Below, piece after piece: positions 1 through 64,000 of a DNA stretch of 64,000 nucleotides. The notes beneath the pieces were generated by a model. The model searched no databases. It saw only the letters and a program-made list of their open reading frames with translations, and was not told the DNA's origin. The position numbers and the translations under genes were made by a program. Position 1 is the first letter of the stretch. The number at the start of each line of letters is the position of its first letter. This stretch comes from Tubulanus polymorphus (taxonomy: Eukaryota; Animalia; Nemertea), in the NCBI RefSeq assembly GCF_964204645.1, contig NC_134032.1:1546416-1610415 (forward strand). Reading direction: 5' to 3'.

Positions 1-2357
1 CTCTGAGCGATCGTTTGATCAAGATGGCCGCCAGGCAGTTAAACGGGAGTTGCTAGAGCACTGTTTCATATCAAATAAACACGGCATCCATTGTTCGCAG
101 CAACAAGTATTATGAATATAGGGGACTGTGGCAATCGAGGATCCACCAGGGGCGCCAGTGTGAAGTCGAACTTTTGCGGGTAAAATACCCGAACGAGTAT
201 TATGGAAATTGCTGGATGCCGAAACTTCAAGTGTTTTAAATCCAACTCAAATTATACCGATATATGACCTACTTCCACGGCGCCACCTACCGGGATAACC
301 GATTACAGCCACTCGAAATGGATAGATTTACGAACTGGAAGTATAAATGAGATTTAGACTAGGTTTAAGAGAGCCACGCGTTGCTTATCGTTTCACCAGT
401 GAGACCAGTGTCACTAATTCAATCGACGAATATGGAGAAACGACGAAAACGTTAATTACAGAATTCGTTTGAATATAAAGAATAACTCTGTTTCGTGATC
501 TATTTTTTCTTCTCGGCGAAAAAATAGAATTTCAGATTTTACCACAAATCATTTTCCAACCGTTTCACCGAAAAATAGAATTCCTACACATAATAATTAA
601 TTCATCCTTTCTCCAGCTTCCTTTCTCTCCTCACGTTACACTTCACACCTACCGCACACACGCACGCGTGCACGCACAATTTGCGTGCACGTGCGTTGTA
701 TATTCGACACACGCAAATTTAAATCACCGTTAATAGTCCCGCACGCGGTTGGAAGTTCGCCGATAGAGTGCGCCCGCGGCTGGTCCTCAAACCCCCTACC
801 TCTCTCTTACTGTTACACCTCTTATGTTTGGAAGTCGATGAAAATCCATATCTTATTTTCTCCCATCTATTTGAACCAACCGGCGCATATTTCCGGGGAG
901 GATCCTAGCTGCCAGTGGCTGAGTGTACGCATATTATATCACTTTAACCAAAAATTCTGGTGTAAATTTAAAAAAAAAATTGTGTGGTGAGGTTTTCTTC
1001 TAAAACCCCGTGTGCGGTGCGCATCGTGCTGCGCGCGACCCCTGCTGGCGACTCTAGGAACTGGTTCCCGGTAGCGGAACTCAACCGCGGGTCAATCACG
1101 CGAACACCTAATATCTATATATATATATATATACTACTACTAATTTGCATATTGGAGGCATATTTTTAAATCGGGTTGTTTTCGTTTTTTCGTTTTTCTC
1201 TCTCTCGCTCGATTCTGCCACGTTGTTGCCTTGCGTTACGGTTCTTCTTGTGTTTATAGGTAAGTATCCAACCCGGCGACCCGCGCGACCTCTCTCGGGG
1301 TTGATGAGTATTACAATTATCATAAATTATCCGAGAAGGGCCGAAACACTCATCCTACCCTCCATCCCTCCCCCTCGCCGTTGTCATGTAACCCATATAT
1401 ACTTATATTATGACCAGCATCCTCCCATATGTTATACCCCCCTAAACTTTAGTTTCTATAGACCAACCTGGCATGCTTGTTCTAGTGTCACATTTGATAT
1501 CATATAACACACATATATATCTATATTAACATATATTCTAGTGATTTTGAATGATGATTTTGATTTGATATTTTAGAGTATTGTTGATTTACTAACCAAA
1601 TACTGTGAATTGAATTCGAGTTGCGAACAGCAACCAGTCAGATCGGTGCATAAATACACGGTTCCTACATCATCCCTATTTCAAGATCGAATTCAGTAAA
1701 GATTATGAATTCTTAGTTGATGTTGAGTTATTGTTTGTTCTGTTCTGACTGGTTGTTCATCTGTCGGTAGGAACAATATTTACTGCCAGACCTGTCCTAG
1801 TATTACAGTCACACTCTCTACTCGTTCCTGCCGGCGTTTAAAACGTCACTTAATTCTAAATTGGACCCTGAGCATTCACAACTGCAGAACTCTGCAAGGA
1901 GCATTGAAATTAGTGATAGATTTGAAAAATGATCTATGAAAATAGTTTCATGGCGTCTGTAGTTGATTTTAACGTTGTACGATTCCTCTGCCCACCAGCG
2001 CCATCTACGTATTGTTTCCTGAACTTGTCGTTGATCACGTGTGCGCCCTCTCCCGCATATTGTTGGCAGATTGCTCTGTAGTTGTGCTCGTTTGAGATCT
2101 CACTGGGGAGTCCATATTTTTAGATCTCACTGGGGAGACCATATTTGATAGCTGGATCGATTTGCACAGTTATGATTATTGAATTCAGTTCTCAACTCAG
2201 TTATATGGGTTTCGACTCTCCCGGATTCTTGCTTGGAACGACTCCGGATCCAGTTCCACCAATATGTGGACTTAATTTTATTCCTGATCCATTCCCACTG
2301 TTGTTTGGGTTTAAACTCGACCTTGGGTCCGATCCAGTATGCGTCGGTTTTGACTCC

Positions 2358-2745
2358 GAATCCAGTTCCACAGTTGTGTGGGTTTAATTTGACTCTGGAC
2401 CCAGTTCCACAGTTGTGTGGGTTTAATTCGACTCTGGATCCAGTTCCACAGTTCTGTGGGTTTAATTTGACTCTGGATTCAGTTCCACAGTTGTGTGGTT
2501 TTAATTTGACTCTGGACCCAGTTCCACAGTTGTGTGGGTTTAATTTGACTGTGGATCCAGTTCCACAGTTGTGTGGGTTTAATTTGACCCTGGATCCAGT
2601 TCCACAGTTGTGTGGGTTTAATTTGACTCTGGATCCAGTTCCACAGTTGTGTGGGTTTAATTTGACTCTGGATCCAGTTCCACAGTTGTGTGGGTTTAAT
2701 TTGACTGTGGATCCAGTTCCACAGTTGTGTGGGTTTAATTCGACC
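2358..2745. repeat. 39-bp minisatellite, ~10 copies
   Basis: unit ctggatccagttccacagttgtgtgggtttaatttgact. Confidence 0.95.
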
Positions 2746-2853
2746 GGACACTCTGTCACAGAAAAAAATATAAAGTGAAATAAATCCCGAATAAAAAAAT
2801 TCACGTCGCATTCATATGGTGTGTTTAAAATGTACAACTACTCTGCATTTCAG

Positions 2854-3221
2854 GTGCGTACCCGTGTTTACAAGTGGACTTTCACTTAAAACGTGATATC
2901 GGTTACTTCCTCATACAAGTGTACATACCGAGTATCCTGATAGTGATTCTATCGTGGGTGGCATTCTGGATTAATATCGAGGCGATACCAGCCCGCGTAT
3001 CGCTGGGACTGTTAACCGTGTTAACTATGACAACTCAGAGTACAGGAGCCCGGTCGTCTCTGCCTCGCGTATCCTATATCAAAGCTATCGACGTGTGGAT
3101 GTCGATGTGTTTGATATTCGTATTCGCTTCGTTGCTCGAATTCGCCGTCGTCAATGTCTTCTCCCGTAAAGAAATCAAAGTGAAGCGCATGCCGGATCCG
3201 GAAATGATACCGATGGGCGAG
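2854..3221 (+). CDS. Cys-loop ligand-gated chloride channel subunit (glycine receptor/GluCl-like), internal exon encoding end of loop C plus TM1-TM3; 5' exons lie outside the window
   Basis: tttcag|GT acceptor (phase 1), GAG|gtaagt donor (phase 0). Translation [80 protein letters not shown]; the PAR motif before TM2 indicates anion selectivity. Confidence 0.95.
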
Positions 3222-3653
3222 GTAAGTCGGGAAATGTTTATTATCGATTATTATCATTTTTTTTCTCGATTGTTCGTCGGATTTTTCACCGCTACTCACA
3301 CCCCACCTAGCGGCAGTTTGTTGCACGAGTATATTATAGACGCGTAGACGTTTTCTAATCAGAATATATGAGTAAAATCGACGAAGGCGCCGGTGGCGGG
3401 AAAACCTCGAACTAAGAAACAACAGGTCGCTTCAAATGTCAAATTAATCGATGACACATTTCAATAATTATCTCTAAATCAAATGATTCGAATTGGGGAA
3501 AGTTGGCCGATCTGAATTCAAACGGATTCCACGTCGATTTTGTTCAGATTTTGACGTCAATGCGAATGAAACTTATTCAAGCATTTGCAGCCTGTCTGAC
3601 AGACTAAAACATTGCATCGAAATAGAACCGGGTTGTATAAGCATGGATAGAAA

Positions 3654-4703
3654 CCAGACACTCCCTCGCTGTTCTCCGCTGTATCACGATACAGTGATAA
3701 GAACTCAGACACTCCCTCGCTGTTCTCCGCTGTATCACGATACAGTGATAAGAACTCAGACACTCCCTCGCTGTTCTCCGCTGTATCACGATACAGTGAT
3801 AAGGACTCAGACACTCCCTCGCTGTCCTCCGCTGTATCACGATACAGTGATAAGGACTCAGACACTCCCTCGCTGTTCTCCGCTGTATCACGATACAGTG
3901 ATAAGGACTCAGACACTCCCTCGCTGTTCTCCGCTGTATCACGATACAGTGATAAGGACTCAGACACTCCCTCGCTGTTCCCCGCTGTATCACGATACAG
4001 TGATAAGGACTCGGACACTCCCTCGCTGTTCTCCGCTGTATCACGATACAGTGATAAGGACTCAGACACTCCCTCGCTGTTCTCCGCTGTATCACGATAC
4101 AGTGATAAGGACTCAGACACTCCCTCGCTGTTCCCCGCTGTATCACGATACAGTGATAAGGACTCAGACACTCCCTCGCTGTTCCCCGCTGTATCACGAT
4201 ACAGTGATAAGGACTCGGACACTCCCTCGCTGTTCTCCGCTGTATCACGATACAGTGATAAGAACTCGGACACTCCCTCACTGTTCTCCGCTGTATCACG
4301 ATACAGTGATAAGGACTCAGACACTCCCTCGCTGTTCCCCGCTGTATCACGATACAGTGATAAGGACTCAGACACTCCCTCGCTGTTCTCCTCTGTATCA
4401 CGATACAGTGATAAGGACTCAGACACTCCCTCGCTGTTCTCCGCTGTATCACGATACAGTGATAAGAACTCAGACACTCCCTCGCTGTCCTCCGCTGTAT
4501 CACGATACAGTGATAAGGACTCAAGACACTCCCTCGCTGTTCTCCGCTGTATCACGATACAGTGATAAGGACTCAGACACTCCCTCGCTGTCCTCCGCTG
4601 TATCACGATACAGTGATAAGGACTCAAGACACTCCCTCGCTGTTCCCCGCTGTATCACGATACAGTGATAAGAACTCGGACACTCCCTCGCTGTCCTCCG
4701 CTG
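3654..4703. repeat. 54-bp minisatellite, ~19 copies
   Basis: unit cagacactccctcgctgttctccgctgtatcacgatacagtgataaggact; explains the ORFs at 3493, 3557 and 3604. Confidence 0.95.
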
Positions 4704-7379
4704 GTTCTATTAGTTTGCAAGACGACAGCGCTTAAAACGTTTGAACTAAATGCATGAATATTTTATCGTTAACTTTGTATGTTATGTAAAAATAATATAT
4801 ATAGGTCGCATCTGTCCTCCAAATAATCTGGGGTCAACCACGGGCCCGATATTGGGTTGCCGTGATGTTTGCGGCAGAGTATTATTATGTTGGATGTGTG
4901 TTAGATACTAATGTCTAGATTACTACTGGTAGTTGCCTCCATTGCTTCGCCGCGTTCAGACTCGTTTTCTAATTTTTTTTTAACGTAATTATAATTTTTC
5001 TGTTCTCTCCTCTATAAACATATCAGACCGACCTCGCTTTATAAAACCTATACCTCTCAATCTATCGAATACCTACTCGACTATTCACCCGCTGTTCAAA
5101 CTGTTTACTACCGAAAAAAATACACTAATTCTTATATCGATATCAACACAAAATATTGAATTCGTATTACCACCACGACGCGTGTGAAGCGTTCAATCTG
5201 AGCTTTTAGGTTATTTCTTTTCGAGGGCACTTCGATATAGATATTCAACAAAAACAGTGGCATTACCTGCACTTGAATATCATAGGATTCATTCCTGACC
5301 CTGCATGGATCTATATAGGTGGCGCTGCAGCTCATATTGTGTACGATGTGACGACGACGTCTTCAGGTGGTTCTCGGAACTATTGTTGTCGAATCTCCAC
5401 CCGCTTTTTAGTGTTATCGGTGTATTTTAGTTTACAACCGCTCTCTCCATAGATGTAGAATTTTCAAGTTCTTTCCGTAAAAACCGATCATCGTTTGAAA
5501 AAAAAACCGTCCAAAGAAAAAATAAACTTAATGTTTTCAAACGTTTTTTTCATAATGAAAAGATATTGTCAAAAATTCGCGTATGAAAGTGCAATAAGTT
5601 CTATTAAAACTCATAATAACAGTTAAAACAAAAAAAACAAAATAGATTTTGTCTGAAATTATAGCTGACAGGTTGTTTTTGAACGTCCAGTGTTTAAATA
5701 CCGCCGTCAACGACTGAATCTTAAACCGTGGTATTAAAACACTGTCACCGGCACTTGTGACGTATGAGATGCAAGCCCTAGTGACGGTACGAAGAACTAA
5801 CGTAAAAAAAGAACACCCGAACATGACCGACAGAAGGTCGGCGTTGTAAAACATTCAACATTAGGACCTACCTGCTTCTGGGAGGTACCTACACCGGTTT
5901 TAGATTGAGTGGAAGGAACAGCTGGTTTAGAGTGTTTTACAATCATTAAAAAAAGACGCCGATTTTGCAAAAACGCGAACATCTTTTTCTAGGGAGGACG
6001 ATTAATGGAGTCTCGACCGTTGTTTGGTAGCCGAAGAGGAAGTCCTATATTCGCACCTGAGGTTAGCATCCGTTTACATATATGTATTCATGTATATAAA
6101 CATATATACATATATTCATAAATATATTATGATTATTCATTATTATTATTATTATTATTGTTAATATGATTATTAGTATTATTATTATTCTTTCCTGGTC
6201 TTATTATCTCTAATTGTATCCCATTCAGTGTAAGAAAAAAAAAAACATTTATACATTTTGATATTACAATAATTTTGTTGTCCTAGAATTGTTCCTTCCA
6301 TGCTTTGAAAAAAAAAAACGGAAAGTGACGCGACTTAGAAAACAAAACCACGTCAAATAGTCGTTTATCATTCATCTAGATTATTATGTAGTCATAGTTC
6401 ATTTTCATTATTTTAATCTTTATTTCATTCAAATCCTTCAGAATCACTCGATCAATAATCTCTATATCGTGATCTCGAAAGAGGTTTCTTTACGAATTGT
6501 ATCATCACGTTTCCGAAATTGCGACGCGTAAAATATTGTCTGAAAATCAGTCGTTTTTTCCTGTGACTAATAATTGTAGATAGTTTGGCAACCACGGAAC
6601 CGCCATTCAGGAGACCAGGTAGTCCGATACACCACTACATAACGCGTTATAGGCTTCATGCGGCGAATTTATTTTTTTCTAATATAAGAAAAATTATATG
6701 GTGTTTGGTTTGGCTTGGCTGGTTAGCTTTTCTGAATTGATTGTACTTTTTGAACATAACGGGCATCTTGTTACTATAGCGGTTTGCATTTAAACTCAAC
6801 CTTCAAAACATAAATAGCGAATAACTAAAATTTATGAAATTCGGTTCACTTTTCATCGTATCCAATATACAAATTTCGTCGATCGGCGAATGTCCATTAT
6901 TCTCTACAGCCTGTTCTGAAATTTAATGTGGTATTTTTGGTTATGAATGCATCAATTCCTGGCTCTGTCCGTCTATCTATGGTGATGGTTAATTCATGAC
7001 TCTCGAATCCTGCCCGACCGGATATTACGTTTTACCGCATTATTCTTAATTGTTTTGGTTCGGGATTCTTTTTTTTTGTATTCAATGTTGATCGTCGTGT
7101 ATTCATTAAATTACATTACCAAAAATGGTGTTGTGTACGCCATCTATCGTCGTGATTATTTTGCATGCCAGAGGCGGTGTCGGCCAAATGTTTGTTGCAA
7201 AATCAAAACGATCGTATATCAACGTACTACATTCATACTTCGTGTCAAAACTATTTCCAAAATATGAAGGTCTTTAACGGGTGGAATATCTGAAGATTTA
7301 CCTGCCCCTCCTCAAGCCGATTGGTTTCTGGTTCACACACAAAACCTTTTCCAATCGTTGATTAAGTCGTATGGTTCGA

Positions 7380-7643
<264 letters not shown>

Positions 7644-8620
7644 GTCAATATTATTATCATCATCATACATATAGTTATGACAATTATCATTAATTATCTG
7701 ATTATCATTATTATGATTATTGTTATTATTATCACTATGATTATCAGAATTATTACACAGCATACTAACTGACTCTGCCGCACATTAACACCAGAGTGAG
7801 CCTCAGCACTAGTTCTTGACCGAATCTCGGTGCTTAACATAGATAGAACACCCGGTTTAACGTCTCAAAGCACGACTCAGTTCCGCAGAGTTCGGTAAAG
7901 TTAGTCGAATTAATGATTGTTTTAACCGTTGAGTGGAATTCTACCCGTGAATCGTCGGTCGCCGGTCGTGAATTGATCGGTCGCCGTGGCTTATGCCGGA
8001 TTCTCACCGCAGTTGCAGCCATTTTGATTTTATGAAAAAGTGCATGAATTACACATTTATAAGTGGGTGATTAAGTAATTGCTTTAATTAACCATACGCT
8101 TATCTGGCGAGCGGTTTTGTAGTGGTGCAATATATTTCAAGGCCAAATTAATGCTTTTTAGTTCCCGGTTGTTCGCCTGATCATGACGTCATCACCTGGC
8201 CTAATTTTAACTGTAGACTAGTGCGCGCTTATAGTGTGTTCTGTATCTAGGGTTAATTCGCATTAATTTCCACAAGGTGCGTTATCAATCTGATAGAAAC
8301 TCTGATTCAACATTCAGCGCCTGACAAACTCCAGCCGCTTTCACACGTCCACTATTTCGGCCCGTGTCGAGCTTGTCAAATTTGTCCCGTGTCGGATAAG
8401 AGGTAAAGATTTACATGTTTTGGCAAATAGGGCAACCGGAAATAGTCTCCACAATAATGACGTAGTGATAACGATAAGTTCTTTCGGCCAGATTATGACT
8501 TCCGGTAGATGTCGTTAACGTGTGTTCTCGAATTCTTAGCCGAAAGGAAAAACCAGCAAAAAAAAAACGCCGAAATATTTTCCCGGCCCAAACCTCTCGA
8601 TCTTCTTGTTTGTTTTGCAG

Positions 8621-8791
8621 GTGAACGTGATTGTGGAGAATGGACGGCAACCGCGAGCCACCAAGTCAATGATACCCGACCCGAAAGGAAAAGAAAAAGC
8701 GCGGCGCATCGATAAAATATCGCGGAAACTTTTCCCGCTGTCGTTTCTCATATTCAACGTAGTTTACTGGGTGGTTTACCTTATTACATAA
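8621..8791 (+). CDS. Cys-loop channel terminal exon A (loop end + TM4 + stop)
   Basis: ttttgcag| phase-0 acceptor; VNVIVENG...ARRIDKISRKLFPLSFLIFNVVYWVVYLIT*. Confidence 0.92.
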   Translation: MNVIVENGRQPRATKSMIPDPKGKEKARRIDKISRKLFPLSFLIFNVVYWVVYLIT

Positions 8792-11730
8792 ACAGTCGTT
8801 ACGTGGCGCCATCTAGCCTCGACTGGACGAAACGTTATAAAGATCGTCTGTCATATTCCGTACTGCGCCATAACCATTGAAACTGTTCATATAGTCGTCG
8901 ATAGAGGGCGTTGTGTGTCTGTAGCTTAGCAGATGACGCGGTCATGGAGAATCTGATTGGTCCGAATTCGTTTCGGCCAATCGATCCCTAAATATGGCCA
9001 CGAGGTTATTCAAAATGGCGGCTCAGTAACCGCTACGATAAATAATGTATTTTTGATGCGATATATTTTCTTGATGACGTCATGTGCGGTGTTTCCCGCG
9101 GTATCATCTGCTAGGCTATATGAACAACAGACAAATTATCCGCAACTGACCAGTGGCGACCTCTGTCGACAGCGCGTGTAGATTCATACAGTGCATATAT
9201 AGCTTAATGGAAGGCTAATGATTGTCGTTAAGAAAATATTGTGAATATTTAAAAAAAAACCCAAGGTAGTATAATATCATAAAACAATGTAACTTATACA
9301 ATGTATTTGTATATACAATATATAATATGTAGATAATAGTCTGCAGTTTTATAGACGGTTGATGAACTAGAACCGAACTTGGATAAATCGCTTTGAAATC
9401 TTGAAATCCAATCGTAAATTGGCGTTTGAACTTTGACCTTATTCGGCACATGCCGTCTATCTGGTAATACAAGAATTCGTGTTTAAATAATAATGAGGTA
9501 GGCCTACCGGCTACGCGACTGAGCCAACCGAGGATTCCACTTATGGCAAGTGAGGATCCGACAGGTGTCGCTTGCGATAACTCGGTCTTCCGGTTTGATT
9601 AATTTGTATTTCAGTTAAATCGAATTATTTTTTCCGATCAATGAAACGATTATTGACGAAAACTAATCATCCTTATTTTGACTACGGCAGACCGAGTGCT
9701 CGTCGTGCCATCTGGCGGGGGAATGGGGAATCATGGGTCGACTTCATCGAACTCGTCTTTGCCTAGGATCTCACGTTAAGAGACCTGTCTCTAAAACTGG
9801 TCTACAACTTTGTATTAGTTCCGAACCCATATAAACGCGTGTGATCGCGGTATGATCGATATTGCTTATGCCGGATATGCGTCGAAAAGATATCTGACAT
9901 ATGCCACAACCTTATAAAAAGTAAATGGGATGAAAATATGCAATACCCTTGCCAAAAAACGATGAATTAATGATTTGAGTAGATAGCTTCTAGAAGTCGC
10001 TTCTTTGAGGCGTTGGAAATGTTTTTTAAATTTTTCCCCGTTCAAATATAGCCTAACGTGTCTTCCTAACTAAAAACCTACACAATAAAATGACTGAAAG
10101 TGACCAGGAATTAATAATCGCGTGACGAAGCCATACATGTCACGTGATCAGCAGCCGCGCCGCTTTGATGTCAAACATCCGCCATATGTAAATAAATATT
10201 AGAAAATAGGCTTTGATTGTTTCATCGTGTTTATGCATACAAATCTAGGGAGGTCGTACTATCCAACGGGATTCGAACCTGATATGTGTGAGTATTGATC
10301 ATCCCTCACACCGGGACTCGAGCCGATCGAGTCTGAAATGTTATATCGGGTTCGAATCCCGAGCGCGCTGCGAAAATCCCGACCGCAACCAACGGTCCGG
10401 ATACGAGAACGTCTATCATTGAGAAACTATTCCCAGTTAGGAATGAAGAATAGCTTTGGCTCGTTCTTTGTTCCGTATTGAAATTGATAGGAATTAAGAG
10501 AATAATTTTTCGGTTCAGTTTTTTTTTTTTCAAAATCATGTTATCACTATCGTTAGTTATTGATATTAATTAAAACTGCTGACACTAATTAAAAACCGAG
10601 TCTTCGTTAGTGGTTTATGAAATATATTTTATGTATGTGTTAGTCATAATTTCTGAGAATAAATATAAAGTAACCCATTCATTGTTAAGCCGAAAAATCG
10701 GCTGGACGACATAATTATGCAAATCATTTAGATCTAGGTGGCAGCACCGTGTTCCCACAACGCATGCGGTAAAAAATCGTCCGAAAAAAAATCGATTCAT
10801 TTCTGCATCATAAAAGTTAATCAACTTTTTTTTTCTTTTTAGAAATTCTGAACAATCGTGTATACAATGGTTTTAAGGTTTTTAATTGTAATTTGAGGTC
10901 ATGGAATTATCTTCATTTTTTTAGTTAGGCTACGGTATTTTCATGAAATATGAAAAGGTTTTTTTCTCAAAATTACGTTCTTAAACTTCGTCGCTGTAAG
11001 CGATAAAATTGCAGCGAAAAATAGGACCGTGTTTCGTGATAACAACATCGATATTTCTTAGGGTTCACGTATATGAAGCTAGGGTTAAGATTAGGGTCGA
11101 CCCTAAGCTGTCCTGCTAAGCGGGCACCTGTTAATTTTTAATTCTTATGATAACCGATGTGTTAACGATGATACTCGTATTTTTGTTTTTGATCGTGTGC
11201 TCTCTCTCTCTGTCTCTACTTTCCTCGAAGCCTCGCCTGCCGCAGCCGAGTTCAATCTATAATAAGTTCGTGTAAACGGGTGTTGTGTATAAATATAACC
11301 GAGGTCGTTATGACTCTTAAACGAAGCGCTTCCTCTTTAATCATTGCAGCTGCTTTTTGCTAAACTATTTAAGACAATTCGATGTTGATAACTGAGCCTT
11401 ATGCGCGCGGTGTTCCTCGCGGGGATTTTACTGGTGACATCGTAGATTATAAAGGCTGTAAAGTCATTATCGATAAACTGCCGAGTATCCTCGTGATACA
11501 GCATATTTGAGAAAAAAACTTCAGTTGTAGGGACTCGAACCTGATACCATTAGATACGGTGACTTTGAGGGGTCTGAACTAGTATAAACCGCGGTACGTT
11601 ATCGATATAGTCGGGTTCGAATCCCTGCGATTGTGGATGGAAATTAGATTACCTTATTGTAACGAGAGAAATCCCACGATAAATTCCGCCAAAAACGTAA
11701 AGTCTCTATATTAGAATGATTATATTTCGA

Positions 11731-11773
11731 GCAACGTTTTCGAGCTAAATACTATTTAGCCATCATCAGGCGT
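11731..11773 (-). ncRNA. Isolated degenerate hammerhead-like motif (PLE relic)
   Basis: Minus strand CTGATGA-TG-GCTAAAT(agt)ATTTAGC-TC-GAAAACGTT; stem I weak. Confidence 0.45.
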
Positions 11774-14700
11774 ACTGAGTACTGAGATTGAATACATGTA
11801 GCTTTCCAAGGTTCCATGTATCTCAAGAAGGAATATCGATGTACTTGTAAAGATTTAGGAACTGAAACTGAGCTATTCGAACCCGATATCCGCAACTATT
11901 CCCGTTCGAAGAATGCGATAAGATTAAGTCCCAGCAGTTGTTAATGACTCGCACTAATTGCGACAGACGGCGCTGATAAATCTAATTTTGTTAGTAATGC
12001 GCGAAAAACAAAACAAATATACATATCAACTGATATATAGTTACGTGTTGAATTAATGTGTCCTTTGTAAAATATAACTTTGTTAATCGTGACTCATGGG
12101 CTCCAGAAGCGTAGGGCCCAGTTCTACAGTTTATATATATACCGCATAGCATAAAGTCATGAGTACAATATCTGTTTGCGTGTACCAGTGTTACCAGACC
12201 TCGAGTAATACAGTTAACTCTGCTTCCGTTTAAAGTCGAGAAAAACAGATTCTAAAACTGCACAATATGAAATATGATACGATAGCTGTTCGAGTAACAC
12301 GTTTTCTCTTGCATAGAGACCACAGCCGATGATAAGTGCGAGGTTATTAAACGATGTCGATATAAATCGCCCCGCTTCCTGATTTTTGTAAAGTATGACA
12401 CTTGTGTAGAAAAAAAACCGGTTTATAATGAAATAAAGATCATGTTACACCATGTTTATCGTAAAGCCGTATCTTCTTGTTTATCTATGCTTTTTGATTC
12501 CAGTTTCACACTGATCCACGAGGAATCGGACCGAACTTCGTGTTAAAACCAGTTTAGGCACGGTAACACTTGCATGGCCCGATTCCAGAGTCAGTGTTTA
12601 AGCTCCTGCTGGCTGAGGTTGGACTGACATAAATTCGATCAATTCTTTCATATAGGCAGTGCATATTTGTTGACTCAATATAAGTCCAGAAGCCGGATTG
12701 ATTCAGGAAGGAGATCATCTTAAGTCTTGATTCTGGAACGAAGCTTTCGGCGCTATTTTACAAGCGATTCAAATAAATCTTCATAATCAATTGGTAACAA
12801 AACTTGTAAAATACTTAATCCGATGCTCGCCCAACACGGGAGGATGGGGTGGGGGTTGGTGGCGAGCCGGGTCTGACGTGCTATAGTCAGGTGCACTACT
12901 CAGAGATAGTAAGCATTAGAATGAGGCCATATTTCAGACCAGCTCTTGTTATCGAGGAGGTCAATGAAGTGGAACAATTCTATCTTAATTACTAAACTAA
13001 AATTACACATTTTTAAGAACTATTCCGAAGTCCATCAATGTACATCGTTCTAAACCTTTCTTCACATCTTCAGTTTATTCATCTAGTTTTATCTTTTGTA
13101 TCTTCAGTATTCTTGGGGAGGACCTCCACCTTCTCTTACCCGCTCTCTTCTCTCTCTTCTCTCTCTTCTCTCTCTTCTCTATCTCTTCTCTTGGATTCTT
13201 CTGTTGTTTGTTTAACTCTATCTACAAGGAGCGTTTTGTACAATGACAATTCCATATGTCATTATATCCTATACCATAACCTGATCTTCCGGGAAAGATT
13301 TCTCTATTTCTTTATTCTCTCTTTCTCTCACTCTCTTCCTCAATCTGATTCAGTTCATTCCGATAACGTAGTCTGCAGCGGAGTTTCCTCACGTGTCGCA
13401 TTAACCCCCTGTTTTTCATTTGCATGAGTATCTCTAATCGACGAAAAGTAGCGCGGAACATTTTCCACGAAATTCTCGGCGCGGTTTTCACGATACACGC
13501 AGAACTTCGCCGTTTCGTCGTCCGTTAGTTTCAATGTTATCTACGACTAACCCTTGTTTGTCTCTTATCACTGACACTTTTTCCTGGACACTGTTAATTA
13601 ATAACACTCGATATTGTAGATATTATTGTACTAATCACAATTATTAGGTGTTCGCTCGTTGTTCGTTATTCATAGAAGGCACCACTTGTCGTTCCGTATT
13701 GCTTTTGGTTCGATTTTCGTGGCTGTATTTTAAACATGAAAGATTACTCGCAGTCAAATCGTGATAATGAATTAATATTTAGTAGATAATATTTCGATAA
13801 TAGTCTCACCGAGTTCACTCTACCGTTCGGTTTGCCAGGGTGGCATTTTCAGTTTTTACTTACGTTAGAAACGACTGTGCTATCGTCTGATTTCCGTGGT
13901 TTAACAGCCGTTTCTGAATATGTCCGATATAAACCACGGTTTCTCAATCAATTTCACGCATTATGACTTATTTGCATGATTTCTGAATTCATAGATATAT
14001 TCAAAACACTGTGTATTTCGATTTCTGAAGGTTTCGCCGGATGCCAGATTTTCCAGGTGTAGATGTCAGATCTATCCGGGCCCGGTTTCACGAACGGGGA
14101 TTAACCATTAATTCGAATTAAGGGATAATTCGAATGAAAAATGTTTAAATCGAATTAGTTAATTCGAAGATTAAATCTGTTTCACAAACGCGAATTAGCG
14201 AAAAATTCACTAATTATCTCGATTTGTCGAGATGCAGAACAAAAAGCTGTTAATATATAAATCTGAAGCCTATCAAAAATGTTTCGCATACTCAGCATAG
14301 GTGAAATTGACCAGAGTTGAAATGAACTGGGACAACAGTTTGTTATGGGGAGAGAAACCGAAATTAAGGTCACCACTGACGGAGGAATTGAAGTGTGAAT
14401 TCTATGTCCACGCAGTGTAATAAATACAATCTCGCAATTTGACTTAATCCTAAATTGTAACATTAGGTTACTTTAGCCGATGATTACACGAGACAATATT
14501 CTAATCAAAGGGCGATTTATATTTATGATAATTCGATCTTTCAAAACAGTTGAATTTGAAAAAATTCGGATGATTTTTAGAAGATTACACAAACAGTTAT
14601 CCATGTATATTCAGGCGTAATACCGATAGTCTAACCGATATTATATATATAAAACACTAGGTTACCCCTGTACAAATTTCGACTAGATCTTTTAGGTTAT

Positions 14701-15226
14701 TTTGATGGCATGATATAATGACTTGTTTAATTGTTATCTTTTCTATCATAAATCCACGGATTCATCGCATCCAAATCGCAACATATCAATATCCAACTTA
14801 TATCTGATATTTTCGTCTAATTAGCCGTTTATAGATAAAGATATTGATTACAGAAGGAACGGTTTTATTATCGAGTTGTTCTGTTGAACTGACCGAATGA
14901 AAAAGCCGCCATCTTGATTTCGATTAATTAAACGGCACAACGTTGTTCAAAATATATTTTCAGTTAGCAATTGCGACAATTATATCATAGTTAAACATCT
15001 TATCGATAGTTTCAATCGGAATGATAATTCCTCGTAAAGACGGGTTGATTTACGGAGAATAAGGGCCTGAAGTTTTTCCCCGAGAGACGGCTTTTGGCGA
15101 CATCCAGCCTGTGAACCATAACTCCAGTGTGGAGTATTGGTAGAGTCTCCCGAACGTTGGTCAATGGATGGCCACTTTGGTGTGTATGGCAAGTTCTATG
15201 GCACTCCATATAAACTATCTCACCAT

Positions 15227-15303
15227 GACACCCCGATAGCTTAAGTGATTGAGCAGTCTTCCGGCAAGCGAGAGATCCGTGGTTCGAGTCCCATTCTCGG
15301 TCG
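15227..15303 (+). mobile_element. tRNA-like SINE head (not a canonical tRNA)
   Basis: A-box-like tagcttaagtgattgagc and B-box ggttcgagtccc; acceptor and anticodon stems imperfect. Confidence 0.5.
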
Positions 15304-15838
15304 TACGTCGCCAATTCTCCCGCTGCCCGAGCACGCACCAGTTGGGTGTCTCTGGCCTTGGAGACCTCTATATCTTACCTGTCTTTTCCTATATGGTCCC
15401 TGGACCAAAATACGACGATTCGCTTCTTTTCTTTCTGATTTCTTCGAAACCTGATAGTCTGGATCTGTAATCCGATTAGTAGAAGGAATGCCAAGCATCA
15501 AAATACCACTAATTATTATCATACCCGAATATATCAATAACCTTCCGCAATTGGAAATATACAGTGTTTTGAATAGATTTTAGATAAAGCGTGGTTTCAA
15601 TTGGAAATTCACTGATTCAAGGATTAAACTATCGTTTCTAAATAAGTTCAAACAGTACGTTGCGTTATCCGATCACCACAAACTAACAATCAGTGATTTT
15701 GTAAATGAAGGTTGGCTCCGGATGCTACTGCTGCAGTCGAGGGATTCTCTCCCGCTGATTGTCGTTGTTGTTTCTAACCCAGATGACGTCACACACTCAC
15801 ACGCCCCGTGCCGTTTTTTCCCGTTCTTCTCGTTCCAG

Positions 15839-16006
15839 ATGATCGTTGAAAACGGCGACGACGGTTTCCCGCGCTTAAAACGGCCGAAACATCACGACCC
15901 GATTCGAAATGTCGCCAGAAAAATAGACAAAATATCGAGACGTTTGTTTCCGCTTTCGTTCGTCATATTTAACGTTGTTTATTGGGTCGTTTATTCCGTG
16001 TATTAG
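15839..16006 (+). CDS. Cys-loop channel terminal exon B (loop end + TM4 + stop)
   Basis: cttctcgttccag| phase-0 acceptor; MIVENGDD...ARKIDKISRRLFPLSFVIFNVVYWVVYSVY*. Confidence 0.9.
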   Translation: MIVENGDDGFPRLKRPKHHDPIRNVARKIDKISRRLFPLSFVIFNVVYWVVYSVY

Positions 16007-18239
16007 ACACTTTTATCTTACTGCCGAATTTCTATTTGGCTTGTATTGATGCGCCACCGTGCGGCCGATTCGGAACCCGATTGGAGATAGTGTTCAACCG
16101 GAAGTGATATCAGAAATTTGGTGAAGTGCCACCTGGTGACAATTTTTGTCGCTCATGGCAGATCGTTGATTAATCGATTATTCCTTTGTATCTATCATTG
16201 TCCATTCATTCTTATATTCAAATTCGTATCGTATCTAAGTGAATAGTGACCGCGAGAAGCGCTCCTAGTGGATCCCCGACTGCCACAGTACCCTTGTCGT
16301 TATTCCTGCTGTATATACACAGCTATTTAATGTAAATTAGTTGACTTTGTAGCTGGTTTTTTGAATATTTGGCCCCAGTGATAAGTAGTATCACTAATCG
16401 ATACAACTCAATTCAATGGGTTTACTGCCTCAGATTTCCGTGATAGCAATAATTTATACAATATGAATTAGAGGCGGTTGAATGGTGTAGTTTACAATTC
16501 AACCATTTTCTCCAGTTTCCAGTAGACATTTTAGTTGTAAATCGATTTGAATAATTTCTGGTATCGAATAAAACCCGTTTATTGAAAAACATAATTCCGA
16601 TCGTTGAGAATTTATTTTTGGTTCTTGGTTCCATTTATTGTTTGGCCTGAGTAAGCTGCATCTCTGGACCAAAAGGGACAGTTTGCAATTAACTCCAAAG
16701 CGAGATTATTCCGCAAAATGGCCCAATCAAACCTCTGGTGAAATCGGCTCAACTGAGATATAGGGAACAATTGGTTTCTAGGGCGATGCACACGAATATA
16801 TTACTACGCATTAGTTAGTCACAGTTTTACAGTTCTACAGTTTTAATGAGTAGTTTGAGTTCGAATCCCGCATTTCATTCACCGTAGATTTAAAGCCATC
16901 AAACAACAGTTTAACTAAACAACGCATTTAATTTTATTTCTGTTCACCGTTCATTCAATTTCTGTGTTTATGACCCAAACATAGTAACCCTCTCACCCCC
17001 CGATCCCTCCGCTCACTCCTATCACAGTAGTTTAACAGGCGCTATTTTCCGTTGCAGTAATTTAAATGTTTAACAGATAGTTATTAACTTATTAGATCAT
17101 TAACAACTCATTGAAACTTTATCATCAACCTTAATATCGTGTGTATAGCTAGACACTTAACCCCAACCCTCTAACAAAAACAAATTACACTCTTTGATAG
17201 TTTCTATGGGTCCCGGTAGGTGGCTTACGTCGTCTGGGTCCCTGGGATTGTATCCAGGTATGCATGAGCGGCAAAAATGGCTGCCTCCATCGAATCCCCC
17301 TATGATGTCATCCAAATGCTACCAACGTCCCTGCAATAGTATTTCTACGTGTTATCATCGGCAATTATGACGTCATTGGGTGAACGATGGAGGTCGGGTT
17401 GCCATGAATTATGCGGAGTATTCGCCGTTCTGTTAACAGAAACATAACGATAATTTATTCAAGCGTGAATTAGTATCTTTGCACATTATATTATTCATAT
17501 ATTTGCATAATTTTAAGCTTATATTCACAACATATATATTATACATATATGCATAACCATCCTTAACCTTTTTCGCCTTTTGTCTTGAAGAGCATTTAAT
17601 ATGATAATCCACTGTAATAATCAATATATATTTATATACAATCACATTATCCTTATCATCATTGTTATAATAATCATTGATAACTACTATTAATCGTTAA
17701 TTAATTATCGGTTGATATTCGCACGGCGTTTTTTCGTTTTTCTGGTCGCCAGTTTCTTTTTGTCATTTTGCGCATTGTTCCAGCTAAATGCTTGCCGCGG
17801 TAAGTTTGCATTTTGTTCATATCCTATCATTTTTCATGATTATATAATTTCTATCAATCTATATATAATCTACGTGGATTATCAGCTTCCGTCGAGTCAA
17901 CGGCTTTGATGGAGTCGTGAAATAGTGCAGCTTTTGTAGAAAGTAGTGTCTAAGAGTTTGGTTGCCTAGAGCCTAGAGCGGCATGATGTCAACGGCTTTG
18001 GTAGCCTAGAACGGCATAATGTCAAAGACAGCGACATGTGGTCGAGTAGATTAGCAAAGTGTTAAAGAATTTGGCTGAGTAGAATGTCAAAGCCTTTCGT
18101 AGAAAATGATGAAATATTAGATGACAAACCTTTTAATCCACGTAAAAATCAAACTCTTGTGCTGAATACGTCTGAAAGATGTTTCCGAATTTAAAAGATA
18201 ACCGACGCAGTTCTGATTGGGTTTTCAATTGTATTTCAG

Positions 18240-18413
18240 TTGAATATGATACTCGAAAACGGAGACGATTTGGCGAAAAAACGCGAACCGAAAACGAACG
18301 AATACGGCCGAATGTTAGCGCGGCGAATCGATAAATATTGCAGACGAATTTTCCCGATCGTCTTTTTAAACTTCAACATCGTCTGGTGGGTCACATACAC
18401 AGTCGTCTATTAG
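18240..18413 (+). CDS. Cys-loop channel terminal exon C (loop end + TM4 + stop), absent from ORF track
   Basis: gtatttcag| phase-0 acceptor; hand translation LNMILENGDDLAKKREPKTNEYGRMLARRIDKYCRRIFPIVFLNFNIVWWVTYTVVY*; AATAAA at 18763-18768. Confidence 0.88.
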   Translation: MNMILENGDDLAKKREPKTNEYGRMLARRIDKYCRRIFPIVFLNFNIVWWVTYTVVY

Positions 18414-21400
18414 ACACATCACGTGACCCTGCACGCTGTCTGGTGGGTCACATGCACAGTCGTCTATTAGACACAGCACGCGACCCTGCACGCCGCTGTC
18501 TGGTGTACCACGTGACCTGCGCAACGACGAGAACCGACCGAACCATGTATGGAGTGCGGCACATACGTAGTAGTTTATAGACCGACGGCTGAGAGACAAC
18601 TGCGGCTGGATCACGTGAGATAAACTGCGCCATCTGGCTATGGACGCGTGACTTAATCGTGTTGGTAGGTCATGTGACACACTACACCGCCTGCCGGGTC
18701 CAATGCCACACTGCGCCATCTGGCGGGTAGCTCTACACCTCACTGCGTCATGTAATGCCTGCAATAAACTATTGTAACAGTCTTAAGACAACAGTGAAAT
18801 ACATACAATTTTTAAATCTGCTTCATTGCATTTCACCGATTTTTCCTTAGATACACCGAATTTCTATAGCATGTATAAGATATAACACTAATATTAACCA
18901 TAATCCATTTTTTTTTTCATCAATTAAATGTCGCCCACATACAAGCGATGTGGTGGTACGTTGTGTGCATTTCATATGAGAAATATAATTGTGGGCACTT
19001 GAATTGATTTTGACTCTAAATTCAACTTTGCGATGATTATTATATTGATTTGTGTCTCGAATGTAGATTAGTTTTTCGGTCAAGCGAATTTATACCTATA
19101 GTTAGAGCCCTATTCGAATGATTAATCGTAACTTCATTCATTTTAGCTACCAGTACGATCCAGTACGATCCATATGAGTTTATGATAAAAATCTCGATGA
19201 GTTTGTAATGTTGTAAACTGTGTCGTGGTGTGTTAAATATCGAAATACTAAACAAGAAATCATAATCAGATAGCGCCACCGGAAGTGACGTATACTTCCG
19301 GACGTGTTGGTGTGTGTAACAATTGAATAAAATCCTTTCAAATATTGATATAGAATGACAACGATCTTCATTGTTCTTCTTTGGTGTAAGGATGCTACCT
19401 TTCAGAATTAAGATGATCGCTTAGAATTGGAATCATCTCTTGACTTACTTCGTAAAAGGCCACCATCTTAATCCTTGAAGTGTTCTACGCCGGTACTCGC
19501 TGTTCCATTCTGGGCCCGCCACCTGCCGGCCAGTAGCGGTGAACAATTGCGACCAGTATTATAATACGCAGCGAGTAGGCCTACTCGGGCTATACTGGGG
19601 CTATTCCGGACCCAGTTTAAAGCTAAGATCGACTTCACCCCAGTCATCACGTCGCAGCGGTCTGCGATTTTTTCATCGGGAACATTTTCGAGTTTACTTA
19701 CGACCGCTTAGCAGTGTTACGGGTAACAGTTAATTAATTCTCCAGCCACAAAATAATGATTAGTTGGTTACGACAGCCTTCTCGTTATCAATGAACTCAA
19801 CAATTGGAATATTGAATGAAATTAGCTTTGTGAAATCCGGCTCTGAAAACTATTTGATTTTGATTAAGATAAATCTATCTATACTTTCTAACCTGAGAAC
19901 CGTGAGTTTTGGGTCCTAAAATAAACGTACATTCAAGATTTACGTAAAATATTTTCTATTTATTCATCAAAATCAAGGAACCATTAACAATATTTATGGA
20001 TAAGATAAAAATAGGCAGTAACAGCATGAACATAGTCAGTCGAGCATTACTTCACCCGAGATAGTAAGATCTTAGTTCTGATTGGTTGGTGAGCCACGAT
20101 ACGACAGTGAATTGGTCCAATCGAAGCGAATCTTACATACAGGGTTTGATATAACTTATTCTAATCAACTAATTAACATCGAATCGATACTTTTTCAACA
20201 GATTTTTGAACAGACTACAATTACCCGTATATCATCAACCGCGTGGATCAATAGTACGTACAAAACATGTCGCTGTAGCGAAATTGAAAAACAAACCGTG
20301 AACTCGCTCGGAAGATGGCAGTTCTACATCTTTATTGGATTCGAACCCGATTCGATCGCACCGAAGCCATGCAACGACACCTATCGGCCGCGTGGCTTAT
20401 CAAATACTTCCGAAATGGCTAACTTTCATTATCACTCTCATCATTCACGATTTATCATCATACACATAGTAAATATAGCACTTATGTTACGTCTTTACGG
20501 TTACTTAAAATAACTATATTTCAATACACATTTCCTATTTTTATCTACTTTTATGGAGTAAAATATAACAGATGTTTTGTATCACTAGGAATATACTCTC
20601 TCCCCCCTTCGCGCATCCCCCTCTCCCTCCCTCTCTCCCCTCTCCCTCCCTCTCTCGTTCGATGCTAATATAAACCTCTTATATAGAAATCTAGAGACGA
20701 CAAAATGTCATTTTACTCGACTATTCATTATAACAAATATTACCCATTATTACAAATTCTATTCATATAAGTTGATTCTAGTAACGAGTATATTTTCATT
20801 ACCGCAGTTGCACATAATAATTGTTCGGGTAATGTCAGTATGTACAGAAATACCAGTGCAGCCCTGGGCCCAGTTTCAAAAGCCATGACTTCAGTCCAAA
20901 AATGTGCTAAAAGCAACTTATGACGTGATCACCGTAAACACGTGACTGTCTATAATTCAAGTGAGCAAAACCGATAATCATTAAGAAAAACTAAACAGTT
21001 TCGACTCAGTTCTAGAATAAGCCATTTTCAAACCCTTAGTTCAAGGCGTGTGTAAGAAAAAAGCGAATATAGAATTAAGTCGAAAAGTCACTAGCCTCTT
21101 TATAGTTTACCCGTACAACTGAGGGATTTTTCATCTTCAAAGTATAGCTATATTCTCAAAGCGGTGGATATTAAGACGAAGGCCCGGTCTTAGACGTCAT
21201 GGCAACTGCGGAACTGGACCTGCCCGGGCAATACCATATCACAGTTACAACGGGAGTGCACCGCGGTTAGAATTCTAAGAAAATATCTCGCAAAATATCG
21301 TTAAGGTTATAATAAGGTACGAACATTTTATTTACAGCCGATAATTTACTGTAACAATGATATATTACACGCGTTTGTTATCGGATCCTTATTGAACAAC

Positions 21401-21960
21401 TATGTCCTGAGTTCACAGTTGAAAATTCAAGCTGCTATAGCGGCCATATTTAGAATATGACGCGTCAAAGCCATATGCTAGAACAGACACACAATTAGAA
21501 CATCGTACCAAGTAGGACCACTAAAACGTAGGAACACGAACAATACTAATTAACTGATTAATTAATTAATTAATTAATTAACGAAAATGTGTGATCGCCC
21601 TGATTATAATCAATGCCCTTTTATTCTTGGCTCAAGTGATCGGAGTCCCATAATTATCCTAAACATTTCTCACACGTTTAGTTACAACAAACCGTTTTAT
21701 CTTTCACTTTTTAAAGCTCTCCTTACCCGTGATTTTATAGAAAAAAAACATCACGCAATTTATTCAAGGCACCGACAATGAACACAGTCAAAATTACCAA
21801 CAAGACATCCGGCAACCACTCATAGAGAGACCTCTCGCGAGCCTAACTCATTATATTTTTCAAAATTCAACAATATTTTCGAAACGTTTCAGACGTCAAC
21901 CTAGCGAAATGGGCCACCCATTGAAATTAACAAACTCCGTCCTCATAAATATTCTACAAT

Positions 21961-22379
21961 TCACGTTTTCCGTTGCGCGTCTAATAAACTCTTGCACACA
22001 GGGTCGCCAAGTGGATTGTTATACTTTCGCTGGAGGGCGCTGCAATCGTTGATCGAGCTGAACTCGCTGGGAATTCCCGGCTGCGCATGCGTATCGTGAC
22101 TGATCGTCGTCATTTCCGTGTTGGACAGACTCTCCTTACGCGCTTTCAGAATCTCGATCGTTTCTTTGTCCGGTTTTTTCGGCGCTTTGTACAAAAACCA
22201 GGCCAAGAAAAAGAAACTAATCGATAATATTTTACACATTATCGCCAAACACAACAAATAGAAACTCAACAGACGATTGTCGTAGAAATAACAGGCTCCC
22301 GACTCGGTTCCGGTCACCTGCCACAGCTGACAGGTCGTATCGATTAGAGCTCCGAATGCGATCGGCGCCGGGATCGTAC
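21961..22379 (-). CDS. SLCO4A1: OATP/SLCO4A1-like transporter, coding exon 12 (last)
   Basis: ctgtag| phase 1; GTIPAPIAFGALIDTTCQLWQ..GACYFYDN is the conserved OATP C-terminal segment; TGA stop. Confidence 0.93.
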
Positions 22380-22564
22380 CTACAGAGAAAACAACAGTCA
22401 ATCTAACTACCCGCAGTGCTGTCGGACTTTCGCTGTCGAAATGTCGCGCCAGCACCGCGGAATATTCTGCCTAAAGCCATATTAGATCATAACCGTGCAC
22501 GCAGACGATTCCGATCAGAAAAGAAATTACCATAACAATTATAATCAGCATTATTTACTGTGGA

Positions 22565-23230
22565 TGAGGAGAGAATCCCACAATGATAATAAAAAGTCCG
22601 AAAAAGAAACTTCGAGATAGTAGTTTATTTCAACGTTAATTTTCTACGTTAATTTTCCTTTAGTTTGTATCATCTCTGATTACTTGAATTAGTCTCTTTG
22701 TCTCTGGATTGTATATATATCTCATAATTTCTGTAGTATCTCATTATTCCTGAAGATGACTATTAGGATATAGTCGAAACGTTAGATAAACTACACTAGC
22801 TCAAGGAATACAGTATTCCTGAAGATGACTATTAGGATATAGTCGAAACGTTGAAATAAACTACACTAGCTCAAGGAATACAGTATTCCTGAAGATGACT
22901 ATTAGGATATAGTCGAAACATTGAATAAACTACACTAGCTCAAGGAATACAGTATTCCTGAAGATGACTATTAGGATATAGTCGAAACGTTGAATAAACT
23001 ACACTAGCTCAAGGAATACAGTATTCCTGAAGATGACTATTAGGATATAGTCGAAATGTTGAATAAACTACACTAGCTCAAGGAATACAGTATTCCTGAA
23101 GATGACTATTAGGATATAGTCGAAACGTTGAAATAAACTACTATCTCGAAGTTTCATTTTCGGACTTTTTATTATCATTGTGGGATTCCCTCCTCATCGC
23201 GTCAACACGGATATAGTGTTCTACCAATCG
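22565..23230 (+). mobile_element. Penelope-like (PLE) terminal-repeat fragment with tandem minimal hammerhead motifs and an inverted partial copy
   Basis: 22563-22636 is the reverse complement of 23123-23199; six ~69-bp tandem units containing CTGAAGA-T-GACTAT(taggat)ATAGTC-GAAA; possible tgtgga TSD. Confidence 0.7.
22745..23140 (+). ncRNA. Array of six minimal type-I hammerhead ribozyme-like motifs
   Basis: CTGAAGA at 22750, 22819, 22889, 22958, 23027, 23096; 6-bp stem II, GAAA, palindromic AACGTT stem III, TATTC/GAATA stem I. Confidence 0.65.
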
Positions 23231-23279
23231 TGTGGAGTTAAATGCAGTTAATGTGGTTCCTCGTGAATCGGGACCTTAC

Positions 23280-23344
23280 CTAAACAGCGAGCCAGCAGCC
23301 ACTGTATACCGAGTGCGAACGAACGATGTTGATCAGGAACACAT
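23280..23344 (-). CDS. SLCO4A1: SLCO4A1-like coding exon 11
   Basis: tttcag|...|gtaagg; [23 protein letters not shown]. Confidence 0.9.
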
Positions 23345-23777
23345 CTGAAATATTCGAAACAAGTTCAAACCGTTCTCTTTCAGATTGGGGGAGGATTATT
23401 TCATGTGTGAGGACAGTTTGTTCGCAGTTCGACGACGAAGGAGGTAAAGAATTTTGTAACCAATACAAACAGGTGTAACTTTGTAGAACTGCGCTCAAAA
23501 CGCTATCGTGGAAGCCCAATGATCTTGAAAATCACCACAACCATATCGGGTTCCAATATAAATTGAAATATTCGATACTTTTCCATACTCAACGACCCCT
23601 GGTGATGATAAACATGGACACCATGCTCACTTCAGAAGTGGTTTGAAATACCGCGGATTCTGTCTAGAGACGGGGCACAGATGGATGGACATACGGCGGT
23701 CGAAAAGTGAACGCAATGGCCCGCTTGAATTTAAGTACCAATTGGGCTAAAAACATAAAAACCAGAGTGAATTATAC

Positions 23778-23956
23778 CTGAGAGTGGCGGATAACGCCGG
23801 CATGCTGGTCACGAACGTGAAGAATATAACTAATGAGAAAAGTGGTAGAAACACTGCTAGGTATATACAGCCACTTTCACACTTCCCATCGCGAGCCATG
23901 TAGTTCAACGGAGTCTCCATAGGTGGCATTTCGACGCAGCTACAATTCGTGTAATA
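23778..23956 (-). CDS. SLCO4A1: SLCO4A1-like coding exon 10
   Basis: ttttag|...|gtataa; YYTNCSCV..GKCESGC..FFTFVTSMPALSATLR. Confidence 0.9.
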
Positions 23957-25697
23957 CTAAAAAAGCGACATAGGGAAAAAGAATTCATTTTAAGAAGGTT
24001 TTAAAAGAGCCTTTCATAACAAGATCGTAGGTCTAGCCTATCCACTTATGACATCATAAGATTGTAATGTAGTGATATCTGTTTAATATCTAATGACTAT
24101 ACGCGGGACTCGAACCAGGATCAAGAATCAGGTGGATGTCTTGTGCTCTTCTAAATGGGCCATTTTATCTGCACGTACTTGGTCGATTTCGCCATCTATA
24201 GGTTATTCAAATCACTATTAGATGATGTCATAAGGGGATTGTTGCAGGTGGCAGTTCACCGAGAATAATTAGGCTTATCGTACGTAGAAAATTAATTGCA
24301 AGCGCAAAAACAAACAAAGCTGAAACAATCAAAGAGTAAACAGTGTTTGATAGACAGGGTCAAACATTTTGGGGCTCGAATCTTCAACCGGATGATAAGT
24401 GGTAGACGTATTGTAGTTAGTTGATTAAGATCGATGATAGAAGCTGGTTTCATAAACTGCAGGGAAAATTCTAAATCAGATTAAAAACATTAACCTCTTG
24501 GTTTACAAAGTTGATCATAGTTTAAATATGGAGAACTAAGGTAGTTGTGGTCGCTTCCCCAGTGTATGAAACCGATGTAATTAGTATGATGGCTGATTCG
24601 TCCGGGACACATTAGAAAAATATGACACTCAATCTCCGCCAATTATTTCCATAACACGCCACGAAAGCGACCGTTGAAACTCGTCGATTTCTAATACGGT
24701 CTCACAGACGCCATCTAACGGAATCTCTACCGACTAAACGTGGTATTTAGAACAACAAGTTGGTATTCCGACCTGGTGTTGTTTAAACTGAGAAGTTTGT
24801 TTCGTGTTATGTAAAAAACACTTGGCGAATTTGAACCCATCGTCCGCGCGAGATCGGGTACAGTGTGGCTGTTAGCTGCTAATAGTTCGGAAATTGGGGG
24901 GAATCAACCCACAAACCTGGATGTAACGTAACCCTGTTTTATCCTCCATTTCCTATAAATGAAAATACAAAAAATAAAATGTGCATTTGAAAAAAAATGA
25001 AAAAATATGTACGTCCCCGTTTTATAGACAGTGCTGTGGATTGGGAAATTAAGGATTCGAACCCACATGCCAATTCAATTCAATGCCGTATGACGACAGA
25101 TGGCGCTTTGTGAAATTAACCAATTCAATTCAAATTCAATCCTAAAAACGAGAGACGTGTTTCCTCATCTTGCTTTCTAGGCAGGAATATAACCAAAAAC
25201 GAGCACTCTTGATTGAAAACCAACAAACCAAGCAAGTAATTGTAATGTTAAAAATGTCCGGTGAGTTTGCAGTTTTAACACAGTCTATAAAACCAGGGCC
25301 GTCTCGAGTGTGGTGTGGCAAAAATAAACAACACAATCATCACAATCAAATTCAAAATATCAGTGACGGTGATACGTATCAATAATATTGGTGCGTAATG
25401 ACAAGAAAAAAAAATTCATTTCATATAAATCCTGTATTTCATCATATAGAACTCTCAAATCAAATGGAACCACACTGGAATCTCGGGGATGGAGCGCCAC
25501 CTTGGAATCTCGCTCACGGAACGACACTGTAATCTCAGGCATGGAGCGCCACCTCGGAGGTTGCGGCGCGTATGTCAGTTGGTGTAGTTCATTTCCGGTT
25601 TAAAAGTCATTCACGCAAAGAAGAGAAGAAAATGAGACGCAATAACAAACAAAAGGTAGGTATCAAAATAAGTTGTTATATTGTAGCTTTCAGCTAC

Positions 25698-26202
25698 TAA
25701 TGCCTATTTCAACCAGACTTGAGAGCATTCCAGGTGGCCTAGCTCGCTCATTTATGGTAATACATACCTGATAAAGGTCTTATTAGGACCAGAAAGGACT
25801 GGCAGTCGACCTAAATCATCATTTTTTAATCCATTTGAAACTGTATTGAAGGATATCCAAAAAGTCTGCATTGAAATGGGTTCATGAGAGAAAATAGACC
25901 TTAGATTTGAAAGTTTAACAATATGTTTCCATGCCTACCAACTGAAGTTTGGTACGTAGGCATGGAAACATATTGTTAAACTTTCAAATCATGGAGTCAC
26001 TTCTCTTCATTTAACCCCTTTCAGTGAAGACTTTTTGGATATCCTTCAATACAGTTTCAAATGGATTAGAAAATGATGTTTAAGGTCAACTGCCAGTCCT
26101 TTCTGGTCCTAATAAGACCTTTATCAGGGGTATGTACTACCATAAATGAGCGAGCTAGGCCACCTGCCGGAATGCTCTCGAGTCAGGTTGAAATTGACAT
26201 TA
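25698..26202. mobile_element. Foldback (fully palindromic, ~500 bp) MITE family C, copy 1
   Basis: ~250-bp arms, taatgcctatttcaacc...ggttgaaattgacatta; TA at both ends. Confidence 0.8.
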
Positions 26203-26607
26203 CTCCTAGTTTAGTGTATGTGTGTATGGGTTGAACGTGTCACGAGCAGAGCCCCAAATTGACGTCCTCCCTCGGCGGGATTCGAACCTGATCGCATCAC
26301 TACACTCAGCCACGGCACGAAACCCTGCCACAGTAGACCGGGCGCGCAGGCTCATGCGCAGCTTAGATGATGTCATTATTAGCCAATCAGATATCCCGTT
26401 TTATTAGAATCCGGGTTTTCCCATTTATAGTTCTTCCGCGAAATTTATATTCTATATCCGAGCATTTATGATGCGAGGAGGTCATTCGACAAGTGACTTT
26501 TTAGTATTCAGATATGAATCCAATTTTACTTGTCGTCCATAGTGTCCACTTCTTCTTTCCCCTCCCCTGATGATCCCTGATGATTTGATTCTATCCAATT
26601 TTTCAGT

Positions 26608-27570
26608 TCTGATTAGAAGAATTTTGAGACATGGAGAGAAAGAGGATGAATTCATGAAGATCGAGAAAAACAAGATGTTTCTATCGTAGAAAGGGTTCTC
26701 AACGACAGGTACTACATTCTATTGGTTCCCTTAACTTGCACTTGCTCAAATCTGATTTCCGAATCTCCCTGTCCCTTTCATTTTCTTGAATCACATAACA
26801 ATTCAAGGTTTTCTGTTTTAAACCTTTCAGTGCTGACTAATTAATACCCTATCGTGCTGGAGATAATTTGAAATATTTGAAAAATTCCACCCTAGTGTTT
26901 TGAATAACGGGAATACCACTATAGTGCGTCTACACCGCGGTGCAGTATATCATTAGTTACTAGTATTTCACTATGTTTGACAGGTGCTGCCATCTTTCAA
27001 TAGAGATAAAAACTAATTACACCAAAACACCGCAGTGCGGTGTACTAGCAAAATCCATCACCGATTCATACACCGCACTGCGGCATAGACGCACAGAAAG
27101 GGTTAACAAGCTTTTCAGTTTTTTACATTGTTTTTAGATGTATGTGATCTTGCCGTTGAATTTTTTTTCTCTAATTTCCAGTCAGCGATTGAAGTTATTC
27201 CATTTTTGTTGAGGCGAGGTGCGAGCATGTTTCTGACCGATCAATTTTGCCAGGACTCCCTCGAATCTCATTTTGGTCTACACCGGAATAACAGCTGAAA
27301 ATCCCACAATGTGGACTTAGGGTATGTGATCAATCATCATTTTCCTTTGTTTTTTGCTTCAATTTAAGGAATAATCAATTCCTAGTATAATCCTCACAAT
27401 GGTCTGTTTGATATTGCTGTCTATAGATACCAGGATAAAACGAAATCTTGCGCTGGCTATTTTACTGAAAGCAAAGGAAGAGTTATAGGAAAGTGTCACA
27501 ACAATCAATGCTTGGTTGATGAAACACCAATCCCCAAGATCAAGAGAACAAGAACTAAAAAGGTAAAGTT
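26608..27570 (+). pseudogene. P-element/THAP9-like transposase pseudogene (intron-containing)
   Basis: EKNKMFLS*, then SAIEVIPFLLRRGASMFLTDQFCQDSLESHFGLHR..ENPT (QDxLExxFGxxR motif); stops and frameshifts. Confidence 0.75.
26822..27102 (-). mobile_element. piggyBac-like MITE family B, copy 1
   Basis: CCTTTCAGTGC...GCACAGAAAGGG|TTAA termini. Confidence 0.75.
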
Positions 27571-27579
27571 TTCATTATT

Positions 27580-27900
27580 TATTTAGACAATTTTGCACGC
27601 AATGTTCCTTACTTTTCGTTTTATTCCTGACCGCATCTAGCATAATAATTTCACATTTATGATGGGTTCTTATCTTGAAATACAATTTCAACATGCTTTC
27701 AAGCGCTGTTTCTTTCCGTTGATCTTGGTAATCAGTTGTCGATGTTAAATTGTGGAAACAATCCTGTGTGGTCAGTTGAGTTCCACGTCTCTAAAAACAT
27801 TTTCAAATTCCGCAAACAAACTTCTGGCATCGGAAGTCGTGTTCGTTAGTCGCGCGTGTGTTTTTGCCTCGAGGAGAGTTCCTTGTTGCGGTTCATCAAA
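27580..27900 (-). pseudogene. Convergent ORF remnant resembling the P-element transposase C-terminal region
   Basis: TSDARSLFAEFENVFR..LESMLKLYFKIRTHHKC..(frameshift)GTLRAKLSK*. Confidence 0.45.
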
Positions 27901-28088
27901 GTTTGTAGCACCTCTTTGACTCGGGTATTTTTTTATCTTTTTTTTTCACTATGCTAACAACGCATCGACCTGTCGCATTCCGCAGATGTGCTGACAGTAA
28001 CACACTAGCGGACGCGTCATAAGCGACAAAGGCAACATCAGCATTGAACACCTGCAGTCACATCCCGCATGGTAAGTTGATGTTCTTA

Positions 28089-28308
28089 GGCTAAAAAAAA
28101 ATGATACCTTGTTTCTCCGCTCTGCTGAGCTTGAATGTTGACCCGGCCGGCCGCCTATCTACCCTATACATTACTTTTTTTTAAATCGTGATCAATTTTA
28201 CCATAACAGACCTGGCCGCTATAGAAATGAACTGTTTACAAATTTTATCATATTTTACTAAAATGACCCGACCGATGCGGAGAAACAAGGTATCATTTTT
28301 GTTTAGCC
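28089..28308 (+). mobile_element. Harbinger/Tourist-like MITE family A, copy 1
   Basis: ~220 bp; TIR GGCTAAA.AAAAATGATACCTTGTTTCTCCGC; TTA TSD. Confidence 0.85.
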
Positions 28309-28888
28309 TTAGTTATTTTTGTTATATCCGCCAATTTTCCGCCGCTGGCCGTTTCGAAAAAGGCTTTCTGCGACGCCTCTCTGCTTAAACCAGATATCTT
28401 TGAAGTCTTTTTTTTTCTTTGTTTATCGTTGAAGTCTTTTTTTTTCTATGTTTATCTTTGAAGTCTTAGTTAAGGCATTATTTAATTAAGGGACTGAAAG
28501 TAGAAAAAACAACGTTAACGACTCCAGAGTCTTGTAAATTACGTACATTTCAATAATGTGACCTAAAACGGGAAATGTAATTTTCTCGACAATTTTTAAC
28601 GCAACCATTTAAATCGTGAATTACAATTACTTTTCATCCTTTTTTTTAGTTCATTAGCTGCGTGGTAAAATATGATGTCGTTGAGAACCTTCTCCAGGTA
28701 AGATGTCACCTGCGATTGCTGTGAAAGACAAGACATTCCGTTAAATGCGCGCTCTAAATTGCTATTAATTAAATTCACCGATTCAGCGTAGATGTGTTTT
28801 TGAAGCATTCCACTTCATTGTACTTAGTTAGATGTGCATTTAAAACTCTATAAATAAAAAAAAAAATAAAAAAATACAAAGAAAACTT

Positions 28889-29371
28889 GCCATACAAAGA
28901 AATACCCTAGTTTCTCAAGAAAGTCAAATGCCGCCCGCGTCATGAAAAAAGTCCCTGATAAAAATTGAAAACACAAATGCGCTCGCCCGCGTCGGCAAAG
29001 CATCGATCGTCTTCTTTTTATGAAAATTAAAACCCGCTCGCCCGCATAGCTGTATAGCATACGGCAGTGGTTTTTTTTCTGCTGGAGTTTGTATGCTCAT
29101 CCACCACGTACTGGTAATCCACATTTACGATGACAAACACAGCTTCCTTTTACTTCATTTCGAGGAAGCGTGAAAATAGCAAAAATGATTGTCTAAGTCT
29201 CGATAAAATGAGCCTGATTTTATATTTAAAAAAAGTTCCCTCCCGCGTCTGTTCTATAAGTGTCAGGTTGAGCTTTTTATTTGAAAAAAGTAATGAAAAT
29301 AAAATTCGCCCGCCCTCATCACTTTCCAGAAAAAAATCTGATGAGAAACTAGGGTATTTCTTTGTGTGGCC
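28889..29371. mobile_element. TIR element (Harbinger-like MITE)
   Basis: TIR gccatacaaagaaataccctagtttctca / tgagaaactagggtatttctttgtgtggcc followed by tta. Confidence 0.7.
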
Positions 29372-30376
29372 TTAGATGTGCATTTAAAACTCTATCGAGT
29401 AGGCTACTCTACTATCATGTTATTTTTGTGGTGTATTATGGTGTATTCAATCAAAGATTTTCAACAAATTTTAAAATAAAGATAGTATTTATTTAATGAT
29501 TATAGTTTTTGTGATTTATATGAGAAGTTTATCTCGATGTAGGAGCTACCAGCAAGTTGATGCTACATGTACTTACACTTATCAGACAACTTGAATGGGA
29601 ACATACTTTTTTCTGGTTGGGTGTCGATGTCTTCAAGAACAATTAGCAAAGTATCTCGTCAAGTTTCTTCTGAAATATGAGTTACACGAATTCGTATTGA
29701 TGGCATGAAAAGTAATCCAGTCTGATGTTACTAAGACCAGAACTTCCTACTGTACTTTCTAGAAGCTTCATTTCGATGAGGAATTGACTATTATTATGAC
29801 TGCGCCGACTGAGATTTCTCAAGAAATGCCATAAAAGAGACGAAGTCTATCATAAGATTAGATGGTCGTCTGTACAAAAGTACTGTGGGCGTAGAGAGGC
29901 CTGTTCTGAGCAAGTACCGGGCGCAATAGGCCTACTAGTACTACTAGACCGGCAACTGCTCGAATATTTGATGTTACAAGTACCGGTAGTCAGATATCTT
30001 GGCTTTCGTAAAAATCGGTTTTGTTAAGCATTTAATCATCTTGGGATAAATGAAAACCTTGCTCAACTTAAAAAACACATTTAAAAAAGAAAATAGCAAT
30101 TAAAAACGCACCTCTATCGGAAATTCCATGATTTGTGTACGCTAGCGACCAGCTACCGGAAATCAAGTACCCCAACTCTCGTTGACATCTCGCCAGCCCA
30201 TGCTCACAGCATCCATTACATCGAAGTCTCGCGTGAGTTGGCGCCGTTCCATTCGATTTTAGTTCTAAGATTTCATCAGGTTTTTCGACGATGAAAAACA
30301 CATATTTGAATTCCGACAGTGCAACGACACAAACATGCGCGCGCGAGGTGAGAAGAGAGAAGATAGACCTATATAC

Positions 30377-30542
30377 CTGTTTGCTGCCTTCGACGAACTC
30401 TTTACATCCGGCGTGACACGGCGAGAAATACATGAGACCATCGACTCCACAAACAGGATCATACCTCGATCTGCTGCAATCACAGGCCTCGTTACAGCGG
30501 TGATTCAGGTCGTACAGAATCGCCGAATCATCGCCCACGGTA
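30377..30542 (-). CDS. SLCO4A1: SLCO4A1-like coding exon 9 (Kazal-like extracellular loop)
   Basis: ttgcag|...|gtatat; CNEACDCSRSRYDPVCGVDGLMYFSPCHAGC. Confidence 0.92.
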
Positions 30543-31083
30543 CTGCAAGTAGAGAATCTCATAACAAGATCGAGTTTTAGTAATTTATTCGGCGTTCTAA
30601 CTATAATCCCTCAGTCTCCCTCCTATAATCTATTATCCCTCCAAGTCTTCTCAGGAATACGGATGTTTGTTTGTACGAAATCCCAGTTTATTATCTCACG
30701 TTTTTTTTTTGGATAACCAGCCAGTTACAGGCTTAGTTTAGAGATACAAACAACCACGAACTTCAGGACCCAGTTTCACGAAAAAGTTAAAGCCCTAAAA
30801 CGGTTAAGTTTGAATTGTTGTCCTCATTGAAAACATGAAGTAACTATCGGCTATTACACCAAAAATTAACTTTAATAATTAGTGAAACTGGGCTCAGGGC
30901 ACCAGAAAAAAGTGTTCGTTATAAATGACGGAAATGATAAGGAGACCGGGAACCAGAATAATCGTTCATTGTAGTTTGTTCGTTTGCTAAGAGGTCTGCT
31001 GTTTTTAACCGATAGTATTTCATGACGATGATCTGCAGGAAGGAACTAGGAGCTCAGCCCTTTCTCAACACATGTGCATCTAA

Positions 31084-31306
31084 GGCTAAACAAAAATGAT
31101 ACCTTGTTTCTCCGCAGCGGCCGGGTCATTTTTGTAAAATATGATAAAATTTATAAACAGTTCATTTCTATAGCGGCCGGGTCTGTTATGGTAAAATTGA
31201 TCACGATTTTAAAAAAAAAGTAATGTATAGGGTAGATAGGCGGCCGGCCGGGTCAACATTTAAGCTCAGCAGAGCGGAGAAACAAGGTATCAATTTTTTT
31301 TTAGCC
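31084..31306 (-). mobile_element. MITE family A, copy 2
   Basis: Same TIRs, TAA TSD, inverted orientation. Confidence 0.85.
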
Positions 31307-31342
31307 TAACAATTTCGAATTAGAACTTTATTCGGAACGGAC

Positions 31343-31538
31343 CTGTTTAGATAGGGCCGGTTGACGCCAGCGAATCCTACATTCGAACATTGAATGAAGA
31401 ATATCATCAGCAACAGTAGAACGGCCGATGCGGTGCCCATGCACATCTTCAAGATACCCGAACATTTCAACTGGAACCGTTTAACTAAGTAACCGCCGAG
31501 GAATGTACCACCGCCACCTGCAGGTATCATCGTGAACC
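31343..31538 (-). CDS. SLCO4A1: SLCO4A1-like coding exon 8
   Basis: ggtag|...|gtccgt; GFTMIPAGGGGTFLGGYLVKRFQLKCSGILK. Confidence 0.88.
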
Positions 31539-31626
31539 CTACCAACGATATAATACATATCAATCGATCGCTGAATTCATGAATATGCAAATTTCTATTG
31601 ATTTTAAAAGTTGTTGTAAAACCTAC

Positions 31627-31716
31627 CGATAAGTTGAGCTGCCCAGCCAGCAGAAATACTGAATTGTGATTCAATAAACTTAGGGGCAAATACTGTAAAC
31701 CCACTCAATAATAAAC
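31627..31716 (-). CDS. SLCO4A1: SLCO4A1-like coding exon 7
   Basis: ttgcag|...|gtaggt; GLLLSGFTVFAPKFIESQFSISAGWAAQLI. Confidence 0.9.
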
Positions 31717-32405
31717 CTGCAAAACATAGAACATAGTATAACACCCGAAAAGAGATCTAAAAATCGATCTGAATTATCGATTGATGTTTGAGTAAAGTCT
31801 AAGATATTCAAAGTTGATTTAGAATGAACAACCGGGGAACCTAGTTCTAACCGCTGGGGAAAAATAAAAAGTTCGTAATATCCGTTGGTTCGTCAGAGAT
31901 CCGTTTGACATCATTTATACCGTGTATGAATGAAAAGGAAATAGCCCTGGTGTGATGAAACCCAAACCGACTGGTTTCATTCGAGCTGGCCTACTTTATT
32001 GAAATATATAATACTGTCAGCTTATGAATCGCTAATTGATAAATCATGAAATGAAATATATATGAATGTAAACCCTGTGTAATTTGATTAGGATTAGGAT
32101 TAGGATTTTATTTAAACTCCAACCGTTTCTATGGTACATGGAGGGAGACTTATACAAAGTATACAATATTTACAATTAACAGAAAGTATAATAAACTTGT
32201 CTTGATAAAATATAACAAAGTTATTAACAATATATATATACACTATTTACAACATACTAATTATTGGAGGGATCTATATACATCTAAGCCTTTTTTTTAA
32301 TGAATTTTGCAAGGTGGATTGTAGGATTTTTTACGTTACAGCTCGTCACGCCATCTGGCGGGATGATGGCCCGTTTTGACGATATGAAAATAACTACATT
32401 CTTAC

Positions 32406-32573
32406 CTTCAACAGCACCAGCCATGTTCAAACACATAAACGTTGGATTGTTGAGTAATACTTTGACGGCGATGGCGATACTTTTAACGCCTTGTTTCTGA
32501 AACCCGGCCGACATATTCTCGCCTCCGTCGCCGTACGCTTCTGACTCGCGTTCAGCGCGCACTTTAGCAGCAC
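32406..32573 (-). CDS. SLCO4A1: SLCO4A1-like coding exon 6
   Basis: tttcag|...|gtaag; ..KVLLNNPTFMCLNMAGAVEG. Confidence 0.9.
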
Positions 32574-32662
32574 CTGAAATAGAGTCATTACCCGATCGAT
32601 TCAGTCAAGTCGTCACACTCAGAGCCGAGCCATACAGATCCGAGGGTTCTGATGATATTTAC

Positions 32663-32784
32663 CTGGTAATGATTTAGGGAAGCCCAGTATCGGAAACGAC
32701 ATTAACAGCGCTACGAATCCGGTCAATACAAAACCGATCCACCAAGCACCAACCCATTTCGGGCTTTCGGGGGTGATTCTAATT
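32663..32784 (-). CDS. SLCO4A1: SLCO4A1-like coding exon 5 (OATP signature)
   Basis: atgcag|...|gtaaat; SPKWVGAWWIGF matches the OATP superfamily signature. Confidence 0.93.
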
Positions 32785-33048
32785 CTGCATGGAAACGAAA
32801 AAATCGACAAAAATAGAGATCATTTTAAGAGATAGGACAGACGACCGACCGATGGACTGACCGACGATTGATGCCCGTGAACACTGGGGCTTTAGTCCCA
32901 AGTAGGCTAAAAATCATTGCATTCAAAGTGTATTGAATGGCGGATTCTTGCGCTATGTAAAATATCAATCTTCATATGAAACTTGGATGTATCGTTTCGC
33001 GAGGGACTCCAACAGTCCGATCGGATTCAAGGATTCGAATAAACTTAC

Positions 33049-33151
33049 GTAGATACATCGACGACATCGACATCGGTGTAAATATTCAGTAATTCACCAC
33101 CGAGCAGGTATCCAACTGCCGGTCCTATGATTGCCATAGCATAAAATATAC
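33049..33151 (-). CDS. SLCO4A1: SLCO4A1-like coding exon 4
   Basis: ttttag|...|gtaagt; GIFYAMAIIGPAVGYLLGGELLNIYTD. Confidence 0.9.
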
Positions 33152-33360
33152 CTAAAAATATCGAATTCATCGAATTTGAATTATGACCCGTAAGGTTGTG
33201 AGAAGATGATTGGTCGATTTGAAAGTGAACCGAGATGTTGAAGAGCGCACTAGATCAAGACGGAATCCTCGCATGCCACAGACACTGGTGCCTCGTTACA
33301 TCATTGAAATCCAAACAACTCATTTGAATATTTGCATACATCACAATATTCATTACTCAC

Positions 33361-33657
33361 CAACATACAGCGAGCTGACTTTGCGGTTCAAGTTATCGTC
33401 CAGATAAGTTGTACCGAGCGTGTAAAGTGGGGTGGCTCCGGCTCCCATTAACAGCTGCGCTAGTATAAACACCATACGATACCGGGACAATCCTCGCGGT
33501 GATCGCTGCTGTTTCGGGTCGCATACGACGCCGCCGCTAGAGGTGGCGTTGTAAGCGGCGTCTCTAGCGCCCCCTGACGTCAGGCAGATGTTTTCAGTGT
33601 GAGTGACGTACTCGTAGGAAGGCGACGTGAAGTGCGGCATAGCAAAAACAACAGAAC
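33361..33657 (-). CDS. SLCO4A1: SLCO4A1-like coding exon 3
   Basis: tttcag|...|gtgagt; GSVVFAMPHFT..AQLLMGAGATPLYTLGTTYLDDN. Confidence 0.92.
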
Positions 33658-33820
33658 CTGAAATCAGAATGAAACGTAAAAAATTGTTCAGCGGTTAGTG
33701 GAGTTTAATTGAATTTGAGTTGATACTCGATACATGGTAAGAATATCGAGTTCTGTTTCATTTTCAGACGTTCAATTCATCAACAGCCTGAATTAGCGAA
33801 TTTCTCATAGTCGGATTTAT

Positions 33821-34120
33821 GAATGAATGAATGAATGAACGAACGAACGAACGAACGAACGAACGAACGAACGAACGAACGAACGAACGAACGAACGAAC
33901 GAACGAACGAACGAACGAACGAACGAACGAACGAACGAACGAACGAACGAACGAACGAACGAACGAACGAACGAACGAACGAACGAACGAACGAACGAAC
34001 GAACGAACGAACGAACGAACGAACGAACGAACGAACGAACGAACGAACGAACGAACGAACGAACGAACGAACGAACGAACGAACGAACGAACGAACGAAC
34101 GAACGAACGAACGAATGAAT
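33821..34120. repeat. (GAAC)n/(GAAT)n microsatellite
   Basis: Direct inspection. Confidence 0.98.
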
Positions 34121-34263
34121 GCTTTATTCTCTCTAATTACAAATAATCAATATACACACATAAATACAATTTGAGAAAAGGACATCTCCAAGCCGGGTGC
34201 TGTACCATAAGGGGAGATGCCCTGTTACTATTATGTATAATAATGAATACTATATTGATGAAG

Positions 34264-34280
34264 TAATGATAATAATAATA

Positions 34281-34311
<31 letters not shown>

Positions 34312-34399
34312 TTGTAATAATAATAATAATAATAATAATAACAATAATAATAATGATAATAATAATAATAATAATAATGATAATAATAATAATAATAAT
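34264..34399. repeat. (AAT)n microsatellite
   Basis: Direct inspection. Confidence 0.95.
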
Positions 34400-34482
34400 C
34401 TTATCTTATATTATCTAATCTTCCAGTAACAAACATGCGACTTATCGTATCATGGTTATGCCGTATGAGGTGAAATACTTAC

Positions 34483-34681
34483 CGATCCCGAGCAGCAGAA
34501 CTCCGAATCCGAGCCATCGAGGTTTACAACCGAGTCCGCCGAAATAACTGACAGGTATGAGACACAGGACGGAGGCGATGTCGTACGAACTGGCGACTGT
34601 ACCCGTCTCCGTGGAGGTCATGTCAAAACGTCGTTCGATGTTAGATATGACGACGCTTACCAAACCGTTTACGATTGTACC
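34483..34681 (-). CDS. SLCO4A1: SLCO4A1-like coding exon 2
   Basis: tttcag|...|gtaagt; [42 protein letters not shown]. Confidence 0.93.
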
Positions 34682-35163
34682 CTGAAATGTGTAAGCGTCA
34701 CGCGGGTTTAGAATGGTCCAGAAAACCGAAAATTTAACGAGAAAAAAGACCGAATTAAAGCTAATATTGGTTTGGATGTGTTCAGGAATCTGAGGCACCG
34801 CAACCAATTAATTATTGAGGGATACAATACTTAAAGAGAACGTATGATAATCTACTGAAATGCTTTAGTTTTAGTCTCAATGGCATATTCCTGATTCCCA
34901 TTTCATTTGAAAATAGATATCTAGTTTTTACGGGTCAGAATCTAAATGAATTCCTGATAATTATACATATGAAAATAGATATATATCTAGTTCTCATAGC
35001 TCAGAATCTTAACGAATCGTCGACTGGTTGCGTGTTCAACTGCTGCTATTCAGTCGCCCGATCGGACGTAGCAGCTACACTCAGATCGACCGTGCGACGA
35101 TGATATAATCTTCCAACACGGTTAATTCATGGACCTGCGTGAGAGGAGTGCGGTCGCTCCTAC

Positions 35164-35430
35164 CTGTATAACGGCAGCCCAACAGAAACAGACCAGCACC
35201 CATCTAGTATCGCGAAACTTCTGACAACAGTCCGGTTTAACCGGACCCCAGCCGCACAATACATCTTCCTCTTCGTCCAACTCTGACGCTTCGATCATCA
35301 CCGCATCTTCAATTCTGTACGTCTTCGAGATGCCGTCACCTCCTGCTGCTCCCTCACCCGCGCTCGCACTCTGCGCGCTGCCAGCTGCTTTACCGATGTC
35401 CTGGTAGTCACGCGGTTTGGTTATCACCAT
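35164..35430 (-). CDS. SLCO4A1: SLCO4A1-like coding exon 1 (ATG 35430; exon acceptor at 35434, so upstream exons exist)
   Basis: ttatag|gaaaATG...CAG|gtagga; CGWGPVKPDCCQKF is a typical OATP4 N-terminal motif. The 12 exons sum to 2271 nt with consistent phases. Confidence 0.88.
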
Positions 35431-35644
35431 TTTCCTATAACAGAAGAACCAATCAATCTTTATTCAGCATAAATATTTTAAAAAAAGAAAACATTGTTTG
35501 CAACCGATACAGTTTCGGTAAAATCAAGTATATACATAAAAGGAGATAAACAAGTAATAAAATGAGGCATAATTAACACTAAGTACAGATGAGGAAAAAC
35601 ATAATTGAAAATATGCAAAAAGTTAATCGAAGAAATATTAGGAC

Positions 35645-35848
<204 letters not shown>

Positions 35849-36639
35849 CATATACATAACTGTTATAACAAAACTTCTAATAGCGCTTATATTTACAAAT
35901 TCCACATGTATAAGAGGTAAAAGGTAATTAATACAATAGATGATCGATGGAATTATAATGTCGTCTTGATGAAACCCGTATAGCAAAAGATAACCTTAAT
36001 GATCATAGGAGTCACTCGCGTCCAATGGGACTTATGAAAAGTTTAGGCACATTTTTATGCAATTCTAGTGCATATTACTGCTTTGAGAAGTACCGTGGGC
36101 TTTCGTCATAGATCAATGTCGGGTGGAATTTTTCACATGTGATTTTCAAAGGGGCACTTGGTCAGAAAAATGGGCCTGATTAATACGTTTAAACAGATTG
36201 TACGGAACAGATATATGAATTAGATTCTGTAGAGCGAATTCTGAGACTAGTGAATAGTTTCAACTGAATGACGTGAAGCGTTTTCTAAGGAGGCAACTTT
36301 CTTCTGGTTAATGAGTACGCTGTATTACAGACTGCTCGAGTCAGTAGCGCCGATTCAAACTGACAACTTACAACATATAGCCAGCAGCTAGCTGTGATTC
36401 TAATCTACGCACAGAATCCTCTCTCGTTAAAACACGGAACATCAACATGATTAACCTACGCCGTATGAACTTTCTCTGAGCACCACGGCACTCAGTACAG
36501 CTCCGAAACCAAATACTTTCTATAATTCAACTCTGAAGTAAGACTATAGACAGTAGCGACTTTCCGAGGCTATTCTATCTTATAGGTCATTTTTCAAAAC
36601 TGTTTTGAAAATGACGGACTTCTGTGTTAGTATATTTCG

Positions 36640-36785
36640 AGCGAGTGGTATGGGCGAGTGGTTAGAGCGTTCGACTCCGGGAAACCAGGTCGTGGGTTCG
36701 AACCCCGTACATTGTCGCAGTGTCCTCGGGCAAGACACTGATCATCATTGCCTCTCCCCACCCAGGAGTAAATGGTTAACTGTTC
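36640..36785 (+). mobile_element. tRNA-derived SINE with CORE-like segment
   Basis: A-box ggcgagtggttagagcg, B-box gggttcgaacccc, then gtgtcctcgggcaagacact..cacccaggagtaaatgg. Confidence 0.7.
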
Positions 36786-38006
36786 TGATAGATGACTAGT
36801 AACTGTAGTAAATAAGTTCTCCCCAAGGATATTTCAAACATCTCGTCTTAGCATCTGTATCCATATCTAACTCCAGAGAATTAATTTCATTATCAGACCT
36901 AGCCCCAGACAAATAGACTCGGTGGCTATTGCGATCGAACTAATTGCAATAGGTTTAATCGCTTTATGACTGCTATTCCCGCGTGGTGCCACGTCTCGAG
37001 TTGCGCTTCACCGAACTATCACCGGCGTATCACTTCTATACTGGTACAGTTCCACTTCAATTATCAATTCTAGAAATAACGTTTCAATATGGGGCCAATT
37101 ATAGAAATTCAACGTAGTTAATTCTCAGTGGATTCCTCGAGGACGTGTTGAGGGGACCCGTGAGAATATATCAAGTTGTATTTTAACAAACAATATGGAA
37201 TTATAATGTTAATATGCATGTTGGCAATTTAACGAATCAATTTAAATTTCCTAATACGTCAGGAAGCGTACAACAGTGCTAACTCCTGACTGGTTTATCT
37301 TCGAGTCAACTCGATAAATGTTGATTCTCCAAATTATTTCGCCTTATCGAAATAAGTTGATTGTCAAAAACTCTCAAATCACCGGGAAAGACGAATATCT
37401 ATCCGAATATAAAACAGCAAAACCCGGTGAGCTTCAAATGAGTCGAGCATCCCTGTCGAGGATCCATACACCAGTTCTATAATGATGGGTTTAACTAAGC
37501 CATACGTCCCTCGTTCGCCAGGATGCATACTCCAGTAACTCCTGATTGGATTGTCCCCTCACGGCGTTTGCGATCATCGTTAATAAATTCACAAACGTGC
37601 GACATTTGAAAAAAAAATCAACTACATGTTTTTGTGACGATGAAAACGCACGAACTTCGTTACCAGAAATGCCAGACATTTCACGTTTTTGGCTAGGAAA
37701 TTTTAGAATGTTTATTTCCCCCGTGGCTGAAAACGGTTTCATCGTAAAAACTGTGTAAATAGCTACCAGGCCAAAATCACATGCATATTTCATGTCGAAA
37801 AGAGCATGCGGAAATTGAGCGACAAAAACCTCCAGACTATCAAATTTCACACGTCAAAATCGTACATAAGCTCATAAACATCATGGCCTTTTTTGGAAGT
37901 TTGAAGTGCTGGATCCATAGTCATACTTAAACGTCTGGCACGATTGTAGAACTGATTTCAGACTCAAGTGTAACTAGATCAGTTATCAAGTGAGACCCAC
38001 TCATAC

Positions 38007-38042
38007 CGTACGGAACTCCGGGTCGACCGTAAAACCATACAA
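38007..38042 (-). CDS. Candidate 36-nt symmetric (phase 2-2) cassette exon of the SLCO N-terminus
   Basis: Pyrimidine tract ..cattcatttccacag| and CG|gtatga; in-frame (S)CMVLRSTRSSV(R). Confidence 0.4.
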
Positions 38043-38177
38043 CTGTGGAAATGAATGCGGAGGCAAATTAAATCTACACAAATCTGGAGTCGCGTTGAAC
38101 CCTTACGACTTCGGAACTGGGTCCAGAACTAAATTGAACGCGCTCAACATAGGACTGGGCCCAACGTAGAACTGCGT

Positions 38178-38803
38178 TCAGAGTCAAATCGACTCTACAG
38201 TGGACGCAGTGAACCTACACGGATGAACTGGGTTCAGAGTCAAATCGGTTCTACAGTGGAGACAGTGAACCTACACGGATGAACTGGGTTCAGAGTCAAA
38301 TCGATTATACAGTGGACGCAGTGAACCTACACGGATGAACTGGGTTCAGAGTCAAATCGATTCTACAGTGGGCACAGTGAACCTACACGGATGAACTGGG
38401 TTCAGAGTCAAATCGATTCTACAGTGGACACAGTGAACCTACACGGATGAACTGGGTTCAGAGTCAAATCGATTCTACAGTGGACGCAGTGAACCTACAC
38501 GGATGAACTAGGTTCAGAGTCAAATCGATTCTACAGTGGACGCAGTGAACCTACACGGATGAACTGGGTTCAGAGTCTAATCGATTCTACAGTGGACACA
38601 GTGAACCTACACGGATGAACTGGGTTCAGAGTAAAATCGATTCTACAGTGGACACGGTGAACCTACACGGATGAACTGGGTTCAGAGTCAAATCGATTCT
38701 ACAGTGGACACAGTGAACCTACACGGATGAACTGGGTTCAGAGTCAAATCGATTCTACAGTGGACACAGTGAACCTACACGGATGAACTGGGTTCAGAGT
38801 CAA
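38178..38803. repeat. 56-bp minisatellite, ~11 copies
   Basis: unit ttcagagtcaaatcgattctacagtggacacagtgaacctacacggatgaactggg. Confidence 0.95.
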
Positions 38804-39287
38804 AGTATCTGAGTTCATTTACATCTGCCAAGTTCGTTGACCTCCGCTTGACCAATCACGTGGTCACCTCGTTGTCGCGACCGCAGCGCCAGTTCAACTC
38901 GACTTCATTAAAAATAATCTATCGCAGAATATTCTCGGAAAGTGTCGATAGTGGATGAGGAGGTTTATGTAATAACCACGCGTACATAATAGATCATATA
39001 TAGCGCGCGGTCGGAGGGAAAGAGAGCCGTCCTGCAGCTGAAGTCCCGCGGGGTGAATTCAGAACTATGTTTATAAAAGGCTATGAAAAACATAATCAGA
39101 GGAAATTGAAAGTCAAAACAGATGCTGGAAATGGCATCGTATTCCCGGGTGTGACCAGCAGCGATTCGAACAACACAACAGCAAAAACAGTTAGAATGCT
39201 TCTAGGAAAATTAAATCCAACTCGTCCGGTTGATAGATCCAGTGAATAAATGCATCTTTAAAAATCGAGTAGCGGGGAAAGTTCGAA

Positions 39288-39858
39288 TAGGTACCTGGCC
39301 CGAGTAGCGGCGAATAAATGGGTACCTGGCCCGAGTAGCGGCGAATAAATAGGTACCTGGCCCGAGTAGCGGCGAATAAATAGGTACCTGGCCCGAGTAG
39401 CGGCGAATAAATGGGTACCTGGCCCGAGTAGCGGCGAATAAATTGGTACCTGGCCCGAGTAGCGGCGAATAAATAGGTACCTGGTCCGAGTAGCGGCGAA
39501 TAAATAGGTACCTGGCCCGAGTAGCGGCGAATAAATGGGTACCTGGCCCGAGTAGCGGCGAATAAATGGGTACCTGGCCCGAGTAGCGGCGAATAAATAG
39601 GTACCTGGTCCGAGTAGCGGCGAATAAATAGGTACCTGGCCCGAGTAGCGGCGAATAAATAGGTCCCTGGCCCGAGTAGCGGCGAATAAATAGGTACCTG
39701 GCCCGAGTAGCGGCGAATAAATGGGTACCTGGCCCGAGTAGCGGCGAATAAACGGGTACCTGGTCCGAGTAGCGGCGAATAAATGGGTACCTGGCCCGAG
39801 TAGCGGCGAATAAATGGGTACCTGGCCCGAGTAGCGGCGAATAAATTGGTACCTGGCC
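39288..39858. repeat. 31-bp minisatellite, ~18 copies
   Basis: unit ggtacctggcccgagtagcggcgaataaat(a/g). Confidence 0.95.
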
Positions 39859-41142
39859 GACGGACGAAAAGTGAACGCAATAGCGTTTCCAAGTGGGCCA
39901 ATCGATCGAATAGGATTCCTGCGCTGCATAAATTATCATATAATTATCTCTCAATCATTAGAAAACCGATAGTAACATTCTACAGTATAGCGGAAGATGT
40001 TCCGTTTTGTGTCGAGGCCTCAGTTAAAGTTATAGGAAGAATATTAAGACGGTTGTTTCTGATCGATGGTCGCAGACAAGTTGTCGATCATCATCATTAT
40101 AGACATGGGCTAATTTGGGACCGACTAAAAATGCTCGATATTTTCGCGTCCTTCAGAAATCAGGGAAAACAGAACTCTTTTACTGTAGAAACCTCGGGGG
40201 CGAGTTGTTGATTGCGACAGGACCGAATTTTTGCTTTCAAGGAGGATATAGCGAAATACAGGATTACAGCGAAATTGTTAATTACTAATTTTACTGGTGC
40301 TGCTGCTGTTGCTGCTGCTGCTGCTACTACTGTTGGTGCCTAAGGGTAAAGTAGTCTTTGCTGTCTACGTCTATGGGCTGCGTGCAACATAATCAACGAT
40401 GTCGTTAACGCAATCGAAACAATAATTTGTAACGGATTCGAGCGTTGATTACTCTCAGCGGCGGTAGCGACGTTAACTCGGCGCAACATTACACGTAAGC
40501 GACGAATCCTAGAGCCTTAAAAACTCACTACTCCGAGAATTCGCAGAAAAGCCATTGTACACTCGTTTGCGGCGATGCTTGGATCAAGTTGGCTTCCTAT
40601 TCTAAAGCACTTCCATACCCAATTCCCCCCCCCCCCCGTTTTAACCGCTCGACCAACAACATCAAGCTAACTTTTCCGAAATATGGCGGACTAAGCGCAT
40701 TTCCGCCGTGGCTGATTCAAACCGACTTTTCATATACTGTCATAAACTGATTTCGACGAAATCCTTGTAGTAACGCTGAATATTCAAATGCCAATTAGAA
40801 TTGAAGCTGCTTTGAAACGTTCTAACGTCATCAGTGTTGAAAGGTCAATTCAATGATAAAAGTTCGATAACTAGAAACAGTGAAGAGGAAGTAACCGACC
40901 TCTGCTGACTTTGATATAATCATCATCATATCGAGCGCAGGAAATGATGACTGTTTGAACTCCACGAATATTAGAAATTATGGACGTTAATCATGAACTC
41001 ATATCATTGCACTCTGCAGAGTGTCAAACATGGGGCGAAATGAGACCTGTGAACATTCGCTCAGATTTGCTTTCACATTGCTGCTATGGTATCACCCAGA
41101 TTTACTCCTAGGGGTAATTTAAATCTCAGTCTGGATCTAGTC

Positions 41143-41371
41143 TGGTTTGAAAGTCTCCCTGAGGGGAACTGGTTTGACAGTCTCCCTGAGGGGAACCGGT
41201 TTGACAGTCTCCCTGAGGGGAACCGATTTGACAGTCTCCCTTAGGGGAACCGGTTTGACAGACTCCCCGAGGGGAACCGGTTTGACAATCTCCCCGAGGG
41301 GAACCGGTTTGACAATCTCCCTGAGGGGAACCGGTTTAACAGACTCCCTGAAGTGAACCGGTTTGACAGAC
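41143..41371. repeat. 27-bp minisatellite, ~8 copies
   Basis: unit ggtttgacagtctccctgaggggaacc. Confidence 0.9.
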
Positions 41372-41819
41372 TGGTTCTAATTACTAAAGTTCACAGAGTT
41401 AAAAAAAAGAGTTTGAAGCGAATGAAGTTCAGTCGATTGAACTTCATTCAGAGATTTGAATTAACCTCTGTATCGATCCGTGTTTGCAGGAAGCGAGTAT
41501 ATTTTGTTAATTATCGCATTTGAAAAAATGCCACATTTCTAGCTGCCAATTACTGGGAAAATACTAGACCTTCGAGAAGTTGAGAAGGGGTTCGAGTAGA
41601 CACAGGTGAATCAATGGCTGATGCCCTATAAGGGTAATGTATCCCGGCCACCAGGTAAAAACTGCTAAATGGAAGCGATAACGGTTCACTCTGCCAACAA
41701 ATATAACAGATCCCCTCCTCACTCCTTTCCTTCTATTCAAATAAACGCGATTCGCATCAGTTTTAACTATATGCACGTAATATAACATGGACGGATAGAG
41801 AATGAACACGGAGCCCTAC

Positions 41820-41866
41820 CTGTAGTGTGCGGCGTATACCACGTGATCTTTAACGTTACCGCTCAT
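41820..41866 (-). CDS. Candidate alternative first coding exon of the SLCO gene
   Basis: gaaaATG..MSGNVKDHVVYAAHY-AG|gtaggg; phase 2, in frame with the acceptor at 35434. Confidence 0.45.
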
Positions 41867-42547
41867 TTTCGATAGTAAACGAATATTAGAGACTTCATCC
41901 AGCGACGAGTCGATCCTCTAATGAGCTATTAAATCAATTTCAAAGAGCGATCGACATCCTTTTTGAAATGAAGGGTTCAATTAAAACCCTATTTTAGAAC
42001 CGATACGTGTTACTATAGTCCACATCGGATTGTAGACCGTCGAATGAGAAATATCGCGCCCGTTTCGAACCCTTTAGAACATAATTAACACTTAACACTG
42101 TGACTAAGTTGAAAGCTCCACTAGTCGCTTAGTCCGGCAAACACTGGTGCTAAAACGTACATACATATCGTGTAAATTATTCCTCGTGGAATTTCAGATG
42201 TTTATTTCGACAATGCTATCTTACTGTTTCTCGTCTATGTATCGAACACTCGGAAGTGTTCTGGTATTGATTCAACGCTCCTCTGACAGCATGCTGCGGT
42301 GGTTGGATGGATGGATGGATGGATGGAAGTTGCCGAGATCGACGCTGAAACTTGTCATCCGTTCGTCTGATATTCACGCGCGTCGGAGAGAGGTTCAATC
42401 AGTCATTGACGAAGTCAATATTTTTGAAATATCATCATATTCGCCTGAACAGTGTTTGTGTGTGTGGGGGGGGGGGGGGTGGTGGGTAAGGGAACCAACA
42501 GCCCCCTTCACTAGAATATCCGTTATACCTGAAGTGAGCAGGTGAGT

Positions 42548-42883
42548 ACGGAAGCCCCTAGGTGACATATGAGATAATTTTTTTCATAATTTCGACTTAT
42601 TAAGTCGAATTTCGACTTAATAAGTCGAATTTCGTGTTAATTAAGTCGAATTTCGACTTAATAAGTCGAATTTCGACTTAATAAGTCGAATTTCGTGTTA
42701 ATTAAGTCGAATTTCGACTTAAAAGGTAGAAATTCGACATGAAAATAAAACTCGAAATTTGACTTAATTAACACGAAATTCGACTTATTATGTCGAAATT
42801 CGACTCGAATTTCGACTTGAATTTCGACTTACTAAGTCAAAGTTGTGAAAAAATTTTCTCGTATGTCACCTAGGGGCTTCCGT
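42548..42883. mobile_element. MITE with internal AAGTCGAATTTCGACTT subrepeats
   Basis: TIR acggaagcccctaggtgacat / atgtcacctaggggcttccgt. Confidence 0.75.
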
Positions 42884-42899
42884 GTGAGCGCAATTTTAC

Positions 42900-43015
42900 C
42901 TGGCGACAATATTGACCTCCCCAAATACATGGTTTCTCGGAGACACGGGAGACCCCGGTAGTGAGAGACCTCGCCAGTGATGGTGAGACTCTGGCCAGAA
43001 CTGTAATAGTTTCAT
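42900..43015 (-). CDS. Candidate alternative first coding exon of the SLCO gene
   Basis: MKLLQFWPESHHHWRGLSLPGSPVSPRNHVFGEVNIVA-AG|gtaaaa; phase 2, in frame with 35434; lies downstream of the CRE/ETS cluster. Confidence 0.45.
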
Positions 43016-43749
43016 CAGCAGCGTTGTGGTCACAGTTATCTGCTGACGAACTGATGAAGAGATAATAGAAATATCATAAACTCTCGCCGTTGCTACAGAG
43101 AATAATCAGCGAATCGATTAAGTGTCGTATGCTGCACGGGCGCCAAGTGTTGAAGTAGGGATTAGCGTTAGTACAGATTGAATCCCCGACTCCGCTGTTC
43201 TCGACCGACGCATTCTCTATTATCAGTCAAAACAAATATTGCCGTCACTTAGACGACGCTAACGACTGCGCCATAGAATAAAACCAGTAATCAAGGATTG
43301 CCCAACAAACGCGAGTATAATCTGGGTGACATCTTCAACTATCATCGATTCGTATGCGGCTGATTCTAGTCGATGATGCGAGAACTCATGTGGAACTGCT
43401 ACAGATGTTTGTAACTGATCGACCCCCCGCAACGACGACAACTCAGTCGATCGACTGGTCCCGGTGTCGTCTGTCTTCCTGTAGCGACCGATCAATAAAT
43501 AAATCAATAATCGATACCGACGGCGTTCGCACTTTATACACCATACACCGTACATCATAACCAGCGAATATCAATCGTAGAGTAACGGATTGAGATACGG
43601 CGAATACTGAACCCACGTGAGGCTGTCTGTCTGCTCAAATTCCTTGCTGCCTCAAGGTGAAAACGTCTTCCAATAATCAATACCATTTACATTTATATTC
43701 ACTCCAACTCAACCTAGTCTCACAAGTAAATTACACAGGCCCGAAAGCC

Positions 43750-43875
43750 CACTTGTGACGTCAGTGACATGCGCAGTCACGTCGCCGTATATGCCTATAT
43801 TTACACAGTCACGGGAAGTGACGTCACACAGTTGCAGATGTGATATTGACGTCACGCGTTTCGCGGAAGTGAAAA
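43750..43875. promoter_or_regulatory. Promoter-like cluster: three full CRE sites and two ETS sites
   Basis: TGACGTCA at 43756, 43819 and 43847; GGAAGTGACGTCA ETS-CRE composite at 43814; CGGAAGTG at 43864. Confidence 0.6.
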
Positions 43876-44216
43876 AGTATCCGTGAATATTAATAAAACG
43901 CCTTATCGCGATTTATGAAATTCCATGCAATATCTCTCTCGCAATATCAATATCTCTCTCGCAATATCAATATCTCTCTCGTTGACTGAGAATGATTTTC
44001 TAATAAAATATCCAGATAAATCGATAACTATCGCAGATATACTTGGCACTTGTACAGTAAGAGTTAGACTACGATCGGACGGTGATGATGATAGTAGTTG
44101 TGCCGAAGAGGCACAAGAAGTAAGTTGAGCCCCTAGTATAAATAAATATTCATTGAAAATGTTTATCGTGTCTGAAAGAGACTCTTCACTCAAACGCGCA
44201 GTTCGTGCATACTGCT

Positions 44217-44818
44217 GGAGAGAGGGAGAGCCACGAGAGGGAGAGCCACGAGAGGGTGAGCCACGAGAGCTAGGAGAGGGAGAGCCAGGAGGGGGAGATG
44301 GAGAGCCAGGAGAGGGAGGGAGAGAGCCAGGAGAGGGAGAGGGAGAGCCAGGAGAGGGAGAGCCAGGAGAGGGAGAGCCAGGAGAGGGAGAACCAGGAGA
44401 GGGAGAACCAGGAGAGGGAGAGCCAGGAGAGGGAGAGCCAGGAGAGGGAGGGAGAGAGCCAGGAGAGGGAGAAGGAGAGCCAGGAGAGGAAGAGAGAGAG
44501 GGGAGAGGAGAGGGAGAACCAGGAGAGGGAGAACCAGGAGAGGGAGAGGGAGAGCCAGGAGAGGGAGAGCCAGGAAAGGGAGAGCCAGGAGAGGGAGAGG
44601 GAGAGCCAGGAGAGGGAGAGGGAGAGCCAGCCGAGGGAGAGGGAGAGCCAGGAGAGGGAGAGCCAGGAGATGGAGAGGGAGAGCCAGGAGAGGGAGGGGG
44701 AGAGCCAGGAGAGGGAGAGCCAGCCGAGGGAGAGGGAGAGCCAGGAGATGGAGAGGGAGAGCCAGGAGAGGGAGAGGGAGAGCCAGGAGAGGGAGAGAGA
44801 GGGAGAGGGAGAGGGAGA
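44217..44818. repeat. Polypurine GGAGAG/GAGCCA low-complexity tract (~600 bp)
   Basis: Variable 15/21-bp units ccaggagagggagag. Confidence 0.95.
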
Positions 44819-45664
44819 TTAATCATGTACAGCATCAATAAGGGGATGAATTTACAATTGACAGCGAATCACGTGGTGCTATGCGGCACCTTAGACCAGA
44901 TATTAATAATCGTTTATCAATTGCGAACGTCATTTGCGAATGTGTTAAGAACATTAAACACGCGCCTCCCGTTAACACTTCTATAAACCGCGATCAATAA
45001 TCAGGGATGTACGTGGCATCGATGCCAACTGTCTGTGGAGGAAATCAGGGATGTGGCAAAAATACCTGCATCACTCTGGTAATGATATCCTCATAGATTC
45101 CAATAAGATTCTGTTTTTGTATTTTTCATGTTTGATCATTGATGATGTTACTAAATTGGACCGTAAACTGGTCCCAAACTAGGGGTCCAGGAACAACGTG
45201 TCCACTGGGGAAATGGTTTTTGAATTGCCAAAAAATCTGGCAACTTCAATATTCAACGCCCCAGGTAAACAAATACACAATGAACTTGAAACTCGCCACA
45301 ATCATAGAACATACCATGAGCTACAATTTTGCTACAGATTGCCTAGGTCCCTACTCACTGGGACAAAAGTGTATAATTAAGTCGCAAACAGTTCTCCAGG
45401 AAACCATTTCCACATGCGAGACCGGGTCCCTGTAGAAACGCTGGAATTTGATCCACATCTTCCTAAGTGGAACCTGGTTTCAGACAGTATTAGTTGTGTT
45501 CATACCTATTTTTCAGTTTTCTCAGTTACTGTTACAGTTTTACTATCATGATGTTTTCTGTTGTGTGGGTTTTCGTCAAGGAGATACAGTGTGTCTGTCT
45601 CTCTTTTACGTCGCCTTCGATTCAATGAAATCACCTCTTCCCAACATTGTCGTCGTAACGGCCA

Positions 45665-48600
45665 CTAAACGGTTGCCATGGAGACCGGTAACAGCGTTTC
45701 GGAGCCTCCTGTAAGAATAATATTAATAGAGATCAATGCCAGCGATATTTTAACAGTTCTTTTTTTTTCTAACGAGAAACGGGAAAATATACGAAACCCC
45801 TTCCACCCATAACACACAGTATTACCCTACCGAGATCGATCGGATCTACAACCTCAGGATTTAAGCCCAGCATTCTGACTACTTAAGACAGTTTGGAAAT
45901 TTGTCTGCTATCAGATTCACAAAAAGTGAACTCAAATTTTTGGTGTTATTGCTAATTGGTTACTTCATGTTTTCAATGAGGACAACATTTCAAACTTAAC
46001 CGTTTTAGGCTTAAACTTTGTTCGTGAAACTGGGCTCTGGTCATCAGTCAGTGTGGTGGTGACCAGTCAGTGTGGTGGTGACCAGTCAGTGTGGTGGTGA
46101 CCAGTCAGTGTGGTGGTGATCAGTCAGTGTGGTGGTGACCAGTCAGTGTGGTGGCGACCAGTCAGTGTGGTGGTGACCAGTCAGTGTGGTGGTGACCAGT
46201 CAGTGCGGTGGCGACCAGTCAGTGTGGTGGTGACCAGTCAGTGTGGTGGTGACCAGTCAGTGCGGTGGCGACCAGTCAGTGTGGTGGCGACCAGTCAGTG
46301 TGGTGGCGACCAGTCAGTGCGGTGGCGACCAGTCAGTGCGGTGGCGACCAGTCAGTGCGGTAGCTCGTTGTCAAGGAATGCTCTTTTTACCAACAGGCCT
46401 ACGATTCTCATATAAAGTAATTCTCTTTTCACACCAATCAAAAATGGCGGCAGTGTAATGTCGTGTTTGTTATCGGTTTATGAATTGATTCGTTCATCTT
46501 CGGTTACAACTTTAGTCTACTAACTGCAAGATGGATTTGAAAACGAAATTATTTACTGATTCGGATTCGAACTCAACCAATGAACACCAACTATCGTCCA
46601 GTTGAGTCAATGAACACCAACTATCGTCCAGTTGAACCAATGAACACCAACTATCGTCCAGTTGAGCCAATGAACACCAACTATCGTTCAGTTGAGCCAA
46701 TGAACACCAACTATCGTCCAGTTGAGCCAATGAACACCAACTATCGTCCAGTTGAACCAATGAACACCAACTATCGTCCAGTTGAACCAATGAACACCAA
46801 CTATCGTCCAGTTGAGCCAATGAACACCAACTATCGTCCAGTTGAGCCAATGAACACCAACTATCGTCCAGTTGAACCAATGAACACCAACTATCGTCCA
46901 ACCAACGCCAGACCAAACTCAACCGCCCGAAGCTGAGGTGTGTTCAGTTGCCACGACGTCTGAATGTTTGACAATCGGCGATTCTAACTGCCACCGCCTT
47001 ATATTGACTGCAAATACGTTCGTACGAATGGGTTTATATCGGGCGCGACTGCTCGTGAAATTAGTCAACACCTATAAACCTTGACAACTCGTTAGTTCGT
47101 GAGAGACAAATAACATATCTCTCCAGAATGATATGACGAAACCTGTGAATATCTTACTCAGCCACTCCCCAGCTGCAAATATAAACGTATCCAGCCACAT
47201 CTCGCCTCGGAAAGGAAAAAGTAAAAGCATAATGACATTGAATGAAGTTACATTCCTCGTAAACAGATACGTGTTTTTTGTGATAACTAGCGCACAGACT
47301 CCATTAAGGCCGAGTCGACGTGTCAGTCTTCATTTGTAGAAATTAATTCTAAACAGCATAAAAACACTTAGTTGGAATTATATACTAATTGAGCCGCTTC
47401 GATCAAAATTAAATCGTGAACATAGAAATTGCTGCCTTTTCGGAGATTTCAATATCAATTCGCATATGTCTGATGTACAAGATGATGTTTGATAAACCTG
47501 AAGCAGCTGCTGCCTCAATAGAGTTATCTAGACGGGGAGTTTACGTCCGGTATTCTATTCTATTTTCCAGTCATTTTGTTTGGTGATCGAGGAAACAACT
47601 CAAGTGAACAAAATCAAGACAAGAGACAATTTATTTTTGTGAATGTAAGGCTAAAAAAAATTGATACCTTGTTTCTCCGCTCTGCTGAGCTTAAATGTTG
47701 ACCCGGCCGGCCGCCTATCTACCCCATACATTACTTTTTTTTAAATCGTGATCAATTTTACCACAACAGACCCGGCCGCTATAGAAATGAACTGTTTACA
47801 AATTTTATCATATTTTACAAAAATGACCCGGCCGCTGCGGAGAAACAAGGTATCATTTTTGTTTAGCCTAATATGGATTTATCTTCCATTATGAAACAGC
47901 AGCCAGTAACTGGTCGACAGTTTACAAGTAGTCCTGTCATCATCTTTTTATTGATACATCACGTTTTGATAAATCGTTCCCATTAATAAATTCTAAAACT
48001 AATTAAGTATAAATAGTAATAAACCATGGTCTTTTGAAATCAATAAGACGTAAAAATTGTTTATGTGAAAAAATTCTTACGGATGCTCGTTAGCATAGTA
48101 GATATTCAAATATAAAAACTTGTAAAACTGTGCAGAGAAATCTTATTTCCGCTGAGCATCTTATTATCGGCTTCTAATGATTCTAATGATATGAAACAGA
48201 CATGGAAAATGATTAAGTAAGGCTTAAACATAAATTTTAAAGAATGTTCTGCATAACAAGTTCAAATGAAAACTTCTTGAATATACATGTACTCAAGTAC
48301 AGTGTACATACTTGTAGTAACATATTTCAATTCCAAGAAAGGTTTGGGTGCTGATGAAATAAACACAAAGTAACTGAACTGAGGGTCCAGTTCCACAGTT
48401 GTGAGTTAAGATTTGACCCTGGGTTAAAACATTGAAAATGAACTAACTTTAACTCAGAGTTAACTCTAACTCACAACTGTGGAACCGGGTCCTGATTTTT
48501 GACTAAGGATCCTCTCTTCTTTCCTGTTTATCTTTATTCTGTCTCGTTTTTCAACACAAGTTTTAACAGACTAGGATTGATCCCGACGAATCGAAAAACG

Positions 48601-49354
48601 CTAGAATTCGACCTTTATATATTACCGGCCTAAGGCTAAACAAAAATGATACCTTGTTTCTCCGCAGCGGCCGGGTCATTTTAGTAAAATATGATAAAAT
48701 TTATAAACAGTTCATTTCTATAGCGGCCGGGTCTGTTATGGTGAAATTGATCACGATTTTTTAAAAAGTAATGTATAGGGTAGATAGGCGGCCGGCCGGG
48801 TCAACATTTAAGCTCAGCAGAGTGGAGAAACAAGGTATCAATTTTTTTTGGCCTAAAATCTTGTTCATCACCTTCTAACGGGATTTAATTCGCGAATAAA
48901 GACTCATGTAAATAACTGCAGTATTTCGTCTGTTCCGTACGAGGGAAGAAAAGATGCCCTTTTTATCACGACACACATGATACGGTTTAGTGGTAAAAGT
49001 GCAGATCCGCACCTCTCGTGATTGACGCAATCTGCTGAATGACAGAATCCTGGCTAAAATCTTTCTACTCTCTCACTCAGTCTAGTGAAGATATCTTAAA
49101 ATTAGCCAATGGCAATGTACTGAATTGCTGATGACATTTCGAATCCGAAACAATGATATTTCATGTAATTGATTGAACTGTTTACGCGGAGAGGTACCTG
49201 CACTTTTACCTTTAGGGCCTCCTCTCCTGCGCGATCCGGTTTGATTTTTAAGACTGGAGGGATTATACACAAGCACAGAATCGAACGTATCCTCCTCGCT
49301 GAATGAGAGAGACGCGTTGTTGTTATTGTATCTGCTGCTGTCAGTACTCAGCAT
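45665..49354 (-). CDS. Candidate spliced 66-aa small ORF (CDS 49354-49198 joined to 45708-45665)
   Basis: aatacag| acceptor at 49389, CAG|gtacct donor (phase 1), ttcttacag| acceptor at 45708 continuing in frame to TAG; no recognisable homolog. Confidence 0.3.
46038..46360. repeat. 19-bp minisatellite, ~17 copies
   Basis: unit ccagtcagtgtggtggtga. Confidence 0.95.
46575..46900. repeat. 30-bp minisatellite, ~11 copies
   Basis: unit tgaacaccaactatcgtccagttgagccaa. Confidence 0.95.
47649..47868 (+). mobile_element. MITE family A, copy 3
   Basis: Same TIRs, TAA TSD. Confidence 0.85.
48383..48492. mobile_element. Short palindromic MITE family E (related copies at 62484-62623 and 63682-64000)
   Basis: TGA|gggtccagttccacagttgtgagtt...aactcacaactgtggaaccgggtcc|TGA. 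Confidence 0.7.
48634..48853 (-). mobile_element. MITE family A, copy 4
   Basis: Same TIRs, TAA TSD, inverted orientation. Confidence 0.85.
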
Positions 49355-51604
49355 CTCTGAGTGTTCCAGAGATACCCAAACCGCGCAGCCTGTATTAGAT
49401 GCAGGACTTGTCTAATATTAATACTAAAACGCTATGGAAAGATACCTATATGAAAGTACGTACCTAAACGGCGAATCCCGAGCTAGATCTAATCCCAGTT
49501 TTATAATCTATGGTGATTTTGTCTCTACGTGTTAATACACGTTGTATCTATCATCTAGTAAAATGGCTCTCTGATATTGAGTGCCATCTAGTGTTAGATT
49601 CAGCGCACCTGCCGAGTGAGCAGCAACGATCGAGTGTCTGGGAGTTTGAACATAGGGATTTTAACCGTTCCAGGGCCTCGTGTGCAAGGTCTATTTTCTT
49701 CACCAGTTTTAGTGTCACAGTCGACTTAGTCGCTTACCCGTATGTCTACCCTAGATCTCGTAGGATCATCTCGTCGATTAGAAGATTAAATAGAAAAGGG
49801 AATCTGTTTTTTTTTTTCAAATATTGTCATCAGAAATGGAAAATTTTCATTTGTGACTGTCGTGATATCATCCACAACTTAAAAAACCTTACTTACTATG
49901 GCACTGTAGGATATAAATATATCATTCCATCTAAACGGTATTCATCAGTATTACTGTATATATGTAGTGTAGAGCTTGTTGTATTTTGAGGGAATGAGAA
50001 ATATATTTTCAAATTTCATCTTCGTCTTAATGTATTGCATGTTAAGCTCTGGCAAACCTCTCAGGATCCTAAAGCTTCATTTTTTTCAGATTTTCTGGGG
50101 GAGGGCCTCCGTACAAGGGTTTCGCACCTTGCGCTCGTTTATGGAACGGTCACGTTGCGTCAAAGTCATTACCATTTTCAAATTGAGAGGGCTGTCAAAT
50201 TCCGCCCCCTGACCTTGACAAGATAGAATAACTGTGCTGAGATTTGACGCAACCTCGAGAAAATTCCGTGCAGTGAGAAAACTAGAATTGTCTCTTGCAA
50301 TTTTTCTAGATGCGGGAGATGACATCCTGGTCGCATCTTTGATCGGCCATCGTAACAGTGACTTCTTCCAGCTACTCACGATATCAGTATCTTAGGACGA
50401 AACGGCCTTGAGATTTTGGTAATAAAAGGACGACTCCGCCTTGGGTAATAAAGAACCTCACTTGCCGGATGGCGCCCGACGTGAACGCGTCATTTTCACC
50501 GAAGAATATCAAAACAAAATCAGCATGTAAAATATTTGCATTTTGGTTATGGCTTCCAGAGACTTGGGAGGGGAGACTGGTTGCCTGTCAAATACAGGCG
50601 ATGCAGAGAACACGGAACGTCTGATCTGGTTGTCGGAACCCCGAGACATGGTCACGTTTCTCGCAGACGCAGTGAGGAAACATCCAGAAACACTATTTCT
50701 GTCTCCTGTTTAACGTGTTTCCCTGAGTGTCTGTACAACAATCTGGTCCGTCACGTTGTCAGGAAACCGAGCAAAACTCGAAACATTTTAAAACTCTTTG
50801 ATGGATATGAATGCATTGACGTGACGCCTCGCCTCGCCTCGGTTTTTGGTTGAGAACCCGTGCCTGGTGGCCGAAAACGAACAACAAGGACAAGTTAGAT
50901 GACGCCCGTGTGATGTAAAGAAAAAGAAATTGCGTAAGGACTCTCAGAAGCAAGCGAATCTGAGATCTTGAGTTAGGGGGTGGATTTAGAAGGTTGTATC
51001 GTATGGTATCGGGGTATGAACCCGGCAGAGTCTCAGGCGCGGATCCAGACTATCGCACATGCAGCACGTGCGGTAGTCGCAGTTTTCAAATGCCAGTGAA
51101 AAATTTTTGTTTCGGGAAAAAAGTAAATAAAAAGGAACACAATTTGTGCGCCATAAAAAAATAATTGCCTTTCTGTACTAGGACTAAAGCAAAATGTGAA
51201 TGAAAGTAAATTGCCCAAAATCAATCTAGGGCATTTTCCTCTACTCAAAAGGGCACTATTCTAAAAAGAGACATTATTGTTGCTCTATAAATCTAATCGA
51301 AAAAGGGCAAATTTCGCCAAAAATCTAAAAAAGGCACAAGCAAATTGAATGTTATGGCAAAAAGTGGCATGATACCAATAAATAGCACTCAAACTCAAAT
51401 TCGCTCGCTGGACATTAATACTGGCCCTTTTCAAAGTTGGTGCCTTTTTTCACTGTTCTGTAGTCACCGAATGGCCCAGGCTGGATCCGCGCTGAGTCTG
51501 TCTCACTCTCAGTGGCCTAGTGCCCGGCCTGGCCCGTTGCGCTTTTGGCCAAGGTCGAGTTGAAACGTGGAGTATGATCGGCCTGCGCTCAGACTAATAA
51601 ACCA

Positions 51605-51969
51605 ACTCACCTCTCCTTCTCGTTATCAAGTGCCCTATTAGGACAACTCGCAACTTACGACAGATCACAATCGACCGCCCGCCCGAAGTCACTCGGGCCC
51701 TACTATATCAGATGCTGGTCCAAAGTCGTAAAAGTCCGCGTAACGTTCCGAAACCAAAACCGCTATTTACCCGCAACCAAATAAACAGCAGCCATTTTGT
51801 ATTTCATTTCCGGGTTGAAAGAAAATTGCTCGAAAATTGGATTGTGAAATTTGGATTTGAGGGATTGTTGCGGTTTTGTCGATGTTTAAATAGCCTTTCA
51901 TTAACAGAAACAGAAACGGATTTTTCAACTTCGAATAATTGGAACCATTTTTAATGAGTTTCAGTGAGT
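51605..51969. promoter_or_regulatory. Candidate bidirectional promoter with divergent first-exon donors
   Basis: Minus-strand donor GAG|gtgagt at 51610, plus-strand donor CA|gtgagt at 51964, YY1-like GCCATTTTG at 51791, ETS-like ATTTCCGG at 51806, CpG-rich. Confidence 0.45.
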
Positions 51970-52372
51970 ATCTATAGCTTTGAATCGAGTTTCATTCATT
52001 TTTATTTGGATGGATGTCATTCTGTCCTGACATTCGTTATAGAGTTGAAGTTCGACTGACTGGAGTATGGCAGACACTAGGTCTGACATGATTACTACGT
52101 TCGTTCGAGAAAACTTCGAATTTATTTTGTGTTTCGCAGACTTTTTACTTGACAATAGAAAGATATTTGATAAATCACCAAATGTATTCGTACTACTGCC
52201 CTGGGTTCTGGCCTAATTCGATAATTAATGTCAAAAACTCAGTAGTGAAAATGAAGAAATAGAAAAACAAATGAAATTCACTTTTTGATCGGTGAAGTGA
52301 AGATCTGTGTGATCAAAAATGAAAGAAATTAGGCCTAATTTTTCTGTATAACAAAAATGATTTAGAGGATAA

Positions 52373-52824
52373 GGGTCATCCTTATTACCGAGATGACGTA
52401 TCTTACCGAGATGAACCGAGACGAACCGAGATGAAATGAAATATAGCATATTTATTTATTTCTTATCGATTTTAACACTTGAAATCATGTTATATCAGTA
52501 ATAAATACCTTCTAGAGTCATATTTTATATATTTTTTTTATTTAAAAAAATTTTGACTTCAAATACGTAAACTCGGTTAGCAGATAAAATTTCATTGAAT
52601 TTGATTGATCGACGATCTTATCTCGGTGGAGTTAAGTGATTTTTCTACAAAAATATCCCACAAAATATGTAAAATATGACTCCAGCAGGCATTTATTACT
52701 GATAAAATATGATCTCAATGGTAAAAATCGATAAGGAATAAATAAATATGTCATATTTAATTTCACCTCGGTTGATCTCGGTTCATCTCGGTAAAATACG
52801 TCATCTCGGTAATAAGGATGACCG
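52373..52824 (+). mobile_element. MITE family D (8-bp TSD, hAT/P-type), copy 1
   Basis: Long TIR GGTCATCCTTATTACCGAGATG; TSD gaggataa (52365-52372 and 52825-52832). Confidence 0.85.
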
Positions 52825-52951
52825 GAGGATAATTGATTACAAATTGAACGTATGGCCTAATCTGATGTCTATTTCAACCTGACTTAGACTTGATAACACG
52901 CGACCTAGCTCAGTCAGTTTCAATACCTGAAATATATAGGTTAGAAATGAC

Positions 52952-53635
52952 CGGTCATCCTTATTACCGAGATGTCATATTTTACCGAGATGAACCGAGA
53001 TGAAATGAAATATAACATATTTATCACGATTGGTAGAACACTATATCCGTGTTGACGACGATGAGGAGAGAATCCCACAATGATAATAAAAAGTCCGAAA
53101 ATGAAACTTCGAGATAGTAGTTTATTTCAACGTTTCGACTATATCCTAATAGTTATTCCTGAAGATGACTATTAGGATATAGTCGAAACGTTGAAATAAA
53201 CTACTATCTCGAAGTTTCATTTTCGGACTTTTTATTATCATTGTGGGATTCTCTCCTCATAACATATTTATTTATTCCTTATCGATTTTAACAATTGAAA
53301 TCATATGATATCAGTAATAAATGCCTGCTGGAGTCATATTTTACACATTTCGTCGGATATTTTTGTAGAAAAATAACTTTTAACTTTACCGAGATGAGAT
53401 CGTCGATCAATCAAATTCAATGAAATCTTATCTGCTAACCGAGGTTACGTATTTGAAGTCAAAATTTTTTTTTATAAAAAAGATATGTAAAATATGACTC
53501 TAGAAGGTATTTATTACTGATATAACATGATTTCAAGTGTTAAAATCGATAAGAAATAAATAAATATGCTATATTTCATTTCATCTCGGTTCATCTCGGT
53601 AAAATACGTCATCTCGGTAATAACAAGGATGACCC
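52952..53635 (-). mobile_element. MITE family D, copy 2 (inverted; contains the PLE fragment)
   Basis: TSD gaaatgac (52944-52951 and 53636-53643). Confidence 0.85.
53025..53258. mobile_element. Second PLE-like fragment (inverted-repeat structure, one intact hammerhead motif)
   Basis: Near-identical to 23091-23232 plus an inverted arm; 13-bp TSD ataacatatttat (53012-53024 and 53259-53271). Confidence 0.75.
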
Positions 53636-54267
53636 GAAATGACTGGCAGTTGAGCAAAAATCATTTTAATCCATTTTAATCTGTATTGAAGGATAACCAA
53701 AAAATCTTCATTGATAGTAGTAGCATGATAGAAAAAGACAGGGGCGTTGGAAGCTATTTTAATTAACTGCGACCACTTGCCGATTTTCGACAGGTTTTTA
53801 TAAATATTGCTGCTTCAATTTCTTCAAAAACATGATCAATATTCGAAGAAAAAAAACTCATTCAATAAATTATTGCCACGCGCCGGAGTTGCCGCAGTTC
53901 CAACGCTATTGAAGAAACGCCATGTAGGCATGGAAACATATTGTTGAACATTCAAATAATGGCGTCACTTTTCTTCTATTCCATCGCCTTTCAATGACAG
54001 CCTTTTCGCAATCATTCAGTTCGGTGTAAGATGGATTTAAAAACTCATCGTTTTAGTTCGACCGACAGCCCATTCTCGTACGACCACCTGATGTCTCCTC
54101 TCATTTCAAGCGAAACTTGAAATAGACATGTATTAGTATGGATTGCGTGCAAGCCGCGCTCTCTAATTCGGCATGGACCAAATTTGACGCAGACTTGAGA
54201 ACAAATTTAGCCCATGCCTAATTAGAGAGCGCGTTCACATGTAAACAACTAACTTGATACTAAACAA

Positions 54268-54548
54268 CCCTTTCAGTGCGTCTACACCGCAGTGCCGTGT
54301 ATAAATCGGTGATAGATTTTGCTAGTACACCGCACTGCGGTGTATTGATGTAATTAGTAATTATCTCTCTTGAAAGATGGCAGTACGTGTCAAACATAGT
54401 GAAATACTAGTAACTAACGATACACTGCACCGCGGTGTAGACGCACTATAGTGCTGTTCCCGTAATTCAACACACTAGGGCGGAATTTTTCAAAGTTTTT
54501 AAATTATCTCCAGTACTACAGGATATTAATTAGTCGGCACTGAAAGGG
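54268..54548 (+). mobile_element. piggyBac-like MITE family B, copy 2
   Basis: CCCTTTCAGTGC...GCACTGAAAGGG; same internal sequence. Confidence 0.75.
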
Positions 54549-55832
54549 TTGAACAAAGCGAAGTTGGTCACTTCCCTTTGTTTAAGCATTTCTTAGTATC
54601 GAGTAAGTGGTTTACGTGTGAACGCGTTCTCTAATTAGGCATGGGCCAAATTTGACTCGCGCCTGCTCCGTGCCAATTTGGCCCGGGCCCAAATCCTCTC
54701 CGTGTGATCGCGGCTTATATCCGCCAATGCTGGAAGTTATATTCATTCCCCTGTTTTGAACATGTCTGTATATCCCCACAGTGTTCAGCTAAAAGTGCCA
54801 GTCAGAGTGATTATCGCCTCGCGCCTAAAAAGGCATTTATAACCTATGACTATTAGCACGTATACGTGCTGACTAAGTTCACCATATCAGTATTACATGG
54901 CTGGTAGTGAACGTGTTAATTTTGAAGGAGACTCGCGTACTAACAGTTTCCTCCTTTGAAATGATGTAGGCCTACATCAGATGCGGATTCAGAAGGGGGT
55001 TAAAGGGTGTTGTGACCCCCCCTGCTCAGCTACCAAAAAGATTTTTAAATCGTTTTCTTGAAGGAATGTACTCAAGACTAAGCGGGCGAACGGGACCACA
55101 TAATCGAGTACCATATCATCTTATGTTTGGCAGACGGTACAACATAATCGGTACCATATTATGTTTACCATATTATGTTTGGCCAGACAATATGCCGTAT
55201 AGGACCCGGCTATCATTAGAGATTTTAGTCGGCATTTTAACATTAACATTTTTCATGAACCCGTTCCTGGATAGAATTCTGGATCCGCACCCGGTAGGCC
55301 TAGGCCTATATGTCTTGATCAAGTTTATTTATACAATTGATATTCAATGAAAACATTGTAACAATGGCGACTGCCTAGGAACCTGTCAAACTTCTTTATT
55401 ATATCGCTCCTTTATCGTAGGAGACCAGTGGTTCGTCGGTGTTTATTAAATCTGGTGATAAAAGTGTTTTTTATGGTATTTTATCTTGGTAAATTGTGTC
55501 GATATTTATTGAGGGCATCTTATTGCGTTCAAGTTTGTACCTATACAGACAACTAGGAAGTAGCGTCTGTCATTAGTACTGGGGGAAACCTTCATGTGAC
55601 CGGAATCATTTCACAATATCGCAATATAATTCATTTAGGCTTGGTACATAGCAGAGCAAGGTAGTTTTATTATTTTGAACTTTCAGTGACATTGTTATCC
55701 ATGAATGGGCAGTAGTGACTTAGGCCTTAAAGTCAAAAAATGGTCTACAATCATTGGTATTATAACCTCAGCTGTTAAATCGGTTACAGAACCAAAATCA
55801 GCTTAGACTGGTCATAAATGTAATGAACCTAA

Positions 55833-56052
55833 GGCTAAAAAAAATTGCTACCTTGTTTCTCCGCTCTGCTGAGCTTAAATGTTGACCCGGCCGGCCGCCT
55901 ATCTACCCTATACATTACTTTTTTTTAAATGGTGATCAATTTTACCATAACAGACCCGGCCGCTATAGAAATGAACTGTTTATAAATTTTATCATATTTT
56001 ACTAAAATGACCCGGCCGCTGCGGAGAAACAAGGTATCATTTTTGTTTAGCC
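55833..56052 (+). mobile_element. MITE family A, copy 5
   Basis: Same TIRs, TAA TSD. Confidence 0.85.
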
Positions 56053-56523
56053 TAAGCCAATCAGTTTTTTAGACCAGTTTTTCAACATCGTCATACGATA
56101 ATATCCTTGCACGTAATCGAGATTACCCAGTTTTTTTTTTCACCATTTTTGATATTCCGTTGTTGTTGGTGACCCTAACCGCCAAATTTCAGGATGGTCA
56201 TTGGTTCATGTTTACAGGGGGCCTCAAATATTGAGAGTGTCAGATTGCGATGCATTTAGCCGGGTGGGTGAATTGTCCCTCGACCCCTAGTTTGACGGAG
56301 GGAACACCGTACGTATACTACAGTTCAATCAAAGGCTTTCATAATTGCTAAGGGGGACTGTGCTTCTTGTGAGTCCAGTCTTCCAATCGGTTTCTACGGA
56401 GAAATACGAACTAGAAATAACATTTATATCGTGAATATTCTTTGTAAAATTACACGAAATTATTTTGCAATCCATCATTCACGTATTTAAACTACCCGCG
56501 GGACGCGGCCCGCAAGTTTCGAC

Positions 56524-56672
56524 GAAAGTCCGTCTGCTACGTATGAAAGTCTGTCTGCTATGTATGAAAATCCATCTGCTACATATGAAAGTCTGTCTGC
56601 TACGTATGAAAGTCCGTCTGCTACATATGAAAGTCCGTCTGCTACGTATGAAAGTCCGTCTGCTACGTATGA
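56524..56672. repeat. 21-bp minisatellite, ~7 copies
   Basis: unit gaaagtccgtctgctacgtat. Confidence 0.9.
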
Positions 56673-56772
56673 CTTAGAAGTTCATCTTATTATCAAATAC
56701 GAATATCTGTTGTAATTTCAGGATGTTTTGAAGAGATGTAACCGAATCGAGAGGCCGATCGATTATTTCGCG

Positions 56773-57425
56773 ATGAAGGCTTTGACACGAGGTGGCGACA
56801 CCGACGCGTATTCGACGACATCCGTCGCGTCCAAGACGTCCGAGCGTCGGAAAACACCGCGATTCTCGTTGCGTCGGATATTTTTTCGCCGCTCGAAATC
56901 GGGCGCGTACACGAGCGCGAAAACGAAACTCAACGCGACCGAATCGTCGTCGGATTCGCAGTCGGAATCGACCAGCAGCGTCGGCCAATCGAACGACTCG
57001 AAGGATAACGTCGCCGTCGCTACGGCAACAGCGGCAGACGTCGGGATTTCGACGTCGATTACTTCTTTAGCGTTGATTCGCGCGGAGGTCTGCTCGTCCC
57101 CGATCGGCTCGTCCGTCTCCTCTCCCTCGCCGCTGATAGTTGAATGTCCGCTGTGTCTGCAGGAGTTGCCCGTCGGCAATTTCGTCGCCGTTCAGACGTG
57201 TCACCATCGGTCGTGCGTCGACTGTTTGCGTCAGTATCTGAAGATCGAGATCACCGAGTCGCGGATTAATATCGCGTGTCCCGAGTGCGCCGAGCGTTAC
57301 CACCCGAACGACATCCGTACGATACTCGACGACCCGGCGCTCATGGATAAATACGAGGAGTTCATGCTGAGACGCGTGTTAGTTTCTGATACGGACACTA
57401 GGTGGTGTCCCGCTCCAGATTGTGG
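56773..57425 (+). CDS. RNF19A: RBR E3 ubiquitin ligase RNF19-like, first coding exon (RING1, start of IBR)
   Basis: tttcag| acceptor at 56722; [61 protein letters not shown]|gtaagt; start ATG inferred. Confidence 0.93.
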
Positions 57426-57485
57426 GTAAGTAGCGATAGCGTCGACTTCCTCCGTTTACATCTGTGACATCATTGGTAGTTTTAA

Positions 57486-58071
57486 CCCTTTCAGTGCGTC
57501 TACACCGCAGTGTGGTGTATTAATCAGTGATAGATTTTGCTAGTACATCGCACTGCGGTGTATTGATGTAATAAAGTTAATTATTGTAATTAATCAGACA
57601 CTGTTTACCCTTTCTGTACGCCACGGACACAGTGCGGTGTATAAATCAGTGATTGATTTTGCTAGTACATCGCACTGCGGTATATCGATGTAATAAATAA
57701 TTATCTCTCTTGGAAGATGGCAGCTTCTGTCAAACTTAGTGAAATATTAGTAACTAACGATACACTGCGCCGCGGTGTAGATGCACTATAGTGGTATTCC
57801 CGTTATTCAACACACTAGGGTGGAATTATTCAAAGTGTTCAAATTATCTCCAGCACTATAGGGTATTAATTAGTCAGCACTGAAAGGGTTAAAACAGAAA
57901 ACCTCTTGAAAGATGGCAGCTACTGTCAAATATAGTGAAATACTAGTAACTAATGATACACCGCGCTGCGGTGAAGACGTTCCCGTTATTCAACACACTA
58001 GGGTGGAATTTTTCAGAATTTTCAAATTATCTCCAGCACTATAGGCTTTTAATAAGTCAGCACTGAAAGGG
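57486..58071 (+). mobile_element. piggyBac-like MITE family B, composite with partial duplications of both ends
   Basis: TTAA|CCCTTTCAGTGC ... AGGG|TTAA at both 57888 and 58071. Confidence 0.75.
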
Positions 58072-58117
58072 TTAAGTGGGATGTATAAAGGCGGCTGATA
58101 ATATTGTTTTATTACAG

Positions 58118-58311
58118 ATACGCCGTGATCGCCAGTGGTTGCGCTAGTTGTCCTAAGCTACGCTGCGAACGACCGGGGTGCAACACTTATTTCTGTTATC
58201 ATTGTAAACAGCACTGGCATCCGAATCAGACGTGCGACGCGGCGCGAGCCGAGAGATCGCCTAATCTACGCTCGGCATCGGTTACTTATAGTCACGATTC
58301 GGCTTCGCAAA
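58118..58311 (+). CDS. RNF19A: RNF19-like exon (IBR)
   Basis: attacag|..|gtgagt; [35 protein letters not shown]. Confidence 0.95.
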
Positions 58312-58516
58312 GTGAGTAGTGAAAATATACAGTAATCCTCGGCCCGGTTTCACGGACTCAGTATCAAAGCTATCCCTAGGGGTAAATCCTCAATTTGAGA
58401 GACAACCACCGTAGTAACAATGAGAAACCGTGGTTATAACTGACAGATTTCAAAATGTTCCCGGGGACTATTTTCCTTCCATATCTATGATACCCAGCCC
58501 TCGTGATTAACCTCAT

Positions 58517-59171
58517 ACTCTTTTGAGCTATATGAAAGTTGGCAAGAACTCAAGGTCCTTCTTCATTTATTGGCAACTGTCTCCAATCACGCGTAAACCG
58601 AGAACTCCTGGTCCCTTCTTACTGTGATTCCGATAAAATACATTGCATATAACAGCCTCCGTATATCGGACATTCACAAATATTGAAAAGCTATCGAAAT
58701 CTCCAGTCCCGGTGTTTCCTTTCCCTTCGTAATATCATCCTCCCACTGCAGGGACTCGAACCTGATGGCATCGCTACACTCAGCCACGGCACGAACCCCT
58801 GCATCAGTAGACCGGGTGCGCAGGTACATGCGCAGCTTTCCGAACGAAAACTGGCGGCACCAATCAGATTGCTCGTTGTATAATCGTTGAGGCAAATTTC
58901 AAGGAAGAACTATAAATGGAGAACCCGGGATAAGATAAAACGGGATTTCTGATTGGCTTAAAATCACATCATCTGAACTGCGCATGTATCTGCGCACACG
59001 GTCGATTATGGCAGGGTTTCGTGCCGTGGCAATCTCGATGCCATCAGGTTCGAATCCCTGCCGGGGGAGGATGTCGTAATATTAGAACGTACTCTTTTGA
59101 GCTAAATGAAAGTTGGCAAGAATGTGTAAACTTAAGGTCCTTCTTCATTTATTGGCAAAACTGTCTCCAAT
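58517..59171. repeat. Inverted-repeat element with B-box-like ends, flanked by a ~70-bp direct repeat; partial copy at 26270-26430
   Basis: gcagggactcgaacctgatggcatcg / cgatgccatcaggttcgaatccctgc; direct repeat actcttttgagcta..actgtctccaat. Confidence 0.6.
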
Positions 59172-59774
59172 TGAAAGCAATGCCACCATTACTAACCCAT
59201 GATGCGATGCATTTGTGATTGTGGGCGTCGTTGATTGGTTGTGACGGAGATGGTAGGACATCCACACTGAATATTGCCGAATGCGTTATATTAGGGGATG
59301 CTAACACATGCTGCTGCGCTGGGGATCGATATAATGAGGATTTGAAAGTATATTCTCTACTCTGTTGTCGGTTTGTTTTGATCTTAAAATAGGGATTGTC
59401 CCTGTTGTTTGTTTGGTTGGTAAATTTCGTTAGATTTTTCGATTGAGCGTCCCTTACAGACCCACCACACCTGCCGGCAGCGAAACAGGGGGTTCGATTT
59501 TTAAAATCGGAAATCGAAGTACAGATATAGATGTGTGATTGGCGGTCTAATTTACAGAATTTTCTTTTTAAATCGAAGTACATAATTGGGAAATTCGGTT
59601 CTGGTTCATCCAAACAATCTTCCATTCAGTCTGAATCGGCAAGCGACTGATTGGGATGAATTTTTCTGGCTGCCTAATTTAATACATCGAGATTTTGGAA
59701 ATAGCTTATTACATGGTTGAAGATGATTTTGTCCATTTTTATATTATTTTGGTCGTTTTCTACGTGTTTTGCAG

Positions 59775-59916
59775 GTGAGATCAAACCGTGTCCGCGATGC
59801 AGCGCGTATATCATCAAAATGGACGACGGTTCTTGTAATCACATGACGTGCGCGGTGTGCGGCGCCGAGTTCTGCTGGTTGTGCATGAAAGAGATTTCGG
59901 ATCTTCATTATTTGAG
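59775..59916 (+). CDS. RNF19A: RNF19-like exon (RING2)
   Basis: ttgcag|..|gtattc; [45 protein letters not shown]. Confidence 0.95.
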
Positions 59917-59992
59917 GTATTCATCGAATTCAACGTTAACCGCAAAAGGATGTAGGCCTACTTAAGAAATCGTAGGACAACCAGTGAAGAAT

Positions 59993-60495
59993 TAATGTCT
60001 GTTTCAACCTGACTTGAGAGCATTCCGGGTGGCCTAGCTCGCTAATTTTTGGTAGTACATACCCCTGATAAAGGTGTTTATAGGACCAGAAAGGACTGGC
60101 AGTCGACCTAAATCATCATTTTTTAATCCATTCGAAACTGTATTGAAGAATATCCAAAAAGTCTTCACTGAAAGGGGTTAAATGAAGAGAAGTGACTCCA
60201 TGATTTGAAAGATTTACAATATGTCTCCATGCCTACGTATCAAATTTCAGTTGGTCGGCATGGAGACATATTTGTAAACTTTCAAATCATGGAGTCTCTT
60301 TTCTCTCAGGAACCCATTTCGATGCAGATTTTTTGGATATCCTTCAATACAGTTTCAAATGGATTAAAAAATGATGATTTAGGTCGACTGCCAATGCATT
60401 CTGGTCCTAATAAGACTTTTATCAGGTATGTACCACCACAACTGACTGAGCTAGGCCACCCTGTACGCTCTCAAGTCAGGTTGAAATAGACATTA
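59993..60495. mobile_element. Foldback MITE family C, copy 2
   Basis: taatgtctgtttcaacctgacttgagag...ctctcaagtcaggttgaaatagacatta. Confidence 0.8.
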
Positions 60496-60905
60496 GCTGT
60501 TGTTACGAAAAATTTAGTCTTTTGACTCTTTGACTAGTACTATTTGAATTTGAGTAGATAGCAGTCGAGCAATGTTTATGATAATTAATCCCCTCACCTT
60601 CAAGTTGTACAATTAGTAGGAAGAATCTGTGAATTCTGAGGCGCATTTTCTTTATTCCAAGTCAAGACGTCTCGATTCGGAATATTAACATCCACGGCGC
60701 TGCTCCTTAACTAACTCCTTTTATCCAAGAGCTGTACAGGGTTCTTACAGCCCCTCAAATCCTTCAAAAACCCCTCAAATTACGAAAACAATTATTGAGG
60801 GTACAAAATCCCTCAAATTCTGAGTCCTCTGGTCCCTCAAATTCCCTTCAAATTTCATATTGATGGTCCTTTAGGAACCCTGCTGTAGTGAACTAAAACA
60901 CCAGT

Positions 60906-61493
60906 GGTCAGTTGCACAGGCGTGGTCTTAAATCTTGGGACTGGTCTTAAGTTGTTAGATTGGCTATAGAACTAGAATGAGCTTAGACTGGTCTTAAGTT
61001 GTTAGATTGGCTATAGAACCAAATGAGCTTAGACTGGTCTTAAGTTGTTAGATTGGCTATAGAACTAGAATGAGCTTAGACTGGTCTTAAGTTGTTAGAT
61101 TGGCTATAGAACCAAATGAGCTTAGACTGGTCTTAAGTTGTTAGATTGGTTATAGAACCAAATGAGCTTAGACTGGTCTTAAGTTGTTAGATTGGCTATA
61201 GAACTAGAATGAGCTTAGACTGGTCTTAAGTTATTAGATTGGCTATAGAACTAGAATGAGCTTAGACTGGTCTTAAGTTGTTAGATTGGCTATAGAACTA
61301 GAATGAGCTTAGACTGGTCTTAAGTTATAAGATTGGCTATAGAACTAAAATGAGCTTAGACTGGTCTTAAGTTATAAGATTGGCTATAGAACTAGAATGA
61401 GCTCAGACTGGTCTTAAGTTGTTAGATTGGCTATATAACTAAGTTGGTCTTAGACTAGTCTTAAGTCTAAGCCATGACTATGCAACTGGCCCC
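60906..61493. repeat. MITE with an internally amplified ~46-47-bp tandem array
   Basis: unit actggtcttaagttgttagattggctatagaactagaatgagcttag, between ggtcagttgcacag and tatgcaactggccc termini. Confidence 0.85.
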
Positions 61494-61678
61494 TGCACAC
61501 ATGGCGATTCTCGAGTTGTCAGAGCTCTGAATCAAATGGTTGCAAGTGATAGAATGAACCCATTGATATTTATGGTCCTTCCTTGTAAACCCGAGCTCGG
61601 CCTTTAATCGATGATTAAGGTTCATAAGTCCTTAGAAATTGAGTAGGTAATAATTTAGTCGATTATGTTGATTTTTAG

Positions 61679-61841
61679 TCCGTCTGGTTGCACTTTCTGG
61701 GGTAAAAAACCATGGAGCCGAAAGAAGAAGATATTGTGGCAACTCGGCACATTAGTTGGCGCTCCGGTCGGTATCGGACTCGTTGCTGGAATCGCAGTTC
61801 CCGCGATGATCATAGGGATTCCCGTCTGGGTCGGACGCAAG
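61679..61841 (+). CDS. RNF19A: RNF19-like exon (first transmembrane region)
   Basis: ttttag|..|gtaatt; [33 protein letters not shown]. Confidence 0.95.
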
Positions 61842-62184
61842 GTAATTTATCGACTAACGTTAGGAATCCATCTGCCGTCTGTCTGTGAGAATCTCAATTT
61901 AGTGATCATTATTATATTTCCACACGAGTCACAAGGGCCTCGTGCCCAAAAGGTCGTGTTTGGTCTGAATTCCGAATGGACACATAACTGAGTATCGAAG
62001 TTATGCCTAGGGATAAATCCTCGATCTGAGTAACAACCACCGTAGTAACAATGAGAAACCATTGTTATAACTGACGAATTTCAAAATATTCTCAGGGACT
62101 ATTTTATTTCCACATCTATGAAACCCAGCCCTGGTATTTTACTATGAAAAGTGCTATTTCTCATGTGTGTATCTTGTGTTTCAG

Positions 62185-62449
62185 TTACATACACGTTACG
62201 GTCACCTACCACAGCACAAGAGGAATATGGTAATAGCCGGTGGTGTAACTGCGTCAGTTATCGTAGCGCCGGTTGTCGCTAGTTTAGCCGTCGGTATCGG
62301 CGTACCGATATTATTGGCGTATGTTTACGGCGTGGTGCCGATATCGCTGTGTCGCAGCGGTGGTTGCGGCGTATCGACGACCGACTCGGGCGGAGTTCGA
62401 TTTGAGTTCGAAGAGAACGAAGGAAGTGGCCCGTCGGGGCCTTACGCCC
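62185..62449 (+). CDS. RNF19A: RNF19-like exon (second transmembrane region)
   Basis: tttcag|..|gtaagt; [29 protein letters not shown]. Confidence 0.94.
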
Positions 62450-62662
62450 GTAAGTACTTAAACCATACTTTTCGTATAGTGCAGGGGCCAGTTCCACAGT
62501 CATGGCTCAGACTTAAGACCAATTTAAGACCAACTTAGTTCTATAACCAATCTAACAACTTAACACCAATCTCAAAATCTTAGACCATTTTTGGAGTTAA
62601 GTCTCAACTGAGGAACCAGCCCCAGGGTCCGGAATCAGCCGTCTTTTCTAGGAGTCTTTATA

Positions 62663-62852
62663 GGGATAATTTGATGATGTCATAGGGAGATTTATGGAGG
62701 TGGCCAACTTTTCTAGGTTTTGTATAGACTAGCCATAAAGAGAAAGATAATTTGATGATGTCATAGGGGAATTTATGGAGGTGGCCAACTTTTCTAGGTT
62801 TTGTATAGACTAGCCATAAAGGGAAAGATAATTTGATGATGTCATAGGGGGA
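62663..62852. repeat. 81-bp tandem duplication (~2.3 copies)
   Basis: gataatttgatgatgtcataggg recurs at 81-bp spacing. Confidence 0.85.
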
Positions 62853-62952
62853 TTAACTGATGAACCATGTTGTCTGGTGTGGCTGCTATGTAAATTCCCC
62901 TATGATGTCATTTAATGAACAGCTTATGAGTGAATGTTTATATTTGTTGTAG

Positions 62953-63199
62953 CTGATTCTCACAGCATAGAAACGACCAGTCACCGGGTAGCGAACCCCA
63001 GTATCGGACCTAGTATCGGTGAGATGTCTATGGCTATGACCGGCAGTCTTAGCGCTAGCGGAAGCCACATCGACCGAGTCGGGATAATCCGCGACGAGAG
63101 CGATCGCGAATCGGCCAGTAACAGAGCGATCGCTGGCTCCAGTTTGAACGGTAGTTTATCGGGAAGCGCCGTCGCCGGACCGAGCGGATTTCAAAACCG
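62953..63199 (+). CDS. RNF19A: RNF19-like exon (C-terminal tail; gene continues beyond the window)
   Basis: ttgtag|..|gtaaga; NPSIG..GSLSASGSH..DRESASNRAIAGSS. Confidence 0.88.
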
Positions 63200-64000
63200 G
63201 TAAGAGATTTTCTCGACTACGGTCTCACGAATCACGTGGATCCCCTGAGAAAATTGGAGGGGGCACGGCGAAGGTACGGGGGGAGATCTAGGAAAATCTC
63301 AAAGAGAAGGAAGAGCAGTTCTCGGAGAAAGCAGGATTAAGGCCGGCTTAAGTCGCCAAGCAACACGATGCCTACCGACGCAACTGGGTTTATCGCCGAT
63401 TCACGGCCTACGAGAGGCCGCCAGTTGCTGCTCTATCGGTTCGACATAAGCCGGCTTGCGACACCAACCTGACGCCTACCGACTCGTCGCAAGCCGTATC
63501 CGGCTAGATGCCCGTGTTCTACTCCGGCCTACGGTAGGCCAACAGTCGCTTTTGATCGCAACTGACATAAGCTGCTGTTGCTGTGATATGCATGGTGTTG
63601 CAACACTTTTAGTCGATGAATAAAACCCCACAGTAGATTTTTAGAAACGTTTTCGAGGTTAAAATCTAAACCTCGTCTTCAGGGTCCAGTTCCACAGTTG
63701 TGAGTTAAGATTTGACTCGGAGTTAACTCATTGAAAATGAACTAGATTTAACTCAGAGTTAACTCTAACTCACAACCGTGGAACTAGATCCTGAGTTCAG
63801 AGTTAACTCTAACTCACAACTGTGGAACCGGGTCCAGAGGAACAAAAAATACATTGTATTCTTGTAAGTTGCTCAGGATCCAGTTCCACAGTTGCGAGTT
63901 AGAGTTAACTCTGTGTTGAAATTAGTTCATTTTCAATGAGTTAACTCGGGGTCAAAATCTTAACTCAGGATCCAGTTCCACAGTTGTGAGTTAGAGTTAA

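Follow-up and report, generated by a model that had tools for sequence, protein, structure and literature searches.

Can a single channel gene complete its subunits with different outermost transmembrane helices? Of the membrane helices of Cys-loop receptors, M4 lies outermost and faces the lipid; in glycine receptors (GlyR) and GABA-A receptors it influences gating, folding, and assembly, as well as how lipids, steroids, and alcohols act on the channel. Directly before M4 runs a basic stretch that affects conductance and trafficking. The question is raised by a locus of the ribbon worm Tubulanus polymorphus, where, within the window (the whole stretch of DNA that was analyzed, 64 kb), one exon encoding M1-M3 is followed by three paralogous terminal exons that each encode an M4 (TM4 exons A, B, and C; the exons, intron, 3'UTR, and tandem duplication described in the window lie on the + strand). 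We consider it probable that these are alternative last exons, which swap the loop end, M4, and 3'UTR within one channel gene. If so, the gene diversifies channel properties via the choice of its 3' end. With the ligand site and pore fixed and the M4 module alone exchanged, it would be a natural experiment on the role of M4.

The locus reads as one gene for a predicted anion-selective, GlyR-alpha-like pentameric ligand-gated channel subunit with three paralogous terminal TM4 exons. The TM1-3 exon (2854-3221, from its translation and splice sites) covers pre-M1, the helices M1, M2, and M3, and the first part of the M3-M4 loop. It is read in frame from 2856, contains the PAR motif (anion selectivity) before M2 as AIPARVSLG, and closes in phase 0 at the donor GAG/GTAAGT after 3221 (slashes mark exon boundaries). 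In an HMM scan of the whole genome it matches PF02932 (Neur_chan_memb) with 119.3 bits (C8:1549334-1549612, window 2919-3197). Every exon was queried separately in similarity searches, and the best matches of this one in the PDB are GlyR alpha-2, alpha-3, and alpha-1 (E 4e-48). Genome scans with PF02931 and PF02932 and tblastn with relatives identified a single set of extracellular-domain exons immediately upstream of the window (C8:1541503-1544348), with matches to PF02931 (Neur_chan_LBD) at C8:1542588-1542842 (62.6 bits) and C8:1543125-1543319. The Cys-loop exon reads CQMRLQKYPLDTQIC, with the 13 residues between its cysteines (C-x13-C) that characterize this ligand-binding domain.

When the four exon peptides were compared with the entire 64-kb window by tblastn, the matches were to a single TM1-3 exon and to precisely three TM4 exons, the TM4 copies matching one another at E 1e-12 to 1e-15, and there was no further match below E 0.1. 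The PF02931/PF02932 scans, and tblastn queries with full-length relatives including Macrostomum, identified no further channel exons up to 18413. Several M4 matches after one TM1-3 exon occur solely at this locus in the genome scan; a paralogue at C8:~368 kb in the same genome has one TM4 exon only. The intron leading to exon A (3222-8620) is without a channel exon and carries two repeat tracts: at 3655-4703 a 51-bp unit is repeated 20.5 times in tandem, and a (TA)130 run occupies 7383-7643. Open reading frames of 130-391 aa at 2127-4668 and 7298-7772, considered as possible genes within introns, were discarded as artefacts of 39-bp, 51-bp, and TA arrays, and the Pfam matches of intronic reading frames as spurious and low-complexity.

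Each of the terminal exons encodes a loop end, an M4, and a stop: A at 8621-8791 (TAA; translation, tblastn, and PF02932), B at 15839-16006 (TAG; translation, tblastn, and an RNA contig from the acceptor), and C at 18240-18413 (TAG; translation, tblastn, and an RNA junction). They comprise 56, 55, and 57 codons, respectively, and follow canonical phase-0 acceptors (ttttgcag/G, gttccag/A, and atttcag/T). One shared upstream donor, with a separate acceptor and stop for every copy, is the layout of alternative last exons. All three share the xVENG start and the A-R-x-I-D-K...F-P...F-N...W motif, and each matches the M4 of solved glycine receptors on its own (E 5e-8 for exon A against GlyR alpha-2 and 3e-5 for exon C). 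Exon A, matched by positions 182-233 of PF02932, is the copy nearest to the TM4 exons of other species (62% identity to P0161), and exon C is the most diverged. Thus, a first-pass annotation made from the letters was right about one TM1-TM3 exon with a phase-0 donor at 3221, about three intact paralogous TM4 exons with their own acceptors and stops and a common motif, and about the lack of N-terminal or TM1-3 exons between them; the tblastn search for hidden paralogues that it had proposed, run with full-length relatives, found none between the TM4 copies. The stretch that it noted as common to B and C across their stops, TATTAGACAC, is present, though the Tyr and stop codons account for six of its ten bases. 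A repeat scan also identified a 57-bp tandem duplication at 18381-18493 (two copies, 94% alike), the first copy of which contains the final 33 coding bases and stop of exon C. The loose end of a contig from data set X1 at 18381 suggests that this region differs between individuals.

The copies are old and constrained. Pairwise pS among A, B, and C is 0.71-0.84, and pairwise pN is 0.31-0.42 overall, compared with 0.19-0.33 for the M4 core (A-B core 0.19), as estimated from about 55 codons. Because synonymous sites are saturated and the M4 core is conserved, this comparison, of the kind that the first-pass annotation had called for, indicates long-term purifying selection on all three. Nucleotide identity between the copies is only 52-57%, which excludes recent gene conversion.

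Orthologues with two tandem TM4 exons each were identified on contigs of three other species (L015, L016, and L020). In L015 and L016, one TM1-3 exon is followed by two TM4 exons, each with its own stop and an acceptor reading ttgcag/ATAAAT or ttgcag/ATTAAT. The exon types correspond one to one between these species as orthologues (72-76% at the nucleotide level), and alignment of their introns does not exceed that of shuffled sequence. L020 has two TM1-3 exons and two TM4 exons. Another relative (L010/L013/L014) has a single TM4 exon 10.5 kb after its TM1-3 exon and no second one within the next 16 kb. A tree of the TM4 exons places A, B, and C in one group (93/85) that is separate from the L015/L016 exon pairs; given 63 columns and no well-supported fork, we do not claim independent origins. 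As tandem TM4 exons recur beside duplicated Cys-loop, loop-C, and TM1-3 exons, the comparison suggests that exon-level diversification is a conserved habit of this gene lineage.

Evidence for exon use comes from RNA contigs of two data sets, X3 and X1 (the latter probably a transcriptome), placed on a 6000-base stretch that holds exons B and C. The first 28 letters of X3 record 18 are unaligned there and equal 3192-3219; alignment begins at 18238, the AG being shared. The record therefore runs from the final 30 nt of the TM1-3 exon directly into exon C, which is the junction 3221>18240 that the first-pass annotation had proposed to look for. Thus, exon C is part of the same gene, and its use is proven. 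Record 18 begins exactly 30 nt (k-1) before the junction, which fits a graph branch at this point and so more than one continuation after 3221. X3 record 14 covers 15840-16161, starting within 1 nt of the exon B acceptor, and X3 cover is absent from the ~270 nt upstream (15568-15839). The depth of this exon B contig is 9.8, compared with 2.5-12.4 for intronic contigs of the same run and 73-87 for exon C, and it has no overhang from the TM1-3 exon; a boundary at the acceptor combined with intron-like depth is only suggestive of exon B use. Searches for proteins of this species among RNA-derived reading frames spanning the junctions (queries: TM4 profile, TM1-3 exon, and Macrostomum C-terminus) found none, and returned only exon-sized reading frames from other organisms. 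The use of at least one TM4 exon besides C is probable.

The 3' end of the C isoform is also visible in RNA. Its 3'UTR (18414-19355) is covered by X1 contigs and by X3 record 19, which spans 18595-19355 and continues into the unaligned AAAAAAAA. With AATAAA at 19326-19331, the poly(A) tail starts after 19355, 24 nt past the signal. Candidate AATAAA signals lie 1293 nt (the nearest) downstream of the stop of A and 561 nt downstream of that of B.

Could exon C be the only functional copy, with A and B unused leftovers of duplication inside the last intron? The sole junction seen on the stretch with B and C leads to C, RNA depth over exon B is at intronic background, and X1 cover in this stretch is limited to C, in fact to its 3'UTR (contigs at 18381-19178). 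However, a copy that had been neutral since duplication would be expected to decay, whereas A and B, despite saturated pS, still have intact reading frames, strong acceptors, and a complete M4 motif, with the low A-B core pN. Moreover, exon A is the copy closest to TM4 exons elsewhere, and two-exon arrangements are kept in other species. We therefore regard this explanation as unlikely. Splicing of A and B at no more than noise level, with no distinct role for them and C as the sole physiological form, agrees with the predominance of C in both RNA data sets; yet this reading rests on two samples and does not account for amino-acid sequences of A and B that have been conserved over the long term, and we judge it very unlikely. 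Separate hidden genes for B or C with their own upstream exons, or an artefactual triplet, both named at the outset as fatal to the alternative-exon reading, are scarcely credible, and no evidence in their favor was found. The DNA between the copies holds neither extracellular-domain nor TM1-3 exons, RNA joins exon C to the TM1-3 exon, and an independently assembled DNA contig (X2, 3206 nt) with allelic differences from the reference covers 15182-18410, so that B and C are adjacent in another assembly as well.

Under the preferred reading of alternative last exons, the transcript would be finished after the M1-M3 exon by one of three tandem last exons, which would bring a divergent basic loop segment, a lipid-facing M4, and a short C-terminus, along with the stop and a 3'UTR of its own. 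The donor at 3221 would be spliced to the acceptor of A or B, with cleavage of the RNA after that exon; otherwise, transcription would continue and the donor would pair with the acceptor of C. Exons A and B would probably be used in other tissues or stages. Points against this reading are the 1293-nt distance to the nearest AATAAA after A, the single TM4 exon of L010/L013/L014, and the small number of codons behind the selection estimates. Since the last copy is joined to the pore exon in RNA, the gene can probably make channels with one pore and different lipid-facing helices. Of the three interchangeable isoforms envisaged by the first-pass annotation, the gene structure and the 3221>18240 junction hold; for B there is a suggestive contig boundary, and the full trio is likely. 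The isoforms may differ in gating, lipid or modulator sensitivity, and assembly or trafficking, because M4 and the basic stretch before it shape such properties in glycine and GABA-A receptors. Docking/selector RNA pairing between intron positions 3222-3654 and the 400 nt before each acceptor gave duplex energies equal to those of dinucleotide shuffles (-136, -120, and -137 versus -137, -128, and -135), so that the result, from a crude whole-length duplex method, lends such pairing no support. More tentatively, the gene might act as a combinatorial cassette that replaces a subunit family in ribbon worms and other invertebrates, with two loop-C and three TM4 exons giving six isoforms, relatives adding alternative Cys-loop and TM1-3 exons, and the TM4/loop-end swap setting the response to lipids or modulators, assembly, or targeting to synapses without changing the pore.

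Among known systems, the vertebrate GLRA1-3 subunits match best to the exon for the extracellular domain, to the TM1-3 exon, and to every TM4 exon, and they share the PAR motif, the 13-residue Cys-loop, and a pair of cysteines in loop C spaced 10 residues apart (here DCSQNYTTG plus AYPC, read over an exon junction). This likeness to GlyR alpha consists of overall similarity and the loop-C cysteine pair, and the channel might instead be gated by a GluCl-type ligand. Known GlyR splice variants concern either the extracellular domain, through alpha-2 exons 3A/3B, or the M3-M4 loop, as in alpha-1ins and alpha-3 K/L, whereas the candidate variants of the Tubulanus gene change M4; we know of no GlyR splice variant that exchanges M4. 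Full-text literature searches turned up no published example in which a TM4 exon is exchanged, and Anopheles GluCl variants, considered as a precedent, concern exon 3 and loop length instead.

In insects, Cys-loop receptor genes have mutually exclusive tandem exons, for example GluCl exon 3a/b/c and exon 9, RDL exons 3 and 6, and nAChR alpha-6 exons 3 and 8 (PMC13512814, PMC6393475, PMC4019635). As in those genes, isoform diversity here would arise by tandem exon duplication within one subunit gene. However, the insect cases involve internal exons (extracellular domain, M2 region, or loop), while the duplicated unit in Tubulanus is the last exon with M4, stop, and 3'UTR, so that the choice would be bound to 3'-end formation.

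In Caenorhabditis elegans, unc-49 and avr-14 splice one ligand-binding domain to alternative channel domains with alternative 3' ends. The Tubulanus gene resembles them in joining a shared N-terminal part to alternative C-terminal membrane parts and 3' ends, and L020, with its paired TM1-3 and TM4 exons, is nearer to the nematode pattern. The nematode genes exchange the whole M1-M4 block, and thus change the pore, whereas in the Tubulanus gene M1-M3 is fixed and variation would be confined to the loop end and M4.

The gene under study is a glycine-receptor-like Cys-loop chloride-channel subunit gene. Its single TM1-3 exon (2854-3221, forward strand, frame from 2856) encodes the pre-M1 segment, M1, M2, M3 and the start of the M3-M4 loop. 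The PAR motif encoded here, AIPARVSLG, is of the anion type, and the exon closes at 3221 with the phase-0 donor GAG/GTAAGT. Its best matches are the glycine receptors alpha-1, alpha-2 and alpha-3 (E 4e-48), as are those of the largest extracellular-domain exon (E 6e-20). The first-pass annotation described three intact TM4 exons, each with its own stop, and translation bears this out: exons A (8621-8791), B (15839-16006) and C (18240-18413) encode 56, 55 and 57 residues, respectively, up to their terminal stops, with no internal stops, and a pyrimidine-rich AG acceptor lies directly 5' of each. Searched singly, each matches the M4 of solved glycine receptors. Their full-length alignment gives identities of 60-62% (A-B), 50% (B-C) and 42-44% (A-C), and 15 positions of the M4 motif are the same in all three. 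With the four exon peptides as tblastn queries, we found one TM1-3 exon and three TM4 exons in the 64-kb window and no further channel exons.

The long ORFs of the first intron were rejected as genes; they are products of tandem repeats with units of 39 bp, 51 bp and TA. On either side of the TM1-3 exon, the introns hold a 39-bp x 10 array (2349-2744) and a 51-bp x 20.5 array (3655-4703), which create spurious long ORFs on both strands, and a (TA)130 microsatellite (7383-7643) lies 5' of exon A.

The locus is one gene, not three. Genome-wide PF02931 and PF02932 profile scans, together with tblastn of full-length relatives over C8:1526416-1566415 (C8 being this contig in the scans, with the window at C8:1546416-1610415), revealed a single series of extracellular-domain exons adjoining the window on its upstream side, then the TM1-3 exon, then three M4 matches and nothing more. 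In window coordinates, negative values lying upstream of its start, the series comprises extracellular-domain exons at -4912 to -4850 and -3821 to -3588, a Cys-loop exon at -3200 to -3096, and tandem loop-C exons at -2401 to -2267 and -2198 to -2067 (positions 7599-7733 and 7802-7933 of the stretch L007). The loop-C exons, 68 nt apart and with near-identical acceptors (ttttgtag), are probably mutually exclusive. Neither the scans nor tblastn detected ligand-binding or TM1-3 exons within 3221-18413, so the earlier view that the copies are not whole-gene duplicates holds, and no hidden paralogs lie between them. A paralogue at ~368 kb on C8 (TM1-3 80% identical) has a single TM4 exon. Among the PF02932 matches of the genome, several M4 matches follow one TM1-3 match at this locus only.

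The three copies share 52-57% of their nucleotides. A dN/dS-type comparison by Nei-Gojobori counts on the codon alignment, a small sample of ~55 codons, gave pS of 0.84 (A-B), 0.71 (A-C) and 0.81 (B-C), versus overall pN of 0.31, 0.42 and 0.34 and M4-core pN of 0.19, 0.33 and 0.28, respectively. Synonymous sites are thus saturated, so the copies arose long ago and have undergone no recent gene conversion. Long neutral drift is expected to bring non-synonymous divergence near synonymous divergence and probably to introduce stops or frameshifts, signs that A, B and C all lack, and the contrast between pN and pS is large despite the ~55 codons.

For comparison, we took the TM1-3 exons that come nearest among public contigs, at 83-86% identity in amino acids, together with their flanking DNA. 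Contigs L015 (ERZ26222911) and L016 (ERZ25072384) each have one TM1-3 exon, ending LDQ/GT, and 3.6-6.4 kb past it two TM4 exons 420-565 nt from each other, with acceptors ttgcag/ATAAAT or ttgcag/ATTAAT and their own stops. The first TM4 exons match each other (76% of nucleotides), as do the second (72%), whereas the spacer and upstream intron reach 62% and 61% versus 64% for shuffled sequence; the pair was therefore already present before these two species separated, and both exons have been conserved. L020 (ERZ26696836) has a single set of extracellular-domain exons and, after it, a pair of TM1-3 exons and then a pair of TM4 exons. In one relative (L010/L013/L014) the TM4 exon is single, with no second one in the 16 kb beyond it. 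A tree of TM4 exons has no resolved branching, A, B and C clustering weakly. The same relatives have the Cys-loop exon in duplicate and the loop-C exon in two or three copies, which indicates that tandem exon duplication is a habit of this gene lineage. All tandem copies, including the doubled TM4 exons and the doubled TM1-3 exon of L020, lie behind a single N-terminal set (L010:668-920, 4133-4852; L015:6503-6772; L016:4327-4640, 6669-8658; L020:10028-13498, 16063-16693).

For RNA evidence, Logan contigs were compared with 13400-19399 (6000 bases, exons B and C). This stretch was chosen over the donor-to-A stretch, on which contigs of the B and C isoforms would not be placed because Logan contigs break at graph branches. 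Run X2 covers the stretch evenly throughout and is therefore DNA. Relative to the reference it has an A>G at 15839, where exon B begins; the change turns Met into Val, so that exon B reads VIVENG like exon A. A second difference, T>G at 15991, is synonymous, and exon C is free of listed differences. Contigs of run X4 break off at GATC and carry foreign tails, as is usual for DNA libraries of the Hi-C kind. Two such ends lie just past GATC at 16162-16165 and 18357-18360, and both run on into identical foreign letters (ATGGACGAACC...), which seems to reflect ligation or an adapter in such a library rather than biology.

In the RNA run X3, exon C is spliced to the TM1-3 exon: 28 letters of record 18 are identical to 3192-3219 and its alignment resumes at 18238, which places the junction at 3221>18240, AG being common to exon end and acceptor. 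Record 19 extends to 19355 and then into A's, 24 nt past the AATAAA at 19326. Record 18 starts exactly 30 nt (k-1) 5' of the junction, a pattern made by an assembly-graph branch, and we therefore infer a second continuation after 3221 in this sample (A, B or unspliced intron). Record 14 covers 15840-16161 with one unaligned end letter at 15839, the A>G site, and X3 has no cover in 15568-15839, so the start of this contig coincides with that of exon B. Its depth (9.8) equals that of intronic contigs (2.5-12.4; exon C 73-87), and it has no TM1-3 exon overhang. Of the junctions predicted by the first-pass annotation, 3221>18240 is thus seen, and the contig boundary at the acceptor is only suggestive of exon B use. 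The 2014 run X1 (19 Mb of contigs) contains 95% of the TM1-3 exon words, and its cover of 13400-19399 is limited to the 3'UTR of exon C. A 57-bp tandem duplication (18381-18493) repeats the last 33 coding bases of exon C, its stop and 21 bases of 3'UTR; an 18-nt loose end of an X1 RNA contig aligned there suggests that its copy number or sequence varies.

Alternative last exons are the best reading of the locus. The shared donor at 3221 would join acceptor A, B or C, each choice bringing its own stop, 3'UTR and poly(A) site, and use of the distal exon C would require transcription past the ends of A and B. Duplex energies between intron 3222-3654 and the 400 nt before each acceptor, a crude method, gave no sign of competing RNA pairings. 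Ligand site and pore would be common to all isoforms, which are predicted to differ in the basic pre-M4 segment (KGKEKARRIDKISRK in A, IRNVARKIDKISRR in B, YGRMLARRIDKYCRR in C), in M4 (FPLSFLIFNVVYWVVY in A versus FPIVFLNFNIVWWVTY in C) and in their C-terminal residues. By analogy with what M4 is known to do in glycine and GABA-A receptors, such a swap may have functional consequences.

Duplicated exons are known from insect GluCl (exons 3 and 9), RDL (exons 3 and 6) and nAChR alpha-6 (exons 3 and 8), none of which exchanges M4. A full-text literature search returned these familiar insect cases and no swapped M4. In C. elegans unc-49 and avr-14 the entire channel domain is exchanged, whereas here the exchange would involve only the loop end, M4 and the C-terminus, with the pore in common.
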